Shown: positions 1 through 64,000 of the stretch, one piece after another
How positions within the stretch are numbered: position 1 is the first letter of the stretch
Layout of the letters: every line of letters starts with the position of its first letter
Source: Thermoanaerobaculia bacterium
GTDB lineage: Bacteria; Acidobacteriota; Thermoanaerobaculia; Gp7-AA8
NCBI GenBank assembly: GCA_036375075.1
Contig: DASUSN010000211.1
Location: 8,075 to 72,074, forward strand
Length of the DNA: 64,000 nucleotides
Direction: 5' to 3'
Notes under the pieces: model-generated
Database searches by the model: none
The model's input: the letters and a program-made list of their open reading frames with translations, nothing else
Told to the model about the DNA's origin: nothing
Translations under genes and position numbers: made by a program

Positions 1-130
1 GCTCCGGAAGCCTCTCGATCGGGTCCTGCGTGACCACCCCCAACCGCACGCCCTCGAGCTTCCCGGCCGCGGCGACGATCCGCGCGGCGTTCTCGGAAAG
101 GATCGGCGCGGTGAAGATCGCGTTCGGCAT
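1..130 (-). CDS. 5' end of an unidentified gene running off the left edge (partial)
   Basis: The minus-strand ATG at 130-128 opens a frame that stays open to position 1: MPNAIFTAPILSENAARIVAAAGKLEGVRLGVVTQDPIERLPE. It is absent from the ORF track because there is no stop in the window. No family recognised. Confidence 0.3.
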   Translation of the reverse strand, partial: MPNAIFTAPILSENAARIVAAAGKLEGVRLGVVTQDPIERLPE

Positions 131-167
131 GAGCCGCCTAGTGTAGCGGTCTCGTGGCGTGTGACGT

Positions 168-779
168 TCAGGGACGGCAGCCGGCCGATTTCCGGACGGT
201 GTAGACGGTCACACGCGAGCGCGAGCCGTACCCCAGCCGCGTGAAGGGCCGCGGCCCCGGCGAGCTTGCGCCGACGAATACGTCCACATGGGGCCCGCGG
301 AAATGGCCTCGATCGCTGGCGATGAACATCCCGTCGTGGATCGTGCCGTCCGGGAGCTGGGCCCCTTTCAGTTGCGGGATGTACACCTTCGTGCCGAGCT
401 TCACGAAGCGCGGATCGACGGCGATGGTCTTGTACGGAATGAGGCGGCAGCCATTGCTGCCCAGACCGTACTTCGACTTCGTCACGCGGAAGCGGCTCTC
501 GCCGCCGATTCGCTTGACGAAGACGACCGTCCGCCCGTCGCGCAGCCATCCGGAGCCCTGCCGCACGAGCTCGAGCTTGAACTTTCTTGTCGTATGCGCG
601 AGCACGCGCCCGGCCGGGTCGCGCAGGACTGCCGCCGTCTTGCCGCGATACTGCGGCGCCGTCTCGTCGGCGACCCAGTAGAAGGTCAGCCGCGCCCGGC
701 CGGCCTTCTCGTACGCGGGCACGTGCGCACAGAAGACGAGACTGAGCACGCCCACCGCGATCGCAGTCCGCATGGCCAT
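168..779 (-). CDS. Secreted 3D-domain / MltA-like lytic transglycosylase-related protein
   Basis: Signal-like N-terminus MAMRTAIAVGVLSLVFCAHVPA. 'RLTFYWVADE', 'IAVDPRFVKLGTKVYIP' and 'DGMFIASDRG..HVDVF' resemble the MltA/3D barrel. Confidence 0.55.
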   Translation of the reverse strand: MAMRTAIAVGVLSLVFCAHVPAYEKAGRARLTFYWVADETAPQYRGKTAAVLRDPAGRVLAHTTRKFKLELVRQGSGWLRDGRTVVFVKRIGGESRFRVTKSKYGLGSNGCRLIPYKTIAVDPRFVKLGTKVYIPQLKGAQLPDGTIHDGMFIASDRGHFRGPHVDVFVGASSPGPRPFTRLGYGSRSRVTVYTVRKSAGCRP

Positions 780-903
780 TCATTGTAGGAGGGGCCGCAT
801 GTGACGCACGACACAGGAGGCGTCGCCGGACGTGCTACGCGCCACAGCGCGAGCGCGCGCTCCGGGGAGCGACAGGCGTCCGCCTGTCGCTCCCACTCGG
901 TTC

Positions 904-1365
904 CTACGGGAACGAGATGCGGTTGAACCGCGGGTTCGTCAGCGTATTGGCGCGCGTGAGCGTCACCTCGATGTAGTACGAGCGCTGCGCGAAGTTCCAG
1001 GTAAACGGGCCGAAGATGTGGCCGATGCAGATGTTGGCCTCGGGCGTGTTCGGATTCGTGAACGTCGTGACGACGGTCTCGTTGACGCCGCACTGATCGA
1101 CTTCCTTGAGCCGCACCGTGACGCCCGCGCCGGCGTAGCCGAGCCAGAACGAGCCCCAGCCGGGGTTCGAAACGTCGCTGACGACCGGGTAGCGCGCCAC
1201 GATCGTGCCGACCGCGCCGGCCTTGAACTGCAGCGACGGTCCGCTAAACTCGTAGAGAGCGAGCGATGCCTCGTCGATGACGCCGGTCGAGCCGGCGGCG
1301 TTCCAGATCTGCGCGGACAAGGGAAGTGCGAGGAGCAGTACGGCGAGGATGAGCAGTTTCTTCAT
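904..1365 (-). CDS. Secreted hypothetical protein
   Basis: The internal ATG at 1365 is preceded by AAGGAGA. Signal peptide MKKLLILAVLLLALPLSAQ. The longer ORF-track start at 1464 lacks a signal peptide. No family recognised. Confidence 0.55.
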   Translation of the reverse strand: MKKLLILAVLLLALPLSAQIWNAAGSTGVIDEASLALYEFSGPSLQFKAGAVGTIVARYPVVSDVSNPGWGSFWLGYAGAGVTVRLKEVDQCGVNETVVTTFTNPNTPEANICIGHIFGPFTWNFAQRSYYIEVTLTRANTLTNPRFNRISFP

Positions 1366-1528
1366 GGTCGTCTCCTTCATTCCTGCATGACGGATGGTGT
1401 AGTGGAAGGAAGGTACGGTCGCGGGGAGGGCGGCGATAGAGACATTCCGTGATCCGCGCTTCATCGCCGCGAGACGGAATGCACCTCCGTTTCAAGCGTG
1501 ACAGACACCAGCTCCCGTGCCCAGCGCG

Positions 1529-2062
1529 TCAGCCGCGGGGACCGTCGTCGCGATCTGCCTCGTCGAGTGTTTCGTCTTCCCGTTTCACTTCGGCCATCGC
1601 TTCCGGCTCGAGCTCTTCCGCGCGGCCGTTGAGATGAACGAACAGCCCCCATGCCGCGAGAATCGCGGCGGCGGCGAAGGCGACCATCGCCGACTGCGTG
1701 AGATTCGCGGGAGCTTCATGCGCGAACCCGAACGCGGAGACCAGCGCCTCGATCCCGAGGGCAACCACGACCACGACCAGAAAGCGGGAGAGAAAGCGGC
1801 GCACGCGGGTGGGGGCGGAAATCTGCGCGACGCGCCGGATTTCTTCCTCGAACACCGTCTGGCTCAATTCCAGGGCCACGACTGCAATGGTGAGCAGCCC
1901 GATGCTCTCGAGGACTCGCCTGATCCGCTGCGCGGTCTCGATCGCGTGTCGCGGGTCTGCACCCATCCACAGCTCTCTTGCGGAAAAGACGATGAGGACC
2001 AGAGCCGCAAGAAGAAAGAGAACGGCCACTGCTCCATACAGGATGTCGTAGATGCGTTTCAT
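1529..2062 (-). CDS. Integral membrane protein (possibly PsiE-like), acidic C-terminal tail
   Basis: About four hydrophobic helices (AVAVLFLLAALVLIVF, IGLLTIAVVALEL, FLVVVVVALGIEALV, AMVAFAAAAILAAWGLFV). The family assignment is tentative. Confidence 0.5.
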   Translation of the reverse strand: MKRIYDILYGAVAVLFLLAALVLIVFSARELWMGADPRHAIETAQRIRRVLESIGLLTIAVVALELSQTVFEEEIRRVAQISAPTRVRRFLSRFLVVVVVALGIEALVSAFGFAHEAPANLTQSAMVAFAAAAILAAWGLFVHLNGRAEELEPEAMAEVKREDETLDEADRDDGPRG

Positions 2063-2114
2063 CGCGTATCGCCTCTCCTCCGGCGCGCCCGGTGAGCCAT
2101 TCTCTCTTGATTCG

Positions 2115-2774
2115 TCACATGAGCCGCATGTCGCGCGCGTAGACGATCAGCTTCGTCCGGCTGTCGATGCCGAGCTTCTCGAAGATCGTCCGCAGGTGCG
2201 CCTTCACGGTCCCCTCGGTAATGGACAGCAGGCCGGCGATCTCTTTGTTGCGCAGGCCGCGGGCCACCATGCGCACCACTTCGATCTCACGCGCGGTCAG
2301 GACGGCCGCTGCTTTCGCGGCGCCGGACTGGCGGCGCAGGATCCCGTCGATCGTGCGGCTTCCGATGGCGTGATCGATCCATTGATGGCCGATGGCGACG
2401 CGGCGGATGCAGTCGAGGATCTGCCGCGGCGCGCTTTCTTTCAACACGACCCCGGCCACGCCGAGCTTCAAGGCCTCGAGGACCTGCTCGTGCTCGATGC
2501 GCGCCGTCAGCAGGACCAGGCGCACGGAGGAGCGCATCTCGCGGAGCTCGCGCAGCAGGTCCATGCCGCTGCGCCCCGGCATGACGAGATCGGCGATGAC
2601 GACGTGCGGGCGCTCGCGGGCGATGGCCGCAAGCGCTTCGTTGCCGTTCGTGCAGCGCGCCACGACGGTGATGTCCGGCTCCAGCGACAGGAGATGATCG
2701 AGGCCGCCCAGGACGAGGGGGTGATCGTCGGCGATCAGGACGCGGATGGGCGTGTCATCGGTGACGGAGCTCAT
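2115..2774 (-). CDS. NarL/LuxR-family response regulator (REC + HTH_LuxR)
   Basis: 'IRVLIADDHPLV', 'VVIADLVMPG..G' and 'VLLTA' mark the receiver domain. 'LTAREIEVVRMVARGLRNKEIAGLLSITEGTVKAHL' is the LuxR HTH. ATGA overlap with the upstream kinase gene. Confidence 0.9.
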   Translation of the reverse strand: MSSVTDDTPIRVLIADDHPLVLGGLDHLLSLEPDITVVARCTNGNEALAAIARERPHVVIADLVMPGRSGMDLLRELREMRSSVRLVLLTARIEHEQVLEALKLGVAGVVLKESAPRQILDCIRRVAIGHQWIDHAIGSRTIDGILRRQSGAAKAAAVLTAREIEVVRMVARGLRNKEIAGLLSITEGTVKAHLRTIFEKLGIDSRTKLIVYARDMRLM

Positions 2775-3949
2775 CCTGCCCCCGGCAGCCGCATTTCGAC
2801 GCGCGCCCCGCGCGGCGAGCTCTCGATCGCGAGCTCTCCGTCCAGTGCCCTCACGCGCTCCTCGAGGCTCCAGGGAGCGTGGCCGCCGGCCACGAGCTGC
2901 GCCAGTTCGTAACGGCCGTGGAACGGAAAGCCATGCCCGTCATCTTCGATTTCCACGCGAATGTCCTTTCCCTCGACGGCGACGGCGCCGCGGATGCGCG
3001 TGGCACCGGAGTGCCGGGCGGCGTTCGTGAGCGCTTCCGCGACCAGCGCCAGCACATCGTCGGCCAGGCGGACCTCCACCGCGTCGACGCCGGGCGAGAC
3101 CTCGAGATCGATGGGCACATCCCACTGCAGCTCGATCGCCTCCGCGGCGCGAATGAGGCGCGCATGCAGCGACTCGCGCCGCTGCTGGAGCTCGGGCCGC
3201 AGGCCGTCGACGAAGTCGCGAAGCGAGCGCTGCGCCTCGAGCAACTGCTCGGCGACGAGGTCGAGCCGCTGCTCGGTCGCGCGCGGATCGCTGGCCGCGG
3301 AGCGGCGGGCGCCGAGCACGTGCAGCGCCAGACCGCCGAGGGACTGGAGCAGGCCGTCGTGCAGATCGCGGGAGAGCCGCACACGCTCTGCATTCGTGGC
3401 CGCTTCGCGAGTGAGCCGCTCCAGATCGGCGTTCGTCTGCTGCTCGTGATCGGCGCGCCGGATCATGACCGACGCGATCATCACCAGCACGCCGAGGCGG
3501 ATGATCACCACCCGCGGATCCGTGACGCGGGGCTCCGTGGCGATCGCCACGATCGCCAGGTACGCCGCCAGCGTGCCGCACCCTGCCCACAACATCCCGC
3601 GGCGCCCGAACAGGATGCTCGCGCTGAACGGCGTGATCAGGAGGCACGGAAAGAACGGACTCGTGCCGCCGCCGGTCATGGCGATGACCGCGGCGATGAC
3701 CAGCAGGTCGAGCAGCAGCAGCAGGGACGGCCGGAAGAGACGGCCGGAACGGCAGGTCGTCCAGAGCAGCACCGCCGAGACCGCGAACCACGGCAGCAGC
3801 AGCCACAGAGGAGCGGCGCTGTGGTAGTCCCGCGCCGTGACCACGGCCGCGAGCACGCCGAACCCGTGCGTGAGCAGGCGCGTCATCGCCACCAGGCGCT
3901 CCGCGCGAGCCTGCGAGACGTACCGCGCCAGTCCCTGTGAGTCAGTCAT
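2771..3949 (-). CDS. Membrane sensor histidine kinase (HisKA_3 + HATPase_c, NarX/DesK type)
   Basis: Multi-TM N-terminus. H-box 'RLSRDLHDGLLQSL', N-box 'EALTNAARHS', 'IEDDGHGF'. Translationally coupled to the response regulator. Confidence 0.85.
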   Translation of the reverse strand: MTDSQGLARYVSQARAERLVAMTRLLTHGFGVLAAVVTARDYHSAAPLWLLLPWFAVSAVLLWTTCRSGRLFRPSLLLLLDLLVIAAVIAMTGGGTSPFFPCLLITPFSASILFGRRGMLWAGCGTLAAYLAIVAIATEPRVTDPRVVIIRLGVLVMIASVMIRRADHEQQTNADLERLTREAATNAERVRLSRDLHDGLLQSLGGLALHVLGARRSAASDPRATEQRLDLVAEQLLEAQRSLRDFVDGLRPELQQRRESLHARLIRAAEAIELQWDVPIDLEVSPGVDAVEVRLADDVLALVAEALTNAARHSGATRIRGAVAVEGKDIRVEIEDDGHGFPFHGRYELAQLVAGGHAPWSLEERVRALDGELAIESSPRGARVEMRLPGAG

Positions 3950-4060
3950 CGCTCTGTGGCTCTATGTCTTTCGACAGAACAAGTCTAGGCCGTCGAGGGA
4001 TGGTTTGCGCCGCGCTCCGGACCGATTCTCGTTTCATCGAATCGAGAAGGAGAAGAGAAC

Positions 4061-5815
4061 ATGCGCAGCTTATTTTTCGGCCTGGGTGTCAACTATCAAA
4101 ACGCAACCGACCCGGCAGTAGCGTTGTCCAAGTCCGGCGTCATCTATGAAGTCCACGCCGACGGGGACGACCTCTCGTACCGCCTCGGCCATCCGCGGGA
4201 AATGACGGTCGACTGGGACGCGCCTGTCCCCTACGACACGGGCGAGACGCCGTCGATCGCCGTGAGCGCCAACGCCGTCGTGGAGATCCACAAGTCCCAG
4301 AACAACGACGACCTGTGGTTCAACGTCGGCATCCCGGGGACGAAGATCGCCTGGAAAGCCAAAGGGAAGCACGACACCGGGCGCCGTCCCCGCATCTCCG
4401 TCAACGACGCCGGCGTGGTCGTGGAAGTCCATCAGCATCCGGACAAGGACAAGCTGTACTACAACATCGGCTCGACCAACGGCCTCAGCCTCGACTGGAA
4501 AACCGACGGGGAGTACATCTCCGACGGCGCCAGGCCGTCGGTGGCGATCAACGCCAAAGGGCAGGTGGTCCTCGTCTTCGACCGCGGCCCGAGCATCTAC
4601 ATGCGCGTCGGGACGATCGACGGCGACCGCATCCGCTTCGGGGACGAGATCGGCCGGGACAACGGCACGAGCCCCTCGATCGCGCTCACCGATGACGGCG
4701 CGACTCTGCTCACCTACGGCCAGTCGAATGCGGAGGGCTGGAGCGGCGCGGTCCTGCTGCAGGTGCCCGGGAACCTGGAGGGCGCGAACGTGACCATGGA
4801 CGGAGCAGCCTCGGTCTTCGACTATGGCGTCGGCGCCACTTGCGCCATGCAGGGTAATCTGGCCGTCCAGGTGCACTCGTCGGCGACGTTCTCCCAGTGC
4901 TATTTCTCGACGTCGCTGGTCATGGATCGCGGGCGCTGGATGTCCAATCGTCTCGACGAGCTCGGCGAGCTGCCGCTGCGGAAGCTCACGCTCCCGGCGT
5001 CCCACGACGCGTCGATGTACCAGAACACCGGCACCGCCGCCCTCGGCCAGACGCAGGACCTCCGCATCTACGATCAGCTGTCCATGGGCGTGCGGTGGTT
5101 CGATCTCCGCCCGACGTGGAACGGGACGTCCATCGACCTCTATCACGGATGGGTCAGCGGTCCGTCGCTCACGAGCGTGCTGCAGGAGATCCAGTACTGG
5201 CTCCTCAAACCGTGCCAGGAGCTGATCGTCCTCAAGTTCTCGCACTTCGACAACTGGAACAGCACGGCGAACGATCAGCTGATGGCTCAGGTCACGGCCT
5301 TCCTCGGCTCCTACCTCTACAAGAAGCCGCTGCCGGACGGCCAGACGCTCGGAGAGGTGCCGCTCGCGCAGTACGTGTCCGCCGGCGCGTGTGTGCTGGT
5401 GGTGATGGACAAGGACTGGGGCAAGGGTCATTCCGATGCCGGCTTCTGGATCTACCGCGACAGCACCTCGAGCTCCGCGAAAGACGGGCATCTCCGGGTC
5501 TACGACGTGTACTACGGCTACCCCGACTACGCCGGCATGAAGGCCGACCAGTTCGACAAGTTCCAGAAGTACACCGGCCTCTGCGCCGACGGCAAGACGC
5601 CCTGCGACCTGTTCCTGCTCTCGTGGACCTGTACGCTCATCACCTACGTCTGGAGCGTGGCCCAGGACCCCGACCGCTTCCTCGGCAGCGACATGACCGA
5701 GCTGGCCATCCCCAACGGGTACGGCCAGATCGTGAACCTGGTCTACCTCGACTTCGTGGAGTACGCGCGTCCGACGGACGTGGCCATCATGATGGCGGGG
5801 CTGTCTCTGGACTGA
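4061..5815 (+). CDS. PI-PLC X-domain (PLCXD-like) phospholipase fused to an N-terminal five-fold repeat domain
   Basis: GGAGAAG SD upstream of the ATG. C-terminal half has 'LTLPASHDAS', 'VRWFDLR' and 'IDLYHGW'. N-terminal half has five copies of roughly 45 aa of the type P-S-I-A-V-x4-G-x-VVEVH...L-Y-Y-N-I-G. Confidence 0.8.
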   Translation: MRSLFFGLGVNYQNATDPAVALSKSGVIYEVHADGDDLSYRLGHPREMTVDWDAPVPYDTGETPSIAVSANAVVEIHKSQNNDDLWFNVGIPGTKIAWKAKGKHDTGRRPRISVNDAGVVVEVHQHPDKDKLYYNIGSTNGLSLDWKTDGEYISDGARPSVAINAKGQVVLVFDRGPSIYMRVGTIDGDRIRFGDEIGRDNGTSPSIALTDDGATLLTYGQSNAEGWSGAVLLQVPGNLEGANVTMDGAASVFDYGVGATCAMQGNLAVQVHSSATFSQCYFSTSLVMDRGRWMSNRLDELGELPLRKLTLPASHDASMYQNTGTAALGQTQDLRIYDQLSMGVRWFDLRPTWNGTSIDLYHGWVSGPSLTSVLQEIQYWLLKPCQELIVLKFSHFDNWNSTANDQLMAQVTAFLGSYLYKKPLPDGQTLGEVPLAQYVSAGACVLVVMDKDWGKGHSDAGFWIYRDSTSSSAKDGHLRVYDVYYGYPDYAGMKADQFDKFQKYTGLCADGKTPCDLFLLSWTCTLITYVWSVAQDPDRFLGSDMTELAIPNGYGQIVNLVYLDFVEYARPTDVAIMMAGLSLD

Positions 5816-5960
5816 GCTTCCCTATCGGCGGAAGGCTTCTGGTTCCTTCGTCCCGGAGGAACCAGAAGCGACGGAGTCGCCGTTCCTGGTGGCTCGCTAC
5901 CGGCGACGGGCCGGGCATGACGTCATGATTCGCCATCCATGGGTCATCTACACTCCCCGG

Positions 5961-8582
5961 ATGCCCGCATCCCCCGACCAGCCGCTCCGCGACGACGTTC
6001 ACCTCCTCGGCGATCTCCTCGGCCAGACTCTCTGCGCGCAGGAAGGAACGGAGCTCTTCGCGATGGTCGAGCGCGTGCGCGCGCTGGCGAAGAGCGGCCG
6101 CGCCGGCAACGCGGACGACTTCGATCGTCTCGCCGAACTGCTCGCCGCGCGGCCGACCTCGGAGACGCTGCCGGTGGCGCGGGCGTTCGCGCACTTTCTG
6201 AGCCTCGCCAACGTCGCCGAGCAGCACCACCGCGTCCGCCGCCGCCGCGACTATCAACGCGACCCGGACGCGCCGCCGCAGCCCGGCTCGTTCGACGAGG
6301 TCATGGCCCGGCTGCGCGAGCAGGGCGTCGCCGAGGACCGGCTGTTCGCGAGCGTCGCCTCGCTGCAGATCGAGCTCGTGCTCACCGCGCATCCGACGGA
6401 AGTCGTCCGCCGTACGCTCCTGCAGAAATACACGCGCATCGGCGAGCTGCTCGCGCGTCGCGATGGTGACCTGACCATCCCGGAGGAGCGCGAGACGGTC
6501 GACGAGCTGCGGCGAGAGATCACCTCGGCGTGGGAGACCGATGAAGTGCGTCACACGCGACCCACGCCGCTCGACGAGGTGAAAGGCGGCCTGTTCATCT
6601 TCGAGCAGACGCTGTGGGACGCGCTGCCGCGTTCCCTCCGCGCGCTCGACGGCGCGCTGCGCACGCACACCGGCCGCGCGCTGCCGGCAGACGCCGCGCC
6701 GATCCGCTTCGGCTCCTGGATCGGCGGCGATCGCGACGGAAACCCGAACGTCACCGCCGCCGTGACCGCCGACGCCTGCCTCCTCGCGCGCTGGGTGGCC
6801 GCCGACCTCTATCTTCGCGAGATCGACGCGCTCCGCTCGGAGCTGTCGATGAAGTCCGGCTCCGCCGAGTTGCCGTCCGTCGACGAGCCGTACCGGGCCG
6901 TGCTGCGCGACGTGCGCGACCGCCTGCGCCTGACCCGCGACTCGATCGAAGCCTCCCTGTCGGCGAACGCGGCATTCGGCACCCGCGGCGAGCTCCTCGA
7001 AACCGGCGACCTGCTCGAACCGCTCCTGCGCTGCCATCGCTCGCTGCATGACACCGGGAACGGCATCATCGCCGACGGCCGCCTGCTCGACATCATCCGC
7101 CGCGTCCACGCCTTCGGCCTCACGCTGGTCCGCCTCGACGTGCGCCAGGACTCCGCGCGGCACACCGCGCTCCTCGACGCCATCACCCGCCAGCTCGGCC
7201 TCGGCAGCTATGCCGAATGGAGCGAAGAGCAGCGCCAGGAGCTCCTGCTCCGCGAGCTCGCCTCGCGACGCCCGCTGATCCCGCGCGATCTCCAACTCGA
7301 CGACGACGCGCGCGACGATCTCGAGACCTTCCGCGCCATCGCCGCCATCCCCCGCTCCTCCCTCGGCGCATACGTCATCACCATGGCCGGCAACCCGTCG
7401 GACGTCCTCGCCGTCGCGCTGCTGCAGAAAGAGGCCGGCGTCGCCGAGCCGCTGCGCATCGTCCCGCTCTTCGAAACCATCGCCGACCTCCGCCGCGCCG
7501 GCGCGACGATGACCGACCTGCTGAGGATCGACACCTACCGCGCCGCCATCAACGGCCGCCAGGAAGTGATGGTCGGCTACTCCGACTCCTCGAAAGACTC
7601 CGGCCGCTTCACCGCCGCGTGGGAGCTCTTCCAGGCGCAGGAACAGATCGTCGCCGCCTGCCGCGCCGCCGAGGTCGAGTTGACGCTCTTCCACGGCCGC
7701 GGCGGAAGCGTGGGCCGAGGGGGCGGACCGACCTATCTCGCCATCGGGTCGCAGCCCCCCGGCTCCGTCGACGGCCGCCTGCGCGTGACCGTGCAGGGCG
7801 AAATGATCCAGGCCGAATTCGGCCTCGTCGGCATCGCATTGCGCACCCTCGAGGTCTACACCACCGCCACCCTCGACGCGACCCTCGCGCCGTCACCCGC
7901 GCCGCGTGACGAGTGGCGCACCGCCATGCAGCAGATGGCCGACGCCGCCGCGCGCGGCTACCGCTCGGTGGTCTACGAGACCCCGCGCTTCGTCGACTAC
8001 TTCCGCGCCGCGACGCCCGAGGCGGAGCTGGGCGAGATCAACATCGGCAGCCGCCCCGCGCGCCGCGGCGGCGGCAAACGCGGCGTCGAGTCGCTGCGCG
8101 CGATCCCGTGGCAGTTCGCCTGGACGCAGAACCGGCTGCTGCTGCCGTCGTGGCTCGGCGTCGACGACGCGCTCCTCGCGGGCGATCCGGCCATGCTCGC
8201 GACGATGATGAAAGAGTGGCCCTTCTTCCGCTCGACCATGGAGCTGATCGAGATGGTGCTGGCCAAGGCGGAGGCGCGCATCGCCGCCTACTACGACCGC
8301 CTCCTCGTCCCCGGCGATCTCCGCGACCTCGGCGAGTCGCTTCGCGAGCGCCTGCAGCGCACCGTCGAGCTGGTGCAGCGCGTGACCGGCCACGAACGTC
8401 TGCTCGAGATCAATCACGCCTTACGCCGCTCCATCGACGTGCGCAATCCCTACGTCGACCCGATCAACGTCGTGCAGGCCGAGGTCCTCCGCCGCCTGCG
8501 GCACGCACCGGACGACTCGTTGCGCGACGCCTTCATCACCACGGTCAACGGAATCGCGGCCGGCATGAGGAATACGGGGTAG
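5961..8582 (+). CDS. ppc: Phosphoenolpyruvate carboxylase
   Basis: 'VLTAHPTE', 'VMVGYSDSSKDSG', 'FHGRGGSVGRGGGP' and C-terminal 'NGIAAGMRNTG'. Start placed at ATG 5961 (MPASPDQPLRDDVHLLG); the ORF-track start at 5889 is less likely. Confidence 0.95.
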   Translation: MPASPDQPLRDDVHLLGDLLGQTLCAQEGTELFAMVERVRALAKSGRAGNADDFDRLAELLAARPTSETLPVARAFAHFLSLANVAEQHHRVRRRRDYQRDPDAPPQPGSFDEVMARLREQGVAEDRLFASVASLQIELVLTAHPTEVVRRTLLQKYTRIGELLARRDGDLTIPEERETVDELRREITSAWETDEVRHTRPTPLDEVKGGLFIFEQTLWDALPRSLRALDGALRTHTGRALPADAAPIRFGSWIGGDRDGNPNVTAAVTADACLLARWVAADLYLREIDALRSELSMKSGSAELPSVDEPYRAVLRDVRDRLRLTRDSIEASLSANAAFGTRGELLETGDLLEPLLRCHRSLHDTGNGIIADGRLLDIIRRVHAFGLTLVRLDVRQDSARHTALLDAITRQLGLGSYAEWSEEQRQELLLRELASRRPLIPRDLQLDDDARDDLETFRAIAAIPRSSLGAYVITMAGNPSDVLAVALLQKEAGVAEPLRIVPLFETIADLRRAGATMTDLLRIDTYRAAINGRQEVMVGYSDSSKDSGRFTAAWELFQAQEQIVAACRAAEVELTLFHGRGGSVGRGGGPTYLAIGSQPPGSVDGRLRVTVQGEMIQAEFGLVGIALRTLEVYTTATLDATLAPSPAPRDEWRTAMQQMADAAARGYRSVVYETPRFVDYFRAATPEAELGEINIGSRPARRGGGKRGVESLRAIPWQFAWTQNRLLLPSWLGVDDALLAGDPAMLATMMKEWPFFRSTMELIEMVLAKAEARIAAYYDRLLVPGDLRDLGESLRERLQRTVELVQRVTGHERLLEINHALRRSIDVRNPYVDPINVVQAEVLRRLRHAPDDSLRDAFITTVNGIAAGMRNTG

Positions 8583-8736
8583 GCAGCCGGAAGGAACCGG
8601 CGATGCATCTCTCAGGTCTGCGTCAATACGACCACTTCATCGCCCGCGCCGAACGTCCGCGCAGAATGAGCCGTTCAATCTTTGAAACGATCCCGCAGCC
8701 GCCGCATGCTACTGCGAGGTTGCGGAAAGGCGCGGA

Positions 8737-9270
8737 CTACGGCGTAAGCAACACCTGATTCCCGGTGACGATCGGCACGTCGCTCTTCTTCATATCGCGA
8801 TCGTCGGTTACTAGGAGACACGACTTCGATCGGCAGGTCTCGACGATCAGCAAGTCGTTGAAGTCTGCACCGCCTGCTTCGAACGCCGCCAGAAAAGGTG
8901 AGAGACTGATGTTCGCGAATGCCGTACCCGTTGGCTTGGCGACGCTGAGGATACTTCTCAGCGAGAGCGCGATGTCCTGCGCGACTGCCTTGAACCCGCC
9001 GCTGTTACGGAACGCTTTGAAATCGCTGCCGCCCGTACGCCGGAACTCGAAGCGAGCCCACGTGTTCGCGAACTCCGACATCACGAGTGCGTCGACAAAG
9101 GTCGGAGCCTTGCTCGATCGGAGACGCTTCACGGCGTCGGAGTAAAGCTGCACCCGCGGGTCGCCGGGAGGCGTCGGACCGTAAACGAGAAACCAGACGT
9201 TCGTATCGAGGAAGTAGCTCGCGGTCGAGTCGAACGCGTACGAACTGATGTCGTACCGCGGAGGTGTCAC
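8737..9270 (-). CDS. PIN-domain ribonuclease (VapC-like toxin candidate)
   Basis: Four acidic positions in PIN order: D in 'FLDTNVW', E in 'MSEFAN', D in 'DFNDLLIV', D in 'VTDDRD'. GTG start at 9270 overlaps the upstream TGA (GTGA). Confidence 0.75.
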   Translation of the reverse strand: MTPPRYDISSYAFDSTASYFLDTNVWFLVYGPTPPGDPRVQLYSDAVKRLRSSKAPTFVDALVMSEFANTWARFEFRRTGGSDFKAFRNSGGFKAVAQDIALSLRSILSVAKPTGTAFANISLSPFLAAFEAGGADFNDLLIVETCRSKSCLLVTDDRDMKKSDVPIVTGNQVLLTP

Positions 9271-9611
9271 TCGTTGAGGGCTCCTGATACGGCAGCTCGG
9301 TACTGCTCTGGATTGCGAAAGAACTCCTTCGCCCGTTCGACGACGCGTTTCAGGAGAAGCAGATGATCGCCCTCCGCATCGGTCACCCGAAGATGCTTTC
9401 GGATCACGTCCTCGTCGAACTCGCCGTAAAGCTGGCCGATCGCTGCGTTGAGAAACGCCGATGTCACGTCCTCGATGCCAGAGAACGAGACAACCACGTC
9501 ATCCTCACGCCGCAGAGCTGTGGCGATCAGATCGTGGACCGCACTGCCGTCCGCGGAGGAAACGGAATGAGGGCTTCCAAGCGCGGCAAGCAAGCTGATG
9601 GATACGCTCAT
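9267..9611 (-). CDS. STAS-like small protein (DUF4325-type)
   Basis: 114 aa. 'DDVVVSFSGIEDVTSAFLNAAIGQLYGEF' matches the DUF4325/STAS-like pattern as I remember it. ATG lies 8 nt after the stop of the ATPase gene; the stop overlaps the PIN start. Confidence 0.6.
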   Translation of the reverse strand: MSVSISLLAALGSPHSVSSADGSAVHDLIATALRREDDVVVSFSGIEDVTSAFLNAAIGQLYGEFDEDVIRKHLRVTDAEGDHLLLLKRVVERAKEFFRNPEQYRAAVSGALNE

Positions 9612-9619
9612 TTGATGGA

Positions 9620-10474
9620 TCAGAAGATCGCCGCCGGGTCGACCTCGCCAGCAAGCTGGTACATCTTACTATCGGCCGTGTTGATTTCGATGTCCACGAC
9701 GGTGCCGGGGAATGGCGCCGCGAGCTTAGCCTTCCCTACGTTCGTCGCCCGGACCCACCAGTAACCACTCTCGGACGCCACTCGGATGGCTCCTCCGTTC
9801 TGTGCGATGAAGTCGCGGATGATCTTCAGCCCCAGCCCACCGGGTACTCGATCCGCGACACGCCGGGTCGTGTTCTGACCGGTCATCGCCCAGTCGATCG
9901 CCTCCGGAGCGGCCAACGCTTGCCCGAGATAGCCGCGCACGCTCGCCGGAATTCCGATCCCTCGGTCAGCCAGGCAGAAATGGAGCCGCTGTTTGGTGGG
10001 GAAGAACTGCCCGCACGCAAAGATGCCGAGTTGCGTTTTCGAGTGGGTCACAGCGTTCTCGAACAATTCGAAGATGCTTCGCCGGAACTCGCGCTGGAGG
10101 CCGACCGTCATGACGGGCAACCCCTTGCCGCGGAAGTTCTGCTCGACGTACGACTTGAAGTCGGCGCTACCCGTCACATCGAACTGTTGGAGGTGAATCG
10201 TGGTTCGATGCGTGTCATCGAGTGCGCCACCGAGGAAACCGTTCTTCCGCAAAATCGTCTCGATCGTCGGCCGCAGTTGTTGAAGAATGATGCGGCGTCC
10301 AGGCGCGACGATCGCGGCAGCGAGTGGCGCGCACATGTTCGCGTCCAGCCACGCGAGACGGCTGCAGTCGACGAGTACGTCACCGGCAGATTCTCGCTCG
10401 ATCGCCGCGTGAATACGGGCGAGATCGTCGAACCCGTCCTGGTCCGTGTTAATCCGATAGGCGTTGATTCTCAT
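9620..10474 (-). CDS. STAS-like N-terminal region fused to a GHKL (RsbW/SpoIIAB-like) ATPase/Ser-kinase domain
   Basis: N-box 'ELFENAVTHS', G1 'ADRGIGIP', G2 'PGGLGLKII'. The N-terminal 'VLVDCSRLAWLDANMCAPL' is STAS-like. ATG 10474 is preceded by AGGAAG. The ORF-track start at 10570 is a GTG without a visible SD. Confidence 0.75.
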   Translation of the reverse strand: MRINAYRINTDQDGFDDLARIHAAIERESAGDVLVDCSRLAWLDANMCAPLAAAIVAPGRRIILQQLRPTIETILRKNGFLGGALDDTHRTTIHLQQFDVTGSADFKSYVEQNFRGKGLPVMTVGLQREFRRSIFELFENAVTHSKTQLGIFACGQFFPTKQRLHFCLADRGIGIPASVRGYLGQALAAPEAIDWAMTGQNTTRRVADRVPGGLGLKIIRDFIAQNGGAIRVASESGYWWVRATNVGKAKLAAPFPGTVVDIEINTADSKMYQLAGEVDPAAIF

Positions 10475-10742
10475 CTTCCTGTGCTCCGGTGAGCCGTACA
10501 CCGTTGCAACCGACGCCACCGCGCGTAACGTCCTCAGAAGTGTCGCACGATCCGCGATGACGAGCTTCACGGCTTCGCGAACGGCCTCTGCCCACCGACC
10601 TTAGACACGTTCAGGCGCGCCGTCGCCGGACGGTGCATCGCCGCGCGACAGACCTGTGCGTGTGTCGCTAACTCCGCAGGTACTGCTCCGTACAGCCGCG
10701 TAATCGAAGGGCTGACCCCACCTAAATTCTCTGGTTAACGGC

Positions 10743-11072
10743 AGTCGGCAAACTTGCCCCACCGGTAGGCGAGCTTGCCCAACTGGTGGGCAACACTGGT
10801 GAGCCCGGTCGGCAAACTCGCACCGCGGGTCGGCAACACTGGTCACGGCGGCGGGCAAGGTCGCCCAGCCGGTGGGTAACACTGGTCAAGCCGGCTGGCA
10901 AACTCGCCCAGCCGGTGGGCATCACTGGTCAAGCCGGCCGGCAACTCGCCCAGCCGGTGGGCAACACTGGTCACGGCGGTGGGCAAGTTCGCCCAACCGG
11001 TGGGCAACACTGGTAACCCCGGCTGGCAAACTCGCCCAATCGGTGGGCAAGCTTACCCACCGGCTGGCATGG
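10743..11072. repeat. Tandem array of about 16 phased 20-22-bp units (43-bp double unit)
   Basis: GGCAA-type cores at 10748, 10768, 10789, 10811, 10832, 10854, 10875, 10897, 10918, 10940, 10960, 10982, 11003, 11025, 11046 and 11066. Type A (CCGGTGGGCAACACTGGTCA) alternates with type B (CCGGCTGGCAAACTCGCCCAG). Several units are internally palindromic (TGGGCAAGTTCGCCCA). Confidence 0.9.
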
Positions 11073-11081
11073 ACGGACCCT

Positions 11082-11100
11082 CCCCGCGCTTTTCGCGGGG
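11082..11100 (-). terminator. Possible terminator hairpin after the uvrA-like gene
   Basis: CCCCGCG-CTTTT-CGCGGGG stem-loop about 65 nt downstream of the stop at 11164. No U-tract. Confidence 0.3.
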
Positions 11101-11163
11101 CGAGGCGAGGATGGCCGAAGGCCGGTGAGAGACGCTCTCGCCTAAAGTGAACGCCATTGGGGG

Positions 11164-13557
<2,394 letters not shown>

Positions 13558-13569
13558 GGGGGCTCCAGT

Positions 13570-13695
13570 TCCTTGGGAGTTCCTCGGGTTCCTCGGTTCC
13601 TCGGAGTTCCTCGGGGGGGATGAGAGCTCCGAGGAGCCCCGAGGAACTCCGAGGAACCCGAGGAACTCCGAGGAACCCGAGGAACCGAGGAACTG
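13570..13695. repeat. Hairpin with tandem-repeat arms, unit GAGGAAC(Y)CC
   Basis: Left arm GGAGTTCCTCGGGTTCCTCGGTTCCTCGGAGTTCCTCGGGG pairs with right arm CCCCGAGGAACTCCGAGGAACCCGAGGAACTCCGAGGAACCCGAGGAACCGAGGAACT. Same unit as 58690-58782. Confidence 0.85.
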
Positions 13696-13705
13696 CTCGC
13701 ACGCT

Positions 13706-14121
13706 TCAGCGCAATTCCTGGATGCGGATCATGTTGCCCGCGGGATCGCGGAAGGCGCAGTCGCGGACGCCGTAGGGCTGGTCGGTGGGCTCCTGGACGA
13801 CCTCGGCGCCGCTGGCTTCCAGCTTGGCGAAGGTGGCGTCGAGGTCGGCGGTGGCGAGGTTGACGCCGAAGTAGCTGCCCTTGGCCATCAGCTCGTGAAT
13901 GGTGCGGCGCTCGTCGTCGGTGATGCCGGGGGCGGCGGCCGGCGGGTGCAGGACGATGGAGGTGTCGCGCTGGCCGGCGGGGCCGACGGTGATCCAGCGC
14001 ATGCCCTGGTAGCCGACGTCGTTGCGGACCTCGAAGCCGAGGGTGTCGCGGTAGAAGGCCAGGGAGGCGTCGGGGTCGCTGTGCGGCAGGAAGCTCGAGT
14101 GAATGGTGATGTTCATGCCGG

Positions 14122-14125
<4 letters not shown>
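13706..14125 (-). CDS. VOC (glyoxalase/bleomycin-resistance/dioxygenase) family protein
   Basis: 139 aa. 'SLAFYRDTLGFEV' and 'YGVRDCAFRDPAGNMIRI' are typical of the VOC fold. Confidence 0.85.
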
Positions 14126-14598
<473 letters not shown>

Positions 14599-14604
<6 letters not shown>

Positions 14605-14702
14605 CCTGAGCCGGCGTAGCGCGGCGAAGGACCCCCTGCGGTTCGCGACGACCGCGCATCTATCAGGGGGGTCCTTCGCCGTCTACGCGGCTCAGGATGA
14701 CA
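14599..14702. mobile_element. MITE/REP-like palindromic element, TGTCATCCTGAGCCG family (copy A)
   Basis: About 37-nt terminal inverted repeats: TGTCATCCTGAGCCGGCGTAGCGCGGCGAAGGACCCCC ... GGGGGGTCCTTCGCCGTCTACGCGGCTCAGGATGACA. Second copy at 54717-54821 in the opposite orientation. Confidence 0.8.
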
Positions 14703-14736
14703 GAGCGATTCGCGCACTTTGGAGTGCCCGACACGC

Positions 14737-15849
14737 TCATCTGTCGAGCAGCGGAGGGCCGCCTTTAAGAGCGCGACCGGACCTGTGCAGGTACTGGATC
14801 TCGACATTCCAGCCGCCGCGTACCGCGCGCCGCGCGTTAAAAAGCATTCGATTCGGAAACAACGACTCCGAATCGACGATGAGTGGTGGCCGGCCTTCTC
14901 CTCGGAACGACTCCGGCGCGATGGCCTGGAGCGCTTCGGCCGATCCACTCGAGAATACGGAATGATGTGTGGCGAGGCGAAGCACTCCCTTTGCCCAACG
15001 CTTGTGACGGACGATGAACCGAGTGAGCAAGCGCAGGTCGCGGAGGATCGCCCTTTTGTTTTGCGCCATTCCAAAGAACCTTCGAAGCGCTGAGACCTCC
15101 AAGAAGTGAGCATCGTCGAGCATCTCGTCTACGCGCTCATGGAATGCCGCATCATTGGAAGCGGAAGCGGCAAAGCCGGGCATGTTCACGTTGTTCGTAT
15201 AGCCGGCACGCAACGCAGCCAATACCGCAAGACGTGCAGCGGCTTCTGCCGAGAACTTCGCATTTTCCAGGGAAGAAATCATCCCGTGTGAAACGTCGAC
15301 GCCGAGGTCGACCTCGGCTTGCTCGCGCGAAGCGAGGATCAACAGGTAGGTCTGCCACGCGAGCTGATGCAGCGCGGTCCATGTCGCTTCGATTGTGAGG
15401 GCCTGGTCGAAGTCCGACTTTGGCGTGATCAGTCCTACGGAATCCATGACGGATTCATACATCGGCTCGAAGTATCGATCCACCGCGCTCCACAGCCCGC
15501 CGGTTCTATCGACGATCCGCAGTCGCTTGCGAAACGACGGAGCCGCCAACTCACGCAATCGGCGAGCGTGTGCCCAGGCGTCGCTTGCTGTCGCGGGAAT
15601 GATCACCTTGGTCGCGCCGCGCTCGACAAAGGTCGACAGCGAAGCGTTCAAGGCCGATCCGGCAATCGCCTGACTTTCTGCCCTGACAGGTTCGCCTTCC
15701 AGAAACGCTGACGACAACCCACTCGCTCGAAAGAAGTCCTCGCCTGTCCAGCGGAGAGGGACAGATAAACGCGGCTCCATGACGACGATATTTGCGAGCA
15801 TGCCCTCATTGTCTCGCACGGCGTCCACGTACGCGCCACGGTACGCCAC
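14737..15849 (-). CDS. Hypothetical protein, no recognisable domain (start uncertain)
   Basis: 370-aa ORF with visibly lower G+C than the flanks. Divergent from the SIR2-STAND gene. Candidate starts are GTG 15849, ATG 15801 and ATG 15780, none with a convincing SD. Confidence 0.5.
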   Translation of the reverse strand: MAYRGAYVDAVRDNEGMLANIVVMEPRLSVPLRWTGEDFFRASGLSSAFLEGEPVRAESQAIAGSALNASLSTFVERGATKVIIPATASDAWAHARRLRELAAPSFRKRLRIVDRTGGLWSAVDRYFEPMYESVMDSVGLITPKSDFDQALTIEATWTALHQLAWQTYLLILASREQAEVDLGVDVSHGMISSLENAKFSAEAAARLAVLAALRAGYTNNVNMPGFAASASNDAAFHERVDEMLDDAHFLEVSALRRFFGMAQNKRAILRDLRLLTRFIVRHKRWAKGVLRLATHHSVFSSGSAEALQAIAPESFRGEGRPPLIVDSESLFPNRMLFNARRAVRGGWNVEIQYLHRSGRALKGGPPLLDR

Positions 15850-15946
15850 GGCGAGACGGGCTGCTGCGCCTGTCGAATCGCCAGGTTTTTGGCCGTGCCG
15901 GGTAGGGAAATGGCCGCGCCGGGCCTCTCATGCTGTAGAGGGTCTC

Positions 15947-18900
15947 ATGAGCCGTATCGTCGGGTTCGGCGCGGAGAGGATCGAGCTGCCGTTTCATGCC
16001 GGTCGCGAGGCTGTCGACGAGCGCCGGCGCGTGATGCTCGCGCGCTGTTTGAACCTTCAGACCACGGTGGCTTTCCTCGGCAGCGGATGCTCGGCGCCGC
16101 TCGGCTACCCGCGCTGGCTCGACTTCACCCGTGGCGTGGTGGCCACCACCGCCACCGCTCTTGGCGAGTGCTCCGACTTTGTCCATCAGGAGCTCCGGTC
16201 GCGGCTGGAGAGGATCGCCGCCCGTCTTGCGCGAGCTCCCGCGCCGTCGACGCCGGACATGCTCTTCCATCTGGGGCTGTGCCAGCGCATCGGGAACGAT
16301 CTGGCCCGGGAGCACGGCGCGCCGAATCCGTACGATGACTATCTCCGCGTGACGTTCGGGCGCCCTGACACCGTGGAGCGTCCGGTCGACCCGGAGAACA
16401 ACCCTCACCACGCGCTACTCGAGCTGCCGATCAAGCGGTTCGTCACCACGAACTACGACGTCGAGCTCGAGCTTGCGCTGAGCACCCGCCACGCGGGGCT
16501 CCGGCCCCGCTCCTTCACGCAACGCTCCGAGCACTACGACGAGCTGGCCGCCTTCGCGCTCGCGCACATCCCCGGCACGGAAAACATGGTGTTCCACTGT
16601 CACGGCCGTTATGACGACCTGCCGACGATCGTGGCCACGGAAGCCGACTACCAGCGGTGGTACGTCGACGAGAGCGATCCCGCGGCCGAGACCTTCCGCC
16701 AGAGCCTGCGCCTCCTCTTCGGGTCGAACCCGATTTTTTTCATTGGCTTCGGCATGGAGGACTACGACCTGCTCGCTCCCCTGCGGCTGTTGAATACGGA
16801 TCGCACCCAGCAGCGCACGCGCGCGCGCCAGTTGTTCGCCCTCATGCCGGAGGCCGAGGGCGACGACGAGGCGCGGGATCGGAGCGACCAGCTTTACGAG
16901 CGGTACGGGGTGCACGTGATTCCATACCGCAAGCCGGACGGCGGCGCGTCCGAGTGGGGGCGCGCGCTCTGCCGGGCGCTGAAGCAGATTCGCAACGAGT
17001 GGTGCGATGCCCGCGACGAGTTCCTCGCCAAACCCGTCATCCGTAAAGTGAGCGTCCCGGCACGGCCGCGGGAGCCTTATCTCCACTACGCGCTGGACCG
17101 CGGCGACGCGGCCGACATCGCGCCCGAACGGACGAAGGAGGATCTGCGGGAGCTGCAGAAGCTGATCGCCGAGCCGGGCATCGTCGTGGTGTACGGCTCG
17201 GGCGGCAGCGGCAAGAGCTGGCGCGTCCTCGAGCTGCTCGATCGCGTGCAGCAGAACCGCGGATCGTTCCAGTTCCACGGCGTGTTTTTCTGGTCCTCCT
17301 ATTACGCCGACGATTGGCTCACGGGACTGGACCGGGTTCTGACTTACCTCGACAGCCCCATCCGCCCGCGCTCGACGCGTCTGCAGCGTTTCGAGGACTC
17401 GCTCAAAGAGCGGCACCTGATCGTCTTCGACGGGTTCGAGCGGCTGCTGCGCGAGAAAGGAGCGGTCGAGGCGGGGACTCCCTACAGCCGCGCCGTGGAG
17501 CGCATCCTCGAGATGGCCCGAGACGGCGAGTCAACGGTGGTGCTGACGACGCGGCTGCAGCCGGACGTCCTGGAAGAGGGCAAGCGCGTACGTCTCTTTC
17601 CGATGCGGCGCCTCACCACCGAGGATCTCGAGAAGGGGCAACCGTTCGCGTCTCTGCAGCGCCAGGGACTGACGGTCGACGACGTCAGTGCGCTCTGCTC
17701 CCTCTGCGAAGGCCACAGTTATGCGCTCGCCCTGGCGGCGGCACACATCGGCGCCGCCGGTCCGGCTCACGTGGTCGACCGGATGACGCGGTTGCGGCGG
17801 GAGCTCTCGCTGGTCTCGCCGGCGCGGCGCATCGCGCAGGTCATCAGGATGGCGATCGAAGACGTCCGCGCCCGCACGAGTCCGAAAACCACGGAGCTCC
17901 TGGAGCGCCTGTCCATCTTCATGAGTCCCGCCACCGATGCCACGATCGAGATCTGTTGGGGCGACGAGCCGCACCTCGACGATGCCCTCGACGCGCTCCG
18001 CACGGCGCGCTTGATCTTCCCGGTGCAGGCGCATCCCGCCGGGGGCACGGAGCCCGGCTACACGGTCCATCCCACCGTGCGCACGTACATGTTCCACCAG
18101 GATCGCTGGGAGGAATCGGATTCGCTGCCGAACTTCACGCTGGCCGGCTTCACCTCCGGCAACGCACCCGTCCATCCCGGGAAGGGGAAACCTCTCCGGA
18201 TCTTCAAGAGCGTTTTCGAGCTCCTCTGCCACGCCGCCGAGCGCGCCATGGACGAGGGACAGACCGACAAAGCGCGCGAGCTCTGTCGCAGCGCGTTCGG
18301 AGTGCTCCGCTCGCGCACCGAAGCCAATTCCGCGGCGCGATGGACGAACTACGACGACTACATCGATCGTGGCGTCAAGCTCTCCAACCTCCTCAAGCGC
18401 GTCTCACCCCCGATGTGGGACTACCTCGAGCGTCTCCACGCGCAGACCAAGGAATTGCCCGAGGGACCTCTGCACGCCGACGAACTGGCGTGGTTGTGGA
18501 ACGACATCGGGCTGGCCTTCTACGCCCAGGGCGCCATGGCCGACGCGTACGCGGTGTGGGAGCTCGGCTACGAGATCACGAAGGTCACCGACAGCGAAGA
18601 AGGCGGCCAGTACACCGTCCAGTCGCAGCTCGAGATGATGGGGGTGTTCCTGGAGATGGGCCGGCTGGGCACGGCCGCGGAGTACCTGACGCAGGCGGAG
18701 AAAGCGAACGAGAAATACGGCGACCGCGACTATCGCGCCCGGTTGATGGGCTACCGCGGGCTGCTCGCCCATCTGCGGAACAACTTCGACGAGGCCGAGA
18801 CCCTGTACGCCGAGGCGCTGGAGCTGTTGCGGCGATCGGGAAAGCGGAACCTGCGCGCGATGAGCATCTTCACGCAGCACTGGGCCGACCTCAAGCTCGC

Positions 18901-19393
18901 GAAGAAAGAGCTCGAGGAGGCCCGGGACCTCATCCGCAGCAGCACGTCCATGGCGAATGAAGGCGGTCATGTGGACCTGGTGGCGTACGCGCGGAACTCG
19001 CACGCCCACCTTCTGCGCGCGCAGCGCCAGTACGTGGAGGCGCAGGCGGAGTACCGGTCGATTCTGGAGGAGGCGCGAAGGATCGGCCTCCGGCGGCTGG
19101 AGGCGGACGTACTGTCCGAGATGGCGCGCCTGGCGCTGGAGCTGGGCGACTGGAACACGGCGCGCACCCGGGCCATCAACGCGCTGATGGTCGCCAATGG
19201 ACTCGGCCTCGGCCTCCGCCGCACCCATGGTCTCGTCGTTCTCGGCCTGGCCATGATCCAGGCCCGCAACCCGAAGCTGGGAGCCGCGTATCTGCGGCAT
19301 GCGTGGAGCCTCGCGCGCACGCAGGGGTATCAGCTCCGGGCGGACGAGGCGGCGCGCAGGCTTCGCGAGATCGGTGAAGAACTCCCGGCCTGA
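15947..19393 (+). CDS. SIR2-like domain + NB-ARC/STAND NTPase + TPR array (Avs / bacterial NLR-like protein)
   Basis: SIR2_2-type motifs 'FLGSGCSAPLGYPRW', 'FVTTNYD', 'FHCHGRYDD' and 'IFFIGFGMEDYDL'. Walker A 'YGSGGSGKS', Walker B 'LIVFDGFE', 'VVLTTR', GLPL-like 'CEGHSYALALAA'. About 350 C-terminal residues are TPR-like helices. Start taken at ATG 15947 (MSRIVGF). Confidence 0.85.
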   Translation: MSRIVGFGAERIELPFHAGREAVDERRRVMLARCLNLQTTVAFLGSGCSAPLGYPRWLDFTRGVVATTATALGECSDFVHQELRSRLERIAARLARAPAPSTPDMLFHLGLCQRIGNDLAREHGAPNPYDDYLRVTFGRPDTVERPVDPENNPHHALLELPIKRFVTTNYDVELELALSTRHAGLRPRSFTQRSEHYDELAAFALAHIPGTENMVFHCHGRYDDLPTIVATEADYQRWYVDESDPAAETFRQSLRLLFGSNPIFFIGFGMEDYDLLAPLRLLNTDRTQQRTRARQLFALMPEAEGDDEARDRSDQLYERYGVHVIPYRKPDGGASEWGRALCRALKQIRNEWCDARDEFLAKPVIRKVSVPARPREPYLHYALDRGDAADIAPERTKEDLRELQKLIAEPGIVVVYGSGGSGKSWRVLELLDRVQQNRGSFQFHGVFFWSSYYADDWLTGLDRVLTYLDSPIRPRSTRLQRFEDSLKERHLIVFDGFERLLREKGAVEAGTPYSRAVERILEMARDGESTVVLTTRLQPDVLEEGKRVRLFPMRRLTTEDLEKGQPFASLQRQGLTVDDVSALCSLCEGHSYALALAAAHIGAAGPAHVVDRMTRLRRELSLVSPARRIAQVIRMAIEDVRARTSPKTTELLERLSIFMSPATDATIEICWGDEPHLDDALDALRTARLIFPVQAHPAGGTEPGYTVHPTVRTYMFHQDRWEESDSLPNFTLAGFTSGNAPVHPGKGKPLRIFKSVFELLCHAAERAMDEGQTDKARELCRSAFGVLRSRTEANSAARWTNYDDYIDRGVKLSNLLKRVSPPMWDYLERLHAQTKELPEGPLHADELAWLWNDIGLAFYAQGAMADAYAVWELGYEITKVTDSEEGGQYTVQSQLEMMGVFLEMGRLGTAAEYLTQAEKANEKYGDRDYRARLMGYRGLLAHLRNNFDEAETLYAEALELLRRSGKRNLRAMSIFTQHWADLKLAKKELEEARDLIRSSTSMANEGGHVDLVAYARNSHAHLLRAQRQYVEAQAEYRSILEEARRIGLRRLEADVLSEMARLALELGDWNTARTRAINALMVANGLGLGLRRTHGLVVLGLAMIQARNPKLGAAYLRHAWSLARTQGYQLRADEAARRLREIGEELPA

Positions 19394-19415
19394 TGCCGGA
19401 AAGACGGAGGAGCTC

Positions 19416-19673
19416 ATGTCTTCAACGCCCCATTCTCAAATCTGGCTCGAAGTCCAGAACGTCCGCCTGCTCCTGCCTGGCAACACGATCGAGGTGCAGC
19501 TTCGCGGCGACAAGGACCACGCCTGGTTGCCCACGAAGGCAGCGGTCTCATCGTTCGCCACGGTCTTCGAGGCGATGGACAAGAAGCGCCCCGTCCACGC
19601 CTGCCTGACCGCCGGGAACGGTGGTCTCGAAGTGGGCGAAGTGGCGATCCTCTTCGCCGAACCGCAGCGCTGA
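19416..19673 (+). CDS. Small hypothetical protein (85 aa) coupled to the SIR2-STAND gene
   Basis: ATG lies 22 nt after the STAND stop and is preceded by GGAGGAG. MSSTPHSQIWLEVQNVRLLLPGNTIEVQLRGDKDHAWLPTK... No family recognised. Confidence 0.5.
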   Translation: MSSTPHSQIWLEVQNVRLLLPGNTIEVQLRGDKDHAWLPTKAAVSSFATVFEAMDKKRPVHACLTAGNGGLEVGEVAILFAEPQR

Positions 19674-19722
19674 CCTGGACCCGGCTCAGGATGACAGCGC
19701 GATAAGGCGTGCGAATACGAAA

Positions 19723-19746
19723 GCGGAGGCGGTTGGTTGCCTCCGC
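19723..19746. terminator. Hairpin between convergent genes (small ORF / SCO1)
   Basis: GCGGAGGC-GGTTGGTT-GCCTCCGC. It is followed by ACTCCATACCCC, a motif shared with 49393-49406 and 55016-55030. Confidence 0.4.
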
Positions 19747-19762
19747 ACTCCATACCCCTTCC

Positions 19763-20323
19763 CTACTCTTCGAGGAGCTGGTCGATCGCCCGCGCCACGT
19801 CCTCGGGGACGGTGCCGTCGGTGGCGTCGTAGTAGCCGCGGATCATGCCTTGTTTGTCGGCTACGGCGAATTTGGAGCTGTGGAGGAGGGGCTCGCCGCC
19901 GGGCATGGGGTCGCCGGCGGTGAGTTTGAAGCCTTTCACGGAGAGGGCGACGATGGCGTCGCGGTCGCCGGTGAGGAAGGTCCAGCGGGGGTCGTTGCGG
20001 ACGCGCTTTGCGTACTGGGAGAGGACGGCCGGTGTGTCGCGCGCGGGGTCGACGGTGATGGAGACGAAGCGCACGGGCGCGTCTTTGTCGACCTTCGGGG
20101 TGAGGGCCCGCATGTTGTTGGTCATGATCGGGCAGGTGCCGGTGCAGTTGGTGAAGATGAAGTCGTAGACGACGACGTTGCCTTTCAGCGCGTCGAGGCT
20201 CACGGACTGGCCGCGCTCGTCGACGAGCGTCGTCGCGGGCACCGGGAACAACTTCGGGAGATCGAGCTCGGGCTGGCAGGCGGCGGCGAGGAGAAGAAGA
20301 AACGCCAGGCGACTAACGCGCAT
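19763..20323 (-). CDS. SCO1/SenC copper chaperone (lipoprotein)
   Basis: 'LLLLAAAC' lipobox. Thioredoxin-like 'FIFTNCTGTCP' CxxxC motif and a conserved downstream His region. Confidence 0.85.
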   Translation of the reverse strand: MRVSRLAFLLLLAAACQPELDLPKLFPVPATTLVDERGQSVSLDALKGNVVVYDFIFTNCTGTCPIMTNNMRALTPKVDKDAPVRFVSITVDPARDTPAVLSQYAKRVRNDPRWTFLTGDRDAIVALSVKGFKLTAGDPMPGGEPLLHSSKFAVADKQGMIRGYYDATDGTVPEDVARAIDQLLEE

Positions 20324-21194
20324 CGACGACCAGGAGCAGCATCACGGTGAGGAGGTAGAGGTTCGAGAGCATGAAGAGGCTGCGGGCGTTGCGGGTGCCG
20401 CGGTCGCGGGCGAAGCGGATGGAGGCGGCGAGGATGGCAGCGCCGCAGAGGGTGGCGCCGACGAGATAGACCGGACCGGTCAGGCCGAGGAGCGACGGGA
20501 GGACGCTGACGCCGAGGAGAGCGAGGGAGTAGCCGATGGCCTCGCGGGCGACGGCGGCGCCGTGCTCGTCGAGCGTGGAAAGCATGACGAAGCCGCCGCG
20601 CGCGTAGTCCTCGCGATAGAGCCAGCTGATGGCCATGAAGTGCGGGAGCTGCCAGAGGAAGAGGATGCCGAAGATGATCCAGCCCCCGATGGCCAGCTCG
20701 TTCGTGGCCGCGGTCCAGCCCATGAGCGGCGGCACGGCTCCGGGGATCGCGCCGATGACGGTGCAGATCGTGGAGACGCGCTTGAGCGGCGTGTAGACGA
20801 AGATGTAGCTCGTCAGGGTGAAGGCGCCGAGGAAGGCGGTGAGCCAGTTGACGGCGAAGCCAAGGTAGAGCGTGCCGATGACGGAGATGGCCCAGGAGAA
20901 GACCAGCGCCGCGCGCGGCGAGATGCGGCCGGCCGGGAGCGGGCGGGTGCGGGTGCGGTGCATCTTCGCGTCGTGGACGCGCTCGACGTACTGATTGAGG
21001 GCGTTGGTGCCCGCGGCCACGAGGGCCGTGCCGATCAGGGCATGCAGGAACAGCAGCGGGTCGACTTTGTCCGCGGCGAAGAGGAAGCCCGCCGCGGTGG
21101 TGATGACCACCATGAAGACGATGCGCGACTTCGAGAGCTCGAGATAGTCCGAGACCACCCGGCGGCGCGGCGCTTCGATGGCGATGGAGGTCAA
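20313..21194 (-). CDS. ctaB: Protohaem IX farnesyltransferase (haem O synthase)
   Basis: UbiA-type 'NALNQYVERVHDAKMHRTRTRPLPAG'. The start is inferred as TTG 21194, overlapping the ctaA stop (TTGA). The 527-aa ORF-track version overlaps ctaA and is rejected. Confidence 0.8.
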   Translation of the reverse strand: MTSIAIEAPRRRVVSDYLELSKSRIVFMVVITTAAGFLFAADKVDPLLFLHALIGTALVAAGTNALNQYVERVHDAKMHRTRTRPLPAGRISPRAALVFSWAISVIGTLYLGFAVNWLTAFLGAFTLTSYIFVYTPLKRVSTICTVIGAIPGAVPPLMGWTAATNELAIGGWIIFGILFLWQLPHFMAISWLYREDYARGGFVMLSTLDEHGAAVAREAIGYSLALLGVSVLPSLLGLTGPVYLVGATLCGAAILAASIRFARDRGTRNARSLFMLSNLYLLTVMLLLVVDAR

Positions 21195-22174
21195 GCCGTC
21201 ACCTCGATGAGTGCCGCATTGCGTCGCTCGCGCGCCTTGCGCCACGCCAGCGTCCGCGCGGACAGCGTCAGGATCAGCGAAAGGGCCAGCACCGACGCGC
21301 CCAGCATCACGTGCATGGAGGTGATGTGCGGCTGCTTGCCGCTCCAGATCACGTAGCCGCCGAGGAGGATCTGGCCGGAGACGACGAGCAGGAGGAGCTG
21401 GCCGAGGCCGCGCAGCGGGTGGTTGCGCTCGTAGCGCAGCAGGCGCACGGCCATGGCGATGACGGCGGCCGCGACGACGAATCCGCCCACGCGGTGGACG
21501 TACGCCGACACGATCTCCTTCGTGGCGAAGTCCGGGACCACCCGGCCGAACGACAGCGGGAAGTCGGGAATGGCCAGGCCGGCGCCGAGATGGCGCATCA
21601 CCGCGCCGGCGAAGATCTGGAGGAAGACGAGCGCGGTCAGGCCCCAGGCCATGCGCACCGGCGCGTCGCCTCTCTCCATCGTCGAGAGGGATGCGTACCA
21701 GCGCGACGTGAAGAACGCGATCGCCACGTTGACGCAGAAGAAGATCTCGGCCAGCGCGGCGTGCGAGACGGAGATCGCCTTGGGCAGAAGGAAGATCACG
21801 GTCAGGCCGCCCAGGGCGCCCTGCACGCAGACGGCGAGCAGTGACAGCCAGCCCAGGCGGCGGACGAACTTCTTCGGCTCCCGGAACTGCAGCCACAGCG
21901 CCTGCACGATGCAGAGGAAGCCGACCGTGCTGGCGATGAGGCGGTGGCCGTGCTCGTAGAAGATCCCGCCGACCATCTTGCTCAGCGGGAACGAGAACAT
22001 GAACTGGCCGTAGGTGTTCGGCCAGTCGGGCACGGCCAGGCCGGAGTCGGTGGAGGTAACCATCGCCCCGGCGAAGATCAGAAACAGCGTCGCCACGGCC
22101 ACGAGCTTCGTGAAGCGCCGCAGCCAGACGGGGGTCATGGGGTTCGGGTACTGAATGGGCTCGACTGCTTTCAT
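21191..22174 (-). CDS. ctaA: Haem A synthase (COX15/CtaA)
   Basis: 'TSTDSGLAVPDWPNTYG', 'YEHGHRLIA' and 'HRVGGF' with about 8 TM helices. ATGA overlap with the ctaC stop at 22171-22174. Confidence 0.85.
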   Translation of the reverse strand: MKAVEPIQYPNPMTPVWLRRFTKLVAVATLFLIFAGAMVTSTDSGLAVPDWPNTYGQFMFSFPLSKMVGGIFYEHGHRLIASTVGFLCIVQALWLQFREPKKFVRRLGWLSLLAVCVQGALGGLTVIFLLPKAISVSHAALAEIFFCVNVAIAFFTSRWYASLSTMERGDAPVRMAWGLTALVFLQIFAGAVMRHLGAGLAIPDFPLSFGRVVPDFATKEIVSAYVHRVGGFVVAAAVIAMAVRLLRYERNHPLRGLGQLLLLVVSGQILLGGYVIWSGKQPHITSMHVMLGASVLALSLILTLSARTLAWRKARERRNAALIEVTA

Positions 22175-22938
22175 CCTGAGATGCTGGCGATGACCGGGGT
22201 CTGCTCCCTCATCCACTTGTCGAAGTCCGCCTTCGTGTGGACCTGGTACTGCCCCTTCATCCGGTAATGGCCGAGGCCGCAGAGCTGCGCGCAGGCGATC
22301 TCCCACGGCTCGGCCCCGCTGGTCTTCAACGGCCGGAAGTGTACAGGAACTTCCATCCCCGGGATGGTGTCCTGTTTCACCCGCATGTACGGGAGGAAGA
22401 AGGAGTGGATGACGTCTTTCGAGCCCAGCCGGATGACCACGTCGCGATCGACCTGGAGGTGGAGCTGGTTGAGGGTGGCGATGTCGTCCTTGGCGTGCGG
22501 GTCGGCCGGGTCGAGGCCGAGGGGGTTGGAGGACGTCACGTGGTGGGCGCTGGTCTTCCCGAAGATGTTGTCCGGGCCGGGATAGTGGACGTTCCACGCG
22601 AACTGCTCGCCGACCACCCGGACTTCCAGCGGGTTCTTCGCCGCCTCCGGGCGCTGCGTCCAGCGCGACCACGCGGGGATGGAGATGCCGAAGAGAAGGA
22701 CGCACTCGACGACGAACACGGCGATCTCGGCCCACTTGGAAACGTGGGACTGGGTGCCGTGGTAGTTCGCCCGGGCATGCTTCGCCGCGCGGAAGCGCAT
22801 GAGCATGAAGATGAAGAGCAGGCCCCATCCGACGAAGAGGATGAGCATGAGCCAGTGGACGTAGAGGTTCAGGGCATCGAGCTCGCCGCCGTGCGCGGAG
22901 TAGTTGGGCGGCATGTACTCTTCGAGGAACTCCCTCAT
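22171..22938 (-). CDS. ctaC: Cytochrome c oxidase subunit II (CuA, no fused cytochrome c)
   Basis: Two N-terminal TM helices. CuA ligands 'DVIHSF' and 'CAQLCGLGHYRM'. Confidence 0.9.
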   Translation of the reverse strand: MREFLEEYMPPNYSAHGGELDALNLYVHWLMLILFVGWGLLFIFMLMRFRAAKHARANYHGTQSHVSKWAEIAVFVVECVLLFGISIPAWSRWTQRPEAAKNPLEVRVVGEQFAWNVHYPGPDNIFGKTSAHHVTSSNPLGLDPADPHAKDDIATLNQLHLQVDRDVVIRLGSKDVIHSFFLPYMRVKQDTIPGMEVPVHFRPLKTSGAEPWEIACAQLCGLGHYRMKGQYQVHTKADFDKWMREQTPVIASISG

Positions 22939-23258
22939 GAACGCGGTCCTCCCTCAATCACGCGGAGCGACTCGCGGAAGCGGCGCTGCTCGCGCCCTCT
23001 CCGCCAGAAGCTCCAGAACATTGCAACGAATCCGATCTGCACGAACCCGACGACGCCGAGGAGGAACAGGATCCCGTTGTTGGCGCCCTTGACCAGCGGA
23101 TCGCCCGGCGCGCCGTAGCAGACCGAGCAGGCGAACGCGTGCGGAGCCAGGATCAGCACGATCGCGAGAACGAGCAATCGAGTCTTCGGGTCTTCGAGTC
23201 TTCGAGAGACCCGATCGAAGACTCGACGACTCGGCGACTCGGCGACTCGGCGACTCAT
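22935..23258 (-). CDS. Small membrane protein with CxxC motif (start ambiguous: ATG 23258 or TTG 23177)
   Basis: Core sequence LLVLAIVLILAPHAFACSVCYGAPGDPLVKGANNGILFLLGVVGFVQIGFVAMFW. ATG 23258 forms an ATGA overlap with the upstream stop, but the first about 27 codons would then be encoded by the hairpin 23179-23256. Confidence 0.45.
   Translation of the reverse strand: MSRRVAESPSRRVFDRVSRRLEDPKTRLLVLAIVLILAPHAFACSVCYGAPGDPLVKGANNGILFLLGVVGFVQIGFVAMFWSFWRRGREQRRFRESLRVIEGGPRS
23179..23256. repeat. Hairpin with tandem-repeat arms, unit GAGTCTTCG
   Basis: CGAGTCTTCGGGTCTTCGAGTCTTCGAGAG pairs with CGATCGAAGACTCGACGACTCGGCGACTCGGCGACTCGGCGACTC. Confidence 0.75.
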
Positions 23259-23455
23259 GGCAGGTCCCTCAGCTTCGCGAACGTCTTCTTCCCGTAGATC
23301 ATCAGCCCCACAGCCATGGCGGCGAAAAGGATGGCCAGCGTGAGGGCGGTGAAGCTGCGCTCCTCGCTGAACTCGCGGATCCCCCACAACGCAACGTACA
23401 GCGACAACGCGATGGTCACGACGACGAAGACGATGTGGAAGGCACGGAGAGACAT
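23255..23455 (-). CDS. Small two-TM membrane protein in the oxidase operon
   Basis: 66 aa: MSLRAFHIVFVVVTIALSLYVALWG...LTLAILFAAMAVGLMIYG. Lies 3 nt after the subunit IV gene. Confidence 0.5.
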   Translation of the reverse strand: MSLRAFHIVFVVVTIALSLYVALWGIREFSEERSFTALTLAILFAAMAVGLMIYGKKTFAKLRDLP

Positions 23456-23458
23456 GGG

Positions 23459-23962
23459 TCAGTGTCCTGAGGTGTTGCCGCTCGGCTCCGTGGGCGTCTT
23501 CGGTGCGGGCTGGCTGGCGTTCAGGTCGTAGCCGGGCCACACCTTCTGGGCGTTGTTGCGCTGGTGCCACGGGCCCCAGAGCATCAGGCCGAAGAAGAAC
23601 ACCGTCAGGACGAGCACGGCGTAAATGAGCTTTCGCTCGGAAAGGAGATGCATGAAGAACGCCGCGACCAGCGATCCCTTGACCGTGGCCACGAGGAGGC
23701 CGAGGGCGATGGCCTGCCAGGTCGGCAGGTGCAACTGGCTGATGGCCACGGTGACGATCGTCAGCACGGCCAGTGCGCCGAAGACCATCAGATAGCGGCG
23801 GATCTCCGCTCGCACGTGCTCGGGATCGTTGTGGTGGGCCGGATCGTGATCGCCCTTGTGCGTCGGATGCTCGGCCTCGGAGAAACGCTCGTGCGCCGGT
23901 CCGCCGGCGTGCTGGTCCGGGTTCCCGGCAGAGTGGTCGTGAGGAATCGCGGTGTCGGTCAT
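23459..23962 (-). CDS. Cytochrome c oxidase subunit IV-like protein with His-rich N-terminal extension
   Basis: 'LLVATVKGSLVAAFFMHL' matches the prokaryotic subunit IV motif. The N-terminal roughly 50 aa carry 11 His. Confidence 0.7.
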   Translation of the reverse strand: MTDTAIPHDHSAGNPDQHAGGPAHERFSEAEHPTHKGDHDPAHHNDPEHVRAEIRRYLMVFGALAVLTIVTVAISQLHLPTWQAIALGLLVATVKGSLVAAFFMHLLSERKLIYAVLVLTVFFFGLMLWGPWHQRNNAQKVWPGYDLNASQPAPKTPTEPSGNTSGH

Positions 23963-23971
23963 CGCAGGCTC

Positions 23972-24625
<654 letters not shown>

Positions 24626-24628
24626 CGA

Positions 24629-26530
24629 TCAGCTCTCCTTCTGCGCGACCGCGCCCGCGGCCAACATGCCCCCGCCCACGGCCGGCGCGGGCGGAACGGC
24701 GTCTTCCGGCTCGTTCTGCGGGAAGAAGTCCGTCGGATGACCGGGCACGCTGTACTCGTACGGCCCGCGGTAGACCACCGGCGCGACGGTGAAGTTGCCG
24801 TGCGCGAGCGGCGGCGAGGTCGTCGCGGCCCACTCGAGCGTGGTGGCATCCCACACGTTCGAGCCGACCCGGCGTCCTTTGAAGATGCTGTAGAAGAAGT
24901 TGATGATGAACGGCAACTGGAACGCCAGGAGGATGAACGCCGACACGGACATGAACACGTTCGTGTGGATGATCGGCTTGGCGTGCGCGTACTGCGCGCC
25001 GCCGTCATACAGCCGGCGCGACACGCCCGCCAGTCCCTGCAGGAACATCGGCGCGAACACGCCGTTCATGGCGATCAGCGAGCCCCAGAAGTGCACCTTG
25101 CCCCAGAACTCGTTGAGCTGGCGGCCGGTGGCCTTGGGGAACCAGTAGTAGATGCCGGCGAACATGGCGAAGATCGTCCCCGGCGCGACCACGTAGTGGA
25201 AGTGGCCGATGACGTAGTAGGTATCGTGCAGGTGGATGTCGGCGGCGGCCAGCCCGAGGGGCAGGCCCGTCAGTCCGCCGATGCCGAACATCGGCAGGAA
25301 CGCCAGCGCGAACATCATCGGCACCGTAAACCGGATCGCTCCGCCCCATAGCGAGATGATCAACGCCGTCAGGATGATGACCGACGGGATGGAGATGATC
25401 ATCGTCGTGGTCTGGAAGAAGGCGCTGATGGCCGTGCCCATGCCCGTCAGGAACATGTGGTGGGCCCAGACCACGAAGGACATGAAGCCGAGGAACACGC
25501 CCGCGCCGACGAGGCTCTTGTAGCCCCACAGCGGCTTGCGCGTGTTGTTCGCGATGACCTCGGAAATGATGCCCATCCCGGGCAGGATCAGCACGTACAC
25601 CTCGGGGTGCGCGAGGAACCAGAACAGGTGCTGCCACAGCAGCGGGTTGCCGCCGCCGGCGTTCTGCAGCGGCGTGCCGCTGACGACGAGGCCGGAGGGC
25701 ATGAAGAAGCTCGTGCCCGCGACGCGGTCCATGAGCTGCAGGATCGCGGCGGCTTCGAGCGGCGGGAACGCGAGGAGGAGGAGGAACGACGTCACGAGCT
25801 GCGCCCAGACGAAGAACGGCAGACGCATGAACGTCAGCCCCTTCGCCCGCAACTGGAAGATCGTGACGATGAAGTTGACCGAGCCGAGGAGCGACGACGT
25901 GATCAGCAGCACCATGCCGAGGATCCACACCGTCTGCCCGTCCGTGGCGATGACCGAGAGAGGCGGATACGACGTCCAGCCGGAGTTCGCCGCGCCGCCG
26001 GGCATGAGGAAGCTGGAGAGCATGATCAGGCCGCCCGGCAGGTAGAGCCAGTAGGACATCATGTTCAGCTTCGGGAAGGCCATGTCGGGCGCGCCGATCT
26101 GGAGCGGGACGAGGTAGTTGCCGAAGGCGCCGACGGCGAGCGGCACGATGGCCAGGAAGACCATGACCGTGCCGTGCATCGCGCCGAGCTGGTTGTAGAA
26201 CTCGGGGAGCATGACCCCGCCCGGCGCGTTGGCCTGGCCGAGGAACTTGGCGATCCACGCGGGGAACGGCTGGCCGGGCCACGCGAGCTGATACCGCATG
26301 AGCAGCATCATCGAGAAGCCGAGCAGGAGGAACACCAGCGACGTGACGGCGTACTGGATGCCGATCCACTTGTGATCGACGGAGAAGACGTACTTGCTGA
26401 TGAACGACTGCTGCGGCCCGTGGCCGGACTCTTCCTCCTGCGCGACGCGCAGCGCCTCTTCGAGGGCGCGCTGGGCGTCGCGGGCGCGCATCCACTGGTT
26501 GCCGACTCGGACTTGTCGTTGCGGTGGCAC
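24629..26530 (-). CDS. ctaD: Cytochrome c oxidase subunit I (haem-copper oxidase)
   Basis: 'DHKWIGIQY', 'WFLAHPEVYVLILPGMG', 'WAHHMFLTG' and 'HDTYYVIGHFHYV'. GTG start at 26530 preceded by GGAGGAGG. Confidence 0.95.
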   Translation of the reverse strand: MPPQRQVRVGNQWMRARDAQRALEEALRVAQEEESGHGPQQSFISKYVFSVDHKWIGIQYAVTSLVFLLLGFSMMLLMRYQLAWPGQPFPAWIAKFLGQANAPGGVMLPEFYNQLGAMHGTVMVFLAIVPLAVGAFGNYLVPLQIGAPDMAFPKLNMMSYWLYLPGGLIMLSSFLMPGGAANSGWTSYPPLSVIATDGQTVWILGMVLLITSSLLGSVNFIVTIFQLRAKGLTFMRLPFFVWAQLVTSFLLLLAFPPLEAAAILQLMDRVAGTSFFMPSGLVVSGTPLQNAGGGNPLLWQHLFWFLAHPEVYVLILPGMGIISEVIANNTRKPLWGYKSLVGAGVFLGFMSFVVWAHHMFLTGMGTAISAFFQTTTMIISIPSVIILTALIISLWGGAIRFTVPMMFALAFLPMFGIGGLTGLPLGLAAADIHLHDTYYVIGHFHYVVAPGTIFAMFAGIYYWFPKATGRQLNEFWGKVHFWGSLIAMNGVFAPMFLQGLAGVSRRLYDGGAQYAHAKPIIHTNVFMSVSAFILLAFQLPFIINFFYSIFKGRRVGSNVWDATTLEWAATTSPPLAHGNFTVAPVVYRGPYEYSVPGHPTDFFPQNEPEDAVPPAPAVGGGMLAAGAVAQKES

Positions 26531-26543
26531 TTTGCCTCCTCCG

Positions 26544-26636
26544 ATAGGACGTATAGGACCTATAGGACCTATAGGACCTATAGGACGAATAGGACTGAGC
26601 TTGTCCTATGGGTCCTATTCGTCCTATTCGTCCTAT
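26544..26636. repeat. Hairpin with tandem-repeat arms, unit ATAGGACNT (9 nt)
   Basis: ATAGGACGTATAGGACCTATAGGACCTATAGGACCTATAGGACGAATAGGAC / loop TGAGCTT / GTCCTATGGGTCCTATTCGTCCTATTCGTCCTAT. Confidence 0.9.
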
Positions 26637-26638
26637 TG

Positions 26639-27466
26639 TCAGCCTTTGAACGTAAAGGTGACCTGTTTCTGCTCTTTCGCTGCAACCGTGACCTGCTGCT
26701 CCTGCGTGCCGTACTTCTCGTGCCACGCGACGAGGGTGTAGTTGCCGGGCGGCAGGTTGCCGATGGAGAACGAGCCGTTGCCCTGCGAGACGCTGTGGTA
26801 CGAGCTCGGGAGCACGGCCATGTACGACTTCATCCAGCCGTGGACGTCGCACTTGATGCGGAACGGCGTCGGCTCGACCTTGTCGAACTTCTTGGTCGAG
26901 ACCATCCCCTGCACGGGCTGCCCTTCGTTGAACTGCGAGTTCACGGCCGGCATGGCGTGCACGTTGTGCAGCGTGTTGTCGCTGTTCTTGATCTGGATCT
27001 GCTGGCCGACCTGCACCGCGCTGACGTGCGGGATGTACTTGCAGCCCTTCTGATCGAGCACGGCCGCCTGCGCCGGGACCGGCGTGGCCGGACCGTTCTT
27101 CACGTAGACGATGACGTTCGCCAGCTCGCCGGCCGGACCGACGATCACTTCCTCGTCCGGCTGCGGAGTGGGATGCTGCGAGGCGCAGGAGGGATCGGCC
27201 GCCATCTGCAGCGGCGGCATCTTCGGCGCGGTCCCTTCGAACTTCACGAGCCCGGCGACCGTCGCGGCGTCGGCGACGACCGGCGCGGACGCGGCAGGCG
27301 CTCCGCCGCCGCTCTCGCCGCCAGCATTCTCCGCGGCCGCGGTCTGCAGGGCCTGATCGTCCTCGCCGAGCTCCTTCTCGTCGACCACTTCCTTCCCCTT
27401 CCCGCAGCCGACGGCGGCGACGAGCAGGAGCATGCACAACAGGTTGATGAACTTCCTCAGGGACAT
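26639..27466 (-). CDS. Lipoprotein cupredoxin (amicyanin-like type-1 Cu site) with C-terminal CarboxypepD_reg-like domain
   Basis: Lipobox 'LLLVAAVGC'. 'TLHNVHAM' plus 'KCDVHGWM' (C-x2-H-x2-M). C-terminal 'GSFSIGNLPPGNYTLVAWHEKYG'. AAGGAGA SD. Confidence 0.75.
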   Translation of the reverse strand: MSLRKFINLLCMLLLVAAVGCGKGKEVVDEKELGEDDQALQTAAAENAGGESGGGAPAASAPVVADAATVAGLVKFEGTAPKMPPLQMAADPSCASQHPTPQPDEEVIVGPAGELANVIVYVKNGPATPVPAQAAVLDQKGCKYIPHVSAVQVGQQIQIKNSDNTLHNVHAMPAVNSQFNEGQPVQGMVSTKKFDKVEPTPFRIKCDVHGWMKSYMAVLPSSYHSVSQGNGSFSIGNLPPGNYTLVAWHEKYGTQEQQVTVAAKEQKQVTFTFKG

Positions 27467-27484
27467 CGTTTCTCCTTTGAGTCT

Positions 27485-30400
27485 CTAGCGCAGGCGCGTC
27501 TCCAGGGTGGGAGTGGCCGGCGGTGTCACGGGTGGTGTCTGCTGCGGAACGCGCTGCACCGGCGCGGGCTCACCCGCCCCGGCCGCCCGCATGCGGTCGA
27601 TGCCGATGGACCAGATGTAGTCGCGCATGTAGTTGGTCAGCGCGACCGCGTCGCCCATCGTCTTCTTCAGAGCTGCTTCGTTCTCGAAGTACGGCAGCAG
27701 GGCCGCCTTCTGGGCCGCGAACTGCGGCGAGTCCATGGCCAGGGCCAGCGGCGACTGGAACCCTCCCGTCTGCGGATCGCGCGGGAAGTTCGTGGGCATG
27801 CGCGTGCCCGGGATCATCTCGTCCGGACGGCGGATCCAGTCCGCGACCCAGTCGTGGCGCAGGCGGATCTTCGAGAGGGTGAGGTTCGGCGCGAGCGACT
27901 GCGTGTCCGCGACGTTCGGCACCGGCGGGTTGGCCGGATCGACCGGGGCCAGCGCGTGGCACTGCTGGCAGCGGAGCATCTGGAACACTTCGCGGCCGAT
28001 GGCGATGTTCTGCGCCGACGGCGTGCGGTACTGCGCCGTGTCGAACTGCGCCTCGTCCCCTTCCGCCGCGAAGCCGGAGACCAGCGTGGCCGCCTGCTGG
28101 TCGGTGAACTGGAACGTCGGCATGCGCACGCGCATCCACGGACGCACTTTCATCACCGTCGGGTCTTTCAGGAAGTTGAACAGCCACGGCGACTGCACCC
28201 TCTCCCCCTGCGGGGTGAGATCGGGCGGGAGGAAGTTCGGATCGTCGATCAGGGACGCGATGGCCCGGCCGCGCCGGTTCACGACGTGGCACCCGCGACA
28301 GTTGTTCTGCGAGATGAGCTTCCGCCCCTCCTCGGCCTGCCGATGCCGCGGATCGCGCGCGGCCATACGGTTCGCGGCGACCTTCTCCTTGGTCAAGCCG
28401 AGGACGACGCTGGTCACGAGCCGGGCCTCGTCGGGAGAGAGGTTGAAGTTCGGCATCTTCAGCTTGTCGTTGTACGGCTTGGTGCGGCGGTCGTCGTACA
28501 CGCGCGGGCTGCGGACCTTGTTGTAGATCCACGACGGCACGGTGTGGAGGACGTGCTCCTTGGTGCCGTCGACGTGGTGGTAGTCGTGCGTGTGGGTGGA
28601 GTCGCCGAAGAACCCGAAGTCGAACAGGTGCAGGTTCTTCGACCCCTCGGTGGTCAGCTCCGTGCCGATGGGCTTGAGCCCCTCGAAGCCGCTGATGTCG
28701 TGGCAGGAGTAGCAGCCGTACTTCTCGATGCTGCGCTGGCCGAGGTATTCGAGCTGGGCCTGCAGAGGCATGCCGTTCAGCTTCGCCTCCGCGTCGCGGT
28801 CCGTCATCGTGTTGATGAGGTAGGCCTTGGCGAGCTCGCGGACGGCGCCGCGATCGGGCGGCCGCATCGGATCGTTCATGAACTGCGGCTTCTGCAGCGA
28901 GAGCAGATACGCGGTGATGTCCGCCGCTTCCTGGTCGGAGAGGCGGAGGCTGGGCATCGGCGCGTTGGGATCGTAGGCCTTCGGGTTCTTGACCCAGTTG
29001 AAGACCCAGTTCGCGTTCGTCTTCGTGCCGACACCGGTGAGGTTGAAGCCGAAGTGGCGCTCGAGCGGGAAGTCGTCGCGTCTGGCAACGCGCACGACGC
29101 CCTTGTCGTCCTGCACCTTGTCCTGGGCGATGTGGCAGCCCATGCAGCCGATGCCTTCGACCAGCTCCTTGCCGCGCGCGGCGTCGCCCGCGGCCGTCGG
29201 CGCCGGCCACTGGCGGCGCGTGGACTTGGCGAAGAGGAACGTGACGATCGAGTGGATCTCGGCGTCCTGCAGCTTCACGTTGTGCGCGCGCTCGGCCGCG
29301 GGGACCGCGGGACCGACCATGTTGCGCTGGTAGAAGAACGACGGCATGCGGGTCGTCGGGCGGAAGCGGCTGGGGTTCGCGATCCAGCGGTACGTCCAGT
29401 CGTAGGTCGTCTTCTCGGCGATGCCGTCGAGCGCGGGGCCGGGCTTCTGGAGGTTCGTGAAGCGCCAGTTGTCGATCTTGTGGCAGGCATGGCAGCCGTA
29501 CAGCTCCACCATGTGCAGGGCCTTGCTGATCTGCTCCCCGCCTTCGACGTCGACCTGTCCGGCGTGGCACTTCACGCAGCCGGCCTCGCTGTACTGCCGC
29601 GGATACATCGGCGTGTCGAGGAACGGGTTGACGGCGTAGCCCCAGTTGCGCTGGTTGTAGTCCCAGGTGCCGGGGAAGAGCGGGAACTTCACCTTCTTCC
29701 AACGCAGCTCCATGCGCTTGGACATCGGCGTATGACCGGCGCGGCCGAACTCGGTGGCACGGTCCTGCCCGCGGTGGCAGACCGTGCAGCCGTATTCGAG
29801 GAGCGGATGCGGGGAGGCGGAGCCGACGAAGGTGTCGAGCTTCGGATGGGTGCGGAAGGGGTTGAGGATGTCCGTCTTCGCGTTGGCCGTGGCCTCGAGC
29901 TGCGCGACGCGCTCCTCGGCGTCCGCCCGGCGGGACGGCTCGATCAGGTTCTTGTCGAGCCTCGTGCGCAGCTCGGTGAGCAGGCGCTCGGCTTCCTTCT
30001 TCGACTCGAAGCCGGGGCGGTCGATGGCACGGTGACAGGTCTGGCAGCGGTCCACGCGCGGCACCGACATGTAGTTCATGTCGATGAAGAGGTCGTTGAG
30101 GACGACCTGGTCGATCTTCAGCGTGGGGTTGATGAAGTCGAGCATCGGCGCGTTGAGGATGACCGTGTTCGCCGACGTCAGGGAGACGGTCCGGAGCTGC
30201 TTGTTGAGCAGCTCGGCGTCCGCGGTGAGCTCTTTCCTGCGGTCCTCGATCTTCTGGATGGCGGCCATGAACGTGCCGACGCGGGCGCGGGCTGCGTCGC
30301 GGTCGCGCGTGACCTGCTGGAGCACGAGGTTGAGGCGGTTGACCCGGGCGTTGAGCTCGGCGTACTCGCGCTGCTTCTGGGCCTCGTCGGGGCGGTGCTG

Positions 30401-30805
30401 CACGTGCGCGGCCTCGACCTCGTAGCGCTTCGCGTCGAGCAGCGCCTTGGCGAAGCGATAGTCCTGGTCCGCCGCGTAGTGCCGGCCTTCCCACTCCTCG
30501 AGCGCCCGATGGGCCTCGAGATAGGCGTTGCGCTGCCGGGCCACTTCGACCTGCCCGGCGCGCATCTCTTTGTCCAGCTCCGCGAGCTGCTTGCGCCGCT
30601 CCGCGTCGTCCGCCGCGCGGAGCTGCTGCTGGATGCGCTGCTCCTGGATCCGGTTGAACTCGAGCTGGAACCACTTCCACCCGCGCACGTAGTCGTAGAA
30701 GACCATCGCGCCGGTCACGGCGAGCAGACCGAGACTGGTCAGCGCGAAGATGAGGTGCAGCTTCCTCATCGGGTAGTTGTGCGGGATCGGCTCTTGAGGC
30801 TTCAC
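27485..30805 (-). CDS. Membrane-anchored octahaem c-type cytochrome with N-terminal coiled coil
   Basis: Eight CxxCH motifs: CQTCH, CTVCH, CVKCH, CHACH, CMGCH, CYSCH, CRGCH and CQQCH. N-terminal TM 'LIFALTSLGLLAVTGAMVF'. Start is either GTG 30805 or ATG 30769. Confidence 0.85.
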   Translation of the reverse strand: MKPQEPIPHNYPMRKLHLIFALTSLGLLAVTGAMVFYDYVRGWKWFQLEFNRIQEQRIQQQLRAADDAERRKQLAELDKEMRAGQVEVARQRNAYLEAHRALEEWEGRHYAADQDYRFAKALLDAKRYEVEAAHVQHRPDEAQKQREYAELNARVNRLNLVLQQVTRDRDAARARVGTFMAAIQKIEDRRKELTADAELLNKQLRTVSLTSANTVILNAPMLDFINPTLKIDQVVLNDLFIDMNYMSVPRVDRCQTCHRAIDRPGFESKKEAERLLTELRTRLDKNLIEPSRRADAEERVAQLEATANAKTDILNPFRTHPKLDTFVGSASPHPLLEYGCTVCHRGQDRATEFGRAGHTPMSKRMELRWKKVKFPLFPGTWDYNQRNWGYAVNPFLDTPMYPRQYSEAGCVKCHAGQVDVEGGEQISKALHMVELYGCHACHKIDNWRFTNLQKPGPALDGIAEKTTYDWTYRWIANPSRFRPTTRMPSFFYQRNMVGPAVPAAERAHNVKLQDAEIHSIVTFLFAKSTRRQWPAPTAAGDAARGKELVEGIGCMGCHIAQDKVQDDKGVVRVARRDDFPLERHFGFNLTGVGTKTNANWVFNWVKNPKAYDPNAPMPSLRLSDQEAADITAYLLSLQKPQFMNDPMRPPDRGAVRELAKAYLINTMTDRDAEAKLNGMPLQAQLEYLGQRSIEKYGCYSCHDISGFEGLKPIGTELTTEGSKNLHLFDFGFFGDSTHTHDYHHVDGTKEHVLHTVPSWIYNKVRSPRVYDDRRTKPYNDKLKMPNFNLSPDEARLVTSVVLGLTKEKVAANRMAARDPRHRQAEEGRKLISQNNCRGCHVVNRRGRAIASLIDDPNFLPPDLTPQGERVQSPWLFNFLKDPTVMKVRPWMRVRMPTFQFTDQQAATLVSGFAAEGDEAQFDTAQYRTPSAQNIAIGREVFQMLRCQQCHALAPVDPANPPVPNVADTQSLAPNLTLSKIRLRHDWVADWIRRPDEMIPGTRMPTNFPRDPQTGGFQSPLALAMDSPQFAAQKAALLPYFENEAALKKTMGDAVALTNYMRDYIWSIGIDRMRAAGAGEPAPVQRVPQQTPPVTPPATPTLETRLR

Positions 30806-30810
30806 GGTGT

Positions 30811-30925
30811 CAGCTCTTAGGTGTTAGCTCTTAGCTCTTAGGAAATCCGGATTTCGTTCATGTCTCAGCGCCCTCGCCTGTCGCCCGTAGCTCCTGAGAG
30901 CTAAGAGCTAACAGCTAAGAGCTAA
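30811..30925. repeat. Hairpin with tandem-repeat arms, unit AGCTCTT (7 nt), about 50-nt loop
   Basis: CAGCTCTTAGGTGTTAGCTCTTAGCTCTTAGG ... CCTGAGAGCTAAGAGCTAACAGCTAAGAGCTAA. The right arm contains the stop codon of the upstream gene. Confidence 0.85.
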
Positions 30926-32145
30926 ATATTCAGGAAAATCTCCTGGATGTTGACCAGGTACTTCAGATTGAACAGCCACCGCAGGACCATCTTGATCGGC
31001 AGCGACAGCATCGTCAGGAACAGGTAGGCGCCGACGTAATAGCGGGCGGCGCCCATCTTCAGATAGAAGCGGCGGAACGGGCCGAACGCCAGCGCGGGCG
31101 CGAGGCCGAGGTAGAGCAGGGTCAGGAGGATGCCCGGCGCCTCGCGGATCAGCCACAGCTTGGGCAGCGGCATGGACAGCATCTTCACCCAGAAGAGCTC
31201 CGAGAGGTTGATGTTCACCAGCGGCTCGAGCTTGTTCGGGTCCCAGTATTCATAAGGACCGTAGAAGCTCCAGTTCGGGCCGCGCAGGAACGTTCCGGTG
31301 ATGATCAGGAACGACCAGAGCACGAGGAAGCCGTACAGGAAGACGCCGATCTCCCACTTGCGCTCGCGGAACGAGTAGTAGCCGTTGCCCTTCGGATTCG
31401 TGTCGATGTAGGGAATGGCCATCAGGCCGACGATGATCAGCGTCGGCAGGACCACGCCCGCAAGCCAGGGGTCGAAGTAGACGAGCATCTCCTGGAGGCC
31501 GAGGAAGTACCACGGCGCTTTGGCGGGGTTCGGAGAGGACGTCGGATTGGCCGCTTCTTCGAGCGGCGCGCGCAGGCCGATGGACCAAACGATCATCACG
31601 ATCGTCAGGACGATCATGCACAGCATCTCGGTGTAGACGAGGTCGGGCCAGGTGAAGAGCTTCTCGTCGGACTCGGTCTTCTCGTACGGAATCCCGCCCG
31701 CGGCGATGGCCTGGTCGTTGTAGTAGGCCTTGCGCAGCGCCACCCAGGTGAAGATGCCGAGCAGGAAGATCATCGCGGCGATGGGGACGTTGTCCGGCTT
31801 CGCGGCGATGAGGTAGAAGTTCGGGTCGAGGAGCGAGAGGCCGAAGGCGATGGCGCCGACGATCAGCATCCACTTGCCGACCTTCCCGTCCCACAGACGC
31901 CCGCCCAGCTTCGCCAGCGCCCACATGACCAGGAAGTAGGCGACGGCCAGATACAGAAGCGGCCGGACGAAGAGTCCGGCCACCGCGCAGATCGCGCCGA
32001 AGACGATGAATCCGATCCCGGTCTTCGACTTCCACCTCCCGTCCATGAGGTTGAAGTAGAGGATCATGAAGAAGACCGCGGACAGGAAAATGAACGAGAT
32101 CGACGCGATGGAAAGGACGTTGACGAAGTTTTTGATGAACGTCAT
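30922..32145 (-). CDS. Cytochrome b C-terminal / subunit IV-like membrane protein (extended)
   Basis: 'PNPAKAPWYFLGLQE' (PEWY-type motif) and more than 8 TM helices. Lies 15 nt after the cytochrome b N-terminal gene. Confidence 0.8.
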   Translation of the reverse strand: MTFIKNFVNVLSIASISFIFLSAVFFMILYFNLMDGRWKSKTGIGFIVFGAICAVAGLFVRPLLYLAVAYFLVMWALAKLGGRLWDGKVGKWMLIVGAIAFGLSLLDPNFYLIAAKPDNVPIAAMIFLLGIFTWVALRKAYYNDQAIAAGGIPYEKTESDEKLFTWPDLVYTEMLCMIVLTIVMIVWSIGLRAPLEEAANPTSSPNPAKAPWYFLGLQEMLVYFDPWLAGVVLPTLIIVGLMAIPYIDTNPKGNGYYSFRERKWEIGVFLYGFLVLWSFLIITGTFLRGPNWSFYGPYEYWDPNKLEPLVNINLSELFWVKMLSMPLPKLWLIREAPGILLTLLYLGLAPALAFGPFRRFYLKMGAARYYVGAYLFLTMLSLPIKMVLRWLFNLKYLVNIQEIFLNI

Positions 32146-32160
32146 CGCGCTCTCTCGGTC

Positions 32161-32943
32161 CTAGAGTGGACCGGAGATCCCTCCATCCTTGCGAACGCGC
32201 CAGAAGTGAATGGCCATGAGGAAGCCGGCCGCCAGCGGGATGACCATGCAGTGCAGCACGTAGAACCGCAGCAGCGTGGCCGCGCCGATGGACCGGCCGG
32301 CGATGAGCGCGAAGCGCGCGTCGTCGCCGGCGTGGATCAGCGGCACGTCTCCCAGTTTCATGAGACTGGACATCGGCCCCTCGGTACCCGCACCGGGGGA
32401 CGCGCGAGCCATGTTGGATCCGACCGTGATGGCCCAGATGGCCAGCTGGTCCCACGGGAGCAGGTATCCCGTGAAGGAGAGGAGCAGGGTCAGGACGAGC
32501 AGGATGACGCCGACGTTCCAGTTGAACTCGCGGGGCGGCTTGTACGAGCCGGTCATGAAGACCCGGAACATGTGCAGCCAGACCGCGATGACCATGGCGT
32601 GCGCACCCCAGCGGTGCATCTCGCGCATGATCCCGAACGGGGCCTGCTCGCGGAGGTCCATGATGTCCGTGAAGGCGTATTCGATGGTCGGCCGGTAGTA
32701 GAACATCAGCAGCAGGCCGGTCACCGTCTCGACGAGGAAGAGGAAGAACGACGTCCCGCCCATGCACCAGGTGTACGACATGCGCACGCCCGAGCGGCGA
32801 ACCTTGACGGGATGAAGATGCAGGATGAGAGAGCCGAGAACGGCCAGGACCCGTTTGCGATTCGTATTGGGGATGCCGACCCGGAAGATCGACTTCCAGA
32901 CCTGCGAGTTGACGATGCCTTCCTGGACTTGCTTCAGGGTCAT
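32161..32943 (-). CDS. Cytochrome b (b6-like N-terminal haem-binding subunit)
   Basis: 'LILHLHPV', 'REMHRWGAHAMV' and 'FYVLHCMVIP' provide the bis-His ligand helices. AGGGAGA SD. Confidence 0.9.
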   Translation of the reverse strand: MTLKQVQEGIVNSQVWKSIFRVGIPNTNRKRVLAVLGSLILHLHPVKVRRSGVRMSYTWCMGGTSFFLFLVETVTGLLLMFYYRPTIEYAFTDIMDLREQAPFGIMREMHRWGAHAMVIAVWLHMFRVFMTGSYKPPREFNWNVGVILLVLTLLLSFTGYLLPWDQLAIWAITVGSNMARASPGAGTEGPMSSLMKLGDVPLIHAGDDARFALIAGRSIGAATLLRFYVLHCMVIPLAAGFLMAIHFWRVRKDGGISGPL

Positions 32944-32968
32944 CGATCTCCCTTTACACGCTTGAGCT

Positions 32969-33541
32969 CTACAACTTCAGGAACGAATCGGGGTTGGTCC
33001 AGTCTCCACGCTCGCCGAAGAACTTCACGGACTTGTCGATCAGGATCTGCCCGTCGGCCGGGTCGATGGCGATCTTGGCGCGCTCGAGGGGACGCGGCGC
33101 CGGCCCCTCGAAGTTGATGCCCGTCTTGTAATAGCCGCTGCCGTGGCACGGACACTTGAATTTGTTCTGCGAAGGCAGCCAGTTCGGCGTGCACCCCAGA
33201 TGCGTGCACGTGGTATCGAGCGCGTACATGGTGTCCTCGGTGCGCACGATCCAGATGCCGAACTTCTCCTTCCACCGCTCGTCCACCTCCCCCACCGAAT
33301 AGTCGCTGGGGAAGCCGGCCTTGAACTTCTGGACGGGCTCGAACAGGACGTTCGGGAAGAGATAGCGGACGAAAACGGCGGTGAGACCGCCGACGGCGGC
33401 GGACAGGGCGAGCCAGGCGGTGGTCAGAGCGACCGGAAAGCTGCGCCGGGTAATCTCCCCCTGCTCGCGAATCTCTGCCGCGGCACTGCCCGCGAGGGGC
33501 GTCTTGGGGGCCACCTGATATGGCGTGATTTGCTCAGACAT
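32969..33541 (-). CDS. Rieske 2Fe-2S subunit
   Basis: 'CTHLGCTP' and 'CPCHGSGY'. Start placed at ATG 33541 (MSEQITPY); the ORF-track start at 33625 is a GTG. Confidence 0.85.
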   Translation of the reverse strand: MSEQITPYQVAPKTPLAGSAAAEIREQGEITRRSFPVALTTAWLALSAAVGGLTAVFVRYLFPNVLFEPVQKFKAGFPSDYSVGEVDERWKEKFGIWIVRTEDTMYALDTTCTHLGCTPNWLPSQNKFKCPCHGSGYYKTGINFEGPAPRPLERAKIAIDPADGQILIDKSVKFFGERGDWTNPDSFLKL

Positions 33542-33649
33542 TGACGATTTTTCTGAGACTCTGCGGTGCGCGCTACTATCGGTGAAAAAGGAAAGCGAGT
33601 CAAGCGAATCGGTGATGGGCGACACGCGGCGCCGTGATGCGGCTAACCC

Positions 33650-33718
33650 TTGAGCGATGAACGATGAACGATGACCGATGAACCACCCTCGCTCATCGCT
33701 GAAGGTTCATCGTGCATC
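33650..33718. repeat. Imperfect hairpin with tandem-repeat arm, unit GATGAAC (7 nt)
   Basis: GAGCGATGAACGATGAACGATGACCGATGAACC ... GGTTCATCGTGCATC. Overlaps the stop codon of the HEAT-protein gene. Confidence 0.6.
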
Positions 33719-34618
33719 CTTCGAGAGAGCATCCTTGGCCGCCGACCGCACCTGCAGCGAGGGGTCCCCTTGCGCGAGCGCTCCGAGGATGCCCGCCGCC
33801 TCCTCGGGCGCGACCTTTTTCAGCGCCGGGATCGCCGCGAGGATGGTCTGCTCTTTCTGCTCGGGCCGCATGCCTTCGACCCGATCCAGCCGGGACCGGT
33901 CGAGCATCTCCCGGAGCACGCCGACGGCGCGCGTGTCCCCCAGCCGGGCCAGGGCGATGGCGGCGTTGAAGCGCACGTCCGCGATCGGATCGGCCAGCGC
34001 GCCGGCGAGAGGCTCGACGGCGCGGCGGTCGCCGATCTCCCCCAGCGCGTACGCCGCCGCCTTCCGCACGTCCCGCTCGTCGGTCGAAAACGACTTCAGC
34101 AGCGGCGGCACGGCGGCCGGGTCGCGGAGACGCCCCAGCGCCAGCGCGGCGTAGATCCGCGCCTCCTGGGTCGGGTCGCCGAGAGCCTCGATGAGAAGCG
34201 GGGTCGCGCGGCGGTCGCCGAGATTGCCGAGGACCATGCTCAGGTACTGGCGGATGCGCGGGTCGTCGGTCTTCGCGTCGGTGTAGACCTTGGCGATGTC
34301 GTTGACCAGGTTCGGGTACTTCTTCGCCTCGCCGACGTTGATGAGCTGCGAGAGCTGATACGCCGCCTGCCAGCGCTCGCGGCGCCCGCCGGACTTCACC
34401 TCGTTCAGGTAGTCGGGGATGGTCTGCTCGTCCGAGGCGAGTTTGCCGAAGAGGAAGAAGATCCCCACCGCCACGGCGACGATGCCGAGGGGGAAGATGA
34501 CGAACTGGAAAAGGATGGTGCGGGAGGATTCCTTCGGCACGTCCAGCGACGCGCCGGCATCGCCGGATTGAGGATTGAGGATTGAGGATTGAGGATGCTG
34601 CGGGTCGGGGCTCTTCAA
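33707..34618 (-). CDS. Membrane-anchored HEAT-repeat (PBS-lyase HEAT-like) protein
   Basis: TM 'ILFQFVIFPLGIVAVAVGIFFLF'. Repeats include 'DVRKAAAYALGEIGDRRAVEPLAGAL' and 'DVRFNAAIALARLGDTRAVGVL'. The annotated N-terminus is encoded by hairpin 34565-34649, so the true start is probably further in. Confidence 0.7.
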   Translation of the reverse strand: MKSPDPQHPQSSILNPQSGDAGASLDVPKESSRTILFQFVIFPLGIVAVAVGIFFLFGKLASDEQTIPDYLNEVKSGGRRERWQAAYQLSQLINVGEAKKYPNLVNDIAKVYTDAKTDDPRIRQYLSMVLGNLGDRRATPLLIEALGDPTQEARIYAALALGRLRDPAAVPPLLKSFSTDERDVRKAAAYALGEIGDRRAVEPLAGALADPIADVRFNAAIALARLGDTRAVGVLREMLDRSRLDRVEGMRPEQKEQTILAAIPALKKVAPEEAAGILGALAQGDPSLQVRSAAKDALSKDAR

Positions 34619-34649
34619 TCCTCAATCCTCAATTCTCAATCCTCAATCC
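34565..34649. repeat. Hairpin with tandem-repeat arms, unit GGATTGA (7 nt)
   Basis: GGATTGAGGATTGAGGATTGAGGATTGAGGATG ... CTTCAATCCTCAATCCTCAATTCTCAATCCTCAATCC. Confidence 0.9.
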
Positions 34650-34654
34650 CGCCC

Positions 34655-35128
34655 TCAGCGGCCGGTACCGAGCACCACGAAGTCGGGCAGGTACGTCTTG
34701 AGCTGCGTCGGCGCTTCCGGCACGACGATCGCGTCCTTGTCGCAGACGCTCTCGCAGAGGCGGCAGGCCACGCACTTGTTCTTCTCGACGAAGGCGATCT
34801 TGTAGTGGTTGGCGAGCGTCTCATCCTCCGCGTCGATCATGCGGATGCACTCGAACGGGCAGATGTCGACGCAGAACTCGCAGCCGGTGCAGAGGTCCTT
34901 GATGACCTCGGCTTTCGGGATGTCTTTCGGCTTGATGCGCGGGATGAGCTCGCCGTGCTGGTTCTGGATCGCATCCACCGGGCAGTAGATGCCGCAGACC
35001 GAACAGTCGATGCAGCGCTCGGGGTGGATGTAGTACTGGCCCTTGGACTCCCCCCAGATGGTGTTCGTCGGACACTTGATCTCGCAGACCGAGCATCCGA
35101 TGCACTTGTCGGTGATGAAGTGGGGCAT
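34655..35128 (-). CDS. Ferredoxin with four 4Fe-4S motifs
   Basis: CIGCSVCEIKCP, CIDCSVCGIYCP, CTGCEFCVDICP and CVACRLCESVCD. Confidence 0.85.
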   Translation of the reverse strand: MPHFITDKCIGCSVCEIKCPTNTIWGESKGQYYIHPERCIDCSVCGIYCPVDAIQNQHGELIPRIKPKDIPKAEVIKDLCTGCEFCVDICPFECIRMIDAEDETLANHYKIAFVEKNKCVACRLCESVCDKDAIVVPEAPTQLKTYLPDFVVLGTGR

Positions 35129-35314
35129 GGCTGGTCAGTGTAACCGACAGGTCAAGAGTGGAAATCCCCCATTCTGCCGCGGCGCTCAGTCCATCCTGGA
35201 CGCGCGACCGCGGCGAATGAGAGCTCCGTCACAGAGTCGCATCAGCTCGTTACGGCGCTTCTTGGCTCTATGAGGGCTCCCCCGCCCGCGCTCGGTCGGG
35301 ACATCGTTCTGCCT

Positions 35315-36193
35315 TCAGCGGCGAGGAGGATTGGCCAGGATCACCACCGCGCCGCTGCGCGTGATCTTCCGCACGCGCGGGTGCCACTCCCGCCGGTCGT
35401 CGGACGCGGTGTGGGAGTACTCGAGCACGAAGACCTCTCCGCCGGCGGTGGCGACGGCGGTCGGCGACCAGGGCGACGCGGTTCTGAGCAGAGGCGCGAC
35501 CGCGCCGCGGGGCGTGATCTTCAGCAGAGCGCCGCAGCCCGCCGCGGCGACGTACACGGTGCCGTCACCCGCAACGGCGAGGCCGCGCAGGTACGGACCT
35601 TCTTCCGGCATGACGCCCGGGATCGCCGCGCATCGCGCCACGGACGGGACGTTCGCGAGCGTCGTCACCCGGCCGCGCGCGTCGATGATGCGCACGGCCC
35701 GGTCCTCGGTGTAGTACAGCGAGCCGTTCGGTCCGGGGGCCAGGCCGTTGATCCACGGCACGGCCGCACTCCCGCGTCGTGCGGGAGGCAGCGTCGCGCG
35801 CACCGAGCGGGCGCCCGTGGGAGCGACGGCGACGATGCGGATCCGGTCGCCGGCCACGCGCTCGGGAAAGTAGAGCGTGCCACCCGCCACGGCGACGGGG
35901 AGGTCGCTGGAGAGGATGACGCCGCCGGCCGCACGCAGCTCCCCGCCCGGGATTGCCGGCCACGGCGTGCTCCGGAAACGTCCCGCGGGATCGAGCGCGA
36001 ACCAGTGAAACGCCGGACCCTCGCGGCGAACGACCTCCCCGTTCGGCTCGATGGAGAACACACCACCGCCGGTATCGACGAAGTAGACGCGGCCGTCCGG
36101 ATTGACGCCGATCGCGGAGCCGGGATGCGCCCACGCCAGTGGCGCGAGCCATAGTGCGAAGACGGCGAGCAGGTTCGTGCAGCGCGGAATCAT
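35315..36193 (-). CDS. Secreted beta-propeller-like (NHL-related) protein
   Basis: Signal peptide MIPRCTNLLAVFALWLAPLAWA. Repeats of the type 'GSLYYTEDRAVRIIDARGRVTTLA' and 'GTVYVAAAGCGALLKITPRG'. Start ATG 36193 is only 16 nt from the divergent start at 36210. Confidence 0.6.
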   Translation of the reverse strand: MIPRCTNLLAVFALWLAPLAWAHPGSAIGVNPDGRVYFVDTGGGVFSIEPNGEVVRREGPAFHWFALDPAGRFRSTPWPAIPGGELRAAGGVILSSDLPVAVAGGTLYFPERVAGDRIRIVAVAPTGARSVRATLPPARRGSAAVPWINGLAPGPNGSLYYTEDRAVRIIDARGRVTTLANVPSVARCAAIPGVMPEEGPYLRGLAVAGDGTVYVAAAGCGALLKITPRGAVAPLLRTASPWSPTAVATAGGEVFVLEYSHTASDDRREWHPRVRKITRSGAVVILANPPRR

Positions 36194-36209
36194 GGTGAGG
36201 CCCCTTGAC

Positions 36210-37832
36210 ATGGATGCTGCTCGGCGCCGAGTGTTAACAGGAAGGGCCGCCGCTACACTGGGAGCGGCCATGATCCCGTTGCTGCTCGCCATGACTCTGC
36301 TCGCCCAGCCTTACGACGTCCTGATCCGCAACGGGCGGATCGTCGACGGAAGCGGCAACGCCTGGTTCCGCGGAGACGTCGCCATCAACGGCGACACGAT
36401 CGTCGCCATCGCGCCGCGGATCGAGGGCGAGGCGAAGCGCATCATCGATGCGAACGGCAGCGTCGTCGCGCCGGGCTTCATCGACCTGCACACACACGCG
36501 CGGCGCGGCATCTTCCAGGTCCCGACGGCCGACAACTACATCCTCCAGGGCGTGACCACGATTTTCGAAGGCCCGGACGGAGACTCGCCGCTGCCGATCG
36601 GCGACTTCCTGACGCGCGTCGAGAAGCAAGGGGTCGCGCCGAACTTCGCCACGTTCGTCGGCCACGGCAGCGTGCGCGAGAAGGTGATGGGCAGCGTCGA
36701 CCTCGCCGCCACGCCGGCGGAGCTCGAGCAGATGCGGACCCTGGTCCGCGAGGCGATGCACGACGGCGCGTTCGGGCTGAGCACGGGCCTCTTCTACGTG
36801 CCCGGCAACTTCGCCTCGACCGAAGAAGTCATCGCGCTGGCGAAAGTGGCGGGCGAGCTCGGCGGCCATCACACCTCGCACATGCGCGACGAAGCGGCGA
36901 AAGTGACGGACAGCGTGCGGGAGACGATCCGCATCGGCGAGGAAGGGCATCTCCCGACACAAATCACGCATCACAAGATCGCCGGCATGCGGAACTGGGG
37001 GCGCAGCGCCGACACGCTGAAGCTGCTCGACGAGGCGCGCGCACGCGGAGTCGACGTCACCTCCGATCAGTATCCGTACACCGCGTCGAGGACCGGCCTG
37101 AGCGCGCTCTTTCCGCGCTGGGCGCTCGAAGGCGGCCGCCAGCGGATGCTGGAGCGGCTGCGCGATCCGGCCACGCGCACGCTCATTCGCGAGGCGGTGA
37201 TCGAGAACATCCGATACGACCGCGGCGGCGGCGACCCGAAGAACGTGCAGATCTCGGACGCGCCGCACGAGGAATCGCTGGCCGGCAAGACGCTGGCGGA
37301 CATTCTCCGCGCGCGCGGCACCGCGCCGAACGTCGAGAGCGGGGCCGACCTGGCGATGGAGCTCGTCGAGACGAGCGACGTCAGCGCGATCTTCCACATG
37401 ATGAACGAGGAGGACGTGGTGCGCATCCTCCGCCATCCGGCGACGATGATCGCGTCCGACGGCGAGGTGCCGGTCTTCGGCGAGGACGCGCCACACCCGC
37501 GCAGCTACGGCACGTTCGCCCGCGTCCTCGGCGTGTACGTGCGCGAAAAGAAAGTGCTCTCGCTCGAGGAGGCGGTGCGGAAGATGTCGTCGTTTCCGGC
37601 CGCGCGAGCCGGCATCTACGACCGCGGCCTGCTGCGGCCCGGGATGAAGGCGGACGTGGTGGTGCTCGACCCGGATCGCATCGCCGACAAGGCCACGTTC
37701 ACGCAGCCGCACGCGTACGCCGTGGGCGTCTCGCACGTGCTCGTGAACGGCGTACCCGTCGTCGACGGCGGCAAGGTGACGAAGGCCACGCCGGGCAAAG
37801 TGCTGCGGATGCGGTCCGCGTCTGCGCCGTGA
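36210..37832 (+). CDS. N-acyl-D-amino-acid deacylase (D-aminoacylase) family amidohydrolase
   Basis: Tat-like 'MDAARRRVLTGRAAATLGA'. 'DVLIRNGRIVDGSG' and 'GFIDLHTHAR'. An alternative start at ATG 36270 is possible. Confidence 0.85.
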   Translation: MDAARRRVLTGRAAATLGAAMIPLLLAMTLLAQPYDVLIRNGRIVDGSGNAWFRGDVAINGDTIVAIAPRIEGEAKRIIDANGSVVAPGFIDLHTHARRGIFQVPTADNYILQGVTTIFEGPDGDSPLPIGDFLTRVEKQGVAPNFATFVGHGSVREKVMGSVDLAATPAELEQMRTLVREAMHDGAFGLSTGLFYVPGNFASTEEVIALAKVAGELGGHHTSHMRDEAAKVTDSVRETIRIGEEGHLPTQITHHKIAGMRNWGRSADTLKLLDEARARGVDVTSDQYPYTASRTGLSALFPRWALEGGRQRMLERLRDPATRTLIREAVIENIRYDRGGGDPKNVQISDAPHEESLAGKTLADILRARGTAPNVESGADLAMELVETSDVSAIFHMMNEEDVVRILRHPATMIASDGEVPVFGEDAPHPRSYGTFARVLGVYVREKKVLSLEEAVRKMSSFPAARAGIYDRGLLRPGMKADVVVLDPDRIADKATFTQPHAYAVGVSHVLVNGVPVVDGGKVTKATPGKVLRMRSASAP

Positions 37833-37844
37833 CCGGCAGCTCCC

Positions 37845-38582
37845 CTATCGCGCCAGCAGCGGATACGGATTCACATACGTCCCCTTCCACCAGCGCCGGT
37901 CCTTGTCGAGACGGATCAACGCGAAGTGGAGATGCGGCGTGTTGCCCGCGTTGCCGGTGGTGCCGACGTAGCCGAGGACTTCGCCGCGGCGCAGGAGCTG
38001 TCCTTCGTGCAGACCGGGCGCGTAGCGGTCGAGGTGCGCGTAGTAGTAACAGAAGCGCTGGTCGGGATCGAACTGATACACGGTCAGTCCGCCCGGCTTG
38101 CTGGTGAAGAGCTTCTTCACCTCGCCGTCATCGGTGGCGATGACCGGCGTGCCGGTCGGCGCGAGGATGTCGATCGCCTCGTGGCGGCGATTGCCTCGCG
38201 CTTCGTTGAACATGTCGCGGATGGCGCTGCGGCCGACTCCCGCCACCGGGATGATCATCGCGCGCGGCGCATCGGCGGAGCGCATCGACGGCGGCTCGTT
38301 CACAACGGGTGGCGGGGGCGCCGTCTCCGTGGAGATCGGCGCGATGACCTCGGCCGGCACCGGAACTTCGAGCGCCACCTCGGCCGGCGGCGCGTCCAGC
38401 GGCTCGCCGGAGAGGTCCGGAGCTCCCGCGGACGTCGATGCCGCGGGTGCGGCTCTCGGCGCTCCCATGGCGCGCGGCACGTCCCTGCGGACGGGAACAT
38501 CCGCCGCCTCGTCGGGTGCCGCCGCGGTCCACGCAAGCACTCCGATGAACGCGACGCCGAGAAGTGCGAAGAGCTTTTTCAC
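37845..38582 (-). CDS. M23 (LytM) family metallopeptidase
   Basis: 'HEAIDILAPTGTPV' and 'GNAGNTPHLHFAL'. Signal-like N-terminus. GTG start. Confidence 0.85.
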   Translation of the reverse strand: MKKLFALLGVAFIGVLAWTAAAPDEAADVPVRRDVPRAMGAPRAAPAASTSAGAPDLSGEPLDAPPAEVALEVPVPAEVIAPISTETAPPPPVVNEPPSMRSADAPRAMIIPVAGVGRSAIRDMFNEARGNRRHEAIDILAPTGTPVIATDDGEVKKLFTSKPGGLTVYQFDPDQRFCYYYAHLDRYAPGLHEGQLLRRGEVLGYVGTTGNAGNTPHLHFALIRLDKDRRWWKGTYVNPYPLLAR

Positions 38583-38630
38583 GACGGCCTCACTCTACCT
38601 CCCCGCGGATCGATCCGGATACGGACGATA

Positions 38631-39752
38631 ATGCCGAGCCAGTTCGTCATGAGAACGAGCCGTCTGAAAAAAGTCCTCGTGATTCTCGCCGCGATCGGCG
38701 CGGTCCTCGCCGTCGCCACCTGGCTGACGTTTCAGATGCCGGCCTTCGGCGGAAAGTTCGAAGGGAAGCGGCTCGAGCGCATGCAGCGCTCGCCGCAGTT
38801 CAGGAACGGACGGTTCGAGAACACGCCGCCGCAGGAGACCGACTCCTCGCTCGTCAAGACGTACAGGCTCTATTCGCAGGGGCAGGTGCGCGAGCCGCGG
38901 TTCGCCATTCCGGTGGTCGATCTCGAAGGCGGCCTGTTGCGGACGCGGCCGGCTCCGGGCCTGCGGGCGATCTGGTTCGGGCACGCGAGCGTGCTCGTCG
39001 AGATCGACGGCGTCCGCGTCATGACCGACCCCGTGCTGTCCGACGTCGTCTCGCCGGTCCCCATCGGTCCGGAGCGCATGCACCGTCCGCCGGTCGCGCT
39101 GCAGCAGCTCTCCGGCATCGACGCGGTGGTGATCTCGCACGACCACTACGACCATCTCGACATGAAGACGGTGCAGCGTCTCGCGTCCCAGGGAACGCAC
39201 TTCTTCGTGCCCCTCGGCATCGGCGCGCATCTCGAGCGCTGGAGCGTGCCCGCGGCGCAGCTCCATGAGATGGACTGGTGGGAGTCCCTCCCCTTCCGCG
39301 GGATCCGCATTCACTGCACGCCGGCGCGTCACTACTCGGGACGCAAGCGCATGGACAACTCGACGCTGTGGTCGTCGTGGGCCATCCGCGGGCCGCAGCA
39401 TTCGTTCTATTACAGCGGCGACACGGGATACGCCGGCCACTTCACCGAGATCCGCAAACGCCTCGGCGACACGGACCTGACCGCGATCAAGGTCGGCGCG
39501 TACGGCGAGACGTGGACCGACATCCACATGAATCCCGAGCCCGCCGTGCAGGCCCACGCGGACCTCGGCGGCAAGACCATGCTGCCCGTGCACTGGGCGA
39601 CGTTCAATCTCTCCTACCACGGCTGGGAAGAGCCGATCGTGCGTACGCTGCAGGCGGCAAGGGCGAAGAACGTCCACGTCATCACGCCGCGGATCGGCGA
39701 GACGTTCACGTTCGGCCAGCCGTTCGAGAACGTGGCCTGGTACAGGCGCTGA
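38631..39752 (+). CDS. MBL-fold metallo-hydrolase (NAPE-PLD-like), N-terminal TM
   Basis: 'VISHDHYDHLD' HxHxDH motif. TM 'VLVILAAIGAVLAVATWL'. Confidence 0.8.
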   Translation: MPSQFVMRTSRLKKVLVILAAIGAVLAVATWLTFQMPAFGGKFEGKRLERMQRSPQFRNGRFENTPPQETDSSLVKTYRLYSQGQVREPRFAIPVVDLEGGLLRTRPAPGLRAIWFGHASVLVEIDGVRVMTDPVLSDVVSPVPIGPERMHRPPVALQQLSGIDAVVISHDHYDHLDMKTVQRLASQGTHFFVPLGIGAHLERWSVPAAQLHEMDWWESLPFRGIRIHCTPARHYSGRKRMDNSTLWSSWAIRGPQHSFYYSGDTGYAGHFTEIRKRLGDTDLTAIKVGAYGETWTDIHMNPEPAVQAHADLGGKTMLPVHWATFNLSYHGWEEPIVRTLQAARAKNVHVITPRIGETFTFGQPFENVAWYRR

Positions 39753-39768
39753 GGTTTGGGGCTGTACC

Positions 39769-41295
39769 ATGCCTCGCGTGAGAGTGCGCGTTGCTGCCTG
39801 CGCGATCGTGCTCGTCGCGGTTGTGGCGATCGTGCATACGTGGACCGTTTTTTCCCAGACCGTCGACGAGCCGGCGCACGTCGCGGCGGGCGCGGAGTGG
39901 TGGGGCGGGACGTATGCGCTCGATCCGCAGCATCCGCCGCTGGCGCGGATCTTCGTCGCGATCGGACCGTTGTTGCGGGGCGGGCAGTACCAGCCGGCGC
40001 CGCATTGGGTGATCAGCGGGAACGCGATCCTGTACGGCGCCGGGGACTATCTGGCGACGCTCGCCAGCGCGCGGGCGGGAACGCTGCTGTTCTTTCTCCT
40101 CGGGTGCTGGGTGGTGTTCGCGTGGGCGCGTCGGCTGTACGGCGATACGACGGCGCTGGTGGCGCTCGCGTTCTTCGCGTTGCAGCCGGCGGTGCTGGCA
40201 CACGCCGGGCTGGCAACCACGGACATGGCCGCAGGGGCGACGCTCGCGGCGGCGATGTACGCGGCGGCGTTCGGGGCGCCGGTCGTGGCCGGTCTGGCGA
40301 TTGCGGCGGCGATCGCGTCGAAGTTCTCGGCGATCGCGTTTCTGCCGGCGGTGGTGGTGGCTGCGTGGTGGCAACGTAGGGAGGCCACCTGTCATCCCGA
40401 GCGTCGAGCGAGGGACCTGGGTGGGCGGGGCGCGATGGACGTCCCTGGCGCCCCGCCCACCGAGATCCCTCGCTACGCTCGGGAGGACAGGTGGGTGCGC
40501 GATGTCGGTGTCGCCGCGGGCGTCGCGATCCTCGCGATCCTGCTCGTCTATCGCTTCGACGTCGCGGCGCTGCTGCGCGGGCTCCAGGATCTCCGCGCGC
40601 ACAACGCCGCCGGCCATCCGAGCTACCTCTTCGGCGAGGTGCGTCGCGGGGGCTGGTGGTATTACTTCCCCATCGCGCTGTTTCTCAAGACGGCGCTGCC
40701 GGCGCTGTTCGCGTTCGCGATGGGCGTCCGCAAGCGCACCGCGCCTCTGGTCGCCGCGTTCGCGATCCTCCTCGGCGTCGCGATGCTCAGCCGGATCAGC
40801 ATCGGCATCCGGCACGTGCTGCCGCTCTATCCGCTGATGGCGATCATTGCGGCGTACGGCGTGATGCAACTGCGCAGGCCGCTGGCGATCGCCGTGATCG
40901 TCGCGCAGGTGGCGACGTTCGCCCTCGCCCACCCCGACCACCTCGCCTACTTCAACTTCACCGCCGGGCGCGACCCGTCGCGCGTCCTGCTCGACAGCAA
41001 CCTCGACTGGGGACAGGACCTGTTGCGTCTGGAGCAGGCCTCCGCGAAGCACCGCATCGAGGAGCTGCACATCGCCTACTTCGGCAGCGCCGACCTCCGC
41101 CGCCACCGCCTGCCGAAGCTCGTGCGCCTGCAGCCGTTCACGCCCGCGACCGGCTGGATCGCCATCAGCGAGATGCACCTCAAGGACCTCGGCGCCCGCA
41201 ACCGTCGCCGCGGCGCATACGACTGGCTCCTGCGTCACGAGCCGGTCGAGCGCGTCGGGACGTCGATCCTGCTGTATCGGGTGCAACCGCGCTGA
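39769..41295 (+). CDS. Family 39 (ArnT/PMT-like) membrane glycosyltransferase carrying an in-frame palindromic insertion
   Basis: 'TVDEPAHVAAG', 'HPPLARI' and many TM helices. The frame runs through element 40388-40501. Confidence 0.8.
   Translation: MPRVRVRVAACAIVLVAVVAIVHTWTVFSQTVDEPAHVAAGAEWWGGTYALDPQHPPLARIFVAIGPLLRGGQYQPAPHWVISGNAILYGAGDYLATLASARAGTLLFFLLGCWVVFAWARRLYGDTTALVALAFFALQPAVLAHAGLATTDMAAGATLAAAMYAAAFGAPVVAGLAIAAAIASKFSAIAFLPAVVVAAWWQRREATCHPERRARDLGGRGAMDVPGAPPTEIPRYAREDRWVRDVGVAAGVAILAILLVYRFDVAALLRGLQDLRAHNAAGHPSYLFGEVRRGGWWYYFPIALFLKTALPALFAFAMGVRKRTAPLVAAFAILLGVAMLSRISIGIRHVLPLYPLMAIIAAYGVMQLRRPLAIAVIVAQVATFALAHPDHLAYFNFTAGRDPSRVLLDSNLDWGQDLLRLEQASAKHRIEELHIAYFGSADLRRHRLPKLVRLQPFTPATGWIAISEMHLKDLGARNRRRGAYDWLLRHEPVERVGTSILLYRVQPR
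40388..40501. mobile_element. 114-bp palindromic REP/MITE-like element inside a CDS (TGTCATCCCGAGCG variant)
   Basis: CCTGTCATCCCGAGCGTCGAGCGAGGGACCTGGGTGGGCGGGGCGC / loop / GCGCCCCGCCCACCGAGATCCCTCGCTACGCTCGGGAGGACAGG. 114 nt equals 38 codons (TCHPERRARDLGGRGAMDVPGAPPTEIPRYAREDRWV). Confidence 0.8.
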
Positions 41296-41316
41296 CGTTC
41301 CGCCGTATCTGACTGC

Positions 41317-41820
41317 ATGAAGACCCTCGCGACGTGCACGCTGGCGCTGCTCCTGACGGGCGGCACCGTCCTGGCCCAGGACAACAACATCTCCATCTCC
41401 CTCAACTCCGACGACTCGCGGACGGAGCTCGGCGACCGCCACGACGTCCGCGACGCGCGCATGGCCATCACCACACGCGACCGCTCCACGGTCCTGCTCC
41501 TGCTCGACGACACCGTCGCGATGCAGCTCACGGACGCGACGCTCGCGAAGATGGACGCGGAAAAGAAGAAGGACACGAACTTCCTCGAGGAGCTGGTCCT
41601 CGCGGGCGTGAAGCTCGCGGTCGGGAAGTCGGTCGAGTACCCGATCGCCGACATCCGCACGATCGACTACAGCAACGGCGCGCTGCGCGTCATCGGCGCG
41701 GACAACAAGCCGGTGTTCACCGAGATCAAGGTGAACGGAACGGACGTCCTGCGCGACTTCTCCCGCGCGGACGTCGTCCGGTTCGCGAACGCCGTCCGCG
41801 CGGCCAAGTCACGTAAGTAA
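41317..41820 (+). CDS. Secreted hypothetical protein
   Basis: Signal peptide MKTLATCTLALLLTGGTVLAQ. No family recognised. Confidence 0.55.
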   Translation: MKTLATCTLALLLTGGTVLAQDNNISISLNSDDSRTELGDRHDVRDARMAITTRDRSTVLLLLDDTVAMQLTDATLAKMDAEKKKDTNFLEELVLAGVKLAVGKSVEYPIADIRTIDYSNGALRVIGADNKPVFTEIKVNGTDVLRDFSRADVVRFANAVRAAKSRK

Positions 41821-41822
41821 CG

Positions 41823-42956
41823 TCAGTGCGTGTGGGCGTGATCGTGGTCGTGGTCATGATCGTGCTGATGATCGTGACCATGACCGTGCGTGTGGCCGGC
41901 CATCCCCGACTCCACCTGCTCGACCACCTGCCGGGCGAGCTCGCGGAACGCGACTGACGCCACGGACTGCGGATCGCTGACGACGATCGGCTCGCCCGTA
42001 TCGCCGCCGACGACGACCTTCGGGTCGATCGGCACCTCGCCGAGGAACGGAACCCCGAGCATCTCCGCGGTCTTCTGTCCGCCGCCGTGGCCGAAGATCT
42101 CCTCCCGCTCGCCGCAATGGCGGCAGAGGAAGTAGCTCATGTTCTCGACGATGCCCAGGACCGGGACGTTCACCTTCCGGAACATCGCCAGCCCCTTGCG
42201 CGCGTCGATCAGGGCCACGTCCTGCGGCGTCGTCACGACCACCGCGCCCGTGAGGCCCGCCTTCTGCGTCAGCGTGAGCTGCGCGTCGCCCGTGCCCGGC
42301 GGGAGGTCGATGATCATGAAGTCAAGGGTGCCCCACTTCACGTCCGTGAGGAACTGGTCGATGGCCTTCATGACCATCGGTCCGCGCCAGATCACCGGCG
42401 TGTCCGGATCGGTGATGAGGCCGAGGGACATGGTCTTGATGCCGTGGCGCTCCATGGGGACGATCTTCTCGTCCGCCTCGTCGATCTGCGGACGGCCCTC
42501 GATGCCCAGCATCATCTGCTGCGAGGGACCGTAGATGTCCGCGTCGAGCAGCCCGACCGTGTAGCCGAGCGACCGCAGCGCGAGGGCGAGGTTCGTGGAC
42601 ACCGTCGATTTCCCGACGCCCCCTTTGCCCGAGGCGACCGCGATGCGGTACTTCACGCCGCTGAGGGCGGACGGCTGCATCGCGGCGGTGCCGCTCGAGA
42701 CCGCGCCCTGCTTCGCGCCGATCTCGAGATTGACCTGCACGTCCTTGACGCCTTCCAGCGCGCGGACGGCCGCCTCGGCGTCGCGGGCGATCTGCTGGCC
42801 CACGCTCGGATTCTCCGTCTGGAAGTGAATGGTGAACGCGACCGTGCTGCCCTCGACGCGCACGTCCCGGACGAACCCGAACGACACGATGTCGCGCGAG
42901 AGGCCGGGGAATTTGACCTTCTTCAGCGCGTCAAGAACCTGTTCCTGTGTTGGCAT
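41823..42956 (-). CDS. mrp: Mrp/NBP35 (ApbC) Fe-S cluster carrier ATPase with His-rich C-terminal tail
   Basis: 'IAVASGKGGVGKST' and 'CRHCGE'. N-terminal DUF59-like region. Tail HTHGHGHDHQHDHDHDHDHAHTH. Confidence 0.9.
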   Translation of the reverse strand: MPTQEQVLDALKKVKFPGLSRDIVSFGFVRDVRVEGSTVAFTIHFQTENPSVGQQIARDAEAAVRALEGVKDVQVNLEIGAKQGAVSSGTAAMQPSALSGVKYRIAVASGKGGVGKSTVSTNLALALRSLGYTVGLLDADIYGPSQQMMLGIEGRPQIDEADEKIVPMERHGIKTMSLGLITDPDTPVIWRGPMVMKAIDQFLTDVKWGTLDFMIIDLPPGTGDAQLTLTQKAGLTGAVVVTTPQDVALIDARKGLAMFRKVNVPVLGIVENMSYFLCRHCGEREEIFGHGGGQKTAEMLGVPFLGEVPIDPKVVVGGDTGEPIVVSDPQSVASVAFRELARQVVEQVESGMAGHTHGHGHDHQHDHDHDHDHAHTH

Positions 42957-43701
42957 CTGCTCTCTCCTGTGGAAGCCACCGTTCGTACGACTCGCGGATG
43001 ATCGGAATGGCTTCGTCGGAGGAGCCGACGACCTTGATCACGTCGAAGTCGGGCGGGCTGACCAGGCCGCGCTCGACCATCGTCGCGCGCATCCACTCGA
43101 TCAGACCGGGCCACATTGTACCCACCAGGATGAGCGGATGCTCCTTCATGTGCTTGACCTGGAGAAGCTGCCAGACCATGAACAGCTCGAGGGCGGTGCC
43201 GATGCCGCCGGGAAAGACGATGAAGGCGGACGACAGCCGGATGAAATGGTGGAGCCTGCTGAAGAACGTCCGGTGCCGGAACACCTTGTCCACGAACGGG
43301 TTCGCCGACTCCTCGGTCGGCAGATGGATGGCCAGGCCGAACGAGCGCGACTTGCCCTCCGCCCGCCCTTCGACCGCGCCGGCGTTGGCCGCTTCCATGA
43401 GGCCCGGCCCGCCGCCGGTGACGATGTCGACGCCGAGGCGGGAGAGCTCGGTGGAGAGCTTCTTGACCTCTTCGTAGATCGGATCCCCGCGGCGGATGCG
43501 CGAGCTGCCGAAGATGGAGACGCGGTAGTGCTCGACGCGCTCGGGCTGGATCTGGTCGAGATCGTTGATGGTCTCCCAGAGCTGGTAGATCGCGCGGTCG
43601 AGGACGTGAGTCGGATCGAGCGCGGCCGGCTGCTTCTTCGCGGCCTGGGCGGTGCGCAGCTCTTCCAGCTCGGGAGTGGTGGTTCGACGATTACGGGCCA
43701 T
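42931..43701 (-). CDS. LOG-family (TIGR00730) nucleotide phosphoribohydrolase
   Basis: 'VTGGGPGLMEAANAGA' and 'FPGGIGTALELF'. 26-nt overlap with mrp. Confidence 0.85.
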   Translation of the reverse strand: MARNRRTTTPELEELRTAQAAKKQPAALDPTHVLDRAIYQLWETINDLDQIQPERVEHYRVSIFGSSRIRRGDPIYEEVKKLSTELSRLGVDIVTGGGPGLMEAANAGAVEGRAEGKSRSFGLAIHLPTEESANPFVDKVFRHRTFFSRLHHFIRLSSAFIVFPGGIGTALELFMVWQLLQVKHMKEHPLILVGTMWPGLIEWMRATMVERGLVSPPDFDVIKVVGSSDEAIPIIRESYERWLPQERADANTGTGS

Positions 43702-43706
43702 AGATC

Positions 43707-43794
43707 AGTTGACAGTCCACAGTCGACAGTATGCAGGAGATGAGCCCGGTTCCCTGCGTCTCCTGTCAACTGTCCACTGCAAAACTGCCAACTA
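43707..43794. repeat. Imperfect hairpin, GACAGT-rich arms
   Basis: AGTTGACAGTCCACAGTCGACAGTATGCAGGAGA ... TCTCCTGTCAACTGTCCACTGCAAAACTGCCAACT. Lies between the SPOR-gene stop and the LOG-gene start. Confidence 0.6.
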
Positions 43795-44466
43795 TCTGGT
43801 CGTGATCCAGACCTCTTTCGAAAACTCCTTGAGCTTCGGCTCGGCCGCACGGGCCTCGGTTTCGGAGCCGAACTTGACGCGGACGCGGTAGACCGGGCCT
43901 TTGTCAGTGGCGCCGCGCTCGACGTAGGCGGCGGTGAAGCCGCGGTCGATCAGCCGGGCGGCCAGCGTCTCGGCGCGCTTCTGGTCGCCGGTCGAAAGCA
44001 GTTGCGCGTAGGTCGTCGCGGCATGCGACGCCTGCGCAGGCGCCGGAGTGGCAGGTACCGGCTTCTCCTGGACCGGGGCAGGCGCGGCCGCCGGGGCTTG
44101 CTCGGCCACCGTCTCGGTGGCAGCCCCCGGGGCATCTTCCACGACCGTGGCCGTCACCTCGGCATCGCTTCCGGTCGTCTCCGTCGGCGCGGCATCGGCG
44201 GCGTCTTCCTGGAAATCATCCGCCTCGACGCCCAGCTCCACGATGCGTCCTTCGCTCTTCTTCGGCGCCAGCGACGCCTCGGTCACGACGGGGGTGGCCT
44301 TCTGCACGACCAGACGGTCGTCGGCCTGCCCTTTCCCGATCATGAGTCCGAAGGCGAACGCCGCGGCGAGCGAGAGCAGCAGCAGCACGAAGGCGACGAA
44401 GGCCTGGCCCGCGGTGAGTGAGATCTCGTAATGAGACTGATCGTCAGCAATAGCGTGTTCTTCCAT
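43792..44466 (-). CDS. SPOR-domain membrane protein
   Basis: N-terminal TM, Ala/Pro/Glu-rich linker, C-terminal 'YAQLLSTGDQKRAETLAARL...YRVRVKFGSETEA'. Confidence 0.75.
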   Translation of the reverse strand: MEEHAIADDQSHYEISLTAGQAFVAFVLLLLSLAAAFAFGLMIGKGQADDRLVVQKATPVVTEASLAPKKSEGRIVELGVEADDFQEDAADAAPTETTGSDAEVTATVVEDAPGAATETVAEQAPAAAPAPVQEKPVPATPAPAQASHAATTYAQLLSTGDQKRAETLAARLIDRGFTAAYVERGATDKGPVYRVRVKFGSETEARAAEPKLKEFSKEVWITTR

Positions 44467-44490
44467 CTCGCGCCCTTCCTCCCCGGAACA

Positions 44491-45156
44491 TCACTTGGCT
44501 GGCGGTGCCGCCGCGTTCCAGTTTGTGTGATAGACGATGCCGTTGTCAAAGTAGACCGCCGAAGCGCCCCCATCGGCCTTCGGGTAGATCCACACCGAGT
44601 ACACCCGCTTGTTCTGGACCACCTGCTTGATCCAGTCCTCGCGCGGGACCCCCACCAGCCGTCTCACGTCCTCCTCCTTCATCCCGGTTTTCACGGCGGC
44701 GAAGGACGTCATGTTCACGTAGCGGCGCTGCTCGGCCAGGGTGATGCGCGCCTGTGCGTCGGCGCTCCCCGGGTCGAGCTCGAGAGCCTCGCGATAAAGA
44801 GCGATCGCCCGGTCATAACGGGCCAGGACGCCCATGTATTCGTCGCCGAGGATGATCTTCTCGCGGGCCAGGAGCGAGCCGGCGCGGGGGTCGGCGGTGC
44901 GCTCGAAATATTCGCGGGCCTTGTCCACGAACGCGACGTACGCCGGTTCGAGCTTCTTGTGGTTCTCGAGCAGGATCTCGATCTGTTCTTTCCGCGGCGC
45001 GGTCGCGGCCGGCTGCTTCTGGGCCTGCCGGAGCGTCTGGATCCACTGGTAGTCCGCCATCAGCAGGGCCCACTCGCGATCGTTCGGCGTCGTGGGCGGC
45101 CCGGCCGGAGCGCAGGCGAAGAGGGAGAGAAGGGAGAAAAGCAGGAGTTTCCGCAT
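44491..45156 (-). CDS. Lipoprotein with TPR-like and BamE/SmpA-like C-terminal region
   Basis: Lipobox 'LLSLFAC'. 'MKEEDVRRLVGVPRED...VWIYP' is BamE-like. Confidence 0.55.
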   Translation of the reverse strand: MRKLLLFSLLSLFACAPAGPPTTPNDREWALLMADYQWIQTLRQAQKQPAATAPRKEQIEILLENHKKLEPAYVAFVDKAREYFERTADPRAGSLLAREKIILGDEYMGVLARYDRAIALYREALELDPGSADAQARITLAEQRRYVNMTSFAAVKTGMKEEDVRRLVGVPREDWIKQVVQNKRVYSVWIYPKADGGASAVYFDNGIVYHTNWNAAAPPAK

Positions 45157-45169
45157 CGGGGTCCGCCCG

Positions 45170-45697
45170 TCAGTTTAACTGCTTTCGCATGAGGAGCGCG
45201 CCGAGGCGGGTGCCATCCGGGAGCACGAGCGTGGAGGGCTCGACGTCCTCATAGCCGCACGCGCGATACAGGGGGACGCCGGGCAGCGTCGCCATCAGCT
45301 CGCACACGCGGAACCCCGCCGCCCGCGCCGCCTCCTCGGATGCATTCAGGATCAGCCGGCCGAGGCCGCGGCGGGCGTGGGCGGGATCGACGAACATCGC
45401 GCGGATGCGGGCGGCGTCCGTGGCCGGGTCGAGCCAACCCTCCGCCGATTCCTGCTCGTCCGTCCCGGTGAAGAGCTTCTTCCGCGCGCTCCAGCCGCCG
45501 CAGGCGATCACCCGCGCGTCTTCCTCCACGACGAAGTACGTCCCATCGTCAACGAGTTGACTATCCGGCACGGCGATGTAGCGGACCGCGCTCGCGGCCT
45601 CCCGATCGTCGTAGAAACCGGCGCTGAGCGCGCCGAGGGAGGCACGCATGACGCGCTCGATCGCGGGGAGATCCTGGCGCGTCGCGAGCCGGATCAC
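45170..45697 (-). CDS. GNAT-family N-acetyltransferase
   Basis: 'RIRAMFVDPAHARRGLGRLIL' acetyl-CoA motif. GTGA overlap with the upstream gene. Confidence 0.8.
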   Translation of the reverse strand: MIRLATRQDLPAIERVMRASLGALSAGFYDDREAASAVRYIAVPDSQLVDDGTYFVVEEDARVIACGGWSARKKLFTGTDEQESAEGWLDPATDAARIRAMFVDPAHARRGLGRLILNASEEAARAAGFRVCELMATLPGVPLYRACGYEDVEPSTLVLPDGTRLGALLMRKQLN

Positions 45698-46812
45698 TTC
45701 TTCAGCGACCCCGCCACGCTCAGCGCCTCGCTCTCCATCGCCGCGCCGAACTCCGTCTTCACTTCATACAGCCAGCCGTAGAGCAGCTCGTCGAGGACGT
45801 TCTGCACGACCGTGCCGTGATCGCGGGAGCCGGAGGCATAGAGGTTGTTGAGGAGCTGGTCGAAGTCGATGCGCGCCTCGTTCACGAAGGTCATGCCGGA
45901 GAGATACGGGAGCGTCCCCGGCGAGAGGTGCCGGACGACGCGGTCGGTGAAGTCGTAGACGTGGTCGCCGACTTTCTGGAAGACCAGGCCGAAGAGGCGC
46001 TGAAAAACGCCGTTGTACTTCTCCACGATCGCTTCCAGTTCGTACTCCGTCTCGACCGCGGAGCGCTTCTCGTCGACGGCCGCGACTTCCGCGTCCTGGA
46101 TGAGATTCACGGCCAGCAGCCCCCAGATCGTGCGGAAGGTCTGGAAGTGCGACAGGTAGCTGCGCGCGCAGAGCTCTTCCACGGTCTGCGGGTCGGACAG
46201 GAGGTTCAGCACGTGGCTCTCGTCGTCGGTGAGCTCGAGCTGAAAGGTGCGCGTATCCGCGTTCGGGACCTGCTCGAGCGTGCGGTCGTGACGCCCCACG
46301 CCGCGGGTGATCAGCGACCAGTACTCGATCCGGCGCACGCCGTCGAGAATCAGCCGCTCGGTGGCCATCGGCAGGGCGATGATGCCGTCGGGCATCGTGC
46401 TCGTGAACTCGATCGTGTAGTTGCCGCTGCGGTACGACATGGCGTTGAGGACGATCGCGTTCGCCTGCCGCTCGATGGCCCGGGTGAGGTCGTCCGGCTT
46501 GAGGTACCCGAGCTCGCACAGCAGCCCGCCGATCCGCCGCGCGACGACCAGCCGCTCCATGGCATGGTCGTACTGCTGGATGTTCAACTCCCCCATCCTG
46601 AGCAGCGTCTCCGCCAGCCCCATGTCCGCATCCGTGCTCGCCGCAAACACCAGCCGCCCCTCGTTGAAGTAGATCGTGTCGTTGCGGCCGACGGCATCGA
46701 GAGACAGAACCGCCGTCTCACTGCTTCGCACGATCGAACGGAAGAGGTCAGGCACCGTCGTCTCGGCGAGAGTGCCCTGGATGGAGAGATTGTCTTCTTC
46801 CATGGGGGTCAT
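45694..46812 (-). CDS. DUF4388-domain protein
   Basis: 'GTLAETTVPDLFRSIVRSSETAVLSLD...IYFNEGRLVFA' is typical of DUF4388. Start ATG 46812 or 46803; the longer ORF-track start at 47028 is rejected. Confidence 0.65.
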   Translation of the reverse strand: MTPMEEDNLSIQGTLAETTVPDLFRSIVRSSETAVLSLDAVGRNDTIYFNEGRLVFAASTDADMGLAETLLRMGELNIQQYDHAMERLVVARRIGGLLCELGYLKPDDLTRAIERQANAIVLNAMSYRSGNYTIEFTSTMPDGIIALPMATERLILDGVRRIEYWSLITRGVGRHDRTLEQVPNADTRTFQLELTDDESHVLNLLSDPQTVEELCARSYLSHFQTFRTIWGLLAVNLIQDAEVAAVDEKRSAVETEYELEAIVEKYNGVFQRLFGLVFQKVGDHVYDFTDRVVRHLSPGTLPYLSGMTFVNEARIDFDQLLNNLYASGSRDHGTVVQNVLDELLYGWLYEVKTEFGAAMESEALSVAGSLKK

Positions 46813-47120
46813 TCTAGTTGGCGGTTGGGGGTTGGCGGTTGGCAGGAGTACGATTTGGCTTCCGCACAGAACGCCAGTCCTCGGCGCATCGGCACATTCC
46901 TGTTTCTCGGCCGCTGGCTGCGAGGCTGGTAGTTTGATGAGCGTCGTGCGGTCAGGGGCATCGAGTGGCAGTGCGCCTTCGGGCTCCGTGTAGAACCGCG
47001 AAAAACCGCAGCGCGTACGCGCGGTCATGAAATGCGAAATGTGACGTGCGTCGTCGGCTCACCGCGCATCCAGTTCTTGTGGGGCAATGCTACACCTCGT
47101 CGGTATGAGGCGAAGCCTCG

Positions 47121-47154
47121 CTAGGAGTGCGGTGGCGAGGCCACGCACTCCTAG
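47121..47154. promoter_or_regulatory. Perfect-stem palindrome in a divergent intergenic region
   Basis: CTAGGAGTGCGGTGGC-GAG-GCCACGCACTCCTAG, 34 nt upstream of the NHL gene start. It shares the GGAGTGCGG core with other palindromes in the window. Confidence 0.4.
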
Positions 47155-47187
47155 AAATGGGCACCTGGCTGGCATCCTCGGCCTTTC

Positions 47188-49266
47188 GTGCTCCTTCGAA
47201 CCGCAGTCGCCGTCGCTCTCGCGCTCGCCGCGCCCCTCTTCGCTCAGCCGCTGAAGATCCAGACCCTCGCCGGGTCCACCAGCGGCGGGGGGCACATCGA
47301 CGCGCAGGGCGAGAGCGCCCGATTCTCCGCTCCGCGGGCCATCGCCGTCGACGCCGCCGGAAACTTCTACGTCGCCGACACCGGCAATCACGTCATCCGC
47401 AAAATCACGCCGGACGGCGAGGTCTCCACGCTCGCGGGCGCTCCCGGAGTGGCCGGCTACGCCGACGGCACCGGCTCCGCCGCGCGCTTCCGGTTCCCCA
47501 CGGGCATCGCCGTCGATGCCGGCAGCGGCGCGATCTTCGTGTCGGACAAAGACAATCACGTCATCCGCCGCGTCACGATCGACGGCGTGGTGACGACGTT
47601 CGCCGGCACCGGCGGCATTCAGGGGACGACGAACGGCACGGGCTCCGCCGCACGCTTCACCTTCCCGCGCGGAATCGCGTTCGACACCCTGGGCAACCTC
47701 ATGGTCGCGGACACCGGCAATCACGTCATTCGCAAGATCAACCGGAGCGCGGTCGTCACGACGCATGCCGGAGCGATGCGCTCCAGCGGCAGCAGCGACG
47801 GGTTCGGCGCACAGGCCGGGCTCAACAGCCCGTTCGAGGTAGCCCTCGATCCGACGACGGCCAGTCTCCTCGTCAGCGACACCGGCAACCACACCATCCG
47901 CAAGGTCACGCCCGACGGCCGCGTGACCACGGTGGCGGGGAGCCCGCTCGCCTCCGGCGATGAGGACGGCACCGGCAGCGAGGCGCGGTTCGCGGCTCCG
48001 TGGGGCATCGCCGTCGACTCCGCGGGCTACGCGTATGTCACCGATTCCGCCAACCAGAAGATCCGTTGGGTCTCGCCCGCGGGCGAGGTGACGACGTTCG
48101 CGGGCGACGGTTTCGCCGGGACAGTCGACGGCCTCAGCACATTAGCGCGGTTCACCTATCCCTCCGACGTCGTCCTCGGGCCCGACGGCGCGCTCTACGT
48201 CGCCGACGCGTACACCATGTCCATCCGGCGCATCCCCATCGCGGCGGCCTTCGTCAGCACCTTCGCCGGATCGAAGCCGGCAAACGGCACGGACGCGGGA
48301 TCGAACGCGGCGGGGACGAATGCGCGCTTCCACTTTCCGCACGGCATCGCGGTCGACGGGGCCGGCAACGCGTACGTTGCCGAGTCGAGCGGCGCGATCC
48401 GCAGGATCACGCCGGAGGGCGTGGTGTCGGTGTTCGCGGGAGCGCAGGGAACGAGCGGCTCCGCCGACGGCCCGGCGCTGAGCGCGCGGTTCTCGTTTCC
48501 GCGCGGCCTCGCCTTCGACCCGAACGGCAATCTGTTCGTCGCCGACACGAACAATCACACCATCCGCAAGATCACCCCCGCGGGGATCGTCACGACGTTC
48601 GCCGGCGTCGCGGGCGAGTTCGGATTCCAGAACGGCACCGGCGCGCAGGCGCGTTTCTACTACCCGTGGGACGTGGCCACCGACTCGCTCGGCAACGTCT
48701 ACGTCACCGACGCGTACAACCACAGCATCCGCATCATCGAGCCGGCCGGTGTGGTGACGACCTTCGCGGGCAGCGGCGGCGCGGGCTACTTCGACGCCAT
48801 CGGCACCTCCGCCGACTTCCGCTACCCCCTCGGCATCTCCATCGACACCGCGCGCAACCTCTACATCGCCGACTGGGGCAACGACGTGATCCGCAGGATC
48901 ACACAGGCAGGCGTGGTCACGACGCTCGCCGGCAGCGCCACGGAGGCCGGCTCGACCGACGGCATCGGCCCCGCCGCCCGCTTCCTCGCCCCGGAAGACG
49001 TGGTTTCGGACGCCGACGGCAATCTCTACGTCTCGGACGAAAATCACCTGATCCGGCGCGTGACGAACACCGGCCTGGTGACGACGGTCGCCGGCCTGGC
49101 TGGCTCGCCGGGGAACGTGAACGGCGTCGGCGGCCAGGCACGGTTCACGTGGCCCGAGGGGCTCGCGCTCACGGCGTCGGGAGAACTGCTGATCGCCGAC
49201 ACGTACGATCACGCCATCCGCATCGGGACGGTCATAGCGCCGAAACGGCGCGCCGCACGCCACTGA
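47188..49266 (+). CDS. Secreted NHL-repeat protein (12 repeats)
   Basis: Signal peptide, then 12 copies of 'ARFxxPxGIAVDxxGNxYVADTxNHxIRKITPxGxVTT'. GTG start. Confidence 0.8.
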   Translation: MLLRTAVAVALALAAPLFAQPLKIQTLAGSTSGGGHIDAQGESARFSAPRAIAVDAAGNFYVADTGNHVIRKITPDGEVSTLAGAPGVAGYADGTGSAARFRFPTGIAVDAGSGAIFVSDKDNHVIRRVTIDGVVTTFAGTGGIQGTTNGTGSAARFTFPRGIAFDTLGNLMVADTGNHVIRKINRSAVVTTHAGAMRSSGSSDGFGAQAGLNSPFEVALDPTTASLLVSDTGNHTIRKVTPDGRVTTVAGSPLASGDEDGTGSEARFAAPWGIAVDSAGYAYVTDSANQKIRWVSPAGEVTTFAGDGFAGTVDGLSTLARFTYPSDVVLGPDGALYVADAYTMSIRRIPIAAAFVSTFAGSKPANGTDAGSNAAGTNARFHFPHGIAVDGAGNAYVAESSGAIRRITPEGVVSVFAGAQGTSGSADGPALSARFSFPRGLAFDPNGNLFVADTNNHTIRKITPAGIVTTFAGVAGEFGFQNGTGAQARFYYPWDVATDSLGNVYVTDAYNHSIRIIEPAGVVTTFAGSGGAGYFDAIGTSADFRYPLGISIDTARNLYIADWGNDVIRRITQAGVVTTLAGSATEAGSTDGIGPAARFLAPEDVVSDADGNLYVSDENHLIRRVTNTGLVTTVAGLAGSPGNVNGVGGQARFTWPEGLALTASGELLIADTYDHAIRIGTVIAPKRRAARH

Positions 49267-49269
49267 CCT

Positions 49270-49406
49270 CCGGGTATGGAGTGCGAGTCTTCGAGCCGTC
49301 GAGTCTTCAAGTCTTCGAGTCTTCAAGTCTTCAAGTCTTCAAGTCGTCGAGAAGCTCTCGACGACTCGACGACTCGACGACTCGAAGACTCGCACTCCAT
49401 ACCCGG
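49270..49406. repeat. Hairpin with tandem-repeat arms, unit GTCTTCRA (8 nt), perfect 26-nt outer stem
   Basis: CCGGGTATGGAGTGCGAGTCTTCGAG...(GTCTTCAA)n...(CGACTCGA)n...CTCGAAGACTCGCACTCCATACCCGG. Confidence 0.9.
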
Positions 49407-49431
49407 CGCGCCGCTGGCATAGTCGAAAGAC

Positions 49432-51267
49432 GTGCGCCTACGGATCGCAGTCATCCTCCTCGTCCTCGCCGCCCTTCCCCTGTTCGCCCAGCCGCTTGTC
49501 ATCCGCACCCTCGCGGGCTCGCGGAGCGGGGGCGGGTTCTCCGATGCGTTCGGCACCGGCGCGCGCTTCTCGGTGCCGCGCGCGATCGCGGCGGACGCGG
49601 CCGGAAACCTCTGGGTGGCGGACACGGGCAATCACGTGATCCGCAAGGTGACGCCCGCGGGCGACGTGGTGACCATCGCCGGCGAGCCGGGCGTCGCGGG
49701 ATTCGCGGACGGGCAGGGATCCGCGGCGCGGTTCCGCTTCCCCGCGGGGATCGCGGTCGATCCCGTCAGCGGGACGATCTGGATCTCCGACAAGGACAAC
49801 CACGTCATCCGCCGCATGACGCCGTCCGGCGCGGTCACGACCATCGCCGGCCAGCCGGGTGTCGCCGGCTCCGCGGACGCGCAGGGGTCCGCGGCGAGGT
49901 TCGCCTATCCGCGCGGCCTGGCCGTCGATGCGAGCGGCGGCGTGTACGTCGCGGACACGCAGAACCAGGTGATCCGCCGGGTGACGGCGGACGGCGTCGC
50001 CATCACCTACGCGGGAAGAATGCTCGTGGACGGCTCGAGCGACGGCCTGCTGACCGACGCGCGGTTCCGCCTGCCGTCGGACGTCGCGATCGACGCGGGC
50101 GGCATCCTGTACGTGAGCGACACCGGCAACCAGAGCATCCGCAAGATCGCCAACGGCATGGTCACGACCATCGCGGCATCGCTCGAGACGCCGTGGGGAC
50201 TCGACGTCGACGCCGCCGGGAACGTCTACGTCGCCGACGCAGACGCGGGGCGGGTCCTCCGCATCACGCCGTCGGGGTCGGTGTCGACGCTCGTGAACGC
50301 CGGGCTGCAGAGCCCGTCCGGCGTCGCGCTGGCGAATGGCACGCTCTTCATCACCGACGCGCTGAACCACGCCGTCCGCGGCATCGACCCGGCGACCGGA
50401 GCGGTCACGACCATCGCCGGCTCGCTCCCCGCGACGGGCCACTTGCCGTACGCGGTCACGTCCGACGGCGACGGCAACGTGTACGTCGCGCAAGGAAGCT
50501 CGATCCGGAAGATCACGCCCGCCGGCGTGACCACGACCCTCGTCTCCGGCCTCAACCTGGCGACCGGCATCGACATCGGTCCCGACGGCTATCTCTACGT
50601 CGCCGACGCCGCGGCCGCGCGCGTGCTCCGCGTGTCGATGAGCGGCGTGGTGACGACCTTCGCGGGCAGCGGGGACGAGTTCGGCGCGCCGTGGAGCGTC
50701 GCCGTCGACAACCTGCGCAACGTGTACGTCACCGATCTCTCCCGCCACCGCATCCACGTCGTCACCTCCGCGGGCAACGTCTCGACGCTCGCCGGCACCG
50801 GGACCCCGGGGCTGCTGGACGGCGCGGCCGCGGCGGCCCGCTTCCGCTCTCCGTCCGGCATCGCCCTCGACGCCGCGCGCAACCTCTACATCACGGACTT
50901 CGGCAACAACGCCGTGCGCAAGTACACGCGCGCCACGGGCGTGGTGTCGACGCTCGTCGCCCCCGCCGCGGGACTGATCGCGCCCAGCGGCATCGCCGCG
51001 GACGCGGGCGGCACGCTGCTCTACGTGGCCGACTACAACCATGCGATCTACCGCGTCACGCCCGCCGGCGCCCTGACCGTCGTCGCCGGCCTCCCCGGCA
51101 CGCCGGGCAACGTGGACGGCACAGGCACGCACGCGCGGTTCGCGTATCCGGAAGGACTGGCGCTGACACCCGCGGGCGAGCTGCTGATCGCGGACTCGTA
51201 CAACCGCGCCATCCGCGTGGGACGCGTGTTCGTGGGACCGGACCGGCGAAGAGTCGTGCGGCGTTAA
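49432..51267 (+). CDS. Secreted NHL-repeat protein (paralogue, about 12 repeats)
   Basis: Same architecture and same basic C-terminal tail as 47188-49266. GTG start. Confidence 0.8.
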   Translation: MRLRIAVILLVLAALPLFAQPLVIRTLAGSRSGGGFSDAFGTGARFSVPRAIAADAAGNLWVADTGNHVIRKVTPAGDVVTIAGEPGVAGFADGQGSAARFRFPAGIAVDPVSGTIWISDKDNHVIRRMTPSGAVTTIAGQPGVAGSADAQGSAARFAYPRGLAVDASGGVYVADTQNQVIRRVTADGVAITYAGRMLVDGSSDGLLTDARFRLPSDVAIDAGGILYVSDTGNQSIRKIANGMVTTIAASLETPWGLDVDAAGNVYVADADAGRVLRITPSGSVSTLVNAGLQSPSGVALANGTLFITDALNHAVRGIDPATGAVTTIAGSLPATGHLPYAVTSDGDGNVYVAQGSSIRKITPAGVTTTLVSGLNLATGIDIGPDGYLYVADAAAARVLRVSMSGVVTTFAGSGDEFGAPWSVAVDNLRNVYVTDLSRHRIHVVTSAGNVSTLAGTGTPGLLDGAAAAARFRSPSGIALDAARNLYITDFGNNAVRKYTRATGVVSTLVAPAAGLIAPSGIAADAGGTLLYVADYNHAIYRVTPAGALTVVAGLPGTPGNVDGTGTHARFAYPEGLALTPAGELLIADSYNRAIRVGRVFVGPDRRRVVRR

Positions 51268-51272
51268 GACAA

Positions 51273-51360
51273 ATGTAGGGCGTGGCTTCAGCCCGCCTCC
51301 CCCGGGGTGGGGGGCGTTCCCCTCCCCGTCCGAGGGGCGGGCTGAAGCCGCGCCCTACAT
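51273..51360. repeat. Palindromic element GTAGGGCGYGGCTTCAGCCCGCC between convergent genes
   Basis: ATGTAGGGCGTGGCTTCAGCCCGCC ... GGCGGGCTGAAGCCGCGCCCTACAT. The right arm contains the radical-SAM gene stop codon. Confidence 0.85.
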
Positions 51361-52404
51361 ACGCCGCGCGAACACGCAGTCGCGGCACATGAAGTCTTCG
51401 GGCGCTTCGTCCACGCCGTAGACCCACCGCCGCAGCTTCGCGATCTCGTCTCCCGCCAGCACCTCGGCGATCGTGCTCTGCGTGAGGTCGCCCACGACGT
51501 ACTTCTCGTCGTAGTCCTCGCAGCACAGCACGCACTTGCCGTGCGGCGTGATGTGCAGATGCTGGAGCGGGCGGGAGCCGACGTTGTCGCAGCCCTTGAG
51601 GGGCCGCATGCGGTCGGCCGCCTTGAGGCCGACGTCGAGCCAGCCCGCGCGGTCCATCACGACGTGCTGCTCGATGGCGAACCGGCTCCCCGCGAACCGC
51701 TGCCGGATGGCGGCGAAGTCGGCGTCGTGGGTGGCGTCGCCCGTGCCCAGGACGACGATCTTCATGTCCTCGGCGATGCGGGTGTCCTTCATGTAATCGA
51801 GGTTCCGCAGCACGGCCGGCAGGTGATCCGCGCCGCGATCGCGCACGTAGCGCTCGCGGTCGAGCGTCGAGAGGTTGATGCAGAGGTAGCGCAGCGATCC
51901 CAGCTCCAGGATCGCGTCCGTCTTCGCCGGCGTGAACCCCGAGGCGTTGCTCAGCACCGCGACGGGCAGTCCGCGCTCCGCGAGCGTCCGGATCTGGTCG
52001 AGAAAACGGCGATCGAGAGTCGGCTCGTTGTAGCTCTGGAGGAAGACGCTGTCGAGCGTCGCCCGGAAGGCGGTCAGCTCATCGACGATCCGCGCGAACA
52101 GCGCGTCGTGCATCGCGAAGTCCTCGCGCGGCGCGATGGAGACGGGGCAGAAATAGCACTTCTGGTTGCAGGTCGTGAGCGTCTCCAGGGAGACGATCTT
52201 CAGATGATGGCGGCGCGACAGCTCCCTGCCGTCGCCGTTGTCGACCACCCATCCGTCGCGCAGCAGCGTCTCGTCGCCCGCCCCCGTGCTCTGGAAGGCG
52301 CGGAAACGCTCGTACGCGGCATCTCCCGGCACCAGCGCGCGGTCGGTCAGCGGGTCGTAGATCCGCTCCGCGTCGATGTGCAGGAAGGGGTTTGTCTTCA
52401 ACAT
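51355..52404 (-). CDS. Radical SAM / SPASM-domain protein
   Basis: 'TTCNQKCYFCP' CxxxCxxC. C-terminal Cys cluster 'GCDNVGSRP..HGKCVLCCEDY..CRDC'. Start at ATG 52404. Confidence 0.8.
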   Translation of the reverse strand: MLKTNPFLHIDAERIYDPLTDRALVPGDAAYERFRAFQSTGAGDETLLRDGWVVDNGDGRELSRRHHLKIVSLETLTTCNQKCYFCPVSIAPREDFAMHDALFARIVDELTAFRATLDSVFLQSYNEPTLDRRFLDQIRTLAERGLPVAVLSNASGFTPAKTDAILELGSLRYLCINLSTLDRERYVRDRGADHLPAVLRNLDYMKDTRIAEDMKIVVLGTGDATHDADFAAIRQRFAGSRFAIEQHVVMDRAGWLDVGLKAADRMRPLKGCDNVGSRPLQHLHITPHGKCVLCCEDYDEKYVVGDLTQSTIAEVLAGDEIAKLRRWVYGVDEAPEDFMCRDCVFARRM

Positions 52405-52462
52405 CTTCGGCCGCCACAACCCGCTTCCGGGCCGTCGTGTTCCGCGTATGATGCGCCCGGAC

Positions 52463-53617
52463 ATGCCCATCGCCGTCCTCTATCCCCGGTACGACCACCC
52501 CGCCATCGAAGAGCGCTACGCATCATGGCAGACGCAGATGCTCCTGCGGCGCGGGGCCGGGGTCTCGCGCATCATCTTCTATGAGCCCGGCGAGCGTGCC
52601 GACGACGTGGCCGCGGACGTCGAGGAAGCGCAGGTGCTCGTGGTGATCGATCCCCTGCTCCTGCCCTCCCCCCGCCTGGCCGAGCGGCTGGCCGAGGCCC
52701 TCGGCGACGCGATGGCGGCCGTGCCGGTCTCGAACGGCGCCACGCACCCCCAGCAGCAGCGTCCGCCGTCGCCGGTGTACCTGACCCTCCGCGAGCTGCA
52801 GGCCACGATGGAGACCATCGCCGCCGAGCCGCCCTCGGTCGAGCGGGTCACCTGGGACCGCTCCGATCCCGGCGTCTTCCTCTGCCGGACGGAGATGCTG
52901 GACCAGGTGAAGACCCCGCTGCGCGACGCGCTCGCCGGCCGCGACGTCGCCATTTCCCGGACGGACTACGTCCACCGCTGGAGCTCGCTGCGCGGACAGA
53001 CCCGGCACGACCTCCTCGACCGCATCAGCACGGACGCGAAGTCGATCCTCGAGTTCGGCTGCGGCGAAGCCCCCCTCGGCGAAGCCCTCAAGAAGCGGCA
53101 GAAGTGCCGCGTCGTGGGGATCGAGCTCGACCCCGAGGCGGCGGCCGTGGCCGAGAAGCGCATCGACTCCGTCTACCGCGGCGACGTCCGCGAGATCGTC
53201 TCGATCATGGACGAGCGGTTCGACTGGATCATCGGCGGCGACATCGTCGAGCATCTCGACGAGCCGTGGTCGTTCCTTGACGACCTCCGCAACGTCGCGG
53301 TGCCGGGCGGACATCTCCTGCTCAGCATCCCCAACCTCGCCAACGCGTCGCTGGTCAATGACCTCGTGCGCGGCCGCTTTGATTACGTTTACATGGGCCT
53401 CACCTGCGTCGGCCACCTGCGCTTCTTCACGAAGCAGAGCATCGCCGACATGCTCACCATCGCCGGCTGGACCATCGTCGCCATCGAGCCGCAGGACGCG
53501 GTGGTGACCCCGGCGCGCGCGGAGCTGCTCACGGCGCTGGACCGCGCGGGTCTGCCGTACTCGCGCGAGGACCTGACGCCCACCGGGTATTACGTGCTTG
53601 CAAGGAATGGAAGCTGA
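52463..53617 (+). CDS. Class I SAM-dependent methyltransferase with unknown N-terminal domain
   Basis: 'ILEFGCGEAPLG' motif I, 'VVGIELD' and 'DWIIGGDIVEHL'. Confidence 0.75.
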   Translation: MPIAVLYPRYDHPAIEERYASWQTQMLLRRGAGVSRIIFYEPGERADDVAADVEEAQVLVVIDPLLLPSPRLAERLAEALGDAMAAVPVSNGATHPQQQRPPSPVYLTLRELQATMETIAAEPPSVERVTWDRSDPGVFLCRTEMLDQVKTPLRDALAGRDVAISRTDYVHRWSSLRGQTRHDLLDRISTDAKSILEFGCGEAPLGEALKKRQKCRVVGIELDPEAAAVAEKRIDSVYRGDVREIVSIMDERFDWIIGGDIVEHLDEPWSFLDDLRNVAVPGGHLLLSIPNLANASLVNDLVRGRFDYVYMGLTCVGHLRFFTKQSIADMLTIAGWTIVAIEPQDAVVTPARAELLTALDRAGLPYSREDLTPTGYYVLARNGS

Positions 53618-53712
53618 CGAGTCGTCCAGTCGGCGAGTGATCGAGTCGTCAAGAAGCTCACGAAGACTCGACGGCTTGAAGACTGGACGGCTCGACGGCT
53701 CGAAGACTCGCA
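53618..53712. repeat. Imperfect hairpin, GAGTCGTC/GAAGACTCG-type arms
   Basis: It exactly fills the gap between the methyltransferase stop and the glycosyltransferase ATG. Related to 23179-23256 and 49270-49406. Confidence 0.65.
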
Positions 53713-54707
53713 TGAACATCGTCTATCTCCTCGAAGACACAGACCACTCCGGCGGCGTACGGGTGATGCTCGCGCACGCGGACGCGCTCATCGAGCGCGG
53801 GCATCGCGTGCGGCTCGTGACCAAGGGCCTGCCGCTGACGTGGCGTCCGTCGCGCGCGGAGTGGGTCTACGTCGACGACTTCCGCGAGTACGACGCCTCC
53901 TCGGACGACTTCGTCGTCGGCACCTTCTGGGTGACCGTACCGTACGCGCATGCGCTGGCGGGCGAGCGCGCGGTGCACCTGTGCCAGGGATACGAGGGGG
54001 CGTTCTCGGCGTATGCGTCTGTACGCGAGCAGATCGAAGCCGTGTACTCGCTGCCGGTCCCGAAGCTCATCGTCACGAAGTCGCTCCTGCCGGTCTGCCG
54101 GCGGTTCACCGACGACGTCACCTACATCGGCCAAGTCGTCGAGGACGAGTTCTACCGTCCCGGCACGCCGCGTGAGCACGAGCCGCTCCGGGTGCTGCTG
54201 TGCGGGCAGTCGCAGGCGGATCTGCGCGGCATCGAGGAAGGCTACGGCGCCGTCGCGCACGCGCGCTGGTTCCACCAGAAGCTCGACCTCATCCGCGTGT
54301 CGCCCTGGGCGCCATCGAAGGAAGAGCCGCTCGACTCCGTGCAGGAGTTCCACGTCGCCCTGACGACTGCGGAGATGACCCGGCTCATGCACTCCTGCGA
54401 CGTGCTGATCGCGCCCAACCACCGCGAAGAAGGCTTCGGCCTCCCCGCGGCCGAGGCCCTGGCCTCGGGGATCCCGTGCGTGCTGACGGCGATCCCGTCG
54501 TACCTGTCCTTCGACGACGTCCACGACTACGCCCTCTTCGCCCCCGAACAGAACGCCATCGAGCTCGGCGAGCGCCTCATCGAGCTCCTGGCGGACGCGT
54601 CGCTCCGGGAACGCCTCCGCGAGCGCGGGCGGGAGGTGGCGGAGCAATGGCGGGTCAAGCACGTGGCCGCCCGGCTGGAAACGTTCTTCCAGGACCGCCG
54701 GCGCTGA
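53712..54707 (+). CDS. GT4-family (GT-B) glycosyltransferase
   Basis: 'MNIVYLLEDTDHSGGVRV' and 'EGFGLPAAEALASGIPCV' (E-x7-E region). Confidence 0.8.
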   Translation: MNIVYLLEDTDHSGGVRVMLAHADALIERGHRVRLVTKGLPLTWRPSRAEWVYVDDFREYDASSDDFVVGTFWVTVPYAHALAGERAVHLCQGYEGAFSAYASVREQIEAVYSLPVPKLIVTKSLLPVCRRFTDDVTYIGQVVEDEFYRPGTPREHEPLRVLLCGQSQADLRGIEEGYGAVAHARWFHQKLDLIRVSPWAPSKEEPLDSVQEFHVALTTAEMTRLMHSCDVLIAPNHREEGFGLPAAEALASGIPCVLTAIPSYLSFDDVHDYALFAPEQNAIELGERLIELLADASLRERLRERGREVAEQWRVKHVAARLETFFQDRRR

Positions 54708-54716
54708 GCGATCAAG

Positions 54717-54821
54717 TGTCATCCTGAGCCGCGTAGACGGCGAAGGACCCCCCTTCCGACTTGCGCGTTCGCTGCCTCTCGCAGGGGATCCTTCGCCGCG
54801 CTTCGCCGGCTCAGGATGACA
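54717..54821. mobile_element. MITE/REP-like element, TGTCATCCTGAGCCG family (copy B, inverted relative to copy A)
   Basis: Its left 37 nt are identical to the reverse complement of the right 37 nt of copy A (14666-14702). The other arm differs at 2 positions. The loops differ. Confidence 0.85.
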
Positions 54822-54858
54822 GGGAGCGCCGGCGTCCCGCGCCGCCACTTGGGCGGGC

Positions 54859-55082
54859 GGGGAGCGTGGCACGGACGCTAGCGGAGCGCCGGCATCCTGC
54901 CGGCCGCTACGCCGGCTTCCAGCCGGCACGCCTCTCGCGAGAACCCGGGCCGCCTGGAAGGCGGCGTAGCGGCCGGCTGGAAGCCGGCGCTCCGCAGGAC
55001 GGCCGGTCGCCCCCCTATGGAGTGCGGAGGCGTTCCCTCCACACTCCAAACGGCGTCGCGTGGCGCGAAACGTGCCACGCCT
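54859..55082. repeat. Cluster of nested palindromes
   Basis: About 47-nt arms GCGGAGCGCCGGCATCCTGCCGGCCGCTACGCCGGCTTCCAGCCGGC / GCCGCCTGGAAGGCGGCGTAGCGGCCGGCTGGAAGCCGGCGCTCCGC (54881-54995). TGGAGTGCGGAGG/CCTCCACACTCCA (55018-55047). Outer GCGTGGCACG/CGTGCCACGC. Confidence 0.75.
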
Positions 55083-55165
55083 CACCCGCGCGGAGCCTGC
55101 AATTCCGGCAGCTTGTGAAAAGTTTCTCTAGTCCATAGAATCCGCCCGCGTTTCCTGAGTAACTT

Positions 55166-55753
55166 ATGCCAGTTCAGAAGATTGAAAGAGAAGACTCGAT
55201 CATCCCGCGCAAGCCGGGAGTGGCTCCGGGCGAAGGTGCGGAGAAGGGGCTGATCACCCTGCCCGGCGAGGCCGACCGTGAGGTCGAGGATCTCGCCGGC
55301 GCCACCTACCTCACGACCAAGCTCGACTCCGTCGTGAACTGGGCCCGCGGCAACTCGCTGTGGCCGCTGCCCTTCGGCACGGCTTGCTGCGCGATCGAGT
55401 TCATGTCCATGGTCTCGTCCCACTACGACATCTCCCGCTTCGGCGCGGAGACCGTGCGCTTCTCGCCGCGCCAGGCCGACCTGCTGATCGTCGCCGGCAC
55501 GATCGTCGACAAGATCGCGCCCGTGCTCAAGAAGATCTACGACCAGATGCCCGAGCCGAAGTACGTCATCGCCATGGGCGCCTGCGCCACCTCCGGCGGC
55601 TTCTATCGCGCGTACCACGTCGTCCAGGGGATCGACGAGATCATCCCGGTCGACATCTGGGTCCCGGGCTGCCCGCCGACGCCGGACGGCCTGATGTACG
55701 CGATCCTCAAGCTGCGCGAGAAAGTCCAGCGCGGGGAGATCAAGCGCGGATGA
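55166..55753 (+). CDS. nuoB: NADH-quinone oxidoreductase subunit B
   Basis: '[16 protein letters not shown]', 'MGACATSGG' and 'VPGCPP'. Confidence 0.9.
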
Positions 55754-57528
55754 GCACCTTAACGAAATTCAGCCCCATCCCCTACACCGGTCCGGCCCCG
55801 ACCAACCGCACGCAGTACGTCCCCGCCGACGCCGCCGTCATGGACGCGCGCGGCGCGGAGATCGCGTCGAAGGTCCAGGGCCTCACCCAGGAGACGGGAC
55901 AGGACCTCCCCACCTTCCTCGTCGACAAGAGCGAGATCGTCGGCGTGCTCCGCGCGCTGCACGATCATCCCGAGCTGCGCTTCACCCTCCCCCTCGACCT
56001 CTTCGGCGCGGACTACCCGCACCGCGAGAAGCGCTTCGACGTCCTCTACCAGCTCTATTCGCTGACGAACAACGAGCGCGTGCGCCTCAAGGTCCGCGTG
56101 GCCGAGGATGAGAGCGTGCCGACGAGCGTCGGCGTGTTCGAGGGCTACGACTGGTACGAGCGCGAAGTGTTCGACATGTACGGGATCAAGTTCGACGGAC
56201 ACCCGAACCTCCGCCGCATCCTGACCCACGACATGTTCCAGGGCCACGCCCTGCGCAAGGACTACGATCCCGCCCAGCGCTGGCTGCTCAACGACAGCGG
56301 CATCGCCACGCTGCAGCCGAAGATCGCGCCGCAGTTCGTCGAGCAGGAGGAAGAGTCCGACTTCGAGCGCGTGACGCTGAACCTCGGTCCCTCCCACCCC
56401 GCCATGCACGGCACCCTGCGCGTGGTGGTCACGCTCGACGGCGAGACCATCGTCGGCACCGAGCAGGAGATCGGCTACCTCCACCGCTGCTTCGAGAAGA
56501 TGTCGGAGACGCACACCTACCAGCAGGTGATCCCGTTCACCGACCGCCTGAACTACTGCTCGGCGGTGATCAACAACGTCGGCTACTGCATGGCGGTCGA
56601 GAAGATGCTCGGCCTCTCCGCGCCGGACCGCGCCCAGCACGTGCGCCTGATCCTCTCGGAGTTCTACCGCATCGCCGACCACATCGTCTGCATCGGCACC
56701 AACCTCGTCGACCTCGGCGCCCTGACGAACTTCTGGTACCTGTTCCAGCCGCGCGAGGAGATCATCGCCCTGGCCGAGTCGTGCAGCGGCGCGCGCCTGC
56801 TCCCGAGTTACCTGCGCATCGGCGGCCTGGCCGTCGACGTGCCGCCGGAGTTCCTCGCCAACGCCCAGAAGATCGTCAACATGCTCCCGAAGTACATCGA
56901 CGAGGTCGAAGCCCTCGTGATGAAGAACCGCATCTTCCGCGAGCGGACCGAGGGCGTGGGCGTGATCTCGCAGGCGGACGCGATCAACTACGGCTTCACC
57001 GGACCGTGCCTCCGCGCCACCGGCGTCCCCTTCGACGTCCGCAAGGCCAATCCCTACCTCGGCTACGACACGTACGACTGGGACGTGCCGATCGCCGACG
57101 GCGGCGACACGTATGCGCGGTTCCTGGTGCGCTTCGAAGAGATGCGCCAGTCCATCCGCATCATCCAGCAGGCCATCACCCGCGGGCTGCCCCCGGGCCC
57201 GGTGATGGTCGACAACCCGTACGTGGCCCTGCCGCCGAAGGCGAAGGTCTACAACGAGATGGAGTCGCTGATCTACCACTTCAAGCTGATCATGCACGGC
57301 ATCCAGCCGCCGGTCGGCGAGACGTACTTCCAGGTCGAGGGCGGCAACGGCGAAGTCGGCTTCTACCTCGTCAGCGACGGCACGAAGAACCCGTACCGCG
57401 TGCGCGCGCGCCCGCCCTGCTTCCCGATCTTCGAGGCCTACGGAAAGATGATCACCGGACAGACCATCCCCGACGCCATCGCGGCGCTCGGCTCGCTGAA
57501 CATCATCGCAGGGGAGCTCGATCACTGA
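55750..57528 (+). CDS. nuoCD: Fused NADH-quinone oxidoreductase subunits C/D
   Basis: NuoC '[18 protein letters not shown]' and NuoD '[15 protein letters not shown]', '[10 protein letters not shown]'. ATGA overlap with nuoB. Confidence 0.9.
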
Positions 57529-58172
57529 TGGCCATCACCCGAGTCTCTCCCGGAATCGTCAAGGTCGAGCGCGAGCCGATGACGCTCTCCGAGCGCGCGT
57601 ACCTGCCGGCCGTCTTCGGCGGCATGTTCCGCACGCTCAAGCACCTGCTGCGCAACCTCTTCAACATCAAGAAGCTCCCGACGATCTCGTATCCCGAGGT
57701 CAAGCGCGTCTACTCCGAGCGCTTCCGCGGGCGGCACATCCTCACCACCCGCGAGGACGGCACCACCCGCTGCGTCGCGTGCTACATGTGCTCGACCGCG
57801 TGTCCCGCGGAGTGCATCACCATCGAGGCCGGCGAAGACCAGCGCACGCGCGAGAAGTTCCCGGTGCGCTACGACATCGACCTGCTGCGCTGCATCTTCT
57901 GCGGCTACTGCGTCGACGCCTGCCCCGAGGACGCGATCTACATGACCCGCGACTACGAGATGGCCATCGACACCCGCGCCCGCGCGGTGGTCGGCCTGCG
58001 CGACCTGGTCGTGCCGCCGAACTTCCCCGTCGGCCCGATGGGCTGGCGCCCGTACTACGGGGGCATCGAGAAGCGCGGCACCGCCGGCGGCACCGGCATC
58101 GGCCAGCCGCTGCGCGAAGCGCCGTACGAGGATCAGGACCCGCCCAACCCCGACGTGTACCGCGGCGCGTAG
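57528..58172 (+). CDS. nuoI: NADH-quinone oxidoreductase subunit I
   Basis: 'CVACYMCSTACP' and 'CIFCGYCVDACP'. TGATG junction with nuoCD. About 60-aa C-terminal extension. Confidence 0.9.
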   Translation: MAITRVSPGIVKVEREPMTLSERAYLPAVFGGMFRTLKHLLRNLFNIKKLPTISYPEVKRVYSERFRGRHILTTREDGTTRCVACYMCSTACPAECITIEAGEDQRTREKFPVRYDIDLLRCIFCGYCVDACPEDAIYMTRDYEMAIDTRARAVVGLRDLVVPPNFPVGPMGWRPYYGGIEKRGTAGGTGIGQPLREAPYEDQDPPNPDVYRGA

Positions 58173-58224
58173 GGAACGCTCCGCGTAGCGAGCCTGGCAC
58201 CTCGGCTATCATGCAGCGGCTTTC

Positions 58225-58686
58225 ATGAAACCGCTCGAGACCACGGTCGAAGAAGTCCTGCGCGAGGCCATCCAGTCGGAGGTCGAGACGCGCGTGTACT
58301 ACCAGAAGCTCGCCGATCGCACGATCACGCCCGAGGCGCGCAGCCGGATGCTGCAGCTCTCCGACATGGAGCTGGTGCACCGCGCGAAGCTGGAGCGCAA
58401 GTACCGCGAACTGCTGGGCGAGAACGCGCCCGATCCGGCGCCGGTCAACATCGAGCTGCCGCCGGAGATCGCCTCGCTCGATCTCAGCCGCGCGCTCAAA
58501 TACGCCCTCGAGCGCGAACGCGACTCGGAGAGCCACTACCGCTTCCTGGCCGAGCGCGTCCCGCCGACGACCGAGCTCGGCCGCCTGTTCGTGGAGCTCG
58601 CGGAGATCGAGTGGAAACACAAGACCGACCTGCAGGCGGAGTACGACGCCAGCGCGGGACCGGATCAGTTCTTATTGGATATGTGA
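58225..58686 (+). CDS. Ferritin-like / rubrerythrin-family diiron protein
   Basis: Four-helix pattern with E..ExxH pairs: 'QSEVETRVYY', 'MELVHRAK', 'ERERDSESHY' and 'EIEWKHK'. Confidence 0.6.
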   Translation: MKPLETTVEEVLREAIQSEVETRVYYQKLADRTITPEARSRMLQLSDMELVHRAKLERKYRELLGENAPDPAPVNIELPPEIASLDLSRALKYALERERDSESHYRFLAERVPPTTELGRLFVELAEIEWKHKTDLQAEYDASAGPDQFLLDM

Positions 58687-58689
58687 GAC

Positions 58690-58782
58690 GGAGTTCCTCG
58701 GTCCCTCGGTTCCTCGGAGTTCCTCGGGTGGGGGTCCACTCCGAGGAACTCCGAGGAACCCCGAGGAACCCGAGGAACTCCC
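58690..58782. repeat. Hairpin with tandem-repeat arms, unit GAGGAAC(Y)CC (second locus)
   Basis: GAGTTCCTCGGTCCCTCGGTTCCTCGGAGTTCCTCGGGTGG ... CCACTCCGAGGAACTCCGAGGAACCCCGAGGAACCCGAGGAACTC. Confidence 0.85.
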
Positions 58783-59015
58783 CAAAAAGCATCCGGCCCG
58801 GTGACTTGCGCCACCGGGCCGTCTGCTCTCTCTCATACAACACGCTGCCGGTTCTCGAAACGGTGCGTTGTATGAGTGCATAGTAGGCATCGGTGGTCAG
58901 ACCCCAGGGAATTCAACATAAAAAATCGGTCAGCCCCCGCAGCCTCGGCCAGTGAAACGTGAGTGACGCGTACGTCAGCCGTCAGAGAACCGCAAAATCA
59001 TAAAATCACCCTCTC

Positions 59016-60149
59016 ATGATCTACCTCGACAACAACGCCACCACCCGGGTCGCCGATGAAGTGCTCGCGGCGATGACGCCGTACTACCGCGAGGTCTATG
59101 GCAACGCCCACGCGATCCACTCCCTCGGCCGCCGCGCCCACGACGCGGTCGAGGAGTCGCGCGACGAGCTGGCCCGCCTCCTCGGCTGCGACCGCGCGGA
59201 GGTGATCTTCACGAGCTGCGGGACCGAGGGGAACGCGATGGTCATCCGCGGCCTCGTCGACCGCCACCCGGACCGCCGCAAGGTCGTCACCACCGCCGTC
59301 GAGCACCCGTCCGTGCTCCTCCTCCTCCGCGCCCTGGAGCGCGAGGGGGTCATCGAGCTGGTCGTCGTCCCGGTGGATACCGAGGGGGTCATCGATCTCG
59401 ACCGGATGCAGGCCGCGATCGACGACCGCACGCTCCTGGTCAGCGTGATGCTGGCCCAGAACGAGACGGGCGTACTGCATCCCGTGGAGCGAATCGCGGA
59501 GCTGGCCCACGCGCGCGGCGCGCACGTGCACGTCGACGCCGTCCAGGCCGCGGGCAAAGTTCCCCTCGACCAGCGCTCCCTCGGCGCGGACTTCGTCACC
59601 ATCTCCGGCCACAAGTTCCACGCCCCGAAAGGCATCGGCGCGCTGACGATCCGGAAGGGGCTGGTCCTCCAGCCGCTCTGGCTCGGCGGCGGACAGGAGC
59701 TCGGCATGCGCTCGGGCACCGAGGCCGTGCCGGCGATCGTGGGGCTGGCGGCGGCGGCGCGGCTCGCGCGCAAAGCCCTCGCGGATTACGAGGGCGTCCG
59801 GGCCCTGCGCGACCGGCTCGAGCAGTCGATCTTGGCCCGCATCGACGAGACCTCCGTCAACGGCAGCACCCAGCCGCGCCTCGGCAACACCGCCAACATC
59901 TCCTTCCACGACGTCGCGGCGGACGAGATCGTCCGCGCACTCGACGCCGAGGGGGTGTGCGTGTCGGCGGGAGCGGCGTGTCACTCCGGGACCGTCGAGC
60001 CGAGCGGCACGATGAAGGCCATGGGCAAGCCGCTGCGCATCGCGATGGGGGCCGTCCGCTTCTCGCTCTCGCGCTACACCACGGCGGAGGAGATCGAGAC
60101 GACGGTCGACCTCGTTGCGAGCCGCGTTTTGGCGATTCACACAAAATAA
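59016..60149 (+). CDS. Cysteine desulfurase (NifS/IscS-like, class V aminotransferase)
   Basis: 'SGHKFHAPKGIGAL' PLP-lysine and 'SAGAACHSG' active-site Cys. Confidence 0.9.
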   Translation: MIYLDNNATTRVADEVLAAMTPYYREVYGNAHAIHSLGRRAHDAVEESRDELARLLGCDRAEVIFTSCGTEGNAMVIRGLVDRHPDRRKVVTTAVEHPSVLLLLRALEREGVIELVVVPVDTEGVIDLDRMQAAIDDRTLLVSVMLAQNETGVLHPVERIAELAHARGAHVHVDAVQAAGKVPLDQRSLGADFVTISGHKFHAPKGIGALTIRKGLVLQPLWLGGGQELGMRSGTEAVPAIVGLAAAARLARKALADYEGVRALRDRLEQSILARIDETSVNGSTQPRLGNTANISFHDVAADEIVRALDAEGVCVSAGAACHSGTVEPSGTMKAMGKPLRIAMGAVRFSLSRYTTAEEIETTVDLVASRVLAIHTK

Positions 60150-60165
60150 CTATAATGCTCGGCTT

Positions 60166-62337
60166 ATGCCGAGCCTGTTCTCCGCGATCCTCACCTTCTC
60201 GCTCCTCGCGGCCAGCGCCTTCGCGGCGGGCCGCGAGCTCGCCCCGCGCCCACTCGGCCCTTCGCCGTACGCGCAGCAGACGCCGCAGGTCGCCTATGCG
60301 GGCGGCAAGTACCTGACGGTGTGGCTCGAGCCGATGGAGGCCGCCGGGTGGCGCTACCTCGGCGCGTTCACCGATCGCCAGGGCAACCGCCTGTCGCCGT
60401 CGGCGTTCGTCGTGGTCCCCAATCCCGGGGCCGGGCCCGCGCAGCTCCTCGGCACGGGCAATTCGTTCGCGCTGTTCTTCCCGGTCGAGACGGGGATCCT
60501 GATGCTGGACATCGATCTGGCTGGCCACGTCACCGGCACGCGCACGATCGAGATCGAGGACTTTCGCTACGACCCCTCGGTGGCGTGGAACGGAACGCAC
60601 TTCGTGGCCATCGAGCACGAGCTCGACCGCCCGACCTCCGCACAGGCCGTGTTCTTCGACCGCTCCGGCGCGATCGTGCGCAAGGTCCCGCTCCCCTGCG
60701 CTCTCATCCGCCACGAGCTGCTGTCGGTGCGCACCGACGTAGTGGTCACGAGCGTCTGCGAGAGCGGCGGGCTGCGCGCGGACTTCCTCGACAGCAATGG
60801 CGCGATCACACCGGTGACGCTGGACCCGGCGAACACGCAATTCGGAGTGCGCGCCGCTGCCGCACCGGCGGCCAACGGCGCGACGCTCATCGCTTGGGCC
60901 ACGTCCGGGCCCGAACAGACCCTGAAGACCGCGATCGTCTCGGCATCCGGAACGGTCTCCGCGCCGAAGCTCATCGCCCAGGGGGGTGGGCCGCCGTACG
61001 AGCCGCGGATCGTGGTGAAGACCGCCACCGGGTTCCTGCTGCCCTTCGTGCAGCACGGCAGCCTGTCGATCGCGACCCTCGACGAGGATGGGGCACCCGT
61101 CGCCGTCAACCAGACGCCGGCGACCGCCTTCGGCTTCCCCGGCACCGCCGCCACCGACGGCACGGACGTGCTCGTGTCGGACATCCAGTACGAATCACAG
61201 CGGTCGCGCGGCCGCGTGCGGACGCGGCTGATCTCGGCGAACGGACAGCTCGGGCCCCCGGAGACCATTTCGATCACCCCCTCCCGCCAGCTCGCACCCA
61301 CCATCGGCGCGGGCAGCGGCTCGCTGGTCGGCGTGTGGACGGAACAGCAGGGTTTGACGTCGATCGTCCGTGCCGCGCACCTGACGCCGGACGCGATGGT
61401 CCTCTCCCATTCGATCATCGATCCCAACGCGACGCTGGTCAGCCGCGACCTGGCTTGGAACGGTGCGGCGTACCTCACCGTGATCCAGCGCAACGGCCAG
61501 TTGCGCGTGCAGCGCCTCGACGCCTTCGGACGCAAGGTCGGCAGCGCGATGCTCCTGTTCACCTCGGAGAACCCCATGGCGCGCGTCTCCGTGGTCTGGG
61601 CGGACGACCATTGGGAAGTCGCCGGCACCGACGGAGTCACGGCGTTCCACGCCACGGTGGCGGCAGACGGCGACGTGACGGGATGGGAAGCCCTGAAGCT
61701 CGAAGGCACGCTGCCGAACGAAGAGACCCGGCGCACCGGCGTGCGCGACGTCGCCATCGCCTGGGACGGCGAGCGCACCGTGATCGCGTGGATCGAAGGT
61801 CAGTACTACCCGTGCAGCTTCGAGTGCATCCAGGACCAGCCCGCGTTCATCGCCACGATCGACCCGATCGCGCACGCCGTGAGCGAGCCGCATCGCATCA
61901 GCGATCCCTATGAGCTCGCGGAGTCGCTGTCGCTCGCCACGAACGGAGAGGAGATCGTCGCGGCGATGACCCGCTACGACGGCAGGACCCTGCTCACGGC
62001 GCTCGACGCTTCGCTGGAGACCGTCGCCACCCGCAACGTGGACGGCGTGGCCGACCTGGCGTGGGACGGCAGCACGTTCATCCTCGCGCTGCGCGAGCGC
62101 AACCTGCTCACCATCCGCAGGCTGGACTCGAGCCTGCGCGACGCCGCGCGCGCTCGCGTCGCCGGCATCGCTCCCGCGGACGTCGTGGGCAGCGCGCCGA
62201 GCGTGGCCGTGGCCATCCCCGGCAACGCCGTCATCGGAATCCAGGAAGTCGACTCCAACAACGGCGCACGCGCGGTCGCGTACGTCGAACAAGAGGTCGA
62301 ATCCCTGTCGCAGCGGAGAAGAACCGTCAGGAGATGA
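60166..62337 (+). CDS. Large secreted repeat protein (W-x-G-x2-[FY]-L-V-x-W type modules)
   Basis: Signal peptide MPSLFSAILTFSLLAASAFA. About 12 modules such as 'VAYAGGKYLTVW', 'VAWNGTHFVAI', 'LAWNGAAYLTVI', 'IAWDGERTVIAW' and 'LAWDGSTFILAL'. Confidence 0.65.
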   Translation: MPSLFSAILTFSLLAASAFAAGRELAPRPLGPSPYAQQTPQVAYAGGKYLTVWLEPMEAAGWRYLGAFTDRQGNRLSPSAFVVVPNPGAGPAQLLGTGNSFALFFPVETGILMLDIDLAGHVTGTRTIEIEDFRYDPSVAWNGTHFVAIEHELDRPTSAQAVFFDRSGAIVRKVPLPCALIRHELLSVRTDVVVTSVCESGGLRADFLDSNGAITPVTLDPANTQFGVRAAAAPAANGATLIAWATSGPEQTLKTAIVSASGTVSAPKLIAQGGGPPYEPRIVVKTATGFLLPFVQHGSLSIATLDEDGAPVAVNQTPATAFGFPGTAATDGTDVLVSDIQYESQRSRGRVRTRLISANGQLGPPETISITPSRQLAPTIGAGSGSLVGVWTEQQGLTSIVRAAHLTPDAMVLSHSIIDPNATLVSRDLAWNGAAYLTVIQRNGQLRVQRLDAFGRKVGSAMLLFTSENPMARVSVVWADDHWEVAGTDGVTAFHATVAADGDVTGWEALKLEGTLPNEETRRTGVRDVAIAWDGERTVIAWIEGQYYPCSFECIQDQPAFIATIDPIAHAVSEPHRISDPYELAESLSLATNGEEIVAAMTRYDGRTLLTALDASLETVATRNVDGVADLAWDGSTFILALRERNLLTIRRLDSSLRDAARARVAGIAPADVVGSAPSVAVAIPGNAVIGIQEVDSNNGARAVAYVEQEVESLSQRRRTVRR

Positions 62338-62342
62338 CAGAC

Positions 62343-64000
62343 ATGCGCAGAGCCCTTGCGGCCGCTCTCTGCACCCTCGTCCTCGTTCCTCACACGCTGG
62401 CCGCGGGACGCGAGCTCGCGCCGCGGCCGCTGATCCCGCGGAGCGACTTCGTGCTCAACCTCGACGTTGCATGGGCCGGCGGCCGGTTCCTCACCGTCTG
62501 GGAAGCGCGCGACGGCCCGGACCGGGCCCTGTACGGGGTGCTCTCCGACGCAAACGGCCACCGCGTCTCGCCCGCCGCCTTCCTCATCGCCGAGACCAGC
62601 CTCGCGGGAGAGCTCACGCTCGACGTCGTCGGCACGAACGACTCCTTCGCCGTGTTCTGGAACGACGACGCGCGCGCGGTGCACATGACCGACGTCGCCC
62701 CCGACGGCACGATCCTCGGCACGCGCACGCTCGCGCTGCCGTCCGCGCGGCACGTGGTGGCGGAGTGGAGCGGCGACCGCTTCCTCGTGGCCGTCCATCG
62801 CGAGAACCAATTCCGGGAGCGCAGCGTGGCCGGGCTGCTCGCACGCGACGGCACGGTCATCCGCGACGACATCCGCCTCGATCCCACCGCCACCCCGTCG
62901 CACATCGCGGACACCGCGTTCGGCTTCCTCGTGTTCAGCCAGGGGCGGGACCTGATCGGCCACGTCGTGCTCCTCGACGGCTCGGCGGTGCAGGTCGCCA
63001 CGAGCGATGCCGGAGGGAACATCGTCTCGGCGCGCATCGGCAACGGGCGGCAGCTCGTCGCCTACGCCATGGGCGACGGGCAACTGCGCACGGCCACCTG
63101 GCACGTCGGAAACAAGTTCCAGGAGCAGACCGTCACCGTCGAGCGTAACGGCGTGTTGCCCGTGGGCATCCTGCCGGGCGACGGCGTGCATCTCCTCGTC
63201 TACGCCGGCATGGACGGGCTCTACACGATCCGGCTCGACGACGCCGGCGCGCCCGTGTCCCAGCCGCAGGTCGCCGCCACCGGCGTCCGCAACCCGCACG
63301 GCGCTTCGAACGGCACGGTGCTGTTCGTGCCTCATCGCTTCGCGGAGCTCTTCGACGAGTACGTCGCCTCGGTGGCCCTCACGCGGCAACCGGCGGCCGG
63401 CGCGCGGGAGACTCTCTCCATCCGCCCGGCCCGGCAGTCGCACGTGCTCGTCGGCGCCGGCGGCGGCTCGATGGTCGCGGTGTGGAACGAAGCGACGGCC
63501 GGCGGCGGCACGCGCATCCGGAGCGCGCGCATCGACCGCGATTTCGCGGCCGCGGAAGTCCACGAGATCGCCGCGGACGGCGTGCTGGCCGCGCGGACGC
63601 TTCCCTGGAACGGCACCGAATACCTCGTCCTCTACCTCGCTGCCGGCGGGCAGCTCCTCGCCGCGCGCGTCGGCTACGACGGCGCACCGATCGGCGGGCC
63701 GAAGCGCATCGCCGAGACGGACAGGATCCGCGCGGCCGCGACCTGGGCCGGCGACCGCTGGGCGGTGGCCTGGGCCTACGTGGACGGGTACCAGGTCATC
63801 CAATACGCCACGCTGTCGCACGGCGGCGTCCCGTCGTCTCCGCAGGATCTGACCCTCACCCCGAACCTCGCGTTCGACGTGGCGCTGGCTTTCGACGGCA
63901 ACCGCGTGCATCTCGCGTGGATCGAGACCGCGGGGCCGTACACCATCGAGCCGCCGCCGCACGGGCATGCCGTGCGCACCACGCGCCTCCGCCGCAACGG
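62343..64000 (+). CDS. Paralogous secreted repeat protein, 3' end beyond the window (partial)
   Basis: My own translation from ATG 62343 stays open to 64000 (not in the ORF track): MRRALAAALCTLVLVPHTLAAGRELAPRPLIPRSDF...VAWAGGRFLTVW...AEWSGDRFLVAV...LPWNGTEYLVLY...ATWAGDRWAVAW. The post-signal 'AAGRELAPRPL' is shared with 60166-62337. Confidence 0.6.
   Translation, partial: MRRALAAALCTLVLVPHTLAAGRELAPRPLIPRSDFVLNLDVAWAGGRFLTVWEARDGPDRALYGVLSDANGHRVSPAAFLIAETSLAGELTLDVVGTNDSFAVFWNDDARAVHMTDVAPDGTILGTRTLALPSARHVVAEWSGDRFLVAVHRENQFRERSVAGLLARDGTVIRDDIRLDPTATPSHIADTAFGFLVFSQGRDLIGHVVLLDGSAVQVATSDAGGNIVSARIGNGRQLVAYAMGDGQLRTATWHVGNKFQEQTVTVERNGVLPVGILPGDGVHLLVYAGMDGLYTIRLDDAGAPVSQPQVAATGVRNPHGASNGTVLFVPHRFAELFDEYVASVALTRQPAAGARETLSIRPARQSHVLVGAGGGSMVAVWNEATAGGGTRIRSARIDRDFAAAEVHEIAADGVLAARTLPWNGTEYLVLYLAAGGQLLAARVGYDGAPIGGPKRIAETDRIRAAATWAGDRWAVAWAYVDGYQVIQYATLSHGGVPSSPQDLTLTPNLAFDVALAFDGNRVHLAWIETAGPYTIEPPPHGHAVRTTRLRRN

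Follow-up and report, generated by a model that had tools for sequence, protein, structure and literature searches.

A probable vapKSC operon, a kinase-gated toxin-antitoxin module, in a Thermoanaerobaculia genome

Three tightly packed genes in a metagenome-assembled genome (MAG) of the Thermoanaerobaculia (Acidobacteriota) very probably form a vapKSC operon, a kinase-gated, three-component, type II-like toxin-antitoxin and anti-phage module. We base this identity on the homology of all three proteins to VapK, VapS and VapC, the conservation of their key residues, the match of the folds predicted for genes 1 and 3 and the linkage of the genes in the order K-S-C. The locus lies in a 64,000-nucleotide stretch of contig DASUSN010000211.1 (assembly GCA_036375075.1), called here the window. 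Homology, gene order, translational coupling, conservation of key residues and predicted folds were all observed at this locus. Toxicity of VapC, its neutralisation by VapS, the loss of binding in VapS S48E and protection against phage are experimental results for the Escherichia homologue, and would extend to the present operon by analogy. An original prediction, made from raw sequence, had suggested that a toxin is gated here by partner switching, in a module of the toxin-antitoxin or abortive-infection type. This proposal is supported: it coincides with the published vapKSC model, the homologues and residues are conserved, and by analogy the same switch may operate here.

The vapKSC system was described in Escherichia sp. 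E4736 by Chambers, Rani, Min, Villa & Corbett (EMBO J 2026; PMC13373217). According to this account, Escherichia VapC is toxic and its toxicity requires D28, VapS neutralises it within a VapS2VapC2 complex whose crystal structure is PDB 9Z7O, and the phosphomimetic VapS S48E loses both VapC binding and neutralisation (PMC13373217). The Escherichia operon is reported to protect against phage Bas42 by about 2 logs, and this protection requires VapC D28, VapS S48 and VapK F54 (PMC13373217). In the published model, VapS blocks VapC until ssDNA-activated VapK phosphorylates VapS and the nuclease is freed (PMC13373217). Escherichia VapK is described there as insoluble, and its kinase activity and activation by ssDNA are argued from analogy with CapK and from AlphaFold 3 models (PMC13373217). 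Even for Escherichia, three points are reached by inference: that VapK itself phosphorylates VapS, that ssDNA is what activates VapK, and that VapC targets RNA.

The original prediction had put the triad forward as a candidate novel system, and of its interpretation only this claim does not hold. The triad was named in February 2026 (bioRxiv 10.64898/2026.02.02.703251) and then in June 2026 (EMBO J, PMC13373217), and the linkage of PIN and DUF4325 genes had already been noted in 2017 by Matelska et al. as subgroup PIN.4 (PMC5499597). No model of PADLOC v2.0 (2023) matches any of the three proteins, which says nothing on novelty because this database predates the description of vapKSC. A search of the vapKSC catalogue (Dataset EV3) for 'acidobacteri' returned no entry.

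The three open reading frames run on the minus strand (table), and both of the close junctions that had been predicted are confirmed in the sequence: 8 nt (tccatcaa) separate the stop codon of gene 1 from the ATG of gene 2, and the gene 2 stop overlaps the GTG start of gene 3 by 4 nt (GTGA). In the PGAP call HEX6100591.1, of 316 aa, gene 1 begins further upstream in the same open frame, at a GTG at 10570. The start is likely the ATG at 10474, because homologues of 283-290 aa begin at the equivalent of M33 of the longer frame; AGGAAG precedes this ATG. The G+C content of the operon is lower than that of its surroundings, as had been claimed (0.60-0.615 vs 0.68-0.72 in the flanks). Scanning for sigma-70 promoters and terminators was uninformative, with a single internal match, close to the number expected by chance.

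Table. Positions in the window of the vapKSC homologues and of their predicted functional motifs and residues
Feature	Position	Strand	Description
vapK homologue (gene 1)	9620..10474	minus	284 aa; N-terminal STAS-like and C-terminal SpoIIAB-type GHKL kinase domain
vapS homologue (gene 2)	9267..9611	minus	114 aa; DUF4325/STAS and C-terminal segment of about 20 aa; antitoxin by homology
vapC homologue (gene 3)	8737..9270	minus	177 aa; PIN-domain nuclease; toxin by homology
VapK W42 codon (tgg)	10349..10351	minus	284-aa numbering; aligns with Escherichia VapK F54
GHKL N-box, E136-H144 (ELFENAVTH)	10043..10069	minus	inside the Pfam HATPase_c match
GHKL G1 box, D170-G174 (DRGIG)	9953..9967	minus	read in the sequence
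GHKL G2 box, G212-L216 (GGLGL)	9827..9841	minus	G212, G213, G215 and L216 invariant
VapS S51 codon (tcg)	9459..9461	minus	predicted phospho-acceptor; equals Escherichia VapS S48
VapC D22 codon (gat)	9205..9207	minus	catalytic aspartate by homology; equals Escherichia VapC D28

Gene 1 aligns with Escherichia VapK (WP_135559716.1, sequence taken from Appendix Table S2 of the vapKSC paper, PMC13373217) over residues 8-278 against 12-295, with a BLASTP E-value of 4e-29 and 27% identity, and end to end with an hhalign probability of 99.9%. Its Pfam HATPase_c match is marginal (27.5 bits, cut-off 26.4) and is backed by the AF2 model (pLDDT 89.6), which matches the SpoIIAB anti-sigma kinase 1tid_A with a target-normalised TM-score of 0.75 and probability 1.0. 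A STAS-like N-terminus had also been predicted; it finds support in the family profile, which matches the STAS antagonist 1sbo_A at residues 19-79 and histidine-kinase ATPase domains at 117-244. HATPase_c, DUF4325 and PIN are all recovered by Pfam, the additional STAS_2 match of gene 1 lying below threshold; no HTH domain was found in gene 1 by Pfam. Used as a single sequence against the PDB, gene 1 gave only marginal histidine-kinase matches.

The N, G1 and G2 boxes that had been pointed out (FELFENAVTHS, DRGIGIP and GGLGLKII) can all be read in gene 1. Across 40 homologues, the invariant residues are N140 and H144 in the N-box and D170 and G172 in the G1 box; conservation reaches at least 90% at E136 of the former and at G174 of the latter. 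The alignment of RLAW-LDAN with HCRF-LRPN pairs W42 with F54 of Escherichia VapK (H51 C52 R53 F54 in the numbering of the AF3 model file), and this tryptophan is at least 90% conserved among gene 1 homologues. Escherichia F54 corresponds to CapK W68, the aromatic residue predicted in the vapKSC paper to stack on ssDNA (PMC13373217). The three residues mutated in that paper are conserved here, VapS S48 as S51, VapC D28 as D22 and VapK F54 as W42.

The 114-aa gene 2 product had been called a STAS-like, DUF4325-type protein, and it is one by Pfam (DUF4325, E 3.4e-15) and by its phmmer match to chain A of PDB 9Z7O, 'Escherichia VapS' (9z7o_A; E 2.3e-10, residues 17-108 against chain 32-122). At the C-terminus, the stretch 94-114 can be aligned with VapS 91-110, with which it shares the conserved A94, K95 and F98. 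The column of the predicted acceptor S51 holds Ser in 77 of 80 sequences and Thr in the other three, so Ser or Thr in 80/80. Pfam detected no DNA-binding domain in gene 2.

For gene 3, the Pfam PIN call is again marginal (27.4 bits, cut-off 23.6), and it is backed by the AF2 model (pLDDT 92.1), which matches VapC/PIN toxins with probability 1.0. The profile of gene 3 relatives has a single match in the PDB, 'Escherichia VapC' (9z7o_C), at E 8.6e-14 and over the full length; phmmer with the single sequence against the PDB gave no match, and pairwise BLASTP against Escherichia VapC gave 4e-04 at 18% identity. The profile alignment pairs D22 with D28 (lllDaNiw with flvD28tNvw). The predicted PIN active site is present in this VapC-like fold: across the alignment of 39 sequences the acidic residues D22, E66, D136, D139, D157 and D159 are invariant, as is N24.

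Conservation of the triad in other genomes, which the original prediction had proposed to look for, is extensive. Gene 1 has 805 homologues (VapK-like protein clusters, E <= 0.001), mostly of 283-290 aa and covering 90% of the 316-aa frame, and 258 confirmed VapK-like matches occur among GTDB species representatives, including archaea. The complete K-S-C triad is found in 76 of 80 related GTDB loci from many bacterial phyla and archaea, and in the other four the contigs end before the missing genes. The vapS homologue lies directly downstream of the vapK homologue in 78/80 loci, and the PIN gene follows across phyla in 76 of the 76 loci where this could be tested. Among these loci are those of Legionella rubrilucens and of the MAG DeMMO2_3, whose genomes are listed in Dataset EV3.

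This linkage decides against a more ordinary origin of gene 1, as a sensor-kinase remnant or an anti-sigma factor that regulates a sigma factor or PP2C with its gene at another site, with the PIN gene as an unrelated neighbour. Such an origin would agree with JGI labels on some homologues ('signal transduction histidine kinase' or 'anti-sigma regulatory factor') and with the NCBIfam results, which consist only of weak histidine-kinase matches far under the cut-offs. However, gene 1 has no HisKA/DHp domain, the members of its family are uniformly about 285 aa long, the PIN gene never fails to follow it in testable loci, and VapS and VapC are reported to co-crystallise (PDB 9Z7O, PMC13373217). 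Neither a sigma factor nor a PP2C gene was found in or beside the operon, as the original prediction had pointed out, and the conserved third gene is the PIN nuclease. Because the synteny is conserved, we regard this origin as effectively refuted and its probability as negligible.

Having identified the locus as vapKSC, we compared it with the known systems that it resembles. With the Escherichia operon it shares the K-S-C order and tight coupling, a STAS-bearing GHKL kinase, a STAS antitoxin with a C-terminal helix and a PIN toxin, as well as the acceptor Ser, the catalytic Asp and an aromatic residue at the predicted ssDNA site. Its clade is already in the paper's catalogue through Legionella rubrilucens and DeMMO2_3. 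However, sequence similarity is low (VapK 27% identity, VapC 18%, VapS E 2e-10), the aromatic site carries Trp here and Phe in Escherichia, with Trp as in CapK, and the host is an acidobacterial (Thermoanaerobaculia) MAG. CapK-CapS, described in the vapKSC paper as ssDNA-responsive transcriptional controllers of CBASS, Bub and other immune operons (PMC13373217), likewise pairs a STAS-bearing GHKL kinase with a STAS partner that has a conserved Ser, and bears the aromatic Trp (W68; W42 here). By the same account, CapK has an additional N-terminal HTH and CapS is a wHTH DNA-binding repressor, and neither domain is found here; whereas the CapK-CapS output is transcription of a downstream operon, the STAS protein of the present locus would by analogy be the partner of a PIN toxin (PMC13373217).

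The SpoIIAB/SpoIIAA and RsbW/RsbV pairs are similar in kinase fold (1tid_A, TM 0.75), in a STAS substrate with a conserved phospho-Ser and in that phosphorylation switches the binding partner of the STAS protein. In those systems the kinase holds a sigma factor, whereas here, by analogy with Escherichia, the STAS protein would hold a nuclease effector; the kinase also differs by its fused STAS-like domain, a proposed ssDNA sensor. Canonical VapBC and PIN.4 modules (PMC5499597) have in common with our locus the PIN/VapC fold, the acidic active site and a small neutralising protein encoded immediately upstream. Unlike the antitoxins of canonical VapBC, which are RHH, AbrB, HTH or PHD DNA-binding proteins, the antitoxin here is a STAS protein; that of vapKSC is reported to leave the catalytic Mg2+ in place (PMC13373217), and release would occur by phosphorylation instead of antitoxin proteolysis.

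Taken together with the published model, these features suggest how the operon could work. In an unstressed cell, VapS would bind the PIN nuclease VapC through its STAS domain, with the C-terminal helix of VapS adjoining the VapC active site and blocking access of the substrate. VapK would act as a SpoIIAB-like GHKL Ser/Thr kinase with a STAS-like domain of its own at the N-terminus. When phage infection or DNA damage produces ssDNA, this may bind in the groove that separates the two domains of VapK and stack on W42, and the activated kinase would then phosphorylate VapS at S51. Phospho-VapS would leave VapC, and the freed Mg2+-dependent nuclease (D22, E66, D139, D157/D159), presumably an RNase, would arrest growth and abort the infection.

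The switch could conceivably work by sequestration, ATP-bound VapK stripping VapS off VapC stoichiometrically in the manner of SpoIIAB and SpoIIAA, with phosphotransfer secondary or absent. The GHKL fold is indeed closest to SpoIIAB, a protein that phosphorylates its STAS partner as well as binding it, the HATPase_c score is marginal, and the published case for kinase activity of VapK, an insoluble protein, is indirect (PMC13373217). On the other hand, an acceptor Ser or Thr is present in every one of the 80 sequences, and invariance extends to the ATP-binding boxes N, G1 and G2. In addition, S48A is reported to abolish protection, S48E alone to break VapS-VapC binding, and the homologous CapK to phosphorylate CapS S54 in vitro (PMC13373217). 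We consider sequestration improbable and retain phosphorylation as the likely trigger of toxin release.

What the circuit serves is a separate matter, on which its surroundings bear. The operon sits between housekeeping-type genes, a PEP carboxylase gene and a UvrA-like gene. Its sole defence-like neighbour is a gene at 15779..19393 (+), about 5.3 kb away, that encodes a 1204-aa SIR2_2 + AAA_16/NACHT + TPR protein (SIR2-STAND). The original prediction had placed the operon in an island with this gene; the gene is there, but 'island' is loose wording because the UvrA-like gene, a glyoxalase gene and an unknown ORF lie in between, and it is no component of the system. Elsewhere, relatives at 65-78% identity occupy unrelated contexts (Patatin+Fic, AAA_15+HNH_2, RecQ+RNase D), and among the 138 largest flanking ORFs the commonest Pfam families are ResIII (13), N6_N4_Mtase (8), N6_Mtase (6) and AAA_15 (5). 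The plasmid collection contains one record of the system and the phage collection two, so in those collections plasmids and phages are not its usual carriers.

The same circuit might be mainly a growth-arrest toxin-antitoxin system for DNA damage or stress, contributing to persistence or to the stabilisation of genomic islets, and not a dedicated anti-phage defence. The immediate neighbours here and the great rarity on plasmids and in phages are consistent with such a role. So are several points of the vapKSC paper: of 289 vapKSC operons, only 36% have a defence gene recognised by PADLOC within 10 kb, the protection reported is against one phage, by about 2 logs, and CapK responds not to phage alone but also to the ssDNA that nucleotide excision repair produces after mitomycin C damage (PMC13373217). 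However, restriction-modification and ATPase defence families are the commonest in the sampled flanks, relatives adjoin Septu-like AAA_15+HNH, Patatin and Fic genes, the SIR2-STAND gene is within 10 kb here, and phage protection is reported to have depended on all three components (PMC13373217). We find a mainly stress-related role rather unlikely, and favour a module that is both toxin-antitoxin and anti-phage.

The operon is also directly downstream of, and co-directional with, the UvrA-like gene, which is a short UvrA paralogue, and a hairpin-rich tandem array. The repeat array announced in the original prediction does exist, at 10777..11050 (6.4 copies of a 43-nt period, with 81% matches), and it is a neighbour only. 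As a component of the system it was rejected, with no copies elsewhere in the window and no similarity in 86 related loci; it matches no Rfam family. Its RNA fold is stabler than that of shuffled sequence (z = -4.8), which fits its internal dyads and indicates no function. A link with the UvrA-like neighbour was also rejected, as no related locus has a UvrA-like ORF at E <= 1e-10. According to the vapKSC paper, activation of CapK by mitomycin C requires UvrA and UvrB (PMC13373217). Since the clade is distant (27% for VapK, 18% for VapC) and has Trp for Phe, it could conceivably respond to another trigger or cleave another RNA than the Escherichia system, and the placement beside UvrA and the array might reflect a functional coupling to ssDNA from excision repair; we deem this very improbable.

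The locus poses no new question of its own: published work has already raised those that concern direct proof of the kinase activity of VapK, its ssDNA trigger and the RNA cut by VapC. An architecture that was characterised experimentally only in 2026 was recovered here independently from raw sequence. The family is large and its K-S-C gene set is essentially completely linked. To vapKSC, a triad already known, the present operon adds a member from the Acidobacteriota, in a Thermoanaerobaculia MAG.

The kinase, STAS-like and PIN genes of the window were originally predicted to form a partner switch gating a toxin, a triad not known from any named defence system. In fact, vapKSC, a three-gene operon related to CapK/CapS, was published and named in 2026 (Chambers et al., EMBO J 2026, PMC13373217; preprint February 2026). 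CapK is an HTH-STAS-GHKL kinase and CapS a STAS-wHTH repressor, and activation of the kinase by ssDNA de-represses immune operons (PMC13373217). The same paper counts 289 vapKSC operons in IMG, 36% of them with a PADLOC defence match within 10 kb, and the coupling of PIN and DUF4325 genes has been on record since 2017 as PIN.4 (PMC5499597).

The window operon (proteins HEX6100590-592, which an exact protein look-up places in a Thermoanaerobaculia bacterium MAG, Acidobacteriota) is laid out as first described, with three packed minus-strand genes, an 8-nt spacer between genes 1 and 2, and the gene 2 stop overlapping the gene 3 start as GTGA, all read in the sequence. Its lower G+C also holds up, at 0.60-0.615 against 0.68-0.72 on either side. 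The start of gene 1 is better placed downstream: homologues are almost all 283-290 aa long and cover 90% of the 316-aa ORF, their N-termini align at its M33, and the ATG at 10474 has AGGAAG just before it. We therefore take the true gene to be 9620..10474 (284 aa), the numbering used below. The PGAP call HEX6100591.1, which begins at a GTG 32 codons before the ATG where virtually every homologue starts, is probably too long by the stretch 10475-10570 (minus strand).

Features of the operon and its surroundings in the window
Feature	Coordinates	Strand	Remarks
PEP carboxylase gene	5889..8582	+	convergent with the operon
Gene 3, vapC homologue	8737..9270	-	177 aa
Gene 2, vapS homologue	9267..9611	-	114 aa
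Gene 1 ORF, vapK homologue	9620..10570	-	316 aa from GTG
Tandem array	10777..11050		between UvrA-like gene and vapK; 43-nt unit, 6.4 copies, 81% matches
UvrA-like gene	11164..13557	-	797 aa; co-directional, directly upstream of vapKSC
ORF	14737..15849	-	370 aa; in the 14500-16000 low-G+C patch
SIR2_2 + AAA_16/NACHT + TPR/MalT-like repeats	15779..19393	+	1204 aa; SIR2_2 E 1e-17

The assignment of the genes as STAS/GHKL, STAS-like and PIN was correct. In Pfam, gene 1 matches HATPase_c (27.5 bits, cut-off 26.4) and, below threshold, STAS_2; gene 2 matches DUF4325 ("STAS-like", E 3.4e-15) and gene 3 PIN (27.4 bits, cut-off 23.6). Because the scores of genes 1 and 3 were marginal, the structures of both were predicted. 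For the gene 1 model (pLDDT 89.6, pTM 0.88) the best compact match is SpoIIAB, an anti-sigma kinase (1tid_A, target-normalised TM 0.75, probability 1.0), and further GHKL ATPases match as well; a 40-homologue profile finds the STAS antagonist TM1442 (1sbo_A) at positions 19-79 and histidine-kinase ATPase domains at 117-244. The gene 3 model (pLDDT 92.1) matches PAE2754, VapC2, several M. tuberculosis VapCs and FitB at probability 1.0. Invariant positions are N140 and H144 (N box), D170 and G172 (G1 box) and G212, G213, G215 and L216 (G2 box) in 40 gene 1 relatives, and D22, N24, E66, D136, D139, D157 and D159 in 39 gene 3 relatives.

All three proteins have their counterpart in Escherichia vapKSC. 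Gene 1 can be aligned end to end with VapK, taken from Appendix Table S2 of PMC13373217 (BLASTP 4e-29, 27% identity; profile-sequence probability 99.9%). Searched as a single sequence against the PDB, gene 2 has one match, Escherichia VapS (9z7o_A, E 2.3e-10), and gene 3 has none; a profile of gene 3 relatives has one, Escherichia VapC (9z7o_C, E 8.6e-14, positions 3-179 against 9-192). Gene 2 S51 aligns with VapS S48, in a column of 77 Ser and 3 Thr among 80 sequences, and the invariant gene 3 D22 aligns with VapC D28. The VapK numbering follows the AlphaFold 3 model file of PMC13373217, in which the sequence is extended by 5 residues at the N-terminus and runs H51-C52-R53-F54. On this count W42 of gene 1, conserved in at least 90% of the family, aligns with F54; CapK, too, carries a Trp here (W68, which PMC13373217 equates with VapK F54).

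A scan of GTDB species representatives confirmed 258 gene 1 relatives, of which we kept 80, from many bacterial phyla and from archaea (Methanothrix, Methanosarcinaceae). A gene 2 homologue comes next in 78 loci and a gene 3 homologue is found in 76; in the other four the contig ends before that point, and the PIN gene is thus linked in all 76 testable loci. Both this linkage and the VapS-VapC crystal complex contradict an ordinary partner-switching module or sensor-kinase fragment, which we regard as extremely unlikely. Dataset EV3 of PMC13373217 names the genomes of two loci, L046 (Legionella rubrilucens, where we take strain WA-270A-C2 to be the same strain as ATCC 35304) and L053 (MAG DeMMO2_3); a search of it for "acidobacteri" gave no entry. 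From homology, shared residues, linkage and the overlap with Dataset EV3, the window operon therefore belongs to a clade already catalogued as vapKSC.

One Candidatus Azotimanducaceae MAG contig (CBDBHT010000007.1) carries two complete triads about 105 kb apart (L023 and L027). In L064:467-2463 the usual K-S-C order is permuted, with the VapS and VapC homologues (467-1382) coming first and the VapK homologue (1588-2463) after them. In the Francisella hispaniensis prophage FhaGI-1, between a cI-type repressor and an integrase, Fhv_0046/0047 encode a 293-aa hypothetical protein and a 112-aa DUF4325 protein, sizes that fit a VapK/VapS-like pair (PMC7924643). Because a 125-aa TM protein follows in place of a PIN protein, this may be a variant with another effector.

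The neighbourhoods of close relatives are unrelated, with RecQ and RNase D-like genes (65% identity), Patatin and Fic (77%) or AAA_15 and HNH_2 (78%); therefore, the triad moves as a unit. The last two pairs adjoin L083:266-3488 and L086:362-3194, respectively (77-78% VapK identity), and the AAA_15 ATPase and HNH_2 pair looks Septu-like. L083 and L084 also have, 14 nt ahead of vapK, a 265-aa gene that carries no annotation. Among 138 flanking ORFs (the largest one in the 3.5 kb to either side of at least 70 loci), the commonest Pfam families are ResIII (13), N6_N4_Mtase (8), N6_Mtase (6) and AAA_15 (5), with Eco57I, Type_ISP_C, Methylase_S and DUF1156 also present, which supports a frequent location of vapKSC in defence islands. 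The operon is nearly absent from the plasmid (one record) and phage (two records) collections.

In the window, a SIR2-STAND (Avs-like) gene lies less than 10 kb from the operon with three genes between, its 5' end inside a second low-G+C patch (14500-16000, about 0.60-0.61); its PADLOC matches are limited to the SIR2 part (ThsA, Dsr1 and LmuA models). The 370-aa ORF runs antiparallel to the SIR2-STAND ORF and shares about 70 nt with its start; it matches nothing in Pfam or PADLOC and may be a partner gene or spurious. The UvrA-like ABC ATPase, named UvrA by PGAP, is shorter than canonical UvrA and matches the PADLOC models mad3 strongly (E 1.4e-70) and mad8 (E 1.3e-30). Its adjacency seemed intriguing because activation of CapK by mitomycin C requires UvrA and UvrB (PMC13373217). 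We treat it as coincidental, since none of 86 related loci has such a neighbour.

The repeat array noted ahead of the operon is indeed present, but is not part of the system: none of the 86 related loci has it, it matches no Rfam family and it occurs only at this spot in the window. Its unit falls into two half-units, each about 21 nt long, TTGCC-initiated and with internal dyads, GCCCACCGGNTGGGC and GCCGGCCGGC; the predicted RNA fold exceeds that of shuffled sequence in stability (z = -4.8), and the array is probably non-coding because its 43-nt period cannot be divided by 3.

In Escherichia sp. E4736, VapC is toxic but loses its toxicity on mutation of D28, and VapS neutralises the toxin (PMC13373217). 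Crystal structure 9Z7O, at 3.4 A, shows a VapS2VapC2 heterotetramer in which the interface buries S48 and the C-terminal helix of VapS comes to about 6 A of the VapC active site; S48E or deletion of the C-terminal region abolishes neutralisation, and S48E also co-purification with VapC (PMC13373217). The operon protects against phage Bas42 by about 2 logs, requiring VapC D28, VapS S48 and VapK F54 (PMC13373217). Because VapK is insoluble, its phosphorylation of VapS and its activation by ssDNA were inferred in that paper from CapK and AlphaFold 3 models.

The predicted partner switch gating a PIN toxin agrees with this circuit, and we consider it highly probable that the window locus is a vapKSC member working in the same way. 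VapS would keep VapC inactive, ssDNA-activated VapK would phosphorylate VapS at S51, and the freed PIN nuclease would arrest growth. The weakest links in this scheme are VapK's kinase activity and its response to ssDNA, both putative for every VapK, together with the RNA target of VapC. Sequestration instead of phosphotransfer is improbable; that the same circuit acts chiefly as a toxin-antitoxin system for DNA damage or stress is somewhat less remote, though still unlikely. What is new here is only one more divergent, predicted member, from a phylum for which the published catalogue gave no match. The survey of relatives also shows that the vapKSC family exceeds the 289 published operons.

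Follow-up and report, generated by a model that had tools for sequence, protein, structure and literature searches.

A non-coding array of palindromic repeats outside both flanking gene modules in a Thermoanaerobaculia chromosome, possibly a lineage-private minisatellite

Results

The window, i.e. the whole 64-kb stretch of DNA analysed here, is part of a chromosome. Among its genes are ppc and those for a two-component system, cytochrome oxidase and bc-type complexes, and relatives of the PEP carboxylase at 84–94% identity mark the host as a member of the Thermoanaerobaculia (Acidobacteriota). On the minus strand, a GHKL gene (9620–10474), encoding a protein of 284 aa rather than 316 aa with its start at 10474, is followed by a DUF4325/STAS-like gene (9267–9611) and a PIN gene (8737–9270). 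The product of the latter fits the 'PIN.4' group, which is coupled to DUF4325 genes and whose function is unknown (PMC5499597); PADLOC returned no match for this cassette of three genes. On the other side lies a uvrA-like ABC ATPase gene (11164–13557, minus strand), to the right of which glyoxalase and AraC genes are likewise encoded on the minus strand, and beyond this AraC-glyoxalase-UvrA-like module a SIR2-STAND gene is found (15779–19393). An intergenic stretch of 689 bp separates the start of the GHKL gene (10474) from the stop of the uvrA-like gene (11164), and inside it a tandem array of short repeats occupies positions 10742–11069 (listed without a strand of its own). Array, uvrA-like gene and cassette are all co-directional on the minus strand.

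The array and its surroundings have a GC content of 0.62–0.70, and an AT-rich unwinding region was not found there (GC at least 0.62 throughout). A scan of 10300–11300 called neither a sigma-70-like promoter nor an intrinsic terminator. A GC-rich hairpin on the minus strand, CCCCGCG-CTTTT-CGCGGGG (11082–11100), lies 64 nt beyond the stop of the uvrA-like gene; judging from its sequence, it is a possible terminator, but it lacks a T run and was not called by the terminator scan. At least nine other hairpin-forming tandem-repeat elements occupy intergenic spacers of the same window, with hairpin repeats filling many of the co-directional spacers, and a dispersed palindromic element of 107 nt (14597–14703) recurs in a separate locus (L020).

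Parsing by hand resolved the array into 15 complete units of 20–22 bp (10742–11060; mean spacing 21.3 bp) and a truncated sixteenth, CGGCTGGCA (11061–11069), all arranged head-to-tail. Two unit types, A and B, follow one another in the order B B A B A B A B A B A B A B B. The strict alternation proposed in a first-pass annotation of this DNA hence holds in the centre only, with two B units standing at each end. The centre or core (10784–11040) consists of six A+B double units of 42–43 bp with pairwise identities of 72–91%, their A units starting at 10784, 10827, 10870, 10913, 10955 and 10998 and their B units at 10806, 10849, 10892, 10935, 10977 and 11020. It is preceded by two B-type units (10742–10762 and 10763–10783), which belong to the most diverged of the array, and followed by the last complete B unit (11041–11060).

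Tandem Repeats Finder (TRF) recovered a period of 43 with 6.4 copies (81% matches, score 331) at 10777–11050 and, in a second row, a period of 128 with 2.1 copies (84%, score 408), i.e. a higher-order period of 128/129 bp on top of the 43-bp double unit. A repeat search gave start-to-start spacings of 43, 43, 43, 42 and 43. At ≤3 mismatches, unit A was matched six times and unit B twice, as against 0.01 and 0.00 matches expected from shuffles. A repeat array far beyond chance lies where the first-pass annotation had placed it. That annotation was also right in setting CRISPR aside: CRISPR arrays combine identical repeats with unique spacers, and the present units abut without spacers. The whole array recurs in a Logan contig assembled independently (L003; SRR25158397), where 800 nt including it are 100% identical, so that it is not an assembly artefact. 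With regard to copy-number variation between strains, this identical array is the only second copy, and it may stem from the same sample.

The B units are imperfect palindromes. The best palindrome of the array, TCGGTGGGCAAGCTTACCCACCGG (11040–11063), extends the last complete B unit by one base on its left and by three bases into the following unit. Of its 24 positions, 20 are self-complementary, which gives the ideal site as CCGGTGGGCAA-GC-TTGCCCACCGG. A units have kept the left half-site, CGGTGGGCAA, and have diverged in the right half. Folded as single DNA strands, B units reached z-scores of −3.5 to −4.2 and A units −1.2 and +0.4; the TGGGC-N6-GCCCA dyad ascribed earlier to the repeats is therefore borne out for B units, A units being only weak palindromes. 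Since the A and B consensus sequences are 73% identical over their full length, the two represent homologous variants of one unit. Double units three steps apart are among the most alike (0.88 and 0.86) and edge units among the most diverged, a pattern that fits amplification of 43 bp followed by duplication of 128/129 bp.

As a whole, the array folded to −182.8 and −182.0 kcal/mol on its two strands (z of −3.8 and −4.2), and reading of the sequence indicated that the strand favoured by G-U pairs would differ between the unit types, being plus in A and minus in B. Because both strands fold equally, the symmetry is a property at the DNA level and no evidence for one RNA. The helical phasing of the sites, also pointed out in the first-pass annotation, is numerically true, but any tandem repeat of 21–22 bp acquires it automatically.

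Several ORFs of 55–93 aa cross parts of the array, none spans all of it, and the five that were searched had no Pfam match even at E ≤ 1. GC3 across the array is 0.63–0.66 in the frames of both strands, versus 0.77–0.97 in the neighbouring genes (0.97 in the uvrA-like and 0.77 in the GHKL gene). A translated repeat protein, in which a 43-aa repeat would be read through three frames, could draw on these partial ORFs and on the fact that three times 43 is 129, a multiple of three, but a 129-bp frame is broken because one double unit measures 42 bp. Together with the flat GC3, the lack of a spanning ORF and the empty Pfam searches, this effectively refutes a coding role, to which we assign next to no probability. 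The array is non-coding, as the first-pass annotation had it, and neither of the two outcomes named there as fatal to its proposal, a translated repeat gene or a dispersed repeat family (see below), was encountered in the sequences covered. Rfam yielded nothing for the array at gathering thresholds, which rejects a known RNA family as its identity, and at E ≤ 1 returned only miRNA/sRNA noise far below the threshold of each family.

The six double units require a minimum of 22 substitution events, which fall on 16 of 43 columns. Positional constraint was not detected, be it from the invariant columns (P = 0.28) or from the longest invariant run (P = 0.33), both of which agree with uniform decay, in what is a weak test with six double units. 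Nor did the arms of the B units covary: 74 of 99 cells were Watson-Crick pairs, compared with 72.6 ± 2.3 after column shuffling (P = 0.34; a weak test on nine units), and one arm pair that occurs as T-A four times and as C-G three times is not significant. These selection tests, weak as they are, do not speak for a binding core under constraint or for a stem that is maintained. Intrinsic curvature was rejected as well, since the phasing of A/T lacked significance at 10.75 bp (P = 0.26) and, at 21.5 bp, was no more than marginal (P = 0.04).

Homology of the flanking genes to other genomes defines where the array stands. With relatives of the GHKL-DUF4325-PIN genes (73–93% nucleotide identity), homology begins ~100–150 nt before the GHKL start codon and ends shortly after the PIN stop. 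None of these relatives (L004–L008, L015–L019 and L123) has the array, i.e. it is not co-inherited with the operon as an operator of these genes would be. L123 (91%) matches window positions 8682–10586, L015 (88%) 8734–10573 and L016–L019 (93%) 8655–9838; in L008 (79%), the match starts precisely at the GHKL ATG and runs to the PIN stop, and in L004–L006 (73%) it starts slightly inside the GHKL gene and gives out ~30 nt before the PIN stop. A three-way alignment suggests that weak leader homology reaches ~10620 at most. As delimited by nucleotide homology with L015, L016–L019 and L123, the three genes form a mobile cassette of ~1.9 kb (8655–10586, minus strand), with the array outside it. The genes upstream of the relatives' cassettes are unrelated, comprising a 265-aa ORF, an HNH gene, an EcoRII/Vsr restriction-modification system and others, and none of these loci has an array; a remnant of the 265-aa or the HNH gene was looked for by tblastn without a match, and this candidate was dropped.

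The AraC-glyoxalase-UvrA-like module is 89% identical at the nucleotide level to two relatives (L009 and L010), in which homology ends at the uvrA-like stop codon (11162–11171). Downstream of that gene, these relatives carry toxin-antitoxin genes, or a tRNA and an integrated element, and the array is absent. Because homology ends at the stop codon, the array is not part of this module; on the evidence of alignment boundaries, it belongs neither to it nor to the cassette. Close ppc relatives (92% nucleotide identity) share ppc alone (5948–8586), which leaves the array outside this native gene too. With both modules excluding it, the array falls within ~540–590 bp of orphan DNA at their seam, inside an 11-kb variable island around which no convincing att-like direct repeats were found. 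The functional tie to the GHKL/STAS/PIN operon that the first-pass annotation had proposed is contradicted by the array-free cassette relatives, and the array is not 'directly' upstream of the operon, 267 nt separating it from the GHKL ATG. Likewise, the island's AraC protein finds no support as a binding partner, its gene being part of the uvrA-like module whose relatives lack the array; AraC-type 21-bp direct repeats were rejected on the same ground.

Searches with blastn against 72,556 PLSDB plasmids and 50,697 GenBank phages gave no match to the array, which rejects a plasmid or phage origin and speaks against the association with such elements that had been considered earlier. The exact pattern of an A+B pair had two single chance matches among GTDB representative genomes, neither with a related array, four single chance matches in JGI metagenomes and none in IMG/VR. 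Outside the array, unit copies at ≤4–5 mismatches were found neither in the 64-kb window nor in 166 kb of cellular loci, the latter including 45 kb from the relatives with 92% identical ppc. Pairs of GGTGGGCAA spaced 11–14 nt apart marked 44 loci in IMG/VR, several of them clear intergenic arrays. Since control 9-mers marked 36 loci (reversed version) and 20 loci (shuffled version) in the same scan, these phage arrays represent a background of short phased repeats, and a shared phage motif was discarded. No more than 167 kb of other cellular loci already contained an unrelated array of four 44-bp units; tandem arrays of this kind are thus not rare but part of the normal background.

Within the window, the exact half-site CGGTGGGCA has a single copy outside the array (10589–10597, minus strand), 145 nt away from it, with 0.92 copies expected per 64 kb. 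It is situated within a diverged portion of the cassette leader, and relatives have GAAGTAGGGC at this place. On the minus strand, the half-site reads TTGCCCACC and agrees at seven of nine positions with the DnaA-box consensus (TTATCCACA/TTGTCCACA); a DnaA box was rejected given mismatches at key positions. Two further motifs were rejected too: the sigma-54 −24/−12 element for its wrong GG-to-GC spacing, and the DasR dre half-site (ACTGGTC) as a short match only. A Pfam scan of ~40 ORFs in the window found no ParB or Rep family, and the only ParA-family match is an Mrp/NUBPL-type Fe-S protein (41826–43037) encoded 31 kb from the array.

Discussion

The array described here exists as a non-coding, unique element outside both neighbouring modules, with dyad symmetry at the DNA level. 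In form, our comparison places it closest to sopC and iterons, but the companions of these systems were tested for and not found. In F-plasmid sopC, SopB binds a 16-bp inverted repeat that is present in each of 12 direct repeats of 43 bp (PMC3177203). The array resembles it in its 43-bp period, its internal inverted repeats and a total length of a few hundred bp; unlike sopC, which has one site per repeat, it holds two site variants in each 43-bp unit, and it lacks sopA/sopB-type genes, is chromosomal and shows no sequence similarity to any plasmid. Plasmid iterons are direct repeats of 17–22 bp at origins, e.g. the seven 22-bp repeats of R6K. Array units share their length (21–22 bp), head-to-tail order and helical phase, yet there is no rep gene, AT-rich unwinding element or evident DnaA box. 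The iteron, centromere or operator likeness stressed in the first-pass annotation thus stands as far as form is concerned and does not extend to par or rep genes, an AT-rich region, or a plasmid or phage context.

The array might serve as a platform with many sites for a dimeric DNA-binding protein, be it as a cooperative operator or silencer, a sopC-like centromere or a set of iterons, a reading that is unlikely in our estimate. The protein would form a filament on one face of the DNA, over ~15 CGGTGGGCAA half-sites two turns apart, and would insulate or regulate the adjacent cassette. The B units as significant palindromes, the spacing held at 20–22 bp (42–43 bp for the double unit) and the parallel with sopC argue in this direction, as does the extra exact half-site in the cassette leader of this genome, at a place where relatives differ; many phased arrays of 21–22-bp motifs between divergent genes in phage contigs point to a common regulatory design. 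However, the window offers no candidate partner, with neither ParA/ParB nor Rep apart from the distant Fe-S protein, and the context is chromosomal. The array is missing from the relatives of both modules, no promoter-like site was called in or beside it, its units bear no conserved-core signature and no arm covariation, and the 9-mer common to the phage arrays occurs at background level. A narrower version, in which a host dimeric protein polymerises on the phased half-sites of a chromosomal sopC-like platform and insulates or silences the newly captured cassette from the edge of a defence island, using the half-site that this genome alone has in the leader (10589–10597) as a regulatory contact point, would be improbable to a greater degree. 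We also hold it doubtful that the array acts as a transcribed repeat RNA. A minus-strand transcript, arising by read-through from the uvrA-like gene or from a promoter of its own, would then form hairpins that stabilise, terminate or attenuate transcription, or would serve as a type III antitoxin-like or protein-sponge RNA that is processed to 43-nt units restraining an RNase such as PIN. Co-directionality with both neighbours, the strong folding (z about −4) and the hairpin repeats in many co-directional intergenic spacers of this genome are compatible with such an RNA. Moreover, type III toxin-antitoxin loci have tandem RNA repeats (ToxI) upstream of an endoribonuclease gene (PMC8860590), much as this array of ~35–45-nt-type units lies upstream of, and co-directional with, a PIN-encoding operon. 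But whereas a type III locus would have an adjacent, co-inherited gene of the ToxN/AbiQ/CptN/TenpN type, the array travels with the cassette in no relative, PADLOC found no match, and the neighbouring gene, 267 nt off, encodes a GHKL ATPase and not a ToxN/AbiQ-type RNase. Strand-specific structure as in type III antitoxins is lacking, both strands folding equally and G-U pairs favouring opposite strands in A and B, and neither Rfam nor the promoter and terminator scans lent support.

As a further alternative, which we consider very improbable, a dispersed family of REP/BIME- or MIRU-like repeats, spread by a RAYT-type transposase or by recombination, could have a local cluster here. Like typical REPs, the array units are imperfect palindromes, short and rich in GC, that follow one another at regular distances in extragenic DNA immediately 3′ of a gene (PMC2817692, PMC3733652), and two variants alternate as they do in BIMEs. 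Absence from other genomes is to be expected under this reading, because REP families are species-specific, and the lineage does have other dispersed palindromic elements, such as that at 14597–14703. In BIMEs, however, REPs alternate in orientation, and they number >100 copies per genome (PMC2817692, PMC3733652). Here, the units are direct repeats, a GTAG/CGTC end tag is lacking (one GTAG and no CGTC in the whole array), and no other copy exists in the 64 kb of contig or the 45 kb of close relatives, nor in the 166 kb of cellular loci as a whole.

The explanation that we tentatively prefer, with slightly less than even confidence, is that of a lineage-private non-coding minisatellite, amplified from one palindromic site at the junction of the modules, any effect of which would be structural. 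On this minisatellite account, one imperfect palindrome of ~22–24 bp, ideally CCGGTGGGCAA-GC-TTGCCCACCGG, would have been duplicated, and one copy would then have lost its right half-site and become the A variant. Slippage during replication, or unequal recombination, may have amplified the resulting 43-bp A+B double unit, before three double units (128/129 bp) were duplicated once more as a block. As the setting of these events, we envisage orphan DNA flanked by two modules of horizontal origin, within a defence island on the chromosome of a member of the Thermoanaerobaculia (Acidobacteriota). What they may have left is 330 bp of GC-rich, hairpin- or cruciform-prone palindromes, set on the same strand between the 3′ hairpin of the uvrA-like gene and the cassette leader. 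Like the many other intergenic elements of this genome that are rich in hairpins, this stretch could act as a buffer against read-through transcription or supercoiling. We infer this history of amplification, and the structural or buffering role along with it, from the repeat pattern and its surroundings. If the array has an effect, it is most likely a physical one; nothing found here shows a dedicated function.

Several observations are those expected of arrays that evolve by unequal exchange, namely the 128-bp higher-order period, the lag-3 similarity and the diverged edges, and substitutions are spread evenly over the 43 columns. Bacterial intergenic minisatellites or VNTRs include the mycobacterial MIRU-type arrays, a dispersed family at dozens of loci. 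The array shares with minisatellites and VNTRs its direct intergenic repeats in the 40–100 bp range, diverged units, degenerate edges, higher-order periodicity and the lack of a partner gene; it differs from MIRUs in that no second locus was found and in that its units are built from palindromic half-sites. On the other hand, dyad-symmetric units at a constant spacing of two turns resemble arrays of sites for dimeric proteins, an exact half-site 145 nt away is unlikely by chance so close to the array, and at least 15 units have been kept despite divergence to 72–91%, a retention that could reflect selection. With its non-coding, head-to-tail and diverged repeats inside the 10–100 bp range, the array is best filed in the ordinary class of bacterial intergenic minisatellites, with a modest chance of it being something more.

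If the minisatellite explanation is right, the main value of these results would lie in correcting the operator- or centromere-like look of a phased array beside a defence-like operon, the homology boundaries showing the array to be seam DNA between independently mobile modules. At the same time, the limits of a ~1.9-kb GHKL-DUF4325-PIN cassette, which moves with no recombinase gene of its own, would be cleanly drawn. If, instead, the array loads a protein, it would be a chromosomal binding platform of unusual size, bordering a defence island in the Acidobacteriota, a phylum that has been little studied.

Defence-type and apparently transferred modules of the island

The GHKL-DUF4325-PIN trio (window 8655-10586) acts like a discrete cassette of ~1.9 kb, with sharp edges of homology in relatives carrying the same genes (loci L004-L008, L015-L019 and L123). 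It has no recombinase of its own, and its neighbours vary and are of defence type, comprising an EcoRII/Vsr restriction-modification system, Fic, patatin, and an AAA_15 ATPase with an HNH nuclease. The cassette has no PADLOC match and looks like an undescribed partner-switch-like defence or toxin-antitoxin module.

The AraC-glyoxalase-UvrA-like module (11164-14604) has a GC3 of 0.96-0.97 in the uvrA-like gene, whose product shares 87-91% identity with proteins named from Micromonospora, Streptomyces, Nonomuraea and Actinomadura. In its Thermoanaerobaculia host, it looks like a resistance-type module, directed at drugs or DNA damage, that was transferred recently and may have come from Actinomycetota. 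The UvrA-like protein additionally matches the PADLOC models mad3 and mad8. The 3′ side of the uvrA-like gene is a recurrent insertion point; in L010, a locus carrying a related module, the stretch directly downstream of uvrA-like (9206-9739) contains a tRNA gene as well as an integrated element with RES, SeqA-like and UDG genes.

Also present is a gene for a SIR2-STAND/NACHT-TPR protein of 1204 aa (15779-19393) with PADLOC matches to ThsA/Dsr1/LmuA-like SIR2; it shares the 11-kb variable island, which is flanked by ppc (PEP carboxylase) and SCO1/cytochrome oxidase genes. Two window copies of a palindromic, MITE/REP-like element of 107 nt (CTGTCATCCTGAGCCGG ... GGCGAAGGACCCCCTG ... CAGGGGGGTCCTTCGCC ... 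CGGCTCAGGATGACAG) flank this gene on both sides, one at the end of the uvrA module that carries AraC (14597-14703) and the other, a partial copy, just beyond the SIR2-STAND gene (19679-19703). L020, from a related genome, has a further copy of 75% identity on the upstream side of its ppc gene (9812-9908).

Repeat arrays in other loci

A tandem array unrelated to that of the window, with four palindromic units of 44 bp, occupies positions 2-177 of L004, at the contig end, downstream of a patatin gene and 4.8 kb from a homologous cassette; the assembly probably broke within this repeat. On the minus strand of two IMG/VR phage contigs, ATTGGTGGGCAAAG recurs five to six times at a spacing of 21-22 bp (L030 from ~785 nt, L040 from ~7002 nt, counted from the minus-strand start). 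These arrays, which have the start of a leftward gene on one side and a strong TTGACA-N17-TATAAT promoter on the other, are textbook-looking candidates for operator or iteron arrays, and the 9-mer common to the phage contigs and the window is shared solely because the search was built on it.

Tandem-repeat hairpins between co-directional genes

The window contains at least nine tandem-repeat hairpins (13558-13700, 23178-23256, 26544-26637, 30806-30925, 34565-34649, 49284-49392, 53661-53710, 54888-54988 and 58693-58781), in which a 7-11-nt unit is repeated 3-7 times and its reverse complement follows within 10-60 nt, likewise as a run, to make up stems of 30-60 bp. They lie in spacers of co-directional genes, for example all along the cytochrome oxidase/bc operon, and the unit differs in sequence at nearly every site. 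They are not known to match any described family. Since one is also present in the related genome (L020 2518-2600), they look like a habit of this lineage.

The GTTCCTCGG/CCGAGGAAC hairpin, whose unit is found again at 58693-58781, sits in the spacer between the glyoxalase and uvrA-like genes (13558-13715, compared with 7937-8000 of L009, a locus with a related module). Although the surrounding module is otherwise 87-89% identical to L009 at the nucleotide level, the spacer there measures only 64 nt, which argues that acquisition of the module came first and that the hairpin was inserted or formed later. This in turn suggests that such elements are mobile or actively generated.
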